Below, one piece after another: positions 1-64,000 of a stretch of DNA of 64,000 nucleotides. Positions within the stretch are counted from its first letter, which is position 1. Each line of letters starts with the position of its first letter. The position numbers were made by a program, and so were the translations under genes. The notes under the pieces were generated by a model that was not told the DNA's origin, searched no databases, and was given only the letters and a program-made list of their open reading frames with translations. This DNA is from Malacoraja senta (lineage: Eukaryota), in contig CM075990.1 of the NCBI GenBank assembly GCA_038087875.1, forward strand, positions 6,574,001-6,638,000. The letters are read 5' to 3'.

Positions 1-811
1 AGAAAGCAAGGACTACCTGAAATTGGAGGTCAATCTTCATACCGCAGGGGTAGAAACGGACAGTGAGGCAGGCAGTAAAAGTATACAGTAGAAGAAAACA
101 AACTAACCAAAACTCTAAATGGAAGTACTACAGGCAGGAGGTGTTCATTTAAATCCACTTTGCTTCATACTGGATCAGTATGTATCCCAGGACAACGCCT
201 GTTTAGAGTTTCGTTCAGCAGTAAAGTTGCAAAACGATAGTAAATATCCAAATACAGAGTTGATTCAGAAAAATTGAAAGTTAAGAAGGGAGTGAAGACA
301 ATAAAACATAACGTGCTGGAGGAACTCAGCGGACCAGGCAGTGTCTGTGGAGGGAATAGACAGATGCCGTTTCTTCAGATGTAGAAGGGTTCCGATCTGA
401 AATGTTGCTTGTCCATTCTCCCAGCAGATGCTACCTGACCCTCTGAGTTCCTCCAGCACTTTGTGTTTTTTCTCCAGATGCTACCTGACCCTCTGCAGTT
501 CCTCCTGTCTCCAGTCGAAGACAACAAGTGCTTCCCAGATTTGTTTTCTGTTTGCACACTGGGAGAATATATTAACAAACCTGCTACTTCAGAGGAACAC
601 AAATATAAATTGGGGATTGATCTCTTAAGGAAAGGGATTGAAATGATTAAAAGTACACAAAATTTCCCAAAGGAGAGATAGCTTTAACTACTAGGTTTAA
701 ACGTTTATGAGGAGGTTTCAGATGCTTTAGCGATAATCTTGCAAAATTCTTTTGATTTTGACGTGTTTCTTTCAATTGGAAAATTACAATGCAACTACTT
801 TAGAAAGGTGT

Positions 812-1843
<1,032 letters not shown>

Positions 1844-2387
1844 AATGTTCTAAACATACAGTCAAACATCTGTTATGAACAAAATGTTGGAATCTATAAG
1901 AGTGACTGTGCGGAGAGAAATTTGAGCTGGTAAAAGTATTAGGAATAGTAGAGGACCAAAGAGATTTAGGGGGGCTGTGCATACAAATCATTAAAATATG
2001 GTGGTCAGCTGGGGAAAACCCTTCATAAAGCCGAATGGAATGTCACCCTCTCGGGCTGAATGGCTGGAACATAAAGGAAGAAGTTTTGCTTCATTAAATA
2101 CAAAGCTCGGGGGTCTGGTACTCCATTCTGTAACTGAGCCATGAGGTCAATATGCTTGTCTCTCGGGGAAGGGCCATATAGATTCACCTAAATGTAATCA
2201 GGACTCCAAGAGTTAATTGAGGAGGAGAGATCACATTTTAACAAAAGATGGATTCCTTTTAGTACGAAGGAAAGTTCAATGTTTGTGATTTAAATAACTT
2301 TCATGGGATTGATCGGGGTTGATAGGCATAAATTTAACCTGCTGGCGAGGATCTTGGACAATTGACCAAACCTTAATAGCCAAGTTA

Positions 2388-2884
2388 AGGGCCTGTCCCA
2401 CGGGCAGGCGATTCCAGGCGGTAAGCGCGGCGTAGCAGGAAGTGGGGACCGCGCGGCTGCCGCGCGGGTGCCACCGTACGGCCTGTCCAACGTGCATGCG
2501 GCAAGCGCAACATAACCGGAAGCGGTTGCCGCGTTGGAGGCCGAGTGTTTACCGTACGGCCTGTCCCACGATCATACGAATGCATGCGGCGAGCGCGGCG
2601 TCGGGTGATGACGTCATCGCGCAACGCAACGCGCTAGCCTACTCCGTCGAGACGGTGCGCGGCGTCCAGACGGTGCTCGCGGTGTCGAGGCGGCAGCAGG
2701 GCGACAGGCCGTTGCCGTACGGGATTTTTGGACAGCGTCAGTTTTTCTGAGCCCCGCGTTCGCGCGGTGTCGGGACCAACTACATACGGCTCCGGCGATT
2801 TGCATGGGACCGACCCCGCGCGGTCCCCACTTCCTGCTACTCCGCGCTTACCACCTGGAATCGCCTGCCCGTGGGACAGGCCCT
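2388..2884. mobile_element. PIF/Harbinger-type MITE (GC-rich)
   Basis: TIRs of about 70 bp: agggcctgtcccacgggcaggcgattccagg... and ...cctggaatcgcctgcccgtgggacaggccct. Flanked by tta and taa. No coding capacity. Confidence 0.85.
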
Positions 2885-3016
2885 TAAGAGAGCTCTTAAC
2901 GTACAGAACATGGAACATGGAACAGTACAGACACAAAAAGCTGGGGTAACTCAGTGGAATAGGCAGCATCTCTGGAGAGAAGCAACGGGTGACGTTTCGG
3001 GTCGAGTCCCTTCTTA

Positions 3017-3346
3017 TGGGCCTGTTGCACTTATGCAACTTTTTCGGCGACTGCTGGCACCCGTCACAGGTCGTTGCAGCTCGCTGAAAATTTTCAACAT
3101 GTTCAAAATCCAGCGGCGACCAGAAAGACGCTACGACTCTTTGGGCGACTGAGGAGACGACTCACGACCATACAGGCGGCACCCTGGCGACATGTCGTGG
3201 GGTGACGCCTGTGGTAGTCGCCCAAAAAGTCGTACCTTGTTTTGGTCGACGCTGGATATTCAACATGTTGAAAATTTCGGCGACCTGCTGCGACTATGAC
3301 GGGTGCCGGCAGTCGCCGAAAAGATGGCGTGAGTGGGACAGGCCCA
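3017..3346. mobile_element. PIF/Harbinger-type MITE inserted in a Penelope-like terminal repeat
   Basis: TIRs tgggcctgttgcact and agtgggacaggccca. TSD TTA at 3014-3016 and 3347-3349. Internal sequence is homologous to the MITE at 60318. Confidence 0.85.
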
Positions 3347-4004
3347 TTAGAAACGTCACCCGTTCCTTCTCTCCAAGAGACTCTCTCCAGAGATGCTGCC
3401 TGTCCTGCTGAGATATTCCAGCTTTATGTGTTTAAACCAGCATCTGCAGTTCCTTCTTACACATAGAACAGTACAGCACAGGAACAGGCCCTTCGGCCCA
3501 CCATGTCTGTGCCAAATATGATGCCAACAAAAGCTCTTACCTGCCTGCTCATGGTCCACACCCCTCCATTCCTTGCATATCAATCTGCCTATCCAAAAGT
3601 CTCAAAAGTGCAACTATAATATTTGCACCCATCAGCTTCTATGCCACACATATCCCCATTAAACATTGCTCTTCTTGCCTTAAACCTGTGCATTCTAATA
3701 TTTGATTTTACCATCCTGGAAAAGGTTCCGACTCTACCATGTCCATGCCTTTCATAATTTTATACCCGTCTATCAGGCCTCATTCAATCTCCGGAGTTGC
3801 AGAGAAAAATCTTCTTCACACAAAGGACTAGAATTCTCAGCGGTAATAAAATTTAATAATCTTACATTTGAAAGCAAAAGGTTTTTGTTGGCTCTGCCTG
3901 TTCAGAGGTATAAAGCTAAGCCAGGTGGACGGATTTAGGATTTGGATCATTGTATGCGAGATGGGAGGGGCTAAAAGAGTTGCAGTATCATAGACTCATA
4001 GAGT

Positions 4005-4495
4005 CACAGAGTGACAGAGTCATAGAGTGATACAGTGTGGAAACAGCCCTGCTGCCCAACTTGCCCACACCGGCCAACATGTCCCAGCTACACTAGTCCC
4101 ACCTGCATGTGTTTGATCCATATCCCTCCAAACCTATCCTATCCATGTACCAGTCTAACTGTTTCTCAAATGCTGGGATAGTCCCTGCCTCAACTACCTC
4201 CCCTGGCAGCTTGTTCCATCCACCTTTGTTTGAAAAAGTTACCCCTCAGATTCCTATTAAATCTTTTCCCCCCTCAACAAACCTATGTCCTCTGTTCTTC
4301 GATTCGCCTTCTTACTCTGGGCAAGAGACTCTGTGTATCTACCCAATCTATTCCTCTCATGATTTTATACACTTCAATAAGATCATCCTTCTGTGTCTCC
4401 AAGGAAGAGTCCCAGCCTACTCAACCTCTCCCTATAGCTCAGACCCTCTAGCCCTGGTAACATCCTTGTAAATCTTCGCTGTACCCACTTCAGCT
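4005..4495 (-). mobile_element. CR1/HER1-type LINE 3' fragment
   Basis: The minus strand encodes VQRRFTRMLPGLEGLSYRERLSRLGL (CR1 ORF2 C-terminus), followed by a 3' UTR and an octamer-repeat tail. Confidence 0.85.
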
Positions 4496-6085
4496 TGAGC
4501 CAGTGTTTTGATGTTCTGGCCCCACCTCTCTTCCATCTTTCTCCCCCCTGCCACAATCTGTTCTGAAGAAGGGTCACGAGCCAAAACATCATCTATCCAT
4601 ATTTTCCAGAGATGCTGCCTGACTTGCTGAGTTACTCCAGCACTTTGGGCCTAGTGGTTAATATGCCCCAAGATCTGTCTCTGCATTTGTTGCCATAGCA
4701 ACATAAAGGCTAGTGCGAGAAAGAGATCCTCGTCAGGAATGAGAGTCCTCATCATAGAAACATAGAAAAATAGGTGCAGAGTAGGCCATTCGGCCCGAGC
4801 CAGCACGAACCATTCAATATGATCATGGCTGATCACCTAAAATCAGTACCCCGTTCCTGCTTTTCCCCCATATCCCTTGATTCCTTCAGCCCAAAAGGTT
4901 TTTCACCATCATGATGAAAACTGACTCTCTAGTCTTTGGGATCTGCTGCACACTAACCAGCATCCCGGATCCAACCTGTAGCTGTGCCGATAGTTCAAAA
5001 GCAATAACCGGCTATCAAAGGGCTATGGGACATCCAGAGGCGCTACATTAATGCAAGCCTTTCTGTGAACAATCGGCACATCAAAGTCAGGGCAGGCATC
5101 AGTATTGGGAAGGCCTTTTCGCTGTGTGACTGCGTGGACTGTCGACAGGGAACAGAGTGGTCCTGTTACCTATTTACCCCAAATGGAATGTACATTGATG
5201 TCTGTCCAAGGTACATAGAGTGAATGCACCAGATGAGATTGGGCACCGGACCAGGATAAATGCTTCTTGTAGCATATTCTGAGACACACTGGCGTCCAAT
5301 CCAATTATATGAATCAGATAAATATTGCTATTTATACTTGGATCGCTCGAAGTGAATTTGAACCCCCTACTGCACCAGACAGGTTGCTGTGCGTCTTTCA
5401 TTCCCACTGCCGCAAGAATCCCGCACATGCAAACAAATTTTACGGCGCCGTATATTTCCTCGCTTCCACTTGATCCTATCCGTCGCAGGAAGTAAATAAA
5501 GATAAACGCACTGCCTGGGGGTGTTAGGCAGCCAGCGCGGAGCAGAGCAGACACGGGATCGACCCCTCTTGCTCCCCACCGAATTGGCTCAAACACTCGA
5601 TGCAACAACTGACTTCAGATCCACTCGGAGCTGGAAGAGGACGAAGCAACATCAGCCCCCCCCCCTCCCCCGTTCCCTGATTGCTAATTTGCGTCCAGTC
5701 GATCAAGTGTTCAGATCTGTGGGTGAAGTTGGGGTCAGATCTGATTATGCTCAACAGTCTGTCAAGTCTCATTGGCCAGACTCGTGAATGTGGAATGGAT
5801 AAGAAAGCGAGAAAACGGCCATGAAATTGTATCTTGCCTGAAGTTACGAGAATGCTAATGGGGAAAATAGAAACATTGCCAGCCAGTGTAATGTAGAATT
5901 TAGAAGCGTTTTAAGGCTTTTAAAAAATCCGGAGGTGCTCCGGGATATTCAAACGCTCATCTAATTAGCAATGAAGGTGCAGAAGTGTGATCTCTTGCAG
6001 TGGTTTGGAGACAGTGGTGTTGTTACTGACTCAAGCTGGTGGTGGCAACTCAGAGTATAACACGAGTGATAAAGTGCGGGAGTAA

Positions 6086-6403
6086 AGCCCCTGTCCCACT
6101 TTCCCGAGTTACCACAAATTCTCCCGAGTTTTCCCCTTGATATAAACTTGGAAAATTATGAAAATAGCCAGCCGTAGGTACTCGGGGCTATTTTTTAAAC
6201 TTGTGGACATTTTTCAACATGCTGAAAAAACGTCCCGACTTACCTGATGCCCCGAGTACCTACGGCTGGCATTATGAGCCGCTACGAAATATCTACGGAC
6301 TCCTACGGCCTCCTACGGACTCGCTACGGACATTCTCCGAGTTTGAATCAAGGGGAAAACTCGGGAGAAATCGTGAATAACTCGGGAAAGTGGGACAGGG
6401 GCT
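6086..6403. mobile_element. PIF/Harbinger-type MITE
   Basis: TIRs agcccctgtcccactttcccgagtta and taactcgggaaagtgggacaggggct. TSD TAA at 6083-6085 and 6404-6406. Removing it restores the host repeat motif ggagtaactcag, which fixes the TSD at 3 bp. Confidence 0.9.
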
Positions 6404-6946
6404 TAACTCAGTGGGTCAGGCAGTGTCTGTGAAGGGAATGGGAGAGGCGATGGTTTGGGTTGCGACCCTTCTTTACACTGATTGTCGAAAAGGGAATGAA
6501 AGCTGGAAAAGAGGTGGAGGCAGAATCAAGTCCGGCAAGTGATAGGTGGACACAAAAAGCTGGAGTAACTCAGCGGGTCAGCAGCATCTCTGGGGAAAAG
6601 GATTAGGTGACGTTTCAGGTCGAGACCTTCTTCAGACTGAGAGTCAGGGGAGGGGGAAACGAGGGGTATGAAAAGGTACAGGACAAATCAGAGCCGGCAC
6701 TGATGACTCAGGAAAGGTGGAGCCCACAATGGTCCATTGTTGGTTGTGGAAGAGGCGATAATGAAAGGATACAAACAGGGAGAGGGATCTGTATTTATCC
6801 CATCGTTTTTCATCTCTTCCACAGACAACAATGGAACTTTGTGGGCTCCTCCTTTCCTGAGTCAATGATTTCAAGTCTGAAGAAGGGTCCCGACCTGAAT
6901 CATCAACTATTCCTTTTCTCCAGAGATGCTGCCTGACCCGCTGAGT

Positions 6947-7083
6947 GGGGTGGGAGATTGCAACCTTCACGTGGTCCGTCCCGTTTCGACGAATCCAATC
7001 AACCTGGCGTGCACAATCAAATAAGATCTAATAGAACAAGTTGTTCTACAACTTGAGGCTGTCACGCCATACGCAAGAAGAAG
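6947..7083 (+). mobile_element. Short (AAG)n-tailed non-LTR element, copy 1
   Basis: ggggtgggagattgcaacc...gccatacgcaagaagaag, flanked by cccgctgagt and cccgttgagt (TSD). Homologous to the copies at 20643 and 35056. Confidence 0.8.
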
Positions 7084-7934
7084 TCCCGTTGAGTTACTCC
7101 AGCATTTTGCGTCTCTTTTCGGTGTAGTCCAGCAACTGCGGTTCATAGAAACATAGAAACATAGAACATAGGTGCAGGAGTAGGCCATTCGGCCCTTTGA
7201 GCCAGCACCGCCATTCAATATGTTCATGGCTGATCATCCAAAATCAGTACCCCGTTCCTGCTTTCTCCCCATATCCTTCCTGCACAAGTGATAGGTGGAT
7301 ACAGGTGAGGGTGGTTGATCGGCAGGTGCGTGAACAAAGGCTTGAAAGTGAAAAAAGAGATAAAAGGGCGTCCGACAAGGAGAGAAGAAAATTTAAATAT
7401 AAAGCATTCGTTGCAAATGTGAAGCAATTCAGAATTTAGTTGACAGTCTGTTTTGATCTTGGTGCTATCTGACGGTACCAGAATCGTCCCCAGCTGCTAG
7501 AAAGTGGAAGTGGATCAGGAGCACTGTCACTGCTGAATACAAAGTTGACTTAATCTGAGATGCACTGGCTATCTATTGGCACGACTTTTGAAAGGCATGG
7601 GGGAGAGAATAATTACCTTGAGGAAGAGGGAAGTTAGTTTGAGTTTAGTGTTGAGTTTATTGTCACAGTAAAAACCATTTGTTGCGCGGAACCAGTAAAC
7701 GGAAAGACAACACATGATGACAATCGAGACGTCCACATGACAGTGCAAAGATAAATGATTAAGGGAATAACGTGAATAACATTTAGTGCGAGATAAAGCC
7801 AGTAAAATCAAAAAATTGTCCGAGTATCTCCAATGAGGTAGATAGGAGCTACTATCGACCTCATTGGTGACCCTTGGACTGTCCATGAAGTGGTTGTTTG
7901 GATAGATCACTGGTTTCATAATGAATACAAGGAT

Positions 7935-8128
7935 AGCATGGTGGTGCAGCGGTAAGTTACTGCTTTACTGTGCTTGCAGCGCCAGAGACCCGGGTTCGAT
8001 CCCTGACCTACAGGTGCTGTCTGTCCGTAGTTTGTACGTTCTCCCGTGACCGCGTGGGTTTTCTCCGAGATCTTCGGTTTCCTCCCACACTCCAAAGACG
8101 TAAAGGGTTTGTAGGTAAATTGGCTTGT
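7935..8128 (+). mobile_element. HE1-like tRNA-derived V-SINE, 5' half
   Basis: A-box-like tggtgcagcgg, B-box gggttcgatcc, and the central domain gtgaccgcgtgggttttctcc...cctcccacactccaaagacg. Confidence 0.85.
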
Positions 8129-9727
8129 GTGTGATCATATTGAATGGCGGTGCTCTCTTGAAGGGCCAAATGGCCTAATCCCGTACCTATTTTTCTATGT
8201 TTCTATGTTTTTAACCGGGAGAGCCTACCTTCTGCGCCCTCAAGGTCGGCTGTGGGAGACAGCCCCGGGGCACGAAGGATGAAGGTGGCCGGGCAAGGAG
8301 AGGGCCGACGGTTTGCGGGATGAGATGGAGGTGGTGGCTGCATCGAGCCTTTACGGTTGGAACGGTGAAATGGTGCCAAATGCTGGCAACATTTTGTGGG
8401 CTCAGTGGCTGTTTCTATGTGTTATGTACTGATTGTATTTACATATGGCAGTAATCTTCTGATCTGTATGGGAAAAAAATAATCTAACTGTACCTTGGTA
8501 CATGTGATAATAAGGAACCAGTGAAGCTGGAATCTAAAACACAAAGTGCTGGAGTAACTCTACAGGGCAGGCAGCACCGCGGGAGGGATTGGACTGGCAA
8601 GGTTTCGGGTCGGGTCCCCTTCTTAAAAAGCTGCCGCTCCTGTGTAATTGTGAGTTCTTTGGCATGCACTGATCAACATTTGTACTTCTGTTACGTGGCT
8701 TAACTCAGGATTATTACCCGGGACTGCCTGTCAACTCCAATACACGTTCCCGGTGCCTTTGTTGATATTGTAGCATTTCTTGTCAACATATGCCCACACT
8801 TCTGAAGCAACGTGTTTACACTGCACTCGACTAATGAATAATTCACTGGGAACCTTGATCCTTTTCCAAGGTGTGATGCCTTAACAAGATTTTTGTTCTT
8901 ATGCTAACAATAAAGAGAGAAAATCCTATCCTCTTGCCCTTGTTTATATGTTGGTTTTCAGAAAGAAACTCAACGTTATTGATCAAGCTGCTGTCTGCTT
9001 CTAATTAAGTTAAATCTAATGAAGATAACTATTGAATATCAACGGGGAAAATTCTAAGCAGCAAGCACCATCTGACGTTGCATTTATTACCCTTTATACA
9101 GTTCAGGATTGCAGAAGGAATGCATATAGTCTCAGAGCTATAAGTGAGTGTGAGTATTATGTTTCTATGTCCTGTGTTTTAATGCTCCCAAATGATGTAA
9201 CTCTAAAGCTTTACTGGCCCACTGTTAATAGTGAGTCCTTCATGAATCAACTACAAATTGTATTTTCATAAAGAGTTTTCTGCAACCTATGTGCAATGCA
9301 AGTCATTTCTGCAATGTGCACACAAGTGGATTGCCTCAGTATATCAGCCTTCTATTATATGTTATCGCCAAGATGCACGTAGCTGGACATTTTAGGCTGG
9401 GCGATTTCATGTCAATTGGAAGAGAGACGCCATTCATTCACCCTGCCATAAAGATGTCTCATTAGGAACCAATTTCTTTCTATGTGTTCGGCTCCCCAAC
9501 GACATCCGCCATGGCTTAGTAACCTTTACGATCTTGTCAACCCTTCCCTGGTTATTTTAGCCGTGCAAAACTATGTGCGCTTAGGAAAGGAAACATCATT
9601 CTACTTAAATCTGGATTGAGTTGATTGAAAGTTTTAGCGGGGATGCAGGCCATTCCGCCCACCGAGTCCATACTGACCGTAGATCAGAGTCAAGAGTCAA
9701 GAGTCAGATAGAACAATGAAATTCTTA

Positions 9728-9972
9728 AGGGCCTGTCCCACTTGGGCGTCATTTGCGCGTAATTTACGCGACATCATTTACACGTCACGATGCACGACGC
9801 GCGCATCATGCCGCGCATGTGATGCGTGCATGGTGCGCATTACGCGCGCATGGTGCGTGATGACGTAGGCAGTGACGCGCGGTTGCGTGCGGCTCCCCAG
9901 GATTTTGGGATGTACAAAATCCTCGCGCGCCATCTGCGTGACGCGCAAATGACGCCCAGTGGGACAGGCCCT
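9728..9972. mobile_element. PIF/Harbinger-type MITE (CpG-rich)
   Basis: TIRs agggcctgtcccacttgggcgtcatttgcgcg and cgcgcaaatgacgcccagtgggacaggccct. TSD TTA. An empty-site paralog (attcttacttgtagcagcacaacag) is present near 63096. Confidence 0.9.
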
Positions 9973-10736
9973 TTACTTGCAGCAGCACAACAGAATATGT
10001 AAACATAATACCATCCATCCACACTAGTTCTACCTCATCCCACTTTCTTATGAGCTCCCTGCACAGTAAGGGCAATTTACAGAGGCCATTTAACCTACAA
10101 ACCCCACAGGTCTGTGGGATGTTAGAGGAAACCAGAGCACCCGAAGGAAACCCATGTGGTCACAGGGAGAACGTGCAAACCCCACACAGACGGACCCGAG
10201 GTCAGGATTGAATCTGGGTCTCTGGTGCTGTGAGGAGCAAATCTTGATGAGCAAAAAGTGCAAAACCAAAATCAGCCAACACATTTAGAAGGCGGTACAT
10301 CCCAACATAAACAACTCTTGTCAAGAGTTGAGTAGGCATTGAGAGATGAATGGTGGAAACTATTCACATTGGGGAGTCGTGTGACTGCGTGCTGTCTCTG
10401 CCGAAATTATATGCACTCACCATTAATATTATGGATTCTTTCTTATGCCTCATGCACTAATATAATAAAAATCATTTTCAGCCATCTCTTCCAGTAATTA
10501 TTTTTTTAAAATTAAATTCTACAAAACAGGCCTTTATTGTTTTATTGGCCTTGTTGCTTTCTGTACACAGCAGACGAACATAATTAAAGAGTAATATTAA
10601 AATGTCACGTAGCAATTAAGAAAATAAAGGGCTGCTGTGCTACTTGGTGTGTTTTTTCCACATGTGTAAGCCAGGGCATCTTTGGTGCAAATTGGTTCTG
10701 TCTCCTCAGCAATATTGCCTATCACTCCACAAACAG

Positions 10737-11578
10737 GAGCGGCACGGTGGCGCAGCAGTAGAGTTTCTGCCGTACAGCACCAGAGACCCGGGTTTGATCC
10801 TGCCCACGGGTCCTGTCTGTACCTTCTCCCTGTGACCACGTGGGTTTTTTTCTGGGTGCTCCGGTTTCCACCCACACTCCAAATACGTACAGGTTTGTAG
10901 GTTAATTGGCTTCGGTAATCGACAATAGACAATAGACAATAGGTGCAGGAGTAGGCCGTTCGGCCCTTCGAGCCAGCACCACCATTCAATGTGATCATGG
11001 CTGATCATTCCCTATCAGTACCCCGTTCCTGCCTTCTCCCCATATCCCCATATCCCCTGACTCCGCTATCTTTAAGAGCCCTATCTAGCTCTCTCTTGAA
11101 AGTATCCAGAGAACCGGCCTCCACCGCCCACTGAGGCAGAGAATTTCACAGACTCACAACTCTCTGTGAAAAAAAGTGTTTCCTCGTCTCCGTTCTAAAT
11201 GGCTTACCCCTTATTCTTAAACTGTGGCCCCTGGTTCTGGACACCCCCAACATCGGGAACATGTTTCCTGCCTCTAGCGTGTCCAAACCCTTAACAATCT
11301 TATATGTTTCAATAAGATATCCTCTCATCCTTCTAAACTCCAGAGTGTACAAGCCCAGCTGCTCCATTCTCCCAGCATATGACAGTCCCGCCATCCCGGG
11401 AATTAACCTGGTAAACCTACGCTGCACTCCCTCAATAGCAAGAATGTCCTTCCTCAAGAACTGTAACTTGTCCCGAGTGTGTCTACAGATAGTGCTAGTG
11501 CACCGGGATCGCTGGTCGGTGCCGACTCGGTGGGCCGAAGGGCCTGTTTCTGCACTGTATCTCTACACTAAACTAAAC
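10737..11578 (+). mobile_element. HE1-like SINE interrupted by an antisense LINE fragment
   Basis: SINE head at 10737-10916. SINE tail (gggccgaagggcctgtttc...ctaaactaaac) at about 11460-11578. Confidence 0.8.
10921..11457 (-). mobile_element. CR1/HER1-type LINE 3' fragment
   Basis: ORF 11146-11457(-) reads RKDILAIEGVQRRFTRLIPG...TRGHSLRIRGKPFRTE, followed by a 3' UTR and a (CTATTGT)n tail. Confidence 0.92.
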
Positions 11579-12789
11579 AAGGCTTCAAGACCACCTGCAC
11601 TTTGTGGCCAGAAATGCTGTTCCTGTGAAATCGGTCTGGGTGGAGGGGTGGGTGGGGGTTAGGGAGAGAAAGAAATGTATCTATTTATTGTGACAGCTTC
11701 TGGTGAGGAAGAAAAATATTTTATTAGCTTGCTAATGACTGGTTTGCGCTGTTGGTTTAGTGAATGATAATAAGAAACGAACAGCGATGCATTGTTCCGA
11801 CACAGAACGTCGCTCTGTATGGAGTCACTTCAGGATTCTGTATACCACAGACCCGAGGAACCATACCCTCTAATACATATCACCGCTCTGGCTGTTTAAT
11901 GGGTTATGTGAGGTGGGGGGGGTGGGGGGGGGGGGGGGTGGGGAAGTGGGGTCCCTTGTGCGTATGCAAACACAGTTGAGAGAACTTCATTCTCAAGACT
12001 TGCCAAATTAGAGTCAATTCCAAAGAGGCTAAAAACAAATGTCGCATTTACAGCCGAGGTTGTAATTTAAAAAACATGGTTGTATCTGTATTTTCCATCC
12101 AACGCTCATTGCCACATGTAATTATCAATAAAGTCCTGCCGTTTAGTTTTACAGGATGCTAGTCAGTCAAAGGCAATATTTTAAATTTGGCTGGAATTCT
12201 CGATTACATACGTGTGCACGCAAAAAGAAAAATAACATCGTAAATATATCTGCACATTATTACTGATATGTAAATTGACCTCGTTTTGCCCTCGATTATT
12301 TCCTCAGTTCATCTGTGTCTCAACAAGAGTTTGTGGACACTCTCCAAGCTATCTTGGCTGCCATGTCCCATGTTAAACGTGAACTGTCGGTGCTCCGGCA
12401 GTGTGCAACTGCGAAATATTGCTGTACGGCCGAGAGGTTTAAATATAGAACTCCATTTATTTTGTTGTAATGAATGTCAGATTGTTTGCCAAGTATTATG
12501 AGCCATGTGCCCTTGCGTTTATAAGGGTAAAGCTTAAGTCCTTTATCCCTCCATATTGGCCTTTTTGTTTGCCTGTGGCATTAATAAAGTGGCGATGATG
12601 TCCAGGGTGGGAAGTAGGGCTTAACTCTTTGGCCCTGGTCATCATGGGTGTGGGCAATATTGGATGCTCAGGCTGGCCTTTAGTTACTGTACTGTTCATT
12701 GTTGTATTAGCCATTGCTTCACCGATTGCTGGTGCCATTTGAGAGCACAGTCACTGTTGGCCGATCACATGGACTCCACCTTTACTTCA

Positions 12790-13290
12790 CGCCGCCTCCA
12801 AGAAGCAATCAATGTAATCCAAGACTTGCCCCACCCCGGTCATTCCCTCGTCCCCCTGCTCCTGTTGGGCAGAAGATACAGAAGCTTGAAAGCATGCACC
12901 GTGAGACTCGGGAACAGCTTCTGCCCTTCTCAGGCTTCTGAACGGTCCTTCCATAAGCTAGGATACTGCCCAACGCACCTCTACCCAGTGCAGACATTGG
13001 ACTTTGTTACTGGAACTGGCGTGCTACTATGCTGAGAACTCTCTTCTGCACTCTGTATCCTTCTCTGTACTCCACCTATTGTAGGAGTTTGGTTTGATTT
13101 CATTTAAATCTATTATTATCTGGTTTGATTAGACAGCAAGTAAAACAAAGCTTTTCACTATAAACACAAGGAACTGCAGATGCTGGTTTACAAAAGAAGG
13201 CACTTAGCGCTGGAGTAACTCAGCTGGTCAGGCAGCATCTCTGGAGAACATGGCTGTACCCCAGTACACATGACAATAATGAAGCTAAAC
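12790..13290 (+). mobile_element. Rex1/Babar-like LINE 3' fragment
   Basis: Encodes IQDLPHPGHSLVPLLLLGRRYRSLKACTVRLGNSF, resembling the Rex1/Babar RT C-terminus. The 3' UTR ends acatgacaataa plus a tail. Confidence 0.6.
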
Positions 13291-14919
13291 CTAAACCTAA
13301 ACATTCTCCTGTTTTACAAAACCTTATGAATAATCTTGGATCATAAGCGAACCTGATACTTCATTGTTTTTTAGGTTCTTTATTAGCATTCTAGACTTAG
13401 ATGGAAAGTTTGATAATTGGACATTAAAGCTAAAAAAAAATCGATGTCGTCCTTCACACGAGACATTATACTTTGGAACGATATCCTGGTGATGGAAAAA
13501 TGCAAGTCGCAAACTAGAAATCTTCAGGAGCACAGCTCAATTTCTCACGGATAATTGCAGGGCAATTTTTTGAATTTTAGAGTGCAGTTTTAAAATAATG
13601 ACATTCGCAGCGACGTGAAAATTTCCAGGAACTAAGTGGGATTTTACAATGGAGACACAAGGAATTGTAATTGCTGGAATCTTTAGCAAAACACAAAGTG
13701 ACATTGGAATTCACAGATCATTCAGCATCTGTGGAGGGAATCGACAGGTAATGTGTTGAGTTGAGATCCTTCTTCAGACTGATTGTTGTAGGGGGTGGGG
13801 GGGGGGGGGAGCTGGAAAAGAGGTGAGGACAGGATAAAGTCTGGAAGGTGATAGACACAAAATGCTGGAAGAACTCAACGGGTCAGGCAGCATCCCTGGA
13901 GAAAAATACGTGACGTTTTGGGTCGGAGGGTTGGGGTGTAAATAAACTGGAAGTGAGAAAAGGCCAGAACAAATCAGGGCCAGCAACAGATGGCCTCAGG
14001 AAGGATGGAGCCCACAATGGCCCATTGTTGGCTGGGGAAGTGGTGATAACATGAGGGATACAAGGGTGCTGACAATGGAACTGGTGAGATGAATAGGGTG
14101 GAGGAAGGGGAGGGGAGGGAATGCAGGAGTTACTTGAAATTAGAGACATCAATGTTCATACTGCTGGGTTGTAAGCTGCTCAAGCAAAATATTAGGCAAG
14201 TGATAGGTGGATATAGGTGAGAGGGGTTTCATAATTGTTTCTTTCTGCAAAGATGATGTTAGCCGTGGTCAAATTGGGATAGGCATATACGGTAATGCAC
14301 AGGAGAAATGTTGAACATAATGACCTTGGAGGGCTAGTTCACCGTTCCTTGAAAGCGGCAACACAGGAAGACAGGGCGGTGAAGAAGGTATATGATAACA
14401 TACTTGCATTCAGAGGTTGAGGCAGGGAAAATAAAAGCTGAATGAATATTTTGCAACTGTACAGAGCACTGGTTAGAACACACTTGGAGTATTGTGTGCG
14501 TTTCTAGTCTCTACACTCTAGGAAGGATGTGGTTGTGCTGGAGAAAGTGCAGAGGAGAGTGAGAAATAAATAACGAAGGGTTCCGACCCCATATGTCACC
14601 TACGCATGTTCTCCAGAAATGCTGCCTGCCCCGCTGAGTTACTCCAGCATTTAGTGAGTTCTGGACGTGGAGGACTGAAGGGTGTATTTCTGTGCGGGGC
14701 AACTCTGTGGCTCGACGACTCATATCTCAAATCTTCTATTTCATATATTTCATTACTACATTGAGGGAGGCTATTGAGCTACTGAGTCCATCACAGCACC
14801 ATTACAACCCTGTTCGCCTGCAACCTATTCTGACTCATATAGTGCAGGTGTAGGCTATTCGGCCCTTCTAGCCAGCACCGCCATTCAATATGATCATGGC
14901 TGATCATCCGGAATCAGTA

Positions 14920-15231
14920 TTTAAGAAGGAACTGCAGATGCTGGAAAATCGATGGTAGACATAGATACATAGATACATAGAAAATAGGTGCAGGAGTAGG
15001 CCATTCGGCCCTTCGAGCCTGCACCGCCATTCAATATGATCATGGCTGATCATCCAACTCAGTATCTATGGAGCGAAGGAAATAGGCAACGTTTCGGGCC
15101 GAAACCCTTCTTCAGACCTGAAGTCTGACCAGACCAGAGTCTGAAGAAGGGTTTTGGCCTGAAACGTTTCCTATTTCATTTGCTCCATAGATGCTGCTGC
15201 ACCCGCTGAGTTTCTCCAGCACTTTTGTCTA
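14920..15231. mobile_element. Penelope-like inverted terminal-repeat insertion inside a LINE tail, itself containing a LINE tail
   Basis: 15-bp TSD catccggaatcagta at 14905-14919 and 15232-15246. Inverted arms carry hammerhead-like cores. A CR1 tail is nested at about 14961-15065. Confidence 0.75.
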
Positions 15232-15762
15232 CATCCGGAATCAGTACCCGGTTCCTGCTGTCTCCCCATATCCCTTGAATCTGTTAGCCCTAAGAGCAAG
15301 ATCTAACTCTCTCTGGAATACATCAACTGGGATGTCACTTATTCTATCATCTCAAAGGTCGGCCCCGAGATTCTGCCCAGGTTTCTCAGAGACCAAAGGT
15401 TAACTCCTTTTCATGAATGTGTCCCTGCGTTTGAAGGAGACACAAACTTTGCCCGAAACAAAATATCAGTGACTTTTTCAAAGATGCAATTTGAAGGCAG
15501 CAAAAGCTCCAGTTGCTGTACTTCAGACCTTAGTGATCCAGTAAAACCAACTGTCGATCTCTGTTCGATGTAAATGGCTAATAAAAGCATTTATGGAGAA
15601 GTTAACTTCTCAAGTCATGGTAAAAATCATTCTCAACACAGTCGCTTGATGCCGCACAAAGAAGTGTCAATTCCCTCTGTGGCAGCTACTATGAACATAT
15701 TACCCAGGGGAATTGAGAACCAGAGTTCATAGGTTTAAGATGAGGAGGGGGGTGGAGATTTA

Positions 15763-16293
15763 AGGGGCTGTCCCACTTGGGCGACCTAATCCGCGAGTTC
15801 TGGCGCGTTTGCCCTCGACTCATACTCACAGCACGGTCGACACGAGGTCTTTGGAGGTCTTCGTAACTCTTCTTCATGCTCGAGAGTGTTCTCCGCGTTC
15901 TCGAGGCCTCAGCTAGGTCACGGCGCTTTTTTCAATATGTTAACAAAATGCCCGCGAGTAAGAAAAGGTCGCCATGGAAAAAATCAATACGTTTTTTACT
16001 CGTAGGTTTAGTCGTAGTAGGTCGTAGTAGGTCGTAGTAAGTCGTCATGTTAGTCGTAGGTAATAGAGGGTTGTCGAAGGTAGTCGAAGATAGTCTTCAT
16101 CATAGTCAAAGGGATGTTGAAGGAGATCGAAGAAGGTCGTCTTCACTCTCCACTATTCGGTGTCCAATATTACCGAAGTTAGTTGTGGCTAGTCAAAGCT
16201 GGTCTTCAACATAGTTGAAGGAGGTCTTCAACATGTCATTTTTTCAAACTCTTCTAAACTCGCCAATTCGGTCGTCCAAGTGGGACAGCCCCT
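15763..16293. mobile_element. PIF/Harbinger-type MITE inserted in a CR1 3' fragment
   Basis: TIRs aggggctgtcccacttgggcgacc and ggtcgtccaagtgggacagcccct. TSD TTA. Internal gtcgtag/gtcgaag repeats. Confidence 0.88.
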
Positions 16294-18242
16294 TTAATAA
16301 GAACCTGAGGGGCAACTTTTTGCCAGCCATCCACACTAGGGGCAATTGGCAGTGACCAATTAATCTGCCGTTCAGCATGTCTTTGGGATGAAGGCAGGAG
16401 GCAGGTTACCTCAGCGTAAACCCACAGGTGCACACGGAGAATGTACAACCTTCATGTTCACGCCTTCAAGGATCAGGACCGTGGCTGGCTGACTGTCACT
16501 AACTCACACTTGTTCTATTTTGCACACTCCCTCCACGCCAGGGGCAATTTACAGAGGGCCAATTAACCTACAAACCTGCAAGTCTTTGGGACGTGGGAGG
16601 AAACCGGAGCACCACAGGAGGAACGTGCAAGCCCCACAAACAGACAGTGCCACAGGTCGGGCTCAAACCGGGGTCTCTGGCATGGTGAGGCAGCGACTTG
16701 ACCAGCTGTGCTACTACTATAAGCTGTGGGACATGTCCTGCAGAGAGCAGATACCTCCACTCCCTCTGCACAATTGTGCCTGTAGACTACACCACCCTGT
16801 CATTGCTGGCTGGACACTCCTTCCTCCGTGAAAGAGAAAAGGTTTGCCAAATGCTTTGTCGTGCTTCTATTGACGCTTCTTAATATTTTGCTGAACTTTG
16901 TGCTGACATTGTTCTTTGCAGATTTCCCTCTGAACTTGTTTTCACCAAAGGACAAGATCTGTTGCATATTAAGTGTTGGCCCCTTGTTTAGACACGTATA
17001 GTGGCTTCTGTAATGAAAAAAGTCCAGGGAGATGCTTATCATCCAGTGTTACGTTTCCAAGACATAATAGCTTCCTTGTGGATTCAATTCCTGCTCCATT
17101 TCACTGACAACAAATGTTCTCAATATTTCACAAGTACAATGTCCAACCTTTTGACCTCTTCACTGTGGTCGAAATCGTCCCTGCACAAGGCATCACCCAC
17201 AGCACAGTCGCAGGCAATGCTTTCAAAGAGAAGGGAGGATTCACTCAATGTTGCTGATAAGTGAACATTGTTGATCTAGGAAGAAAGACACAAAATGTCG
17301 GAGTAACTCAGTGGGACTGGAAGCATCTCCGGACGGAAGGAATGGGTGATTTTTTTAGTCGAGACGTCATCCATTCCTTCTTTCCAGAGACGCTGCCCGT
17401 CCCGCTGAGTTACACCAGCATTTTGTGTCTATCTTTGGTGTAAACCAGCGTCTGCAGTTCCTTCCTACACATTGATCTTAAGGGACAGTCTCTGCCTCTT
17501 GTAGCCATGGTGTCAATTATGATTGCTTCTTTTCTATGTTTGACAGTGTGTGTGTAGGAAGGAACTACAGATGCTGATTTAAACTGAAGAGACACAAATG
17601 CTGGAATAACTCCAGCATCTCTGGAGATTTCTTACCTTCTCTTTCTTCTCTTTTCCTTCTCTCCAGAGATGCTGCCTGTCTATTATCTACCTCACTGGCG
17701 ACCCTCGGACTATCCTTGATTGGACTTTGCTGGCTTTACCTTGAACTAAACATTATTCCCTAATCATGTATCTATACACTGTAAATGGCTCGATTGTAAT
17801 CATGTATTGTCTTTCTGCTGACTGGCTGGCATGCGGCAAAAGCTTTGCACTGTACCTCGGTACACGTGACAATAAACTAAACAGAACTGAGCTACTCCAG
17901 CATTTTTGTGACTATTGTTGGTAAATAGGGCTGCTTCTTGCTCAGCCACCAGGGCAGTTTCGAGAGTGACTTGCATGAGTTGGAGCAAAATGCACAATAT
18001 CTCAGAGGCTGGAGATTCTCAAGGAGACAAATATTGTTGCAATACTCCACAGGTCATTGTTTTCCATTGAAATTGTCTTGAGCTTATTGAAGGGACATCT
18101 GCAAGGGTAGGGGCTCACTGACTCCAACTATTGCTGGAAATAACTACTTTAGAGATACAGCATGGAAACATGCCCCTGCAGCCCACCAAGTCTGTGCTGA
18201 CCAGTGATCACCCATTCACTCTAGTTCTATTTTGCACACTTT

Positions 18243-18615
18243 TATGTATAAATTCATCAGAGGAATAGATCGGGTAGATGCACAGAGTCTCTTGCCCAGA
18301 GTAGGGAAATCGAGGACTAGAGGACATAGGTTCAAGGTGAAGGGGAAAAGATTTAATAGGAATCTGTGGGGTAACTTTTTCACACAAAGGGTGCTGGGTG
18401 TATGGAACGAGCTGCCAGATGAGGTAGTTGAGGCTGGCACTATTCCAACATTTAAGAAACAGTTAGACAGGTACATGGATAGGACAGGTTTGGAGGGATG
18501 TGGACCAAGAGCAGGAAGGTGGGACTAGTGTAGCTGGGACATGTCGGCTGATGTGGGCAAGGTGGGCCAAAGGGCCTGTTTCCACACTGTATCACTCTAT
18601 GACTCGGACTCTATG
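18243..18615 (+). mobile_element. CR1/HER1-type LINE 3' fragment
   Basis: Encodes YKFIRGIDRVDAQSLLPRVGKSRTRGHRFKVKG...FFTQRVLGVWNELP, with a ctatgact-type tail. Confidence 0.9.
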
Positions 18616-20544
18616 ACTTGGTCATCCACTCCCTCCACGCTAGGGGCAATTTGCAGAAGGCCAATTAACCTACAAACCTGTATGTTTTCTCCGAGAACTT
18701 TGGTTTCCTCCCACACTCCAAAGACGCACAGGTTTGTAGGTTAATTGGTTTGGTGTAAATGTAAAAATTGTCCCCAATGTAGGGTGGTGTTAATGTGCGG
18801 GGATCGCTGGGTCGGTGCAGACTCGGTGGACCGAAGGGCCTGTTTCCACACTATAATTCTAAACAAAACTAAAATGTTCCCCTCATAATCCATTGAGGAT
18901 CGCTGTGTACAATTCAGAAGGATGTGTCCCTCACGCATGTTTTGCCTGCGACTTTGAGGCATCACAGCTACTAACTAAACATTGCAGAAGAATTAGTGTC
19001 ACCCATTGCCACCTTCACGTGTGCTATCAGTTTCTGACTGCCACGTGCCCACATCAAACGCATGCATTTTGCAATTCATTATTAAATTTGGAGGCAAATT
19101 GGCACCAATTGGAGTGAGAAACCAACACAAACAAACCCGAATTCACAGCCATAAAGTCTGAAACCTGATACGTATTACTGTGTTGGATTACAATCTGGAG
19201 TGTGGTATGCTGAAAGCTTTTCTTTTTAGTGTGAGATTCATTATGCTCAGTGATTATTGTTTATTTCTAACATTTTACTGACCGCAGGCTGTAAGGTTGA
19301 ACTCCATTGTTAATATCTTACCATTTTCATGCCTAAAGTTGGAGTGGCCATATTATTATGTTTTATAGAGAGAGAAAAACCCCCGCAAAACCAAGCTATT
19401 AACAAACCTAGATATTTTCTTGAATTACAGCAATTATCGCACTTTAAAGGCACTTTATTTATACATTCTGAAAGGGATGCAATGGACATTATATAAATAA
19501 GGGTGTAGGAAGGAACTGCAGATGCTGGTTTATACCGAAGATAGACACTGAAAGCTGGAGTAACTCAGAGGGTCAGACAGCTTCCCTGGAGAAAGGGAAT
19601 AGGTGACGTTTCGGCCCTTCTTCAGGTCCATTATTTCTTGTCTTTCGTTATGTTGCTTCATTTGTTTGATGAACCACTTGTTGGGAATTGATATGCAGGA
19701 AGGAACTGCAGATGCTGGTTTAAACCGAAGATAGACACAAAAATGCTGGAGTAACTCAGCAGGACAGAGAGAAGGAATGGGTGACGTTTCGCGTCGAGAC
19801 CCTTGAATTGATGCTTCTAACGCCCTTGAAGAATCCATGCCTGACGTGGGCAGGTGGTCCCGATTCAGTAGCAGTTCATTCTAACCATAAGTGGCAGTGG
19901 GGCAAAGAGAGTGTTCAGTTACATCCTTGATGTGGAAGCAAATCTCGGCTCGACTTGGCACTAGAAGCCACAAGAGGGCCATTATTTCACAGCAAAGAAA
20001 ACCTCCCAGTGGTGCCCAGTTCTCTTTGCAAGTCTATACACAAATATCCGTAAGAAAAGACTACACAAACCTAAGCAACAATGTGGACTCCACAGACACA
20101 GTTGGAACCTTTTGAAAACAAGTCTGTGTTGTAAAATGCCAAAAATAAAAAGTCTTTAAAAAAGAATGAACCCAAGACCTTTCTGTTTGTCAGGAGCTTT
20201 TTCATTTTTTTTATTTTTACCACAGGAGACCCTTTCGCTAGTCTGATCAGTTTTCTTTACATGAGACGTTAGTTGGTTTGGTTTATTTTCCTCTTTTACA
20301 AGAGACGTGGGTGTTTGACTGGAAAATTAAAAAAAAAGTTGAACAAGAGAGCTCTTTATTTTTCCATGGATGGATATTTTTTTTTCTTTAAAGAGACAGA
20401 AAGAAGTGAAGTCCAGTAACGCCGCAGGGAGCAAGCAACAAGCTTGTTGACAGGCAGAAGGGAACATGGAATATAGAATAGGAGGAAGCTCAGAAACAGG
20501 CCCTTCGGCCCACACTGAAAATGATGCCAAGTTTAGTTTAGTTT

Positions 20545-20997
20545 AGTTTAGTTTAATTTAATTTAGTTCAGTTTAGAGATACAGTGCAGAAACAGACCAT
20601 TCGGCCCTCCGAGTCCACCCTGACCAGCGATCCCTGCACAATCTTCTTCTTCTTGCGTATGGCCTGCACAGCCTAAAGCTGTAGGACAACTTGTTTTATT
20701 TGATCTTATTTGATTGTGCACGCCGGGATGATTGCATGTGTAGGGTGTGTAGGTTGCAATCTTCCACCCCCCTGCACAATAACACTATCCTATACACACT
20801 ATGGACAATTTATAATTTTACCAAGCCAATTAACCTGCAAACCAGTATGTCTTTGGAGCGTGGGAGGAAACCGAAGATCTTGGAGAATGCCCTCGCAGGT
20901 CACGGGGAGAACGTACAAACTCCGTACAGACAGCACCTGTAGTCAGGATCGAACCCGGGTCTTTGGCGCAGCAAGGCAGTAGTGCCTCCGTGCTGCC
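20545..20997 (-). mobile_element. HE1-like SINE containing an (AAG)n-tailed insertion
   Basis: (TTTAG)n tail at the left end and the B-box reverse complement ggatcgaacccggg near 20946. Confidence 0.8.
20643..20770 (-). mobile_element. Short (AAG)n-tailed non-LTR element, copy 2
   Basis: cttcttcttcttgcgtatggc...ggttgcaatcttccacccc, with a perfect 10-bp TSD cctgcacaat at 20633-20642 and 20771-20780. Confidence 0.82.
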
Positions 20998-23402
20998 CAA
21001 GTTAAACTAATCTTCTCCGACTGCATGCGATCCATATTCCTCCAGCATGATATGACGTTAAATTAATATTAACCATTCCACCACCAATGTTAACGTACTG
21101 CGGGTCAGTTGACACATTGGGTCAACTTTTGTCAAGTTTCAGTCAGGGTATCTGGCAGATATTTGCAGATTCTAGATAGGTCCAGGATTTTGGTTTCGTC
21201 GTCTGCAAAATAGTAGCGTAGCTCGTTGAGCTTCATTATCAATGCACCAGAGAACTGGAGTCAGTCCTAACCTAGACTTCTGTCTGTGTGGAGTTTGCAT
21301 GTTCTCTCTGTGAACAAAGCCCCCCTTCCTCAGGGGGCTCTGGTTTCCTCCAACATCTTAACATGTGGGCTGGCAGGATGATGGGCCACAGTAAATTGCC
21401 CCTCGTGTTTTGATGAGTGGTAGAATCTGGGGGGAAGCGACTGTGAGGAGAATAGAAAACAACACAATGAGGGACTGTGTAGGAAGGAACTGCAGATAGG
21501 CACCAAAAGCTGGGGTAACTCAGCGGGACAGGCAGCATCTCTGGAGAGAAGGAATGGGCGACATTTCGGGTCGAGACCCTTCTTCAGACTGGTTAGGGAT
21601 AAGGGAAACGAGAGATATAGACGATGATGTCGAGAAATAAGGAGCAATGAATGATATATATGCAAAAAAGTAATGATTGTTAGTTATTTGTTGGGTGAAA
21701 ACAAGAAGCTAGTGTGACTTGGGTGGGGGAGGGATAGAGAGAGAGAGAATGCCAGGGACTGCTGTGAATGGATGGTTCATAGTCAGCATAGACTCAGGGC
21801 CTGTTTCCATGCTGTATTTCTCCATTCTCTATGATTAAAACTGTCAACTTAGGATCGACGGAGTGAATGGCCTGCTCATTTGTCAAAGGAAATATAAAAA
21901 TAAAGTCAATATGCCAGAACTCTGGTGTGTGTATAGGCAAGTGGTAAACAAATAAATATGGAGGTTAAATTCAGTGGCAGCCTGCCCCTGCATGGGCAAC
22001 AACATTTTAATGTACTGTTCTGTTTAATGTATTTATTGCTCAGATGCTTGGTATTTCCAATTATGTACTATTATATTTTTGCAGGCATTGCAAGATATAA
22101 TATCTGCTCAATACTCTCTCTGGAAAACGAGTTTTACATGAATGTAACAGATTCCCAGGAATTGTTATTTGTATATTCTACAGTCTTTTAAAAGAATGTA
22201 TATAATATTTCAGCTGCCACTTTATTTTTTTTATATTCACCAAACTGTATTACCATTATATCCACCAAACTATTTACATTTCTGTAAAATAAAGTTAGTC
22301 TGAAAAAGGGTCTCGACCCGAAACATCACCCATTCCTTCTCTCCAGAGATGCTGCCTGTCCCGCAGAGTTACTCCAGCATTTTGTGTCTTTCTTCTAACT
22401 AAAATGCGTGTTCTATATTTTCTGGTTTGCTGTCAACGAGAATCCTTTAGACAGGACCCTTCTTCAGGCTGGAGAAGTTTATCAGTCTGTAGATGGGTCC
22501 CGACCCAAAAAGTCAACTTTCAAATTTTCCACATAAAGCAAAACAATCTGAAGAAGGCCCCGACCCAAAATGTCACCTATCTATGTTCTCCAGAGATGCT
22601 CCTGACTGGCTGAGTTGCTCCAGGACTTGGTGGCTTTTTTATGCCAGCCTTCTTTCAATTGAACACGCTTCTTTTGTCTCCTTCCTAGTTCTAATGAAGG
22701 GTTTTTTGACCTGACCCATAAACATTGTTTCTCTTAACACAGATGTGTCCTGGCATGCTGAGTTCTTCCAGCGTTTTCTATTTATATTTTATGTTCATGC
22801 TCTCCACATTAGGACCACCACTCCCCCAACAAAGAATGAAGAATTCAGCTGTTTTTTACTTCTACATCCATGCAAGTTCCCTTTTTAAAAAGAAGCACAC
22901 CATGGTATGTTTTCAGAAATGGTAGTCATTAAACATTATCAAAGAAGCACAATGCCGCACATAAAATCTACACTTGTAAAATGTTGTGGTATTTAAAAAT
23001 CCCTTGGTCATAGATAGAAAAACAGTAGATGGTCCCATTGAAGGAAGCTGCCCTGAATAGTTGGAGCGATTAATGAGAGGCTTATATTTTAGAGTTCTAC
23101 AAATACTAGGCTAGTTTCTCTTGGCCCACTGCCCACTTGTGCTAGCTGGACAGGCGGATACCCAAACTTCCCAAAGGCCAGATGTTACATGAGAGAAATG
23201 TTGAGTTCTTGCTCAGAAGACCAGCACGGGCACCAGATCAGGATGTCCGAGAAATCAAGATGCCTGCTACCCATCGCTACCCACAGCTTCTCTTGGTGTC
23301 ACACGACTCCATTCCCCCAGTCATCCAAATGTTTTGCAGCAGCAGTGTGGTGTCTGTATTGGACCATAGGATTAGGAACATGCCATGTCCTGAAACTACA
23401 CA

Positions 23403-23607
23403 GGCGGCATGGTGGCGCAGCGGTAGACTTGCTGCCTTACAGCGCCAGAGACCCCGGTTCGATCCCGACTACGGGTGCTGTCCATATGGAGTTTGTAGGT
23501 GAATTGGCTTCGCTAAAATTGAGTTGTCCTTAATGTGTGTAGAATCGTGTTAGTGTGCGGGGATCGCTGGTCGGCGCAGACTCAGTGGGCTGAAGGGCCT
23601 GTTTCCA
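23403..23607 (+). mobile_element. HE1-like SINE with internal deletion
   Basis: ggcggcatggtggcgcagcggtag head and B-box ggttcgatcc. The central domain is deleted between two gtttgta motifs. Confidence 0.8.
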
Positions 23608-24689
23608 GGAGCCTGAAATCTGCAACATCCAGGTTCAGGAGCAGCTTCTTCCCCTCAACCATCAGGCTATTAAACTCGACTCATACAAAACTCTGAACAT
23701 TAATAACCCATTGCACTTCATCTGATTATTTATGTGTGTATATATATATTCAATGGTATATGATCTATCCTGTATTTATTCATGCCTACTATATTCTGTT
23801 GTGCTGAAGCAAAGCAAGAATTTCATTGTCCTATCTGGGACACATGACAATAAACTTGCTTATGTTAAAAATTGCTTACAGTTATGATGCCTCAAATGCT
23901 TTGCAAAAATTTGGAAAGACCACCCAAAGCCCCATTGCCCCTCCCACCCACATTGTACATTGGTATTGTTCTGCATGTTCTTATGCACTGTACAGCTTCC
24001 TGCATTCCTATTTCCCATAAGCAAAGGTACAGATAGGAGGTTCAGAGGAGGATTTTTGGACAAGGAGTGGTTAGATCCTGGAACAGGCTGCATTATGAGA
24101 TGATTGTGGTTGGTATTTGCCCAACATTTAGAAAGTAGGTAGACAAACACTTGTATTGCTAAGGCAGAGAATACAACAGGGTTGATGCAGGTAAATAAGT
24201 AAATCTGTAAGAATAAGGGGTAGGCCATTTAGGACTGAGTTGAGGAAAAACCTTTTCACCCAAAGAGTTGTTAATCTATGGAATTATCTGCCACAGAAGA
24301 CAGTGGAGGCCAATTTACTGGATGATTTCAAGAGAGAGTTAGATGGAGCTCTTCGGGCTAATGGAATCAAGGGATTTGGGGAGGAAGCAGGAATTGGGTA
24401 CTGATTTTGGTTGATCAGCCATGATCATATTGAATGGCGGAGTTGGCTCGAATGGCCGAATGGCCTACTCCTGCACCTATTTCCTATGTTCCATGTTTCT
24501 AAATGGGATCATGGGATTATTATAGAAGGTGCAATGGTCAGAAAGGGAATCATCGGCCAAAAGGCCTCTTTCTGTGCCATGCGGATCACTGAGATTCAAA
24601 GCCGATGGAGTTTGATTAATAAAATAATGTGTTGTGTTCTAATCCAAATTGAAGGTCTTGCTTGTTTGAAGAGCAGAAAAGACTCAGGC

Positions 24690-24878
24690 TGCCTCACAGC
24701 GCCAGAGACCTGGGTTCGATCCCGACTACGGGTGCTGTCCATATGGAGTTTGTAGGTGAATTGGCTTCGCTAAAATTGAAAGTTGTCCTTAATGTGTGTA
24801 GAATAGTGTTAGTGTGTGGGGATCGCTGGTCGGCGCAGACTCGGTGGGCTGAAGGGCCTTCCATGCTATATCTCACCT
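24690..24878 (+). mobile_element. HE1-like SINE with the same internal deletion as 23403
   Basis: Shares gtgctgtccatatggagtttgtaggtgaattggcttcgctaaaattga with the copy at 23403. Confidence 0.8.
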
Positions 24879-25093
24879 AATTGAACGAGTGGCCAGATCA
24901 AGAGCATTGCTTCATGATCTGACAGCAGGGGGGGTAAAAGGAAGTGAATCTTTGTATAGTTTACAGCTTATCCGTGTTCAACAAGAATCTGACAGAGAAA
25001 AATTGGCCTTCTGTGACATCTAGCTCTTAGACAACAACAATGTATATCTTACAAAGGTGGTCTTCCCCCCCCCCCCCCCCACGCACACACCCG

Positions 25094-25243
<150 letters not shown>

Positions 25244-25429
25244 TTCTGGAATCTGGTGGATATTATTTTATCCTCACAGAAGCAGGTGCCAGGAGAGGGG
25301 AGAAGTGAAATGATTAAAATATTCTTAACTTGCTCTGGTTTTGTAATATTCTCCTGGTAGAAATGGGCAGCACCACCGGTGAGTCCGGAAAAGACCGCAT
25401 GATAATTACAGCCACTCCATAATCTGCTT

Positions 25430-25740
25430 GTTTAGTTCAGTTTAATTTATAGATACAGCATGGAAACAGGCCCTTCGGCCCATCGTCCACGCTGGTCTGC
25501 AATCACCCTGTACACCAGCACTATCCTACATGAGGGATAATTTTTACAATTTTTACCGAAGCCAATTAAACTACAAACCTGTGCGTCTTTGAAGTGTGGG
25601 AGGAAACCGGAGCACCCAGAAAAAACCCACGCGGTCACGGGGAGAACGTACAAGCTCCGTACAGACAGCACCCATGGTCAGGATCGAACCCTGGTCTCTG
25701 GCGCTGTAAGGCAGAAACTCTACCGCTGCACCACCGTGAC
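25430..25740 (-). mobile_element. HE1-like SINE, near full length
   Basis: Reverse complement of the full SINE: tail, central domain, B-box ggatcgaacc, and head taccgctgcaccaccgtg. Confidence 0.88.
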
Positions 25741-26283
25741 ACTCTTACGTTTTTGTTTGTGGATTCAGTGTCCCCCACAATGGTTCAATTCATATTTTTT
25801 TTGTAGCTGCTCACCAACCACCCTCTGCTTAAATTCCCATTTGTCAAAGTCCACGCAGTGAAAAGCAAACATTAGCAAAGAAATATCAGAGCATTCTGAA
25901 ATATTTCTGCTTAGAAATGGTTTTTTTTTCATAAATCAGGCTGTATCATATTAATGCTGGTTTATTTAAATTTGTACTTGAGCCTCACGGTTGAATTCAC
26001 ATTCTTGCCACCTAAGATGTTCAAGTGGTTTCACGAAAATGAAAACCGCAAGTTAAAGTACGGACACCATATTCTCGAGGAGGCAAACACATGGTGTCAA
26101 GAGAGAGTCAAGAGTGTTTTATTGTCATATGTCCCAGATAGAACAATGACATTCTTACATGAAGCAGCACAACAGAATATGTAAACATAGTACACTGTAG
26201 ACAATATGATAAATGGGAGAGAAAAGTTCAGCATGTGTATACATACACAAATTCACAAATACACATATATATATATATAGATC

Positions 26284-26503
<220 letters not shown>

Positions 26504-28899
26504 AAAAAACACAATAATATTGCAATAATAACAAAAATAGTTTATGTAGTTCAGAGTTTATATGAGGTTTTAGTGTTCAATAGCCGAATGGCTGTAGGGA
26601 GGAAGCTGTTCCTGAACCTGGTCTTTACAGTTTTCAGGCTCCTGATGGCAGGGGTGAAATGAGTGTGTGGCCAGGGTGGTGTGGTCATCAAATCGGGTCA
26701 CCTGCTATTTAAACTGGGAAATTAAAGATGATAATATCCATACACAGTATTCAACTGAGATTTTACAGAATGGATGTTTAAGAAGGAACTGCAGATGCTG
26801 GAAAATCGAAGGTAGACAAAAATGCTGGAGAAACTCAGCGGGTGAGGCAGCATCTATGGAGCGAAGGAAATAGGCAACATTTCGGGCCGAAACCCTTCTT
26901 CTGACAGAATAGAGTGTGGATAAAGAAATAGGGAATAGCATATTTCAAATCAACTGGGGCAAGTTGGGTTCATGTTGCAAGCCTCTCCATAGTTTAGCCG
27001 GCTACATACTCCAGTGTGTTACAGATATTCCACTTACCAAGCCCTGTCCTTTCTTCTTTTAAGGAGGCTCCTTTAAATCTACATCTTGTGCTATGCTTGC
27101 GATAATCGTTTCTGTCTGATGCCACAGTGAAGTCAAGTAGTTTTTCTTGGATGCTGTACTGTAGAATTGGGCTTGTAGATGGGCCATAATTGCAGGGCAT
27201 GGTTTAGTTCAGGTTGGTTTAGTTTATTGTTACATGTCCCGAGGTACAGTGAAAAGCTTTTTTTGTTGCGTGCTAACCAGTCAGCGGAAAGACTATACAT
27301 GCTTACAATTGAGCCATCCATGGTGATACAGGATAAAGGGAATAATGTATAGTTGAAGATAAAGTCCAGTAAAGTCCAATTAAAAATAGTCTGAGGGTCT
27401 GTAATGAGGCATCTAAAGGTCTCCAAGTCTCCTTGGAAATGTATGCTCAATTAACTAAACAGATATGGAATTATATATGGCACAATGGTGCAGCGATAGA
27501 ATTGCTGCCTTATAGTCCCAGAGACTCAGGTTCCATCCTGACAACGGGTGCTGTTGGCTCTCCCCGTGATCGCGTGGATTTTCTCCGCTTGCTCCGGTTT
27601 CCTCACACACTCCAAAGGCGTGCAGGTTTGTAGGTTAATTGGCTTTTATACATTTTTAATTGTCCTGAATGTATACGCCAATGCTGGTGTACGGGGTGAT
27701 TGCTGGTCGGCACGGACTGGGTGGGCCGATGGGCCTGTTTCCACGCTGCAGTCTAGAGTCTACAAATGGGAAGTGAGCTCATCGGTGTTACCCGGTGCAG
27801 CCTACATGTGACTCCTGACTCAAACCCACTCGGATAATTCACGCTTCTCTTTTAAAATGGCCCGGCAAAATAGTGCATCAATAGGCATACGGGCTATTGC
27901 TGCCCCAGAAGCAACTGGCAATGGGCACTCGGCGGTGGGCGTATGGAGCAAGCTGCCAGAGGAAGTAGTTGAGGCTGGGACTATCCCAACATTTAAGAAC
28001 AGTTAGGCAGGTGCATGGATAGGACAGATTTGGAGGCAGGTGGGACTGGTGTAGCTGGGACATGTTGGCAGGTGTGGGCAAGTTGGGCCGAACGGCCTGT
28101 TTCCACACTGTATCACTCTATGAATCTAATAAATGCCAGCTTTGCAAAGTATAAAAAACAATCACGGGCTTGTACGATTGCAGGTGGGTTGGTTGTCAGT
28201 GAGTTCAGTATCCTGAATGAGACGAGATAAGGGAATGACTTCACACACTGTTTGTGGCCTGAGCTGATGATATTACAATGTTTTCAGCTCTGCACAGCGA
28301 CCTCTGACCATTCTTAGATCTTGAATAAGACCATAAGGACTAGAAGGGTTTGGTGAGTTGGCCATCTGACCACTGTTCCTCACCCACCATTCAATGACTA
28401 TTTATTAAAGCTTTTGTCTCCACTTCTAATGTGTTCACTGTTACTGCTGTTGCCGCCACCATTGTTGCTCCTGCATTTAATAAAACAACTTGCGTATATA
28501 TTTCTTTTGGACATGTGTTCAGTCAACTTTAAGTATTCTTAAACAAAGAACTGTTCACTCATTCAAGTTCAGTTTTAGTGCTTGTTTTGAACAGGTTTCC
28601 ATCACATTCCTAATGGGCTGTTTCAAATAAATGTTAGTCCATAAATTTAAACATGTTAAAGATCATTTTAAAATGGCAAAGATAATAATTTGATGGAAGC
28701 ACTTGGGAATAGAATCTCAACTGTTACGTTGTTAAAGCAGAGTTCAGGCAAGGAAATAAATGGCACTTTCAATGAAAGTGGTCACAATGTAGCTTAATAA
28801 TTGGAATATTATAATTGATGATTTAATTTAAAAGCTCGAGACATGTACTTGGTTAAGCAGGTTAATTTTCTCTGAAAACAGTGATATATTTTGGTTTAG

Positions 28900-29129
28900 A
28901 GAAAAATGCTGGAGAAACTCAGCGGGTGAGGCAGCATCTATGGAGCGAAGGAAATAGGCAACATTTCGGGTCGAAACCCTTCTTCAGGAAAGGAAACATC
29001 AGTCTGAAGAAGGGTTTCGGCCCGAAACGTTGCCTATTTCCTTAGCTCCATAGATGCTGCCTCACCCGCTGAGTTTCTCCAGCATTTTTGTCTACCTTCG
29101 ATTTTCCAGCATCTGTAGTTCCTTCTTAA
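28900..29129. mobile_element. Penelope-like fold-back (inverted terminal repeat) insertion
   Basis: Inverted arms of about 85 bp around a short spacer. 16-bp TSD atatatttt(g/a)gtttag at 28884-28899 and 29130-29145. Confidence 0.8.
29001..29034 (+). ncRNA. Minimal type-I hammerhead ribozyme-like core (Penelope-associated)
   Basis: CUGAAGA (29004-29010), stem II gggtttcggccc, then GAAACGUU (29024-29031). Matches the CUGANGA...GAAA...UH core. Confidence 0.6.
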
Positions 29130-29145
29130 ATATATTTTAGTTTAG

Positions 29146-29458
29146 TTCAGTTTAGTTTAGAGATGCAGCGCAGAAACAAGCCCTTTGTCCAGGCGAGATC
29201 GCATTGACCACCATCCTCGTACACTAACACGATCCTACACACACTAGGGACAGTTTACAATTTTTACTGAAGCCAATACTGAAGCCTACAAACCTGTACA
29301 TCTTTAGAGTGTGGGAGGAAACCAGAGCATCCGCGGGAAACCAACACCGTCACGGGAAGAACGTACAAACTCCGTACAGAAAGCACCCATAGTCAGGATT
29401 GAAACCAGGTCTCTGGCTCTGTAAGGCAGCATCTCTACCGATGTGCCACCGTGCCAAC
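29146..29458 (-). mobile_element. HE1-like SINE
   Basis: Reverse-complement SINE with (TTTAG)n tail and head ctctaccgatgtgccaccgtgcc. Confidence 0.85.
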
Positions 29459-30421
29459 CCATATATTAAGTTTGCACAAACATTAGCCAACTGGAACAGA
29501 TTTAGTAGCCAATCTTGAGGCACGGTCGTATGGGAGGCATAGATAGGGTAGACAGGCAGAAGCTTTTTCTTGACGTGAAAATATCAAAGACGAGAGAGCA
29601 TTAAAGTGAGAGGTACAAAGTTTAAAGGGGATGTGCAGGACAAATTATTTTACACAGAGAATGGTGGGCGTCTAGAACGTGCCAGGGGTGGTGGTGGAGG
29701 CATGTCTGGAAGGGACCTTTAAGAGGCTTTTTGATAGGCATGATATGCACGGAATGGAGGGATACGGATTATATGCAGGCCGAGGAGATTAGTTTGAACT
29801 TGGCATCAAGTTTGGCACAGACAATGTGGAATGAGGAGGCTGTTCCCGTGCTGTACTACTCTATGTTCTATGTTCCAAATGTGTATGCCATTGCGAACCC
29901 CAACTTCATCAGTAAGTGTGTAGAGGACTGCATGCCAGGGCTGCTGATCCGAATGTTCCCCGAGCCGAAACCACGGATGAACTGCGAAAGTCGCTCAGTA
30001 CTGACGTGCACATCTGAGGCATTGATGTCAGGTCCTGGCCTGCACAGGAAACTTCGGTGACCTTTGCAGGAATGCCAAGGGACAATTCCAGGCCAAGCTA
30101 GAGTCGCCGACTAACCACACACACACTGGCGAATGTGGCCAGGCTTGAATCCTAGTCCGAGTTACCAAGCAACGTCGGGCAGAATCACTGGCACTGAGCT
30201 CAAAATATTCTCTGTTCAGTTTGAACAGGAGGTCAGAGGAATGACGACACAGCAACCTCGCTCTCAATGTCCGCAAAAGTGGTCGTCGACTTCAGAGAGT
30301 GGGGTGCTCAGTCTGTATCAATGGTGCTGAAGTAGAGATGATCGAGAACTTCGAGTTCCTAAGTGTAAATCTCACCAATAATTTGTCCTAGTTCAACCAA
30401 ATTTATGCTACGGCCAAAAAA

Positions 30422-30690
30422 GCACGTAGGTGGCGCAGCGGTTGAGTTGCTGCCTTACAGCGCCAGAGACCTGGGTTCGATCCTGACTACGGGTGCTGTA
30501 TGTACAGAGTTTGTACGTTCTCCCTCTGACCGCGTGGGATTTCCTCACACATTCCAAAAACATAGATTTGTTGGCTAATTGGCTTTGGGGTAAAATTGTA
30601 AATTGTCCCTTGTGCGTAGGATAGTGTAAGTGTGCGGGGATCGCTGGTCAGCACGGACTCGATGGGCCGAAGGGCCTGTTTCCACGCTGT
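30422..30690 (+). mobile_element. HE1-like SINE
   Basis: ggtggcgcagcgg head, gggttcgatcc B-box, and gggccgaagggcctgtttcc 3' part. Confidence 0.85.
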
Positions 30691-32287
30691 AATGAAGCTC
30701 TCTATCTCCCTTCAATTTTCAGTCTGAAGAAAGGTCCCGACCCGAAATGTCACCCATTCTTTTTCTCCAGGGATGCTGCCGGACCCGGTGAGTTACTCCA
30801 GCACTTTGTGTCTATCTGCAGTGCCATTGTGCTTTCTATCCATCTTAGGCAGTGTGATGCATTGCCAACCAATGCTCTCTGATAACCTTTACTTTCCTCT
30901 TTGCAAGCACATGTTACTGAACACATTTTACATGAGCAAGCTGAGTGAAAGTCCATTAACTGTTAAAATAAGCCTAGACATCAGCCGTGTGGGTAGTGTG
31001 GTTGGCGGGTTGTGGGTTGAGAACCACTGGGTTGGCAGCTCCACTGATACAGGACGGAGGACTGAAGAACTAAACACTAACGTTCACCAATTCCTTCCAG
31101 TACAAGTGGCTCCTCTCACTCTCTCTCCCTGTGTGGTCATGCCTGTGGGCGGCAGGTCATGAGATGTGGGATGACGACTCTGTTTCGCTTAAACCACTCA
31201 CTACTGTTCCAATGAAGTTAGACTTCCTGGTGTACTGATACAGTCCATCTTCTGCTAAGATATGACACGGCATGCTGGAATAACACAGCGGGTCAGGCAG
31301 CATCCCCGGAGAACATGGACAGGTGATGATCCAGGTAGGGACCCTTCTCCATGAATACTGCCTGACCCGCTGAGTTATCCAGCGTTTTGTGTCTTTCCTT
31401 GGTAAACCAGTATCTCCAATTAACTTATTTCTACATTTTGTTCAGCTAAGATATGATTGACTAACTGACCACTGTGTGATCCATGATTAAGAAAGAACTG
31501 CAGATGCAGGAACAATCAAAGGTAGACAAGAAATGCTGGAGAAACTCAGCAGGTGAGGCAGCATCTATGGAGAGAAGGAATAGGCGACGTTTCGGGTCGA
31601 GACCCTTCTTCATACTGATGTCTGGGGGCGGGAAAGAGAAAGGAAGTAGGCGGAGACAGTAGGACTTGTGGGAGAACTGGGAAGGAGGAGGGGAAGGAGG
31701 GAGAAAGCAAGGCCTATCTAAAATTAGAGTGGTCAATGTTCATACCGCTGGGGTGTAAACTACCCAAGCAAAATATGAGGTGCTGCTCCAATTTGCGCTG
31801 GGCCTCACTCTGACAATGGAGGAGTGCATTAGGGTGCAAAGTTCCTTGTTTCCTTCAATCTCATGGAGTAAACAGTGTAAGTGGTGAGCAACAGGAGAAA
31901 TGTTGGCACTCCGTGGCCCCACTGTTTTTTAGCCGTGGAGAGAAGCAGCGCCGCTCGGCGAGGCCGTGGACCTGCGTTGTGTGTGGCCATGATCCGCTCG
32001 ATACGGGAGCAACTGGGGTTTGACCCGCCACATCAGAGTCCCACAAGGACAATTTTGTTTCCAATCAGTTCCCTGAGTACAGTCCTTTTGTTCAGCAGAA
32101 GTTTCCAGACAATAGGATAATATCGTCCAAGTACACGCTAGGGAATTTTATACCCAAAAATGTATTTGAATCACTATCCTACACACTAGGGACAATTTAC
32201 AATTTCACCGCAAAGCCAATTAGCCGACAAATCTATGTTTTTGGAATGTGTGAGGAAATCCCATGTGGTCACAGGCCCTTCAGCCCA

Positions 32288-32465
32288 TCCCAAATGCTCC
32301 TTCTCCACTTGAATAGTCACTGGCTGTAGGTTCCCGGGAATCAGCCAGAATGTTGCATTTATTCAGTGGGGATTGGAACACATCCTTGAAGCTTTTCTTC
32401 TGTCCACCTGGCAATCTCTTCCGGTGACACAGTTTGGAACAGAGTATCTGTTTTGGGTGTTTATG
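32288..32465 (-). mobile_element. RTE/BovB-like LINE fragment
   Basis: My translation of the minus strand gives PKQILCSKLCHRKRLPGGQKKSFKDVF, resembling the RTE ORF C-terminal PKQ..GKR..GGQKKRFKD motif. Confidence 0.6.
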
Positions 32466-33001
32466 ATGTTTATGGTGGGCAGTGTGTCAGGCAACATCAG
32501 CTGGTCACCGCTGTAACTCAGCGGGTCAGGCAACATCTCTGGAGAAAAAGGATGGGTGACGTTTCAGGTTGGGACCCTCCTTCAGCGTTTCTGGTAAAGG
32601 GTTCTGACCCAAAACATCACCCATCCGTTTTCTCCAGATGTGCTGCATGACCGGCTGAGTTACCCCAGCACTTTGTGTCTATCTTTGGTGTAAACCAGCA
32701 TCTGCAGTTCCCTTCTACGCATTCCACTTGAATATGTCTTCTAGGCAATCCATGCATTCCCTCTCTCTCTGGTCTCACTGAGGAACTTGATATATATATA
32801 TCATGTTTACATGTGATAGTGGGGAAAATTTAATATCATGGAATACTTCTTTGAATATCCTACTTTGAGTATCTATACACTGTAACGGAATCAATTGTAA
32901 TCATGTATTGTCTTTCTGCTGACTGGTTAGCACGCAACAAAAAAGCTTTTCATTGTACCTCGGTACACATGACAATAAACGTAACTGAACTGAACTTATC
33001 C

Positions 33002-33036
33002 TTTCTGAAGAAGGGTTTCGGCCCGAAACGTTACCT
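33002..33036 (+). ncRNA. Minimal hammerhead ribozyme-like core (Penelope-associated)
   Basis: CUGAAGA at 33005-33011, stem II gggtttcggccc, and GAAACGUUA at 33025-33033. Confidence 0.6.
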
Positions 33037-33714
33037 ATTTCCTTCGCTCCATAGATGCTGCTGCACCCGCTGAGTTTCTCCAGCATTTTTGTGTACCTTA
33101 TCCTTTCTTTATGTGTCTTGTTATGGGGGGGGGGGGGGGGTGGGAAAGGGAGACGTGGTTGATGGAGGGGGGCTGGAGAGATACTGAGTGAGAGCATTGA
33201 GTATCATTGTCTCATGGCCATCCAACTCACCTCTTCACTGATATCTGCCGTGGAAGCCGCTGGACTTTTCAGAGATGCTTTCCAAGACGGTTTAATCCTT
33301 CTAGGATGACTGGGGAAATCCCTATGAAGACTGCAGAGGCAATGGGTGGGCATCTAATTGTACCATTGTTTTATGTCTGATGGTTGTGTCATTCACTAAT
33401 TCCATCGCTTTGCTGGTGATTGGGGATGGACTGATTTGGTGGTAATTCATTGCATTGGATTTGTCCTGCTCCAGTGAAGAGAACTTCCAGGGCACTTTAG
33501 TTTAGTTTAGAGATACAGCACGGAAACTCTGTACCGACAGCACCCGTAGTCAGGATCGAACCCGGGTCTCTGGCACTGTAAGGCAGAAACTCCATCGTGC
33601 TGCACCTATCCACACATCCCCATGCTTTGATGAAGACCAATATCGTTACTGTACTGGAAAAGCTTGTTTGGAGAAGCAGCTCTTTTTTGAATGCGGGTTC
33701 ACTATAATTTAGTT

Positions 33715-34330
33715 TTCTTTAGTTTACAGCATGGAAAACAGGCCCTTCAGCCCACGCTGACCATTAATTGCCCATTCATACTATTTCTGTGTTATCCCAC
33801 TTTCTCTACATATTAGCAGCAATTTCTAGAGGCCAATTAACCGACAGACCCGCATGTCTTTGGGATCTGGATGGCACTATGGTGCAGCTGGTAGAGTTGC
33901 TACCTCACTGCGCCAGAGACCCGGGTTTGATCCTAACCTTGGGTTCTGTCTGTGTGGAGTTCGCACATTCTCTCTGTGACCACATGGGTTTTCTCCAGGT
34001 GCTCTGGTTTCCACCCGCATCCCAAAGATGTGCGGGTTTCTAGGTTAATTGGCCTCTGTAAACGGCTCCTAGTGTGTAGGGAGTGGATGAGAAAGTAGGA
34101 TAACAGAGAACTAGTGTGAATGGGTGATCGATGGCCAGCGGGGGCTCGGTGGATCCAAGGGCCTGTTACCACGCTGCATCTTTAAATGATTAGCAAACCA
34201 GAGCACCCGGAGGACATCCATGCGGTCACAGGGGGAACGTGCAAACTTCACAAGGACAGCACCCGAGGTCAGGATTGAACCTGGATCTCTGACGCTGTAA
34301 GGCAGTGGCTCTACCAGCTGTGCCACTGTG
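33715..34330. mobile_element. Nested HE1-like SINEs (plus-strand copy at about 33870-34165 inside a minus-strand copy)
   Basis: Minus-strand tail at about 33715-33868 and head at about 34195-34330 surround a complete plus-strand SINE. Confidence 0.75.
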
Positions 34331-35055
34331 AGTGGTACATTCACTATAGGTGGGCTGCTGCCTGGTCCACAGCCTTTGGTGTGTCCAGCTCTCTCCACTG
34401 CTTCGTCAAATCAAGTGGAGTGAATCAAGTTGTCCGGGGACTGACTCTGTGATGGAGGAGCTCTCAGGAGGGAACTGCGAAAGACCATCTATCCACCATT
34501 TCTGAAAGTACATCTTGCGCCAGGGAAACATGAGGTATCCAAGTGAGAGAAGACTCAAGCGTTGAAATTGCTTTTTTGTCAGGGATCCACAAAGAAGATC
34601 AAAGAGGTTCCGGTTCACCAGATGTTTACAGGAACAGGCAGTCATTTGAATTTCATATTCTGTGGGTTAAATCTGTGGCAGCTGCCAAACGTAATTAGGT
34701 TGTCAAATCCTCAGCTATTTGGCAGATTTGAAGACCGTTTTATTCAGCATGAAATAAAGACATCTTGATGGAATCAAAATTCTTGAACATGCCTCCGTTT
34801 TACCCACTGAATTAATGGGGCTGAACCTCTGCCGAGATTAGGATGGATATTCTGTCAGAGAGGCGTGTAACAGGACACATACCAACCTGGAGTGGAGTTC
34901 AGCCTTCCTCGCAGCTGAGCGCTGGTGGGTTCCTCATGAATGTGCCAAATTCCCACCCGGAGATCGGGTAAATGTTCACCTGAACCCACCTCGGGTTAAG
35001 CTGGCACAAATAGACCAGGACTGGGAAAGGGATGGAAGTGATCAGCTGCCACAGT

Positions 35056-35196
35056 CGGGGTGGGAGATTGCAACCTTCACCTGGTCCGCCCTGTTTCGAC
35101 GAATGCAATCAAACCTGGCGTGCACAATCAAATAAGATCAAATAGAACAAGTTGTCCTACAACCTTAGGCTGTGCACGCCATACGCAAGAAGAAGA
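35056..35196 (+). mobile_element. Short (AAG)n-tailed non-LTR element, copy 3
   Basis: Perfect 12-bp TSD agctgccacagt at 35044-35055 and 35197-35208. Confidence 0.85.
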
Positions 35197-35264
35197 AGCT
35201 GCCACAGTGAAGACATGAAGAGCTTATTGTTTGATTGGGTTGTGTCAGTTTATATACTTTTAAA

Positions 35265-35630
35265 TGGTACATAAATATAAAATCACGAGAGGAATAGATC
35301 GGGTAGATGCACATACTCTCTTGCCCAGAGTAAGGAAATCGAGGACCAGAGGACATAGCTTTAAGTTGAAGGGCAAAGATTAATAGGAATTTGAGCGGTA
35401 ACTTTTTCACATAGAGATGGTGGGTGTATGGAACGGGCTGCCGGAGGAGGTAGTTGAGGCAGGGACTATTGCAATGTTTAAGAAACAATGAGACAGGTAC
35501 ATGGGTAGGACAGGTATAGAGGGATTATGGGCCACACGCAGGCAGGTGGAACTAGAGTAGCTGGGACATGTTGGCTGGTGTGGGCAAGTTCGGCCAAAGG
35601 CCCTATTGCCATGCTGTATCACTATGACTC
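35265..35630 (+). mobile_element. CR1/HER1-type LINE 3' fragment
   Basis: Homologous to 18243-18615 (gaggaatagatcgggtagatgcac...ctgtatcactatgactc). Confidence 0.85.
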
Positions 35631-35756
35631 TGTGAGTTATATCATTGTGTGTGTATATACAGTATGTGTCCATGCTAACGTGAGCGTATGCCTGTATATG
35701 TGGCAATATGTGTGTATGTGTATGTACGTCTAATTCTCGCACGTGTCTACATCTGG

Positions 35757-35761
35757 TTGTG

Positions 35762-35829
<68 letters not shown>

Positions 35830-35856
35830 TGTGTGTGTGTATGTATGTGTGTGTGT

Positions 35857-35901
<45 letters not shown>

Positions 35902-35968
35902 TGTGTATGTGTGTATGTGTGTGTGTGTGTATGTGTGTGTATGTGTGTGTATGTGTGTGTGTGTGTGT
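35757..35968. repeat. (TG)n/(TA) compound microsatellite
   Basis: TG run with periodic TA interruptions. Confidence 0.97.
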
Positions 35969-38900
35969 GCACATACATGTGCAAATTTAGTTTAGATTGG
36001 AGATATAGCATGGAACCAGGCCCTTCAGCCCACTGCGCCTAAGTGAACCATTGAGCAACTGTACACACTAGTTCTACTGGTGTGCTGGTAATTGAAACAT
36101 GTTCAATTTGGCTTATAAGTCCTCAGCAAATGAAAGAGCCCACAGCTGTACGCGACAGGATCTTGAACACGTTCAGGCATGGACTGAGAAATGGCAAGTA
36201 ACATACATGCCATAAAGTCCCAGGCAAGACCATTTCCTTCATGGGAGAGTCTAACCACCTATTCGTAACATTACCATCTCCATGCTCCACGCCATCAACA
36301 TCTGGGACATCACCACTGACCAGAATCTCAACTTGTCCAGCCACATAAAGTGCCATGACTACAAGAGCAGGTCAGGGCCTGAATATATTCTACAGTGAGC
36401 AAGTTATCTGACACAGTTGTGCATTTTCATTATTGAACAAGACACAAAGTGCTGGAGTAACTCAACGGGTCAGGCAGTATCGCTGGAGAACATGGATAGG
36501 TGATGTTTTGTGCTGGGACCCTTCTTCAGACAGTTCACCTCAAATGTCACCTTTCCATGTTCTCCAGAGATGCTGCCTGACCCATTGGGTTACTCCAGCA
36601 CTTTGTGCCTTCTATTATAAACCAGCACCTGCAGTTCCTTGTTTCTGCATTTTTATTCTTTCAGCTTTTAACTTTATTTTTAATGGAGAAACTAGGAACT
36701 GCAGATGCTGGTTTACCAAACGAGACTGAGTGCTAGCTGGAGTAATTCAATGGGTAGAGGAAGCATCTCTGGAGAACGTGGATAGATGGTGTTTTTGGTT
36801 GGGACCCTTCTTCAGAATTGATGGGTCGCGACCCTTAATCAGTCTGAAGAAGGGTCCCAAACAAAAACGTCGCCTAGGCATATCCTTCAGAGATGCTGCC
36901 TGACCCACTGAGTTGCTCCAACACTTTGGAATTTTTGTTCACATTACTTCTGCCTGTTAATAAGTCCTGGGATTGTTTTGGTGTCAGTAAATGTCCGAGG
37001 CAGCTGGCCAACTGTGCCGACAGTGGTCCCAGACTGCCCAGGGTCTGGCTGGTGAACTGGGACCTGCTCCCAGTGGAAGAATATTGCTCTGGATCATGTT
37101 GGGAGATGTAGTTGGCTGGAGGTCAGGCAGCTGAGGACCGTTGGCTCAGCAATGATCCTGCCCCACTGATTTGTCATTCTAGATGAGAACCCTTTCTATA
37201 GTTTGGACTACAACCTCTTCCACACCATGAACCCTGCTCCTTTCAGAAGGTGTGATTATTTCTCTATTGAAGGGGACATTGGAATGACTTGGATTGTTTT
37301 CCATGGAATGCCGGAAGTTGAGGGGAGACCCGATAGAAGTATATAATGTTATGAGAGGCACAGATAAGGTAGACAGTCAAAACCTTTCCCCAGGGTGAAA
37401 ATATGAAAGACAAGAGGGCACATCTTTAAGGTGAAAGGGACAAAGTTTAAAGAAGATAAACTTACTTGTGGCAGCTGCCTAGAACTCTGTCGGGGATGGT
37501 AGTGAAGATTGATCGATAGTCACATTAAAGAGGTTATTAGATAGGCCATAGATATGGAAAGATATAGATCTTGTGCAAGTAGGTGAGATTAGTCTATCTT
37601 GGTATCGTGGTCGGCATAGATATTGTGGGCTGAAGGGCCTGTTCCAGTGGTGTACTGTTGATTTGCAGGCAATGGGAGGATATGGATCTTGTGCAGATAG
37701 TTTACACGGGTTGTTGATTGGGGACGATCAGCCATGATCGCAATGAATGGTGGTGCTGGCTCGAAGGGCCGAATGGCCTCCTCCTGCACCTATTTTCTAT
37801 GTTTCTAGATGCGATTAGTTTTTTCTTGACATCGTGGTCGGCATAGATATTGTGGGCTGAAGGGCCTGGTCAAGTGCTGAACTGTTCTATGATCTGTGTA
37901 AGCAAATAGTTCTGTGGCAGAATTGCTCCTTTACAAGGCCTTTCCTGAATTATCCAGAAGTTATCAATCAATGGAAAGATAGAATTTAATTTACCAGCTG
38001 GTTATAGTTGAAGATATTCCTTCTAAATAGAGGAATGGCAACACCATTAACCTTGTGACGTTTGCTTCTAGATTTAGATCCTTTTATCTACTACTGCGGC
38101 AACCATCAAGGGAAGTCCCCGGCTCTCTTCATGGAAGCTTACAGTCATTGTTTAGTGTACAGGCCCTGGCCCCAGGAGGTCCACAACACCTCATCCTGCC
38201 TTGAAAGCTTCCTATTTACAATGACCATCTGTTTCTTATCATCTCCGTAGATCTTTGCTGCTTCCACTTTATTCCCCAAGCACTCACCTTTGCTACTACT
38301 CTCTTGTGAATTATTCCACCGAGTGCTTTTGAAAACTGAGATGAAAAATATCTTCTGGCTTGCTACCGTTCATCACAACCTCAATGGATTTATAAGGCAC
38401 GATCCTCCACTTATAAATCCGTATTGGTTTTCCGTGGTCATATTTACTTGCGATAAACGATCCTGAATTATGTCCCCGATAATCTTCTCAACTATTTTTA
38501 TGACTGGGCTAAGCAGCCTGCGATTTCTGACTTTCCTTTAAAGTTGGCACAGCGAGAACCTTTCTCTCCTGGTTTCAATGAGCTACTGTATATTTCCACC
38601 AATGCTTAACTTCCCAGGGGATTGCGAAGAGATATTTGAGAGCATTCAAAAAATATTTACTGGGGTTACGATGATTTGAGATATGTGGGCCTTATGAGAA
38701 GAGACAGCTTTGCTACTTGAAAGCACAAAAAGCAGAATACTGGAAGAACCAGACTGGCAAGTGCAAAGACAGTGCTAATTTGTCATGATTTTAAGTGTCT
38801 GGTGAATCGTTAACAATTTTAATCAGCTCCGTGTTACATTTAACCTAGTCTTGGAGTTGAGAACCGTGATAATGAAGAGACTAGGCGATTATTTTTAATG

Positions 38901-41520
38901 CGGAAGATATGTTCGGAGATACAGGGAACTGCAGATGCTGATTTACAAAAAAAGCACAAAGTGCTGGAGTTACTCAGCAGGTCAGGCATCATCTCTGGAG
39001 TACATGGATAGGCCACGTTTCGGGTTGGGACCTTTCTTCAGTTCTTTTGAACATGATGGGCAATTTGTCATTTAATTACAGTATGTCCCATAACATCGGA
39101 GACTGTTGGGGACTTGAGTAAAACAAAGGCATCTGTCCCATCCATGTAGGGATATGGATATTTCTGGTGGGGCCAGCATTGATTCTCCATCCCTGACTGC
39201 CCTTGGAAAACTAGTGGAGCAGCCTTCTGAAGCCACCATGCTCCTCCATGTCACTTGGCCAAAGGACCCAAACTATGGTAATGAACCGATAATTTGCTTG
39301 TGTGACTCTGTGTGAGAGTTAACCCTTGGCTAAGAGAGGACACAATCAATCTGTTCTCATCATGATAGTGCCATAGGCTCATTTGTGTTCGACTGAAGGG
39401 GACTTTGCTTTCATCATTCCCTCCCCAGATGCTGCCTGACCCATCGAGTTCTTTCAGCACTTTGTGTTTAACTCAAGATTCCAGCATCTTCAGTTCCTTG
39501 TGTCTCTATCAACTTTGGGTTGAGATCATCAGGAAAAGTCCCTGAGATGTTAAGCAAATGTATAACGTTATTCCTCGGGTGCTCTGGTTTCATCCCACAC
39601 TCCAAGGGCGTATAGGATTGTAGGTTAATTGGCTTTGGTAAAAAAAACTAAATTGTCCCCAGTGTGTAGGTTAGAGTTAGTGTATGTGGTAATTGCTGGT
39701 CGGCACAGACTCGGTGGGCCGAAGGGCCTGTTTCCACACTGTATCTCTATCTCAAAAACACCTTCTAACAGCATTCTCCACTCATTCATATCCACTTGAC
39801 GGTATATTTAACCACTGCCCAATCCCCCATGATGTTTTTAACACATTATATCACTGGCAACATTTGTTCTGCAGACTGTAAGGAAGTAAGAACTTAAGAG
39901 TAATTAAAAGTCTATCAAAGATAAGATTCATTTAAGCCTTCTGCTGAGGTAGATTTCAAATGCTTACAATCTGGAGTTCAACATCGCTCTGTTCTAATTT
40001 GGTGTTAGAAATTGACCACCAGTAAAATGTATGACTGCTTCTTACACCCCCAGGCTTTTAGCCTTGGAGTAAAGTAGGGGAAAAAAATATTTTGACAGAC
40101 TTTGGAAGGAAATAGTTGTGAGGGAAATGTTTGGTGAGAAATGAATTTGAATGTTGTTGGCTGTGACAGACTGCTTCAGGCTAAATAAAGTCACTGCTTC
40201 TTCAAACATAATAAATTCACTTATATAATGAAATGTGCAACACAATTAATGGCTCAAGACTTTATAAATAAATGGGTCGTGCTGAAATTCATAAGCATGT
40301 GTTACGCTGAAAGGGAGAGCAGTCGCCACAAACTACATAACTCAATGGTGTGTTTTGTGCCAGAGGTCCATTGGGTTGTTGTTCCAAGTGCACTCTGTGG
40401 AGTCACATCAATCCAACCGGAGATGGAAATGCTACCCATTTTGTTGAGGAATAGTCCGGAATCAAACTTGGTTGGGAATCTTGCACAATCCAACTTTGTA
40501 GGCTCAGGTTCCCAGTTTGGGAAGTTTACACAAAATAAAAGAGCTTCCATTTTTTTTCATTTATTTACAGGATGTACCATGCAATAGGCAACAGTTGAAG
40601 AAGCTTAAGTACAATTGAGGCATCTGTCCCATCCAGAAATAATAGATGTAAAGGATCGCACAGGAAGAAGAGCAACATTCTCCTTGTACTTTGGTCAATA
40701 GTTAAACTCAAGGTGGAATGATGGTCATTAAACTATATCTGCATTTTCGCTCTCACTGTGAGCAAAATAGATACCGTATTTCCAACGTTACAGCAATGAT
40801 TATCTTCTAAAGTACCTTTTTAAAGGTAAAGTGTTTTTGGACATCACGATCACAACAACACTGTAAATATGTTGTTCACACTTTTGCCATCTAGTGACTC
40901 TGGCTATAGGGTGGACAGGTGGTGAAAGTTGGATGGGACATTGTTTCTGATGCTCTCAAATATATGACTTGATAACTTTTGACTCTCTAGGATATTTATG
41001 GTGTCCTTAGTAATTAAAAAATTAATTGCTAGGGCTGCGTCTATATATTTCTGGTCATTAAAACCATGAGAGATGTTTGAGTGACATGCATGAACCTTGC
41101 AGGCAGGTATTGAGGTGCAGTTCCAACTTCTAATTGGCATTTGGGGATGGGTTTACTGAACGAGAGACATGTCAGATGACCAATGCCAAGAGTTGAGGCA
41201 AGTGGTTGTGGTTAGGGTTGTGCACTACGATTCAAGCACTTGATGGTTTATGGTAAAAAGCTGTTCTTGATCCTGGACGTCACAGTTCATGGTTCTCTCC
41301 TGCATGTGAGATGAGGTGGCCAGGATGGTGCATGCCTTTGATGACATAGGCTGCCTTCTTGAGGCAGTGCTCCCGTGTAACTCTCTTCAATGGTGAGGAG
41401 GTCAACACCTGTGATGGACTGGACAATGTCCACAACTCTCTGCAACTTCCCTCAATCAAGGGCATTCAAGTTACCAAACCAGGCTATGATGCGACCAGTC
41501 AGTAAGCTCTCTACCATACA

Positions 41521-42058
41521 ATAGACAATAGACAAAAGGTGCAGGAGTAGGCCATTCGGCCCTTTGAGCCAGCACCGCCATTCAATGTGATCATGGCTGA
41601 TCATCCACAATCAGTACCCCATTCCTGCCTTCTCCCCATATACCTTAACTCCGCTATCCCTAAGAGCTCTATCTAATGGCCCTGTCCCACGGTATGAGTT
41701 CATTCCAAGAGCTTTCCCGAGTTAAAAAAAATCAAACTCGTGGTAAGCACGGAGAAGGAACATGGCGGGTACGTCGGAGCTCGGGGACATCTCTTAGCGG
41801 CTCGTAACGTTAACGGCAGGTATTCGGGAAACGCGGTAAGCTCGGGAAGACTTTTCAACATGTTGAAAAATGTCCACGAGAGAGCCCTGAGTACCGACGA
41901 GCAGCCATTACCGTAAATCTCCGAGTTCGAATCAGGGCAAACACGGGAGAGCTCTTGGAATGAACTCGTACCGTGGGACAGGGCCATAACTCTCTCTTGA
42001 AAGCATCCAGAGAACCAGCCTCCACCGCCCTATGAGGCAGAGAATTCCACACACTCAC
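41521..42058 (-). mobile_element. CR1/HER1 LINE 3' end interrupted by a MITE, nested in a Rex-like fragment
   Basis: Tail atagacaatagac at 41521. The LINE resumes after the MITE (taactctctcttgaaagc). Host ctctctaccatac...acctgcagaagtttg flanks it. Confidence 0.78.
41677..41986. mobile_element. PIF/Harbinger-type MITE
   Basis: TIRs of about 45 bp: tggccctgtcccacggtatgagttcattccaagagct and agctcttggaatgaactcgtaccgtgggacagggcca. TSD TAA. Removal restores LINE sequence ctatctaactctctcttga. Confidence 0.9.
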
Positions 42059-42714
42059 ATACACCTGCAGAAGTTTGATAAAGTATTTGGCAATAAAGTA
42101 TTTTCCAAATCTCCTCGAACCTCTGAGGATCTAACAACATGTGATCTTGTTTGTGTTGGGCCTAGGACAGATCTCCAGAGACGAGCACAATCAGGAACTT
42201 GAAGCTGTTGACCCTCTCCACAACCAACCCACCAATTAAGATATTTAATGGACCTTCCCTTGCCTTTGAAGCGATTACAGCACCATTCTCCTTGTTCCGT
42301 GCGTAGATTCGTTGAACTAAATGGAGTTTACAGCACAGGAAAGGTCCATGGCAGCATGTATGTTCTGCACATGTCACTCCCGCCCCACTTTTCCACATTC
42401 ATTCACACCTCTGCCTTTTCCTGTTACATACTTTACAGGTTGGAGAAAGATGCAATATTGTAAAGCTCTTCAATGTTAAACAGGCGAGGGGCGGGCTGAT
42501 ACTTACATGGGGGAGATAGAGAGTGCAGAATACAGTTCTCAGCATTGTAGAGCACAGTAGTGCATCTGTTCCATAGGCAATGTTCTCAATGGGGGAGGGT
42601 TGAATTGGAATTACCCCAGCCTATGGAGGGATCATTCAGAAGTTGGATAACAGAGGGGTAGAACTTCCAGAGGCAGTTCCTCAACCCCTGATAACTGTTT
42701 GCATTAAGCCCAGC

Positions 42715-43444
42715 TTGTCTGGAGAAATGCCTCATCGCCAGAACTCACCAACAAGCACCAGGACCTGGCTTGGCTGGCGGTGAGGGGAGCCTTCCCAGTC
42801 AGATCCTTCCTGCACCCTCGGGACAGCTGCCATGGAGAGGAGACGGTTACCCACCTTTTCGCAGAGTGTGGATTTGCAAAGAGAGTCTAGAGAGGTTTGC
42901 AAGGGTTCCTGTCACGATTTATTCCGAACAGCTCCGTCACAGAGGACTCAGTGATTTATGGACTGTTCCCAGGGACGCATTCAGAGATGGACATCAAATG
43001 CTCCTGGAAGGTCATCATCTCGGTGAAAGATGCCCTTTGGTCTGCCCGAGCTTTGTTGACCTCCCAGCAGAGCGAGATGTCTGTTGGGGAATGTTGCTGA
43101 CTGGCCCGCTGCAGACTGCAAGAGTATGTGCTGAGGGACGCACTGAAGCTTGGTGCAGCCAACACCTAGGCTCTGTGGGAGAGGACCACAGTCTAGGGTC
43201 CTTCCGCTGCTGGATATTGGGGGCAGGATGTGGTGGAGACGCCCCTCAAAATAATGGAAGAAATTCCACGCCAGTGGGTCACATGAGTGGCAAAGGTGGG
43301 GGGTAAAATTGTGTGATTTGTGTAAACAGTATTAAATGTATGTATAGCCTTCAAGAAGGTCGGATGGAGTTTGTAAGGATCATGTATTGTATATATTTAT
43401 TTCTCGACTAAAGTCTATTTTGAAATTAACAAATCAAATACAAA
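42715..43444 (+). mobile_element. Tx1/L1-clade LINE 3' fragment
   Basis: Translates to VWRNASSPELTNKHQDLAWLAVRGAFPVRSFLH...EETVTHLFAEC (zinc-knuckle region)...SVKDALWSAR...RLQEYVLRDALKLGA. A-rich tail and possible TSD attaagcc. Confidence 0.8.
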
Positions 43445-44468
43445 ATTAAGCCAATTAAATTTATCCTATCATGGATAGTTTAGTTTAGTTTAGTTTAGTT
43501 TAGTTTAGTTTAGTTACGCCCCCTTTAGGATACCTCCTTGTTCTACACGTTCCTCCTTCACCTTCCCTCCTACTGAAAATCAACCTGTATCTCTCTCTTC
43601 CTTAATTCTGATGAAGGATTGTGGACACAAAACATCGACTGTTTCTATTTTCTACGCATGCTGCCTGACTTGCTGAGCTTTTTCAGCGTTTTCTGTTAAT
43701 GTTTCAAATTTACAGAATCTGCAGCCTTTTTAATATATTTCCAGTCGGTATAAACTCACAGCGCTCGAGACCTGGGTCCGTTTCTGACCTCGGGTGCTTT
43801 CTGTGTGGGTGTTCTTCCTGTGACCATGTGGGTTTTCTCCGGGTGCTCCGGCTTCCTCCCACATCTCGAAGATGTGCGGGTCTGTCGGTTAATTAGCCTC
43901 TGTAAAATTGCCCCTGGTGTATAGGGAGTGGATGAGATGGTGAGATAAGATAGAACTTGTGTGAGCGGGTGATGGATGTTCAACACAAAATGCTGGAGTA
44001 ACTCAGCGGGTGAGACAGCATCTCTGGAGGGAAGGAATGGGCGACGTTTCAACGTGGGCTGAATGGCCTGTTTCATTGCTAAAGTAAATAATGTTTGATC
44101 TGAACTGTAATGGGAGCTCTTTGGTTTTATTACCTGCACACATGCCTGGAGATGACAGAATTCACTGCCGCTGTGCCCCGTGGTCTACTGTCTGCCTTTC
44201 TCCGTTAAGTACTAATCTGACAGACCTTTGATGAAAACACGATTTTCCACTCTGAAAGTCTGAGAGTAGTTAGGTTCACTTAAGTCATCTCACTCAGTAA
44301 AGTTGATTGATGGTGCAGATGCGACAGGATATATATATATCTATATATCTTTTTCAGAGATGCTGCCTGATGCGCTGAGTTACTCCAGCATTTTGTGTCC
44401 AGTTTTACGTTCAAAGTCAAATTTAGCATAATTTAATCAAATGGTAGGTCGAGTTCAACAACAGTAAC

Positions 44469-45613
44469 TGTCAAGTCAAACTGTAATGAAAGGTATTACC
44501 TGCCTCCAAGTTAAAGGGGGAGGAGTATTATGTATGTAATATAATGGGTGTTACCGGGCTCCAAGTTAAAGGGGGAGGAGTGTTAGGGATGGGATAATTA
44601 GGATAAGTAATTGGTGTCTTGTGATGTCTGGGGCAAGTACGCAGGAGCAAAAAAGACAAGGTGGCGTCCTGCAGTAGAGAAGCTTGTATGATTCCTCCCG
44701 TGTCCGAGCCTTTATTCAAGACTGTTCAAAGCATCCGAATACACAACAATTGGCGACGAGGATAAAACAACGAAGATAAGAACAAGGCCAGCAAGAAGAA
44801 TCAAAAACAAAAGTTAAAAATAGAAGTAGTATTTGGAAACAAGTGGAACAGCACCAAGCCAAAAGGGTTTGAATTGGCGCCAAAAAGAAGAAAGGTAGGA
44901 ACGGGAAGCAATAGCTCAGGGAAGAGCTAGGAAATCAAGCAGGGGCAGTAAGGGTCACCAAGCATGGTGTCAGCTTACCTGGAATGTATCCAGGGCTGTG
45001 CAGCCCACAGCCAAGCCCAAGCAGCAGCCACAGACGTCGGGTGGGGGCCTAGTACCGTGAAGGCCACGGACAGGTCCAGAAAAGCCACCGACAAGAGGCT
45101 GAGTCTTCAGCCCAACTGGGAACAGTCAACCCGGTGGGGGGAGAAAGCAGAGAAAGCCCGGTCGGGAGCAGAGTCAGCCCGACCGTGAACAGAGAAGCGG
45201 AGATAAGCCGAGTTACGCCCGGGGCTTTAAAAAAGGGCACACAGCACCGGAAGCGAGGAAAAGACAGAAGTTGACTTGCGGCTAAAAACGTGAACAGTAT
45301 AATCTAAGAGACTGTCCTAAAAACTGCCGCGATCGCCAGCGAAGGCATGCAGGACTGATTATCTACAGCACCCGATTGGCAGCCAGTTTTTCACCTGCTA
45401 AAAGACTAAACTGTTAAATACCTTAAGACCTACAACATCCAAATGCCTTCAAAGTAATGGCTGAAGCAATAAATCAAGTGAAACTGTCAATTAATTGCTG
45501 AATCTGCCAAAATAAAAGGAGGAAAAAAAATGGAAAAGAAGTGCTTTGGTCATTGAGTGAAATCCAGTTCATCATTTCGGGGAATCTGCACAAAAACATT
45601 AGAAGGCTTGACA
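44469..45613 (+). repeat. 5' LTR (1145 bp)
   Basis: TG...CA termini. Direct repeat of 52940-54112. aataaa signals near 45468 and 45511. Confidence 0.96.
45383..45394 (+). promoter_or_regulatory. Candidate LTR transcription start (Initiator) and self-primer sequence
   Basis: ccAgttt fits the Inr consensus YYANWYY. cagtttttcac (45384-45394) is the exact reverse complement of the PBS position. Confidence 0.6.
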
Positions 45614-45624
45614 GTGAAAAACTG
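45614..45624 (+). promoter_or_regulatory. Non-tRNA primer-binding site (candidate self-priming PBS)
   Basis: gtgaaaaactg lies directly after the 5' LTR. There is no TGG-initiated tRNA complement. It is 11/11 complementary to 45384-45394. Confidence 0.7.
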
Positions 45625-45679
45625 CTGTGACCAGGAGATCTGGAAACCTGGAAAAGAGACAGTTAAGTCAAGATAAATC

Positions 45680-48487
45680 ATGGCTGATGAAGTTACTGGA
45701 AAGTCAGCTGAGCAGCTCAAGGTGGAGAGGACAACAGCAAAATGGGCATTCTCTCGTCTTGTTAACAGCATCATTAGGAACCATAAAGAAATGTCTGAAG
45801 AGGAGCTCAGGAACAATTTCAACAAACTCATGCAAGAGGCCGAAAAAGTCATGGAAGCCAATGACGATGTGGAGGCTGGACTCATTGCAGAGCTGGAGGC
45901 GGAGCTGGACGCAGATGAGGAAGCTGTGTTAACTGAACAGCAAAAAGCCAACCTGGCAAAGACTGCAAAGGAGTGTGATTCGAAACTGAAGGAGGTCAAA
46001 GGGCTCTTCGACAAGGTACCACATAAGAGATTAGGATACAAACTTAAATCACACGGTATTGGGGGTTCAGTATTGATGTGGATAGAGAACTGGCTGGCAA
46101 ACAGGAAGCAAAGAGTAGGAGTAAACGGGTCCTTTTCACAATGGCAGGCAGTGACTAGTGGGGTACCGCAAGGCTCAGTGCTGGGACCCCAGCTATTTAC
46201 AATTTATATTAATGATCTGGAGGAGGGAATTGAAAGCAACATCTCCAAGTTTGCGGATGACACTAAGCTGGGGGGCAGTGTTAGCTGTGAGGAGGATGCT
46301 AGGAGACTGCAAGGTGACTTGGATAGGCTGGGTGAGTGGGCAAATGTTTGGCAGATGCAGTATAATGTGGATAAATGTGAGGTTATCCACTTTGGTGGCA
46401 AAAACGGGAAGGCAGACTATTATCTAAATGGTGGCCGATTAGGAAATGGGGAGATGCAGCGAGACCTGGGTGTCATGGTACACCAGTCATTGAAAGTAGG
46501 CATGCAGGTGCAGCAGGCAGTGAAGAAAGCGAATGGTATGTTGGCCTTCATAGCAAGAGGATTTGAGTATAGGAGCAGGGAGGTTCTACTGCAGTTGTAC
46601 AGGGTCTTGGTGAGACCACACCGGGAGTATTGCGTAGTTTTGGTCTCCAAATCTGAGGAAGGACATTATAGCCATAGAGGGAGTGCAGAGAAGGTTCACC
46701 AGACTGCTTCCTGGGATGTCAGGACTTTCATATGAAGAAAGACTGGATAGACTTGGCTTATACTCGCTAGAATTTAGGAGATTGAGAGGGGATCTTATAG
46801 AAACGTACAAAATTCTTATGGGGTTGGACAGGCTAGACGCAGGAAGATTGTTCCCGATGTTGGGGAAGTCCAGGACAAGGGGTCACAGCTTAAGGATAAG
46901 GGGGAAATCCTTCAAGACCGTGATGAGGAAAAACTTTTTCACACAGAGTGGTGAATCTCTGGAACTCTCTGCCACAGATGGTAGTTGAGGCCAGTTCATT
47001 GGCTATATTTAAGAGGGAGTTAGATGTGGCCCTTGTGGCTAAAGGGATCAGGGGGTGTGGAGAGAAGGCAGGTACGGGATACTGAGTTGGATGATCAGCC
47101 ATGATCATATTGAATGGCGGTGCAGGCTCGAAGGGCCGAATGGCCTACTCCTGCACCTATTTTCTATGTATCTATGTATCTATGTATCCAGGACACTCTA
47201 TGGGCAAACTTTGGAAATGTTGAATTATCCACCTCACTACAGACAGCAGATGGTGCATGTGAATTTGCTGCTGCCACCGCACCATCAAATAGCAACGAAG
47301 AAGCATATGAATTCATGCTTAACCACCTGCAGAAACTGGTAGAGACTGCAAAGGAGACGTACAGTCGGTGGAAACGTTGGGTCCCTCTGGATGAGCAAGA
47401 GAGCTTCCAGAAACACCTAAGAACACTCGAGCTTCTCGTCCCCAAGCTGGTTTCCAGGAAGGCTGACTTCATACTGGCAAGAATAAGGAAGTACGCTGAA
47501 GGATTAGCACAAACGGCGAATGCTTTCAATTATCCTTCACCAGCCATCAGACTGAGACCCACGGCCCTTCCTAAGTTTACTGGAAACAAGCGTGACTTTT
47601 ATAGATGGAGGAAGGATTGGGAAGGACTGCAAAAGCAAGGTGAACCCACTGGATCAAATGAGGTGAAGAAGGTTCAATTGCTGGACAGTCTGGAGGACAA
47701 AATTACAAGAGACCTCCGCCTCACAAGTTATAACACTGCAGATGATATCTTTCGTGTCCTAGAGAACCGGTTTGGAAATCAAACAGCTATTGCTATTGAA
47801 ATAGTGGAGGAGCTTCAAAGAATTCCACCTGTCAGAGGACATCAGCCACGTAAAATAGTGGAATTAATTCAAGCTGTGGAAAAGGCGCTTAAGGACTTGA
47901 GCGATCTCGGAGACACAGGCGCTATTAAAAATCCACTGATGACAAAATCAATTGAAACCAAGCTTCCAGAAACCCTCAAAAAGGAATGGCTGGTTTATGT
48001 AGCTGACAAGAAGAATGCTGTGGCACCAGAGAAACGGGTTGACAGTCTCTTGTCATTTCTCAAAGAGCAGGAGAGCATATACGAACCGCTCGAGCAACTG
48101 AGGGACGAGGAGCCGAGTAGAAAGGAAACTCGGACTGAACCAAGACATGGCAGAACCAAGTCTACCAAGTCAGGAAATGACCACACAAGTTGTGTAGTCT
48201 GTGGTGACGTAAAGCATAAAAGAAAGCTGTACTTCTGCAAGCAGTTTCGAGGGCTAAAGCTGACAGAGAAAAGAGCTGCAGGAAAGAAGTTGGGAGCATG
48301 CAAAAAGTGTCTTGAAGTTCATGATGATGGTTCATACTGCAAACCTGCATATCTGTGTAAAAATCAAATCTGCAAGGATGAACAGACTCCTGAGCATCAT
48401 AATTATCTGTGCCCCAATTATGAGATGAGGAAAAGCAGTGTGGATCAGAGAAGGAGTAAATTTGGTCCAGAGGAAGGTAAAGGCTAA
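45680..48487 (+). pseudogene. gag: BEL gag, interrupted by a LINE at 46007-47185
   Basis: MADEVTGK...KLKEVKGL joins in frame to IQDTLWANF when the LINE is removed. Contains LPKFTGNKRDFYRW and Cys/His clusters CVVCGDVKH..C, CKKCLEVH..C and C..C..HHNYLC. Ends at a taa stop at 48485-48487, probably a mutation in a formerly continuous gag-pol. Confidence 0.88.
46007..47185 (+). mobile_element. 5'-truncated CR1/HER1-type LINE (1179 bp) nested in gag
   Basis: FDKVPH...SGVPQGSVLGP...SKFADDTKL RT motifs, a CR1 C-terminus with frameshifts, a 3' UTR and a (CTATGTAT)n tail. Confidence 0.95.
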
Positions 48488-51400
48488 AAGAAATATACAG
48501 TGGACCAAGAGGAGTTTTTTAGCAAACTTCCACCAGAGTTGGCAAAACAATGCCGAGATGTGTTCTCCAACACTGCATCAAGAGCCTTCAACACTGCAAA
48601 GGATCAGCCAAGCCTCCTAAAAGAAGGTGGACTTCAAGAGCACCCAGTGATTATGATGCTTCTGGAGGTCGTAGCAAATGCTGGACAAAAGGTTGGGACA
48701 TTAATTGACTTGGCTTCAGATACCAACTACATAACTCACAAGGCTGCGAGTAGACTGAACCTTAGGAGTGAAGACATCACGCTTATCGTCCATGGAGTTG
48801 GGGGGATGAAGGTCCACGTAGAGACGAGGCGCTACCTTCTAAAGATCCGAGTGAAGACTCCCAAGGGCACACTCAAGTCGCACCAGTTAGTTTGTTATGG
48901 ATTGGACAGCATTGCAGATGTTCACAAACATGTGACACCACAGCAGCTGCAAAAGTTATTTCCAGACGTCCCACTTGAGGAACTTGTGAGACCAAAAGAG
49001 ATACATTTGCTCATAAGCCATAGAGAAGGTCAGCTAGCGCCTCAGAGGATTAGAACTGTTGGAGATCTCATTCTGTGGGATGGACCACTGGGAAAGACTG
49101 TTGGAGGTTGTCATCCTGAGCTGTTTGAGAAGCTTACCATGTCAGCCCACATGTCCAAAACACACTTCGCAAGATTAATGAGAGCAGCTGCTTTAAAGTA
49201 TGAGGAGCTCACTCACGCAGTCCCTGAGGAACTTTCACCAAACGAACAGGTCGCCGTCAAAGTCCAGAAGTCACGTACATCAACCGCCAATCGGGACTTC
49301 TTGGATTGGTGGAAGTGGGATAGCATTGGAGCAGCATGCGAGCCAAAGTGCGGGGATTGCCGCTGTGGAAACTGCCAGCCAGGCGGAAAAGAAATGACTC
49401 TTGCTGAAGAGAGAGAGCTCGAAGTGGTTAGGGAAGGCCTCACCTACGTAACAGGAGACCGTCACAGTAAAGATCCACATTGGCATGCTAGCTATCCTTG
49501 GCTGGAAGACCCAGCTTCTCTACCAAAAAATAAAAGGACAGTGGAAGCCACATTTCTCAGGACGGAGAGGCAGCTATCCAGAGAACCTGAATGGAAAAGT
49601 GCCTACACAGCTCAGGTGCACGACATGGTGGACCGAAAGGCTGCAATCAAATTGTCCGAAGACATGATTGCAAACTGGGAGGGACCAGTGTGGTATGTGA
49701 GTCACCTAATTGCTCCAAACCCCCACTCTGTCACGACCCCAGTGAGACTAGTGTGGAACAGCAGTCAAAAGTGCAATGGTGTCAGCTCAAATGATTTGCT
49801 GATGAAAGGTCCAGACGTCCTCAACCAAATTCGTGCCGTCCTCCTCCAATTCAGAGGCGGAATCTATGCTGCTCTGGGAGACATAAAGAAGATGTATAAC
49901 TCAGTCTGGTTGGAGGACCGTGAAGTACACTTACACATATTCCTCTGGCGAGATTCCGAGAGGAGCTGGGAGAGTATGCTAATCTTCCTTCTTTTACCCA
50001 CCTCAAGGATGAGCAGCAAGTACTCCAGAAAGACAGCTATGTTGACGACATCCTCACATCTCACAACAGCCTCGACCAGTTGAGAATCATCACAGCAAAT
50101 GTGGAACGAATCCTGAAAGCTGGTGGGTTTGAGCTCAAGCCTTGGGTTCTGTCTGGCCAAAGTGGGAAGAAGGAGGACAGTGGTACTTTAAAGAAAAGCA
50201 CAACAAAAACCATGATCCTACCAAACCAAATGCATGATGATGATAAAAATGCACTTGGTCTGGGCTACATTGTTGAAGAGGACATGCTCCACGTTATGGT
50301 GGGAATCAATTTCTCCAAGAGAAAGAAAAAGATGCGGCTTGGTCAAGGCCTTCTACAAGAGCAAATCATAACTCAGACGCCAAATCCCCTAACAAGAAGA
50401 GAGCTTCTCAGCCAGGTAGCAGGGCTATATGACCCCATCGGCATAGTGGCTCTTGTTAAGCAAAAGGGAGCGATTCTAGTACGCAGAGCTTTCCAAGAAG
50501 CAAAAGAGGGAAGCTGTTCGGTCAGAGACACATGGGACGTGGCACTCTAAGATGGACTCAGGGAGGATGCAATTAAGCTCTTTGAAGAGTATGTACAACT
50601 TGGAAAAGTCAAGTTCGTCAGGGCACTGACTCCCTCTTGCTCCGCAACTGAACTCTTGGGGATCACCTTTTCTGACGGAAGTGAGCACACCTACGGGGCG
50701 GTGATGTACCTGAGATGGGATTCAGACCATGGCCCAATTGTCAGACTTGTGGAATCCAAGGCCAAGTTAACTCCCTTGGACCACAGAGGAGACGCTGTTA
50801 AAGCAGAGATGTGCGGAGCAGTGTTCGCCTCACGCCTGAGGAAGTATTTCGAGCTACACAGTCGAATTCAAGTGGAGAAGTGGTATCATCTTGTGGATAC
50901 CCAAACAATCCTTGGTGCAATACAGCGAGAAAGCTACGGATTTCACACATTCTTCGCCAATCGGATTGGAGAGATTCAAACAAGCACCAACATTCAAGAC
51001 TGGCGGTGGATTCCTGGCCCACAAAACATCGCTGATGTAATCACCAGAGGTGCCAGCCCTCAAGACCTTGATCAGTATTCGGAGTGGCAAAATGGACCGA
51101 AGTTCCTGGTGTTGCCTGTGAGTGAGTGGCCAATAAAATCAGCTAAGGAACTGGCTGCCACTGCCAGAGAGAACATCGAAAAGTTACAGAAGAAAGCTTT
51201 TGTTGCAGCACTATCAAGAGCCAAAGTAGAGAAACAAGAACCGGAACCCACAAACCCAAAGAGACCACCTGCAGGGTCAGCTATTCACAACCTTGTTGAT
51301 GTCAAGCGGTTCAGCATTCTAACTTGACTGATCAAGACAGTCGCATGGTATTGGAGAGCAGCGAAGGGTTTCTTGGCAAGGAAAAAGCCCTAAACGATCC

Positions 51401-52874
51401 AAAGTGGGAGGCCATCTCTTTGACAGGAGTCATTACAGTAAGAGAACGAGAAAATGCTCTAAAAGACATTTTTTTGTGCTGCGCAATTGGGCACAACTTT
51501 CCCAAGCACCACAACGGATCGACTGGTAGCCTATGAAGACCAAGATTCTGGGCTGATGGTTTGTGGTGGCAGAGCTTTGAAGAGGATAATGTTGCTGTTC
51601 CCATCCTGCCCGTTGATGCCTGGGTGTCCATGCTGCTAGCTCGGGAGGCTCACAGGGAGAGTCATGACGGAGTGGCTGGGACCTTGCTTAAAATGAGAGG
51701 AAAGGCTTGGGTCATAGAAGGAAGGAGAATTGCTCAAAAAGTCGTTGATCACTGCATAATCTGCAAGAAAGCAAAGGCAAAGAAATGTCAACAAGTAATG
51801 AGTGATCTGCCGCTTGAAAGAACTGAACCTGCTGCTCCTTTTGAGTTTACAACAGTAGACCTCTTTGGACCCTACCACGTACACGATGACGTCAAGAAGA
51901 GGGTAAAACTCAAAGTCTGGGGAGTTGTCTTCTGCTGTATGGCCAGCAGAGCCATCCACACAGAGTTAGTCAACACCTTATCAAGTGAAGGGTTTCTGAT
52001 GGCTTATCAAAGATTCACAGCAATCCGTGGGCACCCCAAGAAGATCTGGTCAGATCCAGGCACCAATTTTATTGGCGCAAAACCAGTCTTAGAGGAACTA
52101 TATAGATTTTTGGACAACCTGGACAGAGCAGCTTTGGAGGAGAACGCAGCTAAAAATGGAACAGAGTGGATGTGGAAAATCCATCCTGCTGAATCTCCAC
52201 ACAGAAATGGCGCTGCGGAAGCTGCTGTGCGTGTTGTGAAGAGAGCGCTCCAAAGTTTTGGAAAAGAATCGTCACTCAGTTATAGTGAGTTTCAGACAGC
52301 TCTTTACGTGGCAGCCAACCTGTCAAATGAACGTCCGATCAACGCCAGGATACAAAGCCGGGAAGACTGCGTTCAGTACATCACACCAAATACTCTTCTG
52401 CTTGGCCGAGCATCTCAGTGCGGAGACATCAAGACTTTTGACTTTTCCAGCTACCCCTACAAAAGACTTAGAACAATGCAGTCAGAGGTGAACAAGTTTT
52501 GGAAGAGCTGGAGCCAACTCGCCGGTCCTAACTTGTTTATAAGGAGCAAGTGGCACACCACTCAGAGAAATGTCACTGCCGGAGACATTGTCTGGTTAAG
52601 TGACCAAAATGCACTGAGGGGGCAATTCAAGCTGGGCAGAGTCATCAGCTCCAATCCAGACCGCAAAGGCATCGTGAGAGACGTTAATGTACGGGTCTTT
52701 CCAAGTTACTCCATTCCTCTGACAAAGGCTTTGAAAGGAAGGGCAAGGCATTCCACTCAGGGGAAGGACAGGATCCAAGCCACGATTGTTCACAGGGATG
52801 TTAGGCGGCTGGTTGTCTTGCTTCCAGTAGAAGAACAAGACAGCAATGCATCAGGAGACCAAGTTCAAACCTAG
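48488..52874 (+). pseudogene. pol: BEL pol (protease, RT, RNase H, integrase), disrupted
   Basis: Protease-like LIDLASDTNY. RT motifs GDIKKMY and SYVDD (YVDD at 50038-50049). RNase H FSDGSEHTYG. Integrase HRESH..CIIC, DLFGP, SDPGTNF, NGAAE. Frameshift near 49940, stop at 50548-50550, and further lesions at 51320-51560. Confidence 0.92.
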
Positions 52875-52929
52875 ACTTCAAAGTTTGACTTTAAAGCGTC
52901 GATCTCCCAAGTGGTTCCATTGGAAGATC

Positions 52930-52939
52930 GAGTGGGAGG
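52930..52939 (+). promoter_or_regulatory. Polypurine tract
   Basis: gagtgggagg lies immediately 5' of the 3' LTR. Confidence 0.8.
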
Positions 52940-54112
52940 TGTCAAGTCAAACTGTAATGAAAGGTATTACCTGCCTCCAAGTTAAAGGGGGAGGAGTATT
53001 ATGTATGTAATATAATTGGTGTTACCGGGCTCCAAGTTAAAGGGGGAGGAGTGTTAGGTATGGGATAATTAGGATAAGTAATTGGTGTCTTGTGATGTCT
53101 GGGGCAAGTACGCAGGAGCAAAAAAGACAAGGTGGCGTCCTGCAGTAGAGAAGCTTGTATGATTCCTCCCGTGTCCGAGCCTTTATTAAAGACTGTTCAA
53201 AGCATCCGAATACACAACAATTGGCGACGAGGATAAAAGAACGAAGATAAGAACAAGGCCAGCAAGAAGAATCGAAAACAAAAGTTAAAAATAGAAGTAG
53301 TATTTGGAAACAAGTGGAACAGCACCAAGCCAAATGGTTTTGAATTGGCGCCAAAAAGAAAAAAGGTAGGAACGGGAAGCAATAGCTCAGGGAAGAGCTA
53401 GGAAATCAAGCAGGGGCAGTAAGGGTCACCAAGCACAGTGTCAGCTTACCTGGAATGTATCCAGGGCTGTGCAGCCCACAGCCAAGCCCAAGCAGCAGCC
53501 ACAGGCGTCGGGTGGGGGCCTAGTACCGTGAAGGCCACGGACAGGTCCAGAAAAGCCACCGACAAGAGGCTGAGTCTTCAGCCCAACTGGGAACAGTCAA
53601 CCCGGTGGGGGGAGAAAGCAGAGAAAGCCCGGTCGGGAGCAGAGTCAGCCCGACCGTGAACAGAGAAGCGGAGATAAGCCGAGTTCCGCCCGGGGCTTTA
53701 AAAAAGGGCACACAGCACCGGAAACGAGGAAAAGACGGAAGTTGACTTGCGGCTAAAAACTTGAACAGTATAATCTAAGAGACTGTCCTAAAAACTGCCG
53801 CGATCGCCAGCGAAGGCACGCAGGACTGATTATCTACAGCACCCGATTGGCAGCCAGTTTTTCACCTGCTAAAAGACTAAACTGTTAAATACCTTAAGAC
53901 CTACAACATCCAAATGCCTTCAAAGTAATGGCTGAAGCAATAAATCAAGTGAAACTGTCAATTAATTGCTGAATCTGCCAAAATAAAAGGAGGAAAAAAA
54001 TGGAAAATAAGTGGTTTGGTCATTGAGTGAAATCCAGTTCATCATTTTGGGGTGGATGAATCAGATCCCTTTCAAGCGGGGAATCTGCACAAAAAGATTA
54101 GAAGACTTGACA
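52940..54112 (+). repeat. 3' LTR (1173 bp)
   Basis: Direct repeat of the 5' LTR with an extra 29-bp segment near the 3' end. Confidence 0.96.
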
Positions 54113-54969
54113 GTAACGATTGTCTGAATTCCACCAATATCAATCTTAAAGTGAATCAAAAGAATTAGGGGCAAGATTCTGGATCTTGACCAGTCTCTCT
54201 CCCCAGGAGACCTCACCCACTATTGCCCAGAGCCTCTCCACAGGAATGTCAAGTCCCCATTTACACCTACCTTTTCCTGCTTCTGCTTTTCCACCGGTAT
54301 ACTGGGTAGAAAGAGTACAGGTACTCATATTCTGTTAAAAGTCATTTAATGCTTTTGTTTGAGAAGTCAACTCTTTAAATATTGACAAAAAGTGCTGGAG
54401 TAACTAGTGAGTCAGGCAGCTTCCTTGGAGAATGTTGATAGGTGAGATTTCGGATCGGACCTAAAACATCACCTATCCACATTCTCCTGGGATGCTACCT
54501 GACCCATTGAGATACTTTGTGCCTTTTTTATGTTCAAAGTCAAATTTAACATAATTTAGACACAAAATGTTGGAGTAACTCAGCGGGTGAGGCAACATCG
54601 CTGGAGAAAAAGAATAGGTGACATTTTGGGTCGAGACCGTTCTTCAGACTGAGACTCCAGCACTTTGTGTCTTTTTTGTAAACCAGTATCTGCAGTTCCA
54701 CATCTCTGCTCTTTAAATGTTGTGCTGTATTAGTGTTGGGTGTGGGAGGAAAAGTTTAATCTATTTACATTTGAAGTACTGGCAGTGGCTCAGAGATTTA
54801 GAATGAAGGCTTGTATTATATAGCACCTTTCAAATCCCTATTAGAACATCCAAAAGCACTCTGCATTCAATGTACTTTGCGTGAAATGCAGATATTACTG
54901 TAATGTAGGAAGCCCAGGAGCCAAGTTGCACACAGAACATTTCCACAGACATCTGGCGATGGTGACATT

Positions 54970-55240
54970 TAGTTTAGTTTAGTTTAGAGATACAGTGTGG
55001 ATACACCAAGTCCACACCGACCAACGTTCCCCCATGTAGTTCTATCCTACATATATAATGTACAGAAGCCGATTAACCTACAAACAGGTACTTCTTTGGG
55101 ATGCGGGAGGAAACCAGAGCTCCAAGAGAAAACCTACATGGTTACGGGGAGAACATACAAACTCCGTACAGCCAGCACCCATAGTTGGGATCAAACCCAG
55201 GTGCCTGGCGCTATTAGGCAGCAACTCTACCACTGCGCCA
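54970..55240 (-). mobile_element. HE1-like SINE
   Basis: (TTTAG)n tail, central domain, and head gcagcaactctaccactgcgccac. Confidence 0.8.
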
Positions 55241-56354
55241 CTTTTAATTGTTTTTTTAAGAATGATTATCTAGGAACAAATATTGATCGGATAATGTTTC
55301 CTCCCTTAGCTGCTTGGGATCTTTCATATTCACCTGAAAGAGGTGACAGGTTCCTCTGACAGTGTAGTACACCCTCAATACTGCACTAGCCTGCATGATT
55401 CAATATTGTCATTATAATTCCTGGAGCAAGATTTGATCCTGGCATCTTATTTTCAGACTAAAGGTGCTACCAAATGAATTGCATCTGACATTGGAGAGAT
55501 ACGCTCTGCATTCTGATACTCTACGCAGCACAAAATGCAGTAGGTTTTTTTGAGCAAGGTTTTTATTTTGTCCATCAGTCAGAAAGTTTCAGAAGGAACT
55601 GCAGATGCTGGTTTACACTGAAGATAGAGACACAATGTGCTGGAGTAACTCAGCGGGACAGGCAGCATCTCTGGAGAGAAGGAATGGGTGATGCTTCGGG
55701 TCGAGACCCTTCTTCAGACTAAGAGTACATGCAGTCTGAAGCAAAGCATCACAAAGTTAAAGAGCCACTCAATCCCCATTCATTGGCTTCTGTCACATTA
55801 CCTGACCATAGCTGGATTGATGGCAGAAACAATTGGCGTTGGAAAATGTTTCTGAAATGTTACTATAATTACGTTTCAGAAACATGTCATGTCCAAATGT
55901 TTCTGAAACGTTACTATAATACCTACCACAACTACCTCCTCTGGTATCTCATTCCATATACACACCACACCACCCTTTGTGTAAAACAAGTTACCCTTTA
56001 GGTTCCTTTTAATATTTGTACTGAAAGATGAAGTGCCAATGCCAACGATATCATTGAGTGGTAATCTAGAGCGAAATATTTGTATGCTTTTCAGAATTCA
56101 TGCAAGGGCCAATTTTATTAATGTTTTCCTTTGGAAACCTTACACTTAGAATAAATATTTTATTTACTGCCTTGCAAATGTACCAGAAACTACTTGAGTG
56201 ACTCATGAAATCTATCAATCTCTGTTTTAAATATACTTAGCTACTGAGTACCCAGAACTGTTTTGGCTAGAAAATTGTGATGATTCTCAACTCTCTGGAT
56301 GAAGGTGTTTCTTATTTCAGTCCTGAACTGTCAGCCCTTTATTTTGAGGTAGTG

Positions 56355-56740
56355 AATTCCTTTTTCACCCAGAGAGATGTGAATCTGTGGAATTCTCTGC
56401 CACCGAAGGCGGTGGAGGCCAATGCACTGGATGTTTTCAAGAGAGAGTTAGATTTAGCTCTTACTGCTAACGTAATCAAGGGATATGGGGAGAAAGCAGG
56501 AACAGGGTAGTGATTTAGGATGATCAGCCATGATCATATTGAATGGGGAGAAGGCAGGCATGGGTTATTGATTGGGGACGATCAGCCATGATCACAATGA
56601 ATGGTGGTGCTGGCTCGAAGGGCCGAATGGCCTCCTCCTGCACCTATTTTCTATGTTTCTTTGTTTCTATTTTCTATGAATGGCGGTGCTGGCTCAGAGG
56701 GCTGAATGGCCTACTCCTGCACCTATTCTCTATGTTTCTG
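56355..56740 (+). mobile_element. CR1/HER1 LINE 3' end with stacked tail fragments
   Basis: FFTQRDVNLWNSLP motif. The 3'-UTR segment gatcagccatgatc...cctgcacctattttctatg recurs in tandem. Confidence 0.82.
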
Positions 56741-57404
56741 GATACTCTGCGCATGGTATCCCTGGACTATGCACATCCCTGCATCTGTCATGTCAAGTCC
56801 CAGAAAAAAATGTTGTATGTCTTGAAAAGATCACAGCATTTTCTTCCAAACCCAGTTGAGTGTTGGCCCAGGTTTGAAGTGTCAATATGAGTCTGAAGAA
56901 AAGTCCCGTCCCGAAACGTCGCCTCTCCATGTTTTCCAGAGATGTTGCCAGACCTGCTGAGTTACTTCAGCACTTGCTGTCCATGAGTGTATGTCTAACC
57001 TGGATTATGTCTAATCACTCCCCATAGGGTAACCTCACCCCAGCCAGCGATCTGGTGAACATTTTTAGCACTCCCTCTGTTCCTGCAATGCTATTCAGTA
57101 TCTACTCAAGTCCTCTTGCGATCTGGACCAATGTACCATTTGTTTTCTTGAATGGTTTTAATATCTGTAAGTTCATTTATCTTTATTTCTTCACAAGAAC
57201 ACTTAGGTTCCTCTGAACACCATCACTTTTCAATCTCTCACCATTTAGATGAAGATGTTCTCTGCCTTTCTACTTAATCCAAAGTCGATGCCCTCGCATT
57301 TTCCTGCAGTTTGTTCCATCTGCCCCATTCACCATGCCTATCTCCATAACTTCCTCGCAACTCACATTGCCATCTACTTCTGTATCGCTGGCACAATTGT
57401 CAGA

Positions 57405-57712
57405 GGGCGGCACGGTGGCACAGCGGTAGAGCTACTGTCTTACAGCGCCCGGGACCCGGGTTCGATCCTGACTACGGGTGCTTGCCTGTACAGAGTTTGT
57501 ACGTTCTCTCCATGACCTGCGTGGGTTTTCTCCGTGATCTTCGGTTTCCTCCCACACTCCAAAGACGCACAGGTTTGTAGGTTAATTGGCTTGGTGTATG
57601 TGTAAAACCTGTCCCTAGTGTGTGTAGCGGGGATCGCTGGTCGGTGCGCATTCGGTGGGCCGAAGGGCCTGTTTCTGCTCTGTATCTCTAAACTAAACTA
57701 GAAACTAAAACT
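57405..57712 (+). mobile_element. HE1-like SINE, full length
   Basis: gggcggcacggtggcacagcggtagag head, B-box gggttcgatcc, central domain, and (CTAAA)n tail. Confidence 0.92.
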
Positions 57713-58869
57713 CACACCACCATCTACTTCTGTATCATTGGCAAATGTGGATATATTATACTTGATATCAAAATCATTGATATGAGTTGTGAACATCTGA
57801 GGTCCATGCACCAGTTCTTGCAGCTCTCACATCACTGCATTCCTATATGAAAAATGACCTGTTTATTTCTATTCTCCATTTTTGGGACAGTTACATTCTT
57901 CTTCATTACCTCCAATCTCATGTGCCCTAATTTAGTTTATAAATCTCCTGTGTGGCATTTCATTGCAGGACTTCTGAATGTCCAAACACATCACTGGTTT
58001 GCTATTATCTATTCTGTTGGTTCCCGACTCAAAAATAAAACATTAACTGGCTTGTCAAACATAATTTTCTTTCCGTTGAGAAATGTTGGCTCTGTCCAAT
58101 CCTATTATTATTTTCTAAGTGCTGTGTTACAATTGACTTGGTAAAAGATTTCAACAATTTCCTGACCCTTGACGTCCAGTTAACTGGTCTGTGGTTTTTC
58201 ATTTTCTCTCTCTTGCCTTACTTTTAAATAATGAAGTTACATTTACTCCCCCTCAAAAACACCTCTCAAACCTATTCCATTTTCCTACATGATAATCAGT
58301 GAATCCATTATCTCCATATGCCTGTCTATGTTCACCATAGAACATATAAAAGTACAAGTAGATAGACACAAAAAGCTGGTGTAACTCAGAGGGTCAGGCA
58401 GCATCTCTGGGGAAAAGGAATAGGTGATGATTCGGGTCGAGACCCTTCTTCAGACTGAGGGTCAGGGGACAGGGAAATGAGAGATATAGACGATGATCTT
58501 GAGAGATATGGAAAAAATGAAGTAAAAATATGCAAAATTGTAACAATGGTTAAGGAAACAGGCCATAGTTAGATGTGGCCTTGGTGAAAACAAGTTACAG
58601 ACAATGAGACTCAACAAGATGACTTTGAAGCTAGTACACTGCCTTGGGTGGGGGAGGGATGGAGTGAGAGGCTTGCAAGTGTTAATGAAAGTTAGAGAAA
58701 TCAAAATTCATACCACTGGGTTGTAAGCTGCCCAGGCTAAATATGAGGTGCTGTTCCTCCAATTTGCGTTTGACCTCATCTATTCATTTTCTCCAGAGAT
58801 GCTGTCTGACCCATTGAGTAACAGCAGCTTTTTGTATCTATCTTTGGTTTAAACCAGCATCTGCAGTTT

Positions 58870-59500
58870 GGCCTTCAGCAGTCAGAGTATTGAGTATAGA
58901 AGTTGAGAGGTCATGTTGCAGTTGTACAAGATGTTGGTGAGATCACATTTAGAATATTGTGTTCAGTTCTGGCCGCCATGTTATAGGAAAGATATCGTCA
59001 AGCTTGAAAGGGTTCAGAAAAGATTGACGAGGAAGTTGCCAGGATTAGAGGGTGTGAGCTATAGGGAGAGGTTGAGTAGGCTGGGTCTATTCCATGGAGC
59101 GCAGGAAGATGAGGGGTGATCTTATGGAGGTGTACAAAATCATGAGAGGAATAGATTGGGTAGATGCAAGAGTCTCTTGCCAAGAATAGGAGAATTGAGG
59201 ACCAGAGGACATAGGTTCAAGGTGAAGGGAAAAAGATTTAATAGGATTCCGAGTATTCCTTTTTCACTTTTTCACACAAAGGATGGTGGATGTATGGAAC
59301 AAGCTGCCAGGGGAGGTAGTTGAGGCTGGCACTATCCCATCATTTAAGAAACAGTTAGACTGGTACATGGAAAGGACTGGTTTGGAGGGATATGGACCAA
59401 GCGCAGGCAAGTGGGACTAGTGTAGCTGGGACATTGTTGGCCGGTGTGGGCAAGTTGGGCCAAAGGGCCTGTTTCCACACTGTATGACTCTATGACTCTA
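58870..59500 (+). mobile_element. CR1/HER1-type LINE 3' fragment
   Basis: LQLYKMLVRSHLEYCVQFWPPCYRKDIVKLERVQKR motif and a (CTATGACT)n tail. Confidence 0.92.
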
Positions 59501-60317
59501 TAACCTCATATGCCAGCACACGACCCATAGCCATTTATTCGCAGCATATCCACATATCTACCTAAGAGCCACTTAAACACCAATATTGTATCTGCCTCCA
59601 CCACCACCCTTGGCAGCGCATTCCAGACACCCACCACCCTCTATGAAAAAAAGTTGCTCTGCACATCTCCTTTAAATTAAGCTTCTCTCATCTTAAAGCT
59701 AGACTTTGACTTTTCCATCCTGGGAAAAAACATTCTGATCTATCAAGACATTGGGATGAAGCTTGTAGGGCCCTAGGGGTTTAATGGCTATAAGTCCCAA
59801 TAATTTCTCAAATATTATCTGTATTGTTTGCACTAGGTCCATTCTGCTCCCCATTCATTCTATTTCTGAGGGAAATTTTGGCTCTTTCCTGTGAAAATAA
59901 GAGACAACATATATAAAGACACAATGAACTGCAGGTGCTGGCTTACATAAAAAAACACTAAATGCTAGAATAACTCAACGGGTCAGGCAGCATGTTTAGT
60001 TTAGTTGAGAGATACAGCATAGAAACAATCCCCTTGGCCCACCGAGTCCACACCAACCATCGATCACCCATTTGCACCCGTTTACATGTATCACACTTTC
60101 ATATCCACTCCCTATACACGCAGGGCAATTTACAGAGGACAATTAATCTACAAAGTCATAAATCTTTGGAATGTGTGAGGAAACTGGTGCATCCGAAGGA
60201 AACCCGTGTGACCACAGGGAGAACATGCAAACTCCAAACAGACAGCACCTGAAGTCAGGATCGAACTTGGGTCTTTGGACAGCAGCAGCTTTATCAGCAG
60301 CTTTACCAGTTGCTTAA

Positions 60318-60982
60318 AGGGCCTGTCCCACTTAGGCAAATTTTTCGGCTGTTTTCACATGGTCGTGGGGTGACGCCTGTATGGTCGGGAGTAGTCTCCT
60401 CAAGTCGCCTAAAGAGTCGTAATGTTTATCCGGTCGCTGCTGGATTTTGAAATGTTCAAAACTTTTTGCCGACTGTGGTGTTGACGTAGCTTGTCTTCTC
60501 CTGTCGTAGGTGCTGTCGTAGGTTGTCGCCAGGATGAGGCAGGTTGTCGCCAGGTGACGTTGGTTTCGCCGGGTGTTGACTTTGGTGAATTCCAATGGCG
60601 ACTACCTACGTCAACCTACGTCAACCGGCGACAGGTACCGGCGACTGAATTGTCTTCAGTTGTCGCCGACAGGGTCGTTGCTTGTCGTAGCTTGTCGCGG
60701 GTGGACATAGGTTGACTTTGGTTGTCGTAGGTTGTCGATTGTGTGGTCGTAGGTTGCCGTAGGTGTGGTCGTAGGTTGTCGTAGGTCTCGTCTTAGATGG
60801 ACGTCCTAAGCCGTGACGATTCGGTCGCCGGTTGGCGGTAGCTTGCCGTTGCTTGACGTCGACTAGGTGGTAGGTTGTCGTAGACATTGTCGTAGGGGGG
60901 GAGGGTCCAGTCGCCCGCTTTATCGGCGACCTGCTACGACTGTGACAGTCGCCGAAAAAATCACCTAAGTGGGACAGGCCCT
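60318..60982. mobile_element. PIF/Harbinger-type MITE with internal tandem repeats
   Basis: TIRs agggcctgtcccacttagg and cctaagtgggacaggccct. Flanked by taa and tta. Internal gtcgtaggtt-like repeats. Partly homologous to 3017-3346 in the opposite orientation. Confidence 0.87.
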
Positions 60983-61654
60983 TTACTGATTCTTCCCCAT
61001 GTTCACTGGAGAACATGGATGTAACATATTTATTTAATTTCTTGGCCATTTCCTTCTTCTCCAATAAACCTTTTCCTGTCCATATTAACTTCTATTAATA
61101 TTTTGTTTTTATATAATCTACTGAAGCGATGCAGCATGTTCTTGCTGGGTTACTCTCATATTCCACAGGCCAGCTCCTCATCGATACCAGCCCTCAATCA
61201 TTGCATTTTAAAATTGTCCCATTTCTCAGGCTTCCTGCTTTTCTTGGCAACATTACAAGACTTTTCCTTTGAAGTAATGTTGTTTTTTAACTTCACTTGT
61301 TGGGAATTGTTGAACCACATTGCCACTTGGGTTTCTGTGCCTTAAAGAAGTATCATTTGTTTAACTGTTAGCCATTGTTTAAATGTCTTCCCTATATCTA
61401 ATCTACCTTCATGTCTACTTAGTTTAGTCCCCAGCCTTCTCAATTAAACGTTCAAAAGACAAAGGGATGAGTTTGTAATGTATTTATATGTATTTCATCG
61501 GGCTGTTTTTGTTAAGAAAATTACTTGATAATCATCTGCCTTTCCAATGCGGAAATCCTGTGCACCTTGAGTAACTACACGTATAATAAAAACAGTTAAC
61601 ATTTGACAATTATCAAACCGTTCCCTCAGTAAATAGCTTATCTGCTTCATGATT

Positions 61655-62520
61655 TGGAGGAGTTGCAGACAGCAAGGAAGGCTATCTGAAGACACAGCAG
61701 GATATCGATAAGCGACAGAAATGGACGGGGAAATGGCAGATGGAGTTTACCCCAAGCAAGTGTAAGGTGCTGCTCTTTGGGAGGATGATTGTGAGAGGTT
61801 GATTGGGAGAGTATACAGATAATGGCAAGACCCTTTACAGCACTGATGTGCGAAGAGATCTTGGTCCAGCGAGAATTTAGCTCTTAGGGCTAAAGGAATC
61901 AAGGGATATGGGGAAAAAGCAGGAACGGGGTACTGATTTTGGATGATCTGCCATGATCACATTGAATGGCGGTGCTGGCTTGAAGGACCGAATGGCCTGC
62001 TCCTGCACCTATTTTCTATTTTTAGAAAGAAAAAGATAGATCAGCCATGATTGAAAGGTGGAGTAGACTCAATGGGCCAAATAGTCAAATTCTGCTCCTT
62101 TGCCCGATGAACCTATGAAGTTCATAGCTCACTAAAGGTGGCAACTCAAGTAGATGGGGTGGTAAATAAGGCATTTGGTGTGCTTGCCTTCATTACTAGG
62201 GACATTGAGAACAAGATTCAGCAAGTCATAATGCCACTCTATAGGACTTTGGCAAGGCCGCATGTTGAATGATGCGTGCAGTTCTGGTCGCCCCATAACT
62301 GGAAAGATGTGGAAGCTTTGGAGAGGGTGTAGAGAAGGTGTACCAGAATGTTGCTTGGATACGAGGGTTTCAGCTACAGGGAGAGGTTGGATAGACTCGG
62401 ATTGTTTTCTCTGGAACGTCGGAGGTTGAGGAGAGACTTGAAGAGAAATTTATTAGATTGTGAGAGATATAGATAGAGTAGACACTCAGCACCATTTTCC
62501 CAGGATGGAAATGTCCAACA
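61655..62520 (+). mobile_element. Older CR1 LINE fragment with a younger LINE tail nested at about 61870-62115
   Basis: Degenerate CR1 RT C-terminal sequence (aaatggcagatggagttt...aagtgtaaggtg and gtgcagttctggtcgcccca). Confidence 0.75.
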
Positions 62521-62526
62521 CTAGTG

Positions 62527-62840
62527 GGCAGCCATGGTGGCACAGCGGTAGAGTTGCTGCATTACAGCGCTTGAAGCGCCGAAGACCTGGGTTCGATCCC
62601 GACTAAGGGTGCTGTCTGTACGGAGTTTGTACGTTCTCCCCGTGACCAAGTGGGTTTTCTCTGAAATCTTCGGTTTCCTCCCAAACTCCAAAGACGTGCA
62701 GGTTTGTAGGTTAATTGACTTGGTGTATGTGTAAATTGTGTGTGTAGGATAGTGTTAATGTGCGGGTATTGATGGTTGGTGCGGACTTGGTGGGCCGAAG
62801 GGCCTGTTTCCACTCTGCATCTCTAAAATAAACTAAAAAA
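62527..62840 (+). mobile_element. HE1-like SINE, full length
   Basis: Complete head, B-box, central domain and tail. TSD-like actagtgg on both sides. Confidence 0.9.
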
Positions 62841-63514
62841 ACTAGTGGGAATGGGTCAGAGTGTGGATTCTAGTATTGTTACAATCTACTCTCCATGTTA
62901 TTTGTTGATTATCCTTTACCCTTCAGGCCATGTTGCAAAGTTTATTATAAGGTTCATCAAAACTGTTACAAACAGCTGAGATCATGGAAAGTTTCTCCAA
63001 CTTTTTATATTCAAAGCCGATGCATATCAAAAGGGTAACAAGAGTCAAGAGTCAAGAGTACTTTATTGTCATATGTACTGAAATGGAACAATGACATTCT
63101 TACTTGTAGCAGCACAACAGGTCCTTAAACACAGTAATCATCACACAATAATATAAACAAAGAAAAAAAGTTCAATAAATAAATAAACACAATATAGTGC
63201 AATAAACACAATAAAGTCTAAAGTCCCTAGTGGAACCCAGGCAGTTCATAGTTCAAAGTTTAGTTGGAGTTTGTAACGTTCAATAGCCTAATGGTTCTTC
63301 CCAATGGCAGGAATGAAATGTGAGCCCAGCCAGGGTGGTGTGGGTCCTTGATGATGCTGGCTGCCTTATTTGAGACAGAATATTCAGTTAAATCAAAATA
63401 TGAAATAAAATGGTATCACAAACCCTGTATTGGAACAAGTTTAGGTCCCGGAAACCTCGACGTCAATGTGTATGGAAGAACCGCCCCACTGCGATCTCCT
63501 TGGGGGGATTTTTA

Positions 63515-63822
63515 GTTAAGAGATACAGCATGGAAACAGGCCCTTTGGCCCACCGGGTGCAGGATGACCATCTATCACCTAGTTCACCCTTGTTCTATGT
63601 TATTCCACTTTCATGTACGCTCCCTACAAATTAGGGGCAATTTACAGAGGCCAATTGACCTACATAAACCAAATGTCTTTGAGATGTGTGAGGGAACCGA
63701 AACACCCCGAGGAAACTCACGCAAACGCAGGTGCAAGATACAAACTTCACACGGATAACACCCAAGGTCAGGATCGAACCAGGACCTCTGGGCACTGAGA
63801 GGCAGCTGTGTCACCTCGCCAT
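63515..63822 (-). mobile_element. HE1-like SINE
   Basis: Reverse-complement SINE with ggtcaggatcgaacc B-box. Confidence 0.75.
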
Positions 63823-64000
63823 GATAAACCTTCAGACCGATATGAAAGCACAAGATTGAGAATCAGCTTCCTGATACCTCCCTCCATCTTAACCCAGAGC
63901 AGGGCATCTCTCTGGCTCCAGGCAGTACCGTGGAAACGCTCTGGAGCTCACTTGAAGAAGTTTCCTGTACATCTCACATCTTCCAGACTAACAGCTTTCA

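Follow-up and report, generated by a model that had tools for sequence, protein, structure and literature searches.

The BEL/Pao retrotransposon in the window (the whole 64-kb stretch of DNA that was analysed) likely belongs to a lineage that primes reverse transcription with RNA of its own LTR. Judging from the sequences of the element and its relatives, this primer would be made by splicing in the ancestral state and would lie ready-made in the LTR of the window family. Independence from tRNA and priming by the element's own LTR RNA were the core of the original prediction, which appears to be the best reading of the data and is well supported by PBSs that lack TGG and by the covariation of PBSs with their own LTRs.

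The element lies on the plus strand between two copies of a 5-bp target-site duplication (TSD), GTAAC, at 44464-44468 and 54113-54117. Its LTRs, both with a TGT start and an ACA end, span 44469-45613 (5' LTR, 1145 nt) and 52940-54112 (3' LTR, 1173 nt) and are identical at 1124 of 1144 aligned bases (98.3%, pairwise alignment), the 5' boundaries being further supported by copies in the same genome. A stretch of 29 nt of U5 is missing from the 5' LTR at 45577/45578 and is present in the 3' LTR and in most other copies. Between the LTRs, an open reading frame at 45680-46009 represents the start of gag (homologues are about 2030 aa long) and is followed by a non-LTR retrotransposon fragment inserted in gag (46010-47185; Pfam RVT_1, E 5e-19), which is absent from the related loci L119, L127 and L179. 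This fragment continues the reading frame of the gag start, and the two form a chimeric ORF of 352 aa. The remaining gag-pol (47186-52874) is disrupted by stops, frameshifts and a small deletion near 49980, and a polypurine tract (52930-52939) precedes the 3' LTR. The window copy is a dead but young element.

Classification as BEL/Pao, whose named clades are Suzu, Sinbad, Pao, BEL, Tas, Flow and Dan, rests on pol. In the window element, Pfam matches to DUF1759, Peptidase_A17 (the Pao RNase H region), Integrase_H2C2 and DUF5641 follow one another in the BEL/Pao order, and the set recurs in homologues, many of which also have RVT_1; no Pfam match was obtained for the protease/RT stretch of the window element itself. 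Scoring of 7,999 candidates yielded 188 integrase relatives at E ≤ 0.001, and the 120 listed of these are 54-80% identical, the named ones being nearly all from bony fish. Judged by its proteins, the window element is BEL/Pao, though its PBS departs from the type described for this group.

At the edge of the 5' LTR, the sequence is as originally predicted: TGG is absent, the first one occurring ~27 nt downstream, and the 11-mer that adjoins the LTR end (45614-45624) is the exact reverse complement of 45384-45394 within the LTR, the predicted self-primer. The 11-mer occurs once in the window, and its reverse complement is found elsewhere in the window only at the corresponding position of the 3' LTR (53855-53865). 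Among 20,000 first-order Markov LTRs only 4 contained such a match, and none of 300 shuffled PBSs paired over the length reached by the window PBS; the complementarity is thus a real feature, with chance ruled out by both controls. Pairing was also predicted to continue for 3 nt past one bulged C, and it does (45625-45627 with 45380-45382), but this extension is weak evidence and uses bases upstream of the transcription start that had been proposed along with it. The PBS is stable among copies in the same genome: in 40 scored candidates out of 206, 30 loci were read, of which 21 are 5' junctions that all carry the same 11-mer (20 of the 21 also with the exact LTR site); the remaining 9 are 3' or solo LTRs. 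As these 21 closely related copies were retrieved by their similarity, the count speaks for stability and not for selection.

Folding predictions are sensitive to where the RNA begins. With a 5' end at 45384, pairs between PBS and primer have probabilities of 0.55-1.0 each, which drop to 0.34-0.66 (window) and 0.19-0.37 (copy L002) when the 5' end is 130 nt longer. The overall fold of RNA from 45384 is no more stable than that of shuffled sequences (z 0.02), and this global score is uninformative. A U5-IR stem beside the PBS is a trait of the Tf1/sushi self-priming group; the final 70 nt of the LTR are predicted to form stems of 6-10 bp in most clade C, clade D and fish-like elements and stems of no more than 4-5 bp in the window family, the sister subfamily, clade B and L190, both figures being given without a control.

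The absence of TGG extends to relatives of the window element. From the same genome, 51 stretches around BEL matches were fetched, of which 25 have a readable 5' LTR edge and 26 do not; TGG stands at the PBS start in none of the 25 readable 5' junctions, which come from four deep integrase clades. These clades (A to D, at ~30-35% identity to the window) are all fully supported in an integrase tree of 31 rows that comprises unnamed loci and database proteins and is rooted by midpoint only. Clade A contains the window element together with fish-like loci and proteins. L119, L179, L113 and L114 (no integrase match) and L066 (short match) were placed by DNA similarity or protein match. Metagenomes contributed 15 matched loci, of which 8 were read and 3 used (L062, L066 and L069); L067 repeats L066, L068 has no site within its contig, L065 and L072 have no LTR edge, and L061 shows 10 contiguous pairs with a donor that would lie beyond the contig end. 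An alignment search of viral contigs found no relative, and the one pattern match in these contigs (L076) was dropped as it lies inside an unrelated coding sequence. Likewise, no relative was found in the genome contigs collection, and the fish-type junction pattern had no match in the window's own genome.

Closest to the window family is a sister subfamily whose internal sequence is about 97% identical and whose LTRs carry an intron inside the complementary site. The LTR of one sister element, L119, aligns to the window LTR on either side of an insert of 376 nt, which opens with GTAAG, ends with a pyrimidine-rich tract and AG, and sits between the positions that correspond to 45385 and 45386. 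A GT..AG insert of 374-397 nt is present in 29 of the 30 sister loci read, and in the remaining one the donor falls outside the alignment. The insert is a real intron because integrated DNA exists that lacks exactly this segment: L179 has its own TSD and two LTRs that are 97% identical to that of L119 minus exactly 376 nt, and L180 and L181 are also without exactly the sister intron. By hand count among the 100 LTR rows listed of 138 matches, 75 are of window type, 21 bear the intron and 4 are of sister type without it, so that 4 of the 25 sister-type LTRs among these rows are intron-less. Pairing follows the spliced form: in the 19 sister 5' copies, the joined exon ends match the PBS at 11/11 positions in 12 copies and pair better than the unspliced sequence in 18. 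From the alignments with L119, other sister copies and L179, the window family is read as a derivative with exact intron loss (between 45385 and 45386), in which the predicted primer lies ready-made in the LTR.

Several side observations concern this group. Most of the integrase region (about 51460/51660 to 52740/52800 in the window) is missing from L119 (G000:C1:60803100-60813099) and L179 (G000:C1:184335300-184341500), which outside that region are 96-97% identical to the window; on account of this gap, such sister elements may depend on the window family for integrase. Stretches on G000:C1822 (e.g. 168729-176255) and C1157 (e.g. 317532-329314) appear to open with an intron-bearing LTR and to close with a window-type LTR, which suggests recombinant or nested elements. 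In two intron-bearing sister-type loci (L152 and L155), exon 1 ends in CCA, as in the window family, rather than in CCG, and this may represent an intermediate or ordinary CpG decay. The acceptor in the sister subfamily and in L061, L062, L066 and L069 is nearly always AAG, not CAG or TAG; AAG is a weaker acceptor form, and it might favour intron retention in the 3' LTR copy. Also abundant is a short BEL derivative with ~3 kb between LTR starts (L114, L115, L121, L125 and L126).

Introns split the primer site in other families as well. In clade B, the intron is 111 nt long and exon 1 supplies 4 nt of the site, in clade C it is 214-294 nt long and exon 1 supplies 5 nt, and the three fish-like metagenome loci show the same intron-split site. 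Across the intron-bearing elements, the joined ends form 11/11 pairs with the PBS in 10 of 10 (8 by Watson-Crick pairs only, 2 with one G-U), when the same 10 elements unspliced form 6-10 Watson-Crick pairs. When shuffled PBSs could use any qualifying GT-AG joint, pairing as long as observed arose in 0-1 of 300 trials for nine of these elements and in 5 of 300 for L120. The test is strongest in clades B and C, where the joint gains 2-5 pairs over the unspliced site; for the sister subfamily and the three fish-like loci the gain is 1 pair. The donor of the fish-like loci was picked by its look, and alternative donors in all three give pairing that is equally long or longer. Clade C also includes an intron-less lineage (L124, L188 and L189), with 12 pairs in the 3' LTR of L189. 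In clade D (L113, L114, L172 and L187), the site is contiguous (8-10 pairs) with no intron at that place, and a spacer of 4-6 nt separates LTR and PBS, which is longer than the self-priming model expects and is left unexplained by it. In L172 and L187, a stem of 8-10 bp closes at the LTR end.

The original prediction had proposed compensatory covariation in related BEL families as a check, and it was found across the four clades. In a comparison of 18 elements (excluding the near-duplicates L110, L112, L115, L121, L125 and L126, and the copies L127, L159, L161, L182, L183 and L188, in which donor, site or PBS is mutated), the element's own primer was the best or tied best partner for 16 of 18 PBSs; the two exceptions, L124 and L187, probably reflect decay. 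Pairing is weaker in several old copies (L124, L127, L159, L161, L183, L187 and L188). Compensatory changes occur at position 10 (T:A in the window family, C:G in the sister subfamily, where PBS and joined exon ends both differ to match) and at position 6 (L062 versus L066 and L069), L185 has one extra base on both the PBS and the primer side, and L113, L114 and L172 show two-sided differences at several positions. Kin share their states, and these data amount to a handful of independent covariation events and not to 18.

Where transcription starts bears directly on how the primer could be made. According to the original prediction, transcription starts at 45384-45385 and the first 11 nt serve as primer; this part is not supported. 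An Initiator does match the letters at 45384, but it is not conserved and a splice donor occupies the same position in the sister subfamily: the former exon 1 ended with the Initiator-like A (45385), for which the sister has a G. Since this "Initiator" coincides with a former exon joint, a start at 45384 is doubtful, and since the site straddles an exon joint in relatives, transcription has to start at least 2-6 nt upstream of the splice donor, and probably much further upstream to judge from the sequences. The degenerate TATA-position sequence TTATCTA exists at 45359 but differs in the sister subfamily. The proposed placement of the primer site upstream of the polyadenylation-type signals was borne out, the two AATAAA motifs lying at 45468 and 45511 (45468-45516). 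A bacterial promoter scan was discarded as not applicable.

Reads from four RNA runs were mapped on the intron-less window, a reference on which no intron joint is detectable, and their organisms F and G may not be the species of the window. No pile-up of read starts was seen at 45384-45385 in these runs, in which reads of the 5' and 3' LTRs are inseparable. In run X19 (strand uncertain), the depth is 2.6 at 45235-45287, reaches 56 at 45447-45499 and is down to about 5 beyond the LTR; this may reflect short LTR transcripts starting near 45260-45300, or the 3' ends of longer ones. Position 45341 is covered by 20 plus-strand X19 reads, and reads extend 40 nt and more upstream of 45384, although they may derive from 3' LTRs. 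All 35 plus-strand X19 reads across the joint carry the sister-type G at 45385 and no intron, which could fit splicing and equally the intron-less DNA copies that exist. A-tailed reads behind 45517 may result from internal priming on an A-rich tract.

The complementarity, the covariation, the intron and its exact loss from integrated copies are all read directly from DNA, and the following pathway would connect them. RNA polymerase II would start in the LTR upstream of the primer site; in intron-bearing families, splicing of a cap-proximal intron would then create an 11-12-nt joint, which would fold onto the PBS beside U5. A nuclease, probably the RNase H of the element by analogy with Tf1, would cut 3' of the paired stretch (after 45394) and leave a 3'-OH. 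Minus-strand strong-stop DNA would thus run only from U5 back to the cut, and the upstream part, including the intron, would be inherited from the 3' LTR copy. Finally, the new PBS would be made during plus-strand synthesis as a copy of the primer, so that primer and PBS would stay matched. With the cut 6-9 nt into exon 2, strong-stop DNA would never cross the joint, and the usual persistence of the intron would follow from its inheritance through the 3' LTR copy, while occasional splicing of that 3' copy would explain exactly intron-less offspring such as the window family. With some reserve, we favour a broader form of this proposal, in which the primer of several deep vertebrate BEL/Pao clades is absent from DNA and is assembled by the host spliceosome from two LTR exons: cap-proximal splicing would license replication, host splicing could gate it, and window-like families would have escaped by retro-copying the joint.

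A stricter parallel to Tf1 would keep the start at 45384-45385 and the first 11 nt as primer, leaving relatives with a first exon of only 2-6 nt. In nearly all families, pairing is indeed limited to 10-12 nt, which is what an RNA beginning at this site would give, the predicted fold is cleanest with that start and the clade D site is contiguous; yet this version requires three clades to have micro first exons of unequal length, places a start at an A that is a G at the sister's splice donor, next to a TATA-like word that is not conserved, and leaves the bulged 3-nt extension upstream of the transcript. The lack of a start pile-up and the reads 40 nt and more upstream, even if some come from 3' LTRs, further weigh against it, and we regard it as unlikely. 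We give about as little credit to priming in trans, by which unspliced genomic RNA would take its primer from a short spliced LTR transcript that stems from a solo LTR or is joined from a 5' donor to a 3' LTR acceptor. Being a variant of the preferred explanation, priming in trans overlaps with it in confidence. Intron retention would then not require the two LTR copies to be spliced differently, 3' and solo LTRs are numerous, and the peak of RNA depth at 45290-45550 with a ~tenfold fall into the internal part is what short LTR transcripts would give, but this pattern may be 3' bias or a limit of mapping, and the tight covariation of the PBS with its own LTR fits folding in cis more simply.

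The most serious point against self-priming is a fit to tRNA-Glu(TTC). A tRNA 3' end used as primer requires TGG in the PBS, and TGG is absent. The scan against 37 host tRNA genes (8 anticodon classes, plus a second Glu(TTC) type) uncovered a partial match of the window PBS to a tRNA-Glu(TTC) half (9/11, with a 7-nt run, within these 8 classes). For most PBSs, the best tRNA fit is indeed a tRNA-Glu(TTC) 5' half whose end lies at the anticodon loop, and the L187 PBS matches it at 11/11 positions with one G-U, better than it matches its own LTR. Priming by this half, cut at the anticodon loop, with the LTR match being secondary, would account for the first 6-7 PBS bases, which are common to clades A, B, C and L187 and pair with that loop, and half-tRNA priming has precedents in Osser, Bryco and Bianca (PMC6317226, as far as the accessible part of that source goes). 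However, a PBS recopied from a tRNA should match it, whereas each family has its own fixed state at positions 8-11, in line with its LTR: position 8 mismatches the tRNA in 21 of 21 window-family copies, and L062, L113 and L114 have lost the tRNA match but still match their LTRs. A second Glu(TTC) type, seen with a loose genome pattern for tRNA-like anticodon arms that was itself at chance level (364 matches versus 464 in the control), fits over 6 nt only, and the intron-spanning joint would be left unexplained. We therefore hold tRNA-Glu priming to be quite improbable today, and the shared 6-7 bases are possibly a relic of ancestral half-tRNA priming. Least credible of all is that priming occurs at a tRNA-Ser-type site in U3, or that the complementarity is due to chance or serves packaging or strand transfer. 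A 13-nt site complementary to the tRNA-Ser(GCT) 3' end with CCA does occur in both LTRs (44751-44763, and at 53222), but priming there would not give the observed termini and TSD, the LTR edge holds no other primer site, the sister subfamily has transposed without it, and chance is excluded by the shuffled PBSs and Markov LTRs.

This tRNA-Ser-type site is part of a U3 segment (44516-44763, with a second copy at 52987-53234 in the 3' LTR) that looks like a captured Ty3/gypsy end, with two polypurine tracts (44516 and 44571) and a short LTR-like stretch. The segment is absent from the sister subfamily, and it retrieved 624 candidates in the own-genome search versus 206 for the R-U5 piece. In the four RNA runs, whose organisms F and G may not be the window's species, abundant reads fit only this piece. 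It is found four times at a 6016-nt spacing in G000:C840:21444-39732, possibly a tandem array of elements.

If correct, our reading would extend self-priming to a third LTR superfamily and would add a primer made by splicing, a mode for which no description was found in the literature searched. It would also account for an LTR intron being kept though reverse transcription should erase it, and it would tie transposition to host splicing control. By contrast, tRNA priming of spliced RNA would remove the intron in each cycle. BEL elements of this kind would be missed by PBS searches based on tRNAs. The window family and its intron-bearing sister would form a natural pair in which to see the effect of intron loss.

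In the literature covered, neither self-priming of BEL/Pao elements nor a splice-made primer was found; Repbase Reports, GyDB and most subscription journals were outside this search, and an earlier note may exist there. The main text of the main BEL/Pao survey (PMC3118150) and the Sinbad paper (PMC554778), in the parts of each that were accessible, make no mention of PBS, tRNA or priming, and the accessible parts of PMC3601003, PMC5443660, PMC13524379 and PMC3286476 hold nothing further on BEL priming. The ICTV account of Belpaoviridae describes an 18-nt PBS for the 3' end of tRNA-Arg or tRNA-Gly, with the host tRNA as primer, and calls replication in this family poorly understood (PMC8742986). 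The window element resembles these viruses in LTRs within 0.2-1.2 kb, PR-RT-RH-IN gag-pol order and polypurine tract (PMC8742986), and differs in that the 18-nt tRNA PBS is absent from it and from 25 of 25 readable junctions; this departure is not evidence against a placement that is based on proteins.

Other systems share part of its features. Half-tRNA-primed Ty1/copia elements (Osser, Bryco, Gymco-II and Bianca), which use half of tRNA-Met or tRNA-Ile according to the part of PMC6317226 available to us, are similar in having a PBS without TGG, and the first 7 nt of the window PBS pair with the tRNA-Glu(TTC) anticodon loop; in the window lineage, however, the PBS follows the own LTR and not a tRNA. 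In the plant Ty1/copia TAR lineage (Houba and Osr-1), self-priming was predicted from sequence, as it is here, which implies that it arose outside Tf1/sushi; TAR elements have the copia domain order, and the available portion of the source describes no LTR intron (PMC6317226). The closest functional parallel is given by the self-priming Ty3/gypsy chromoviruses, that is Tf1/Tf2 of Schizosaccharomyces pombe, Tj1 of S. japonicus, the Tf1/sushi group and Tcn1, with RNase H of Tf1 cutting between bases 11 and 12 (accessible parts of PMC7175516, PMC4600332 and PMC6317226). Like them, the window element lacks a tRNA site and has an 11-nt PBS at the LTR edge that is complementary to its own LTR. Unlike them, it has Pao-type domains and no Ty3/gypsy chromovirus pol and is not a member of that group, and its site, which straddles an exon joint in relatives, is probably internal to the transcript, whereas no splicing step is described for Tf1 in the portions of those sources at hand. 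The window element would thus prime in the manner of Tf1, yet it belongs to BEL/Pao, with a PBS unlike the one described for that superfamily.

What the first reader, a model, noticed from the sequence alone, without database searches (positions are those of the whole stretch)
44492..44763. Gypsy-like PPT-LTR-PBS module captured inside both BEL LTRs
Seen: inside U3 there is a strong purine tract aaagggggaggag (44568-44580). It is followed by a 168-bp segment with LTR-like termini tgtt...aaca (44581-44748) containing attaaa in the 3' copy, then at + tggcgacgaggat (44751-44763). The same module is in the 3' LTR (offset +8471). Established: TGGCGACGAGGAT is complementary to the 3' end of vertebrate tRNA-Ser(GCT) and is a common PBS of Gypsy-type elements. 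Inference: the order PPT-LTR-PBS arises in 1-LTR circles or tandem arrays, so a BEL ancestor captured such a junction and has copied it through reverse transcription. This gives a chimeric LTR with ectopic priming signals, which is notable in an element whose own PBS is not tRNA-based.
Basis: partly seen in the sequence, partly recalled or inferred. Interest (0 to 1): 0.7.

Follow-up and report, generated by a model that had tools for sequence, protein, structure and literature searches.

The report
Gypsy piece inside BEL terminal repeats
A BEL/Pao jumping gene carries in both terminal repeats a 0.7-kb piece of an unrelated Gypsy element, priming signals included; it likely got there by template switching during DNA copying and now seems to ride along unused, making a cross-superfamily chimera that kept spreading.

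Summary
The module is part of a 714-bp Gypsy piece (44493-45206; +8471 in the 3' LTR): two purine-tract units, a 168-bp LTR, a tRNA-Ser(GCT) PBS and about 450 bp of leader. A Mag-like Gypsy family in this genome uses the homologous LTR (up to 87% identical) as a real LTR. A module-free sister BEL exists (internal region 95-97% identical). The piece replaced about 67 bp of its U3, with microhomology at both joints and no duplication, which points to recombination rather than insertion. No circle or tandem array is needed: 3 of 30 donor 5' ends already read PPT-LTR-PBS. The ectopic signals look unused. No copy starts or ends at the 168-bp ends, and the donor's AATAAA is lost. Module LTR starts outnumber module-free ones 116 to 33. 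The BEL likely primes itself: its PBS pairs with an 11-base splice junction inside its own LTR. The scan noted that mechanism before on other DNA. Verdict: real, new variant of template-switch capture; moderate interest.

The parts
44464..44468 (+). left target-site duplication GTAAC
   Evidence: same 5 bases at 54113-54117
44469..45613 (+). 5' LTR of the BEL/Pao element (chimeric)
44469..44492 (+). BEL-native LTR start (att end), shared with the module-free sister; holds the left microhomology
   Evidence: 23 of 24 bases match the sister LTR start; joint 44492 to 45231 in reads
44493..45206 (+). captured Gypsy (Mag-like) piece in U3: partial unit 1, unit 2, core LTR, PBS, 5' leader
   Evidence: donor loci align to LTR positions 14 to about 741 at 70-90%
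44513..44525 (+). first ectopic purine tract (end of donor 3' repeat unit 1)
44568..44580 (+). second ectopic purine tract (the donor's true PPT)
   Evidence: precedes the 3' LTR of donor copies
44581..44748 (+). donor core LTR, 168 bp; donor AATAAA changed near 44675
   Evidence: best donor 145 of 167 identical; nests in a donor clade
44751..44763 (+). ectopic tRNA-Ser(GCT) PBS, 13 nt
44764..45206 (+). donor 5' leader (non-coding)
   Evidence: no Pfam hit below E 0.1 for the frame tested
45207..45212 (+). right-junction microhomology GCCGAG; BEL-native sequence resumes
45384..45394 (+). 11-nt complement of the BEL PBS (predicted self-primer), spanning the former exon junction 45385/45386
45614..45624 (+). 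BEL PBS GTGAAAAACTG, no TGG start
46010..47185 (+). 5'-truncated LINE insertion in gag (source of the RVT_1 hit; CR1-like by recall); specific to this copy among those compared
45614..52939 (+). BEL internal region, gag-pol broken by the LINE, stops and frame changes
52930..52939 (+). BEL's own PPT GAGTGGGAGG
52940..54112 (+). 3' LTR of the BEL element
52964..53677 (+). second copy of the captured Gypsy piece (core LTR 53052-53219, PBS 53222-53234)
54113..54117 (+). right target-site duplication GTAAC

Best explanation
The BEL LTR carries 714 bp of a Gypsy element in place of about 67 bp of its own U3, most likely gained by microhomology-guided template switching during reverse transcription and likely carried since as a passenger whose priming signals are not used. 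Shown: the donor family, the module-free sister, both joints, and the spread of the chimera. Inferred route (about 0.45 of all routes): BEL minus-strand synthesis in U3 switched at GCCGAG onto a co-packaged Gypsy RNA in its leader, ran through PBS, U5 and R, made the ordinary R-to-R jump to that RNA's 3' end, copied U3, the PPT and a repeat unit, and switched back where the unit start resembles BEL's own PPT and LTR start. This yields PPT-LTR-PBS without a circle. A read-through RNA or DNA of a donor copy with an extended 5' LTR gives the same product (about 0.25). Being in U3, the piece is copied to both LTRs each cycle. The donor AATAAA, which would be predicted to cut BEL RNA short, was lost. 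The ectopic PBS would sit only near the RNA's 3' end, and the BEL likely primes on its own spliced LTR RNA, so it would need no tRNA site.
For: Donors: 16 of the first 30 of 343 LTR-end-plus-Ser-PBS matches carry an LTR homologous to the module after unrelated flank, and 4 of 30 are BEL copies. Of 15 regions fetched, 7 are 4.0-4.8 kb elements with paired LTRs and one is 8.2 kb with RT, RNase H and integrase; 5-bp TSDs are perfect in 5 of 7 checked. The module nests in a donor clade (99/98, midpoint root). Sister BEL: same 24-bp start and same end, internal region 95-97% identical, no module; 33 versus 116 exact LTR-start matches. Joints: no duplication, sister bases 25-91 missing, GCCGAG at right, gapped similarity over PPT plus LTR start at left. 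This is the signature described for LTR-mediated capture (PMC5131818, passages). PPT-LTR-PBS at 3 of 30 donor 5' ends, both LTRs 212-216 bp, TSD perfect in 2 of 3. Signals unused: 0, 0, 1 and 0 matches for module ends with foreign flank, the one being a point variant inside a normal LTR. AATAAA is in 26 of 30 donors and 0 of 28 matched BEL LTRs.
Against: The module differs from its nearest donors at 29 of 186 donor-conserved sites but 0 of 21 signal sites (Fisher p = 0.05), and both purine tracts are unchanged too; a pure passenger should decay evenly, unless much of that change arose while it was still a Gypsy. Within the BEL family the PBS is intact in 25 of 29 LTRs, but the family is too young for power (0.8% against 0.9-1.9%). 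The exact donor subfamily was not found (branch 0.2). No donor 5' end with two extra units was seen (0 of 30). Recombination between unrelated co-packaged RNAs is described as rare (PMC6894440, passages). The end tests need an exact 21-22 base match and see about 75% of random flanks. One solo LTR (L061) starts with a donor-like end and has no TSD. No transcription start was mapped.
Confidence: 0.75

Rival explanations
1. The piece was captured from a 1-LTR circle or a tandem array of the Gypsy element, by recombination at the same microhomologies.
For: It gives the same order and contiguity. Tandem arrays of the BEL itself occur here (contig C840, 6016-bp spacing), so such joints can form in this genome.
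Against: 0 of 30 donor LTR-PBS junctions have donor internal sequence beyond one repeat unit upstream; two routes without a circle exist.
Confidence: 0.15
2. A whole Gypsy copy inserted into the BEL U3 by its integrase, and later deletions removed most of it and 67 bp of BEL.
For: Nested insertion is common (own knowledge); GCCGAG could be a deletion joint.
Against: No TSD remains. The left joint lacks the first ~22 bases of a donor unit and lies in a stretch of similarity, so two more deletions are needed.
Confidence: 0.1
3. However it was captured, the module is kept by selection: the Gypsy LTR acts as enhancer or promoter for the BEL, and its PPT and PBS serve as secondary priming or tRNA-fragment binding sites.
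For: 0 of 21 signal sites changed against 29 of 186 (p = 0.05). The chimera outnumbers the sister 116 to 33. The replaced 67 bp held a GC-box-like motif. The core LTR varies less among copies (0.9%) than BEL-native U3 or R-U5 (1.7-1.9%). Few copies lose it (4% gaps against 12-16%).
Against: No product of ectopic priming was found. The PBS is altered in 4 of 29 LTRs. Copy number also reflects timing and duplicated unplaced contigs. The p value is borderline and change may predate capture.
Confidence: 0.2

Closest known systems
LTR-mediated retroposition by microsimilarity-dependent template switching (Tan et al. 2016, PMC5131818; passages read)
   Same: Foreign sequence replaces part of the element, short shared stretches at both joints (median 6 bp there), further rounds of copying; a Pao element is among their carriers.
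   Different: There the cargo is host mRNA replacing internal ORF. Here it is the cis-signal region of another LTR superfamily, it sits in U3, and coding capacity of the family is untouched.
Inter-element recombination and complex elements of LTR retrotransposons (PMC6894440, passages; Sabot and Schulman 2007, PMC1950507, abstract only)
   Same: New lineages founded by a recombinant between two elements, attributed to cross-packaged RNAs.
   Different: The passages I read speak of families or subfamilies; none named a BEL x Gypsy case or an LTR nested in U3. I did not read the primary papers cited there.
Mag lineage of Ty3/Gypsy (Culex survey, PMC3286476; passages and table excerpt read)
   Same: Donor has short LTRs (160-180 bp; 119-304 bp there), a tRNA-Ser PBS, 5-bp TSDs and repeats in the 5' leader.
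   Different: Most donors here lack pol and carry a gag N-terminus followed by an ASPM-like IQ region; no tree against named Mag elements was built.
Multiple PPTs of Sireviruses (PMC2829016; passages read)
   Same: [quoted passage not shown]
   Different: Here each extra PPT is followed by an LTR-start-like unit, and insertions with LTRs lengthened by one unit show that an upstream tract can set the LTR end.
Tf1/Sushi, Tcn1 and TAR self-priming (PMC6317226; passages read)
   Same: The BEL PBS pairs with 11 bases inside its own LTR instead of a tRNA.
   Different: BEL/Pao, for which the ICTV profile (PMC8742986, whole text) gives tRNA-Arg or tRNA-Gly; the complement spans a splice junction. Earlier notes of this scan report the same on other genomes.

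Membership tests
BEL/Pao (Belpaoviridae), host element | BEL-type gag and pol domains in Gypsy/BEL order | tested here: met
   DUF1759, Peptidase_A17, Integrase_H2C2, DUF5641 in order; the BEL RT itself drew no Pfam hit, and the RVT_1 hit belongs to the LINE insertion
BEL/Pao (Belpaoviridae), host element | LTRs of 0.2-1.2 kb, TG...CA, TSD, PPT before the 3' LTR | tested here: met
BEL/Pao (Belpaoviridae), host element | 18-nt PBS for tRNA-Arg or tRNA-Gly (ICTV profile) | tested here: not met
   no TGG after the 5' LTR; 11-nt self-complement instead
Ty3/Gypsy (Metaviridae), donor | LTR pair with TSD, tRNA PBS, PPT | tested here: met
Ty3/Gypsy (Metaviridae), donor | gag, then RT, RNase H, integrase | tested here: met
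   L096; the 4-kb copies keep only about 80 residues of gag, 51-58% identical to Gypsy polyprotein P0041
Mag lineage, donor | short LTR, tRNA-Ser or tRNA-Leu PBS, 5-bp TSD | tested here: met
   against PMC3286476
Mag lineage, donor | RT/RH/IN groups with named Mag elements in a tree | not tested
   no named references on hand; the label 'Mag-like' also rests on a recalled gag pattern
TRIM, donor | under about 1 kb, no coding sequence | tested here: not met
   most donors are 3-6 kb; one 0.8-kb derivative, L158
Template-switch capture (Tan et al.) | replacement, not interruption; microsimilarity at both joints | tested here: met
Template-switch capture (Tan et al.) | event occurred on RNA inside a particle | not testable with these tools
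   DNA repair from a donor copy leaves the same joints
Tf1-like self-priming, host element | at least 10 bases after the 5' LTR complementary to the LTR, kept across families | tested here: met
   11 bases, 0 of 100 resampled LTRs; different letters in other BEL families
Tf1-like self-priming, host element | primer at the RNA 5' end, released by cleavage | not testable with these tools
   no start site mapped; the splice junction implies an upstream exon, unlike Tf1 as I recall it

The most novel reading that the evidence does not exclude
A belpaovirid and a metavirid RNA were co-packaged and recombined into a stable chimeric LTR. The captured Gypsy LTR now drives the BEL as enhancer, its PPT and PBS are kept by selection while its polyadenylation signal was purged, and this swap helped the chimera outgrow its parent, in an element that builds its own primer by splicing.
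Probability: 0.2. Interest if true: 0.72.

Novelty: new variant of a known kind. Interest (0 to 1): 0.5.

Why it matters
It is a well-resolved case of sequence exchange between two LTR superfamilies, with donor family, pre-capture sister and both joints in one genome, so the effect of a U3 swap can be compared between natural LTRs. It shows that PPT-LTR-PBS order is not proof of a circle. It warns annotators: these BEL LTRs will be masked partly as Gypsy and may be given a false tRNA-Ser PBS. I found no report of such a chimera in nine literature searches (open-access library only; Repbase and Dfam could not be searched, so the family may be catalogued there).

Tried and rejected
(1) A degenerate zinc-knuckle reading of the frame after the PBS: rejected; only a sub-threshold LCCL hit at E 0.15, and the stretch is donor leader plus BEL-native U3. 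(2) RT ahead of gag as an odd domain order: rejected; it is a LINE insertion. (3) A near-identical donor: not found; 30 of 30 top loci (40 of 470 candidates scored) lie in BEL LTRs. (4) ATTAAA as the module's polyA signal: rejected. (5) Within-family conservation of the PBS: no power. (6) Expression: no RNA holder listed. Reads laid from other coded organisms gave no start site. On another BEL family's LTR (L199) no spliced joint was listed among 14-24 reads per RNA run, and one run read through the intron unspliced, so splicing was not seen in RNA. (7) Self-complement was not found above chance in 2 of 14 elements (L204, L207), and only across the predicted splice in L198 and L208. (8) The host ASPM gene was not located; the 3 loci fetched were donor copies. 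(9) The PBS string was not in the supplements of PMC13524379; PMC3118150 has no mention of primer, PBS or tRNA.

Full report
Observation. The window holds a BEL/Pao element at 44469-54112 with LTRs 44469-45613 and 52940-54112, TSD GTAAC and BEL domains. The purine tract, the 168-bp TGTT...AACA segment, AT and the 13-base PBS are at the stated places in both LTRs, offset 8471. The offset includes a 1.18-kb LINE insertion in gag. The PBS is complementary to tRNA-Ser(GCT) genes of this genome. It is a family trait: 30 of 30 loci fetched from the top 40 of 470 candidates are BEL LTRs.

The donor. A search for LTR end plus Ser PBS gave 343 matches. Of the first 30, 4 are BEL copies and 16 carry an LTR homologous to the module after unrelated flank, most followed by leader sequence that also matches the BEL LTR (two of these loci are near-identical duplicates and two belong to one element). 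Of 15 regions fetched, 7 are 4.0-4.8 kb elements with paired LTRs and one is 8.2 kb with RT, RNase H and integrase. TSDs of 5 bp are perfect in 5 of 7 checked. The 4-kb copies keep about 80 residues of gag and then an ASPM-like IQ region. Short LTR, Ser PBS and 5-bp TSD fit the Mag lineage (PMC3286476, passages and table excerpt), but I built no tree against named Mag elements. The best donor LTR is 145 of 167 identical to the module. In a 40-row tree the module sits inside one donor clade (99/98, midpoint root, no outgroup) on a branch of 0.2, so the exact donor subfamily is unsampled or extinct.

The state before capture. A sister BEL subfamily has the same LTR ends and an internal region 95-97% identical but no module. 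Exact LTR-start patterns give 33 module-free and 116 module-bearing matches; both counts mix 5', 3' and solo LTRs and duplicated unplaced contigs. The chimeric LTR is sister bases 1-24, then 714 bp of donor (44493-45206), then sister sequence from base 92. About 67 bp are replaced and nothing is duplicated. The right joint shares GCCGAG. At the left joint the BEL PPT and LTR start align, with gaps, to a donor PPT and unit start. Reads and contigs of other coded organisms show both the chimeric form (a 209-bp contig over 44562-44767 with 5 differences and 3 gaps) and the module-free joint (6 reads), so the chimera is not confined to this assembly; how those organisms relate to this one is not known.

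Why PPT-LTR-PBS. Donor 3' ends carry one to three 55-bp units, each starting like the LTR and ending in the PPT. In 3 of 30 donor LTR-PBS junctions (of 42 matches) one such unit and its PPT stand in front of the 5' LTR; in all three both LTRs are 212-216 bp, with a perfect TSD in two. None of the 30 has donor internal sequence further upstream. So the order arises at ordinary donor ends. It would also arise if a minus strand entered donor RNA downstream of the PBS and made the normal R-to-R jump (inference from the standard LTR cycle). Replacement with short shared stretches is the signature of template-switch capture (PMC5131818, passages). I rate the routes: RT switch with R jump 0.45, extended-LTR template 0.25, circle or array 0.15, nested insertion with deletions 0.1, other 0.05.

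Are the signals used? Four patterns for module ends with foreign flank gave 0, 0, 1 and 0 matches; the one is a point variant in a normal LTR. They need an exact match and see about 75% of random flanks. The donor AATAAA (26 of 30 donors) is changed in all 28 BEL LTRs matched of 30, as expected if a stop signal in U3 were harmful (inference). Against this, 0 of 21 signal sites differ from the donors while 29 of 186 other conserved sites do (p = 0.05), and the BEL-native part has itself moved 8-12% from the sister, so some time has passed since the split. Constraint after capture is neither shown nor excluded. Within the family there is no power. L061 is one unexplained copy with a donor-like start and no TSD.

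The BEL's own priming. The 11 bases after the 5' LTR are the exact complement of 45384-45394 (0 of 100 resampled LTRs, and pair probabilities 0.54-0.99 in the fold). The sister LTR has a GT-AG intron ending inside this complement, precisely absent from 6 of 15 loci and from the module family; the three intron-less elements have TSDs, perfect in two. Across the junction the complement reaches 11 bases in the sister (9+2) and in L199 (7+4), and, by eye with one G-U pair, in L208 and L198. Two of 14 elements showed nothing above chance, and RNA reads on L199 showed no spliced joint at low depth. The ICTV profile gives tRNA priming for the family (PMC8742986, whole text); self-priming is described for Tf1/Sushi, Tcn1 and TAR (PMC6317226, passages). 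Earlier notes of this scan report the same splice-built primer on other genomes; I read them after my own tests. The intron also places the transcription start upstream of 45385, likely after the TATA-like stretch at 45226 (inference), which leaves the module in U3.

Literature seen: whole text PMC8742986; passages PMC3286476, PMC13524379 (plus one supplement search), PMC3601003, PMC6317226, PMC3118150, PMC2829016, PMC6894440, PMC5131818; abstract PMC1950507; others as search listings only. Nine searches showed no BEL x Gypsy LTR chimera; Repbase, Dfam and subscription journals were out of reach. A sequence look-up in the scan's notes found no look-alike, and a word look-up none with all words.

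Verdict. Real and well resolved. Capture is supported, the circle or array premise is not needed, and ectopic priming is not supported. New variant of a known kind; interest 0.5.

Noticed in passing
window 45384-45394 and 45614-45624; L209-L223, L174, L199, L198, L208: Splice-assembled self-primer. The sister BEL LTR has a GT-AG intron (373-377 bp in 8 of 15 loci) that is precisely absent from 6 of 15 loci (three elements, both LTRs) and from the module family. The exon junction completes an 11-base complement of the PBS in four BEL families with different letters (9+2, 7+4, and by eye with one G-U 6+5 twice). Found here before the look-up; the scan had noted it on other genomes.
   Followed up: yes
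L094, L095, L097, L099, L100, L102, L104: The donor is a non-autonomous Gypsy whose gag N-terminus is followed by an IQ-motif region about 35-48% identical to vertebrate ASPM; at least 45 places in the genome match. No paper found.
   Followed up: partly
L178, L179, L180: Donor insertions with both LTRs lengthened by one 55-bp unit, the likely product of plus-strand priming at an upstream PPT copy.
   Followed up: yes
L061 (G000:C6:66059544): A solo BEL LTR that begins with a donor-like TGTTATG end instead of the BEL end and has no TSD; either priming at an ectopic PPT or ectopic recombination. Unexplained single case.
   Followed up: partly
L170, L171, L173, L188: Elements with one module-free and one module-bearing LTR and unmatched flanks: likely recombinants between the two subfamilies after insertion.
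   Followed up: partly
window 46010-47185: A 5'-truncated LINE inserted in frame with the BEL gag start, giving a 352-codon gag-RT fusion frame.
   Followed up: partly
G000:C840:21413-47044: Tandem array of the module-bearing BEL at 6016-bp spacing.
   Followed up: no
window 45201-45266, runs X1 and X12: A variant chimeric LTR in coded organisms A and E joins donor leader to BEL sequence at a different right-hand point: a later deletion or a second joint.
   Followed up: no
L192, L193, L205, L206: A further BEL group shows an 8-10 base LTR complement offset 4-6 bases from the LTR end, with no obvious splice acceptor.
   Followed up: no
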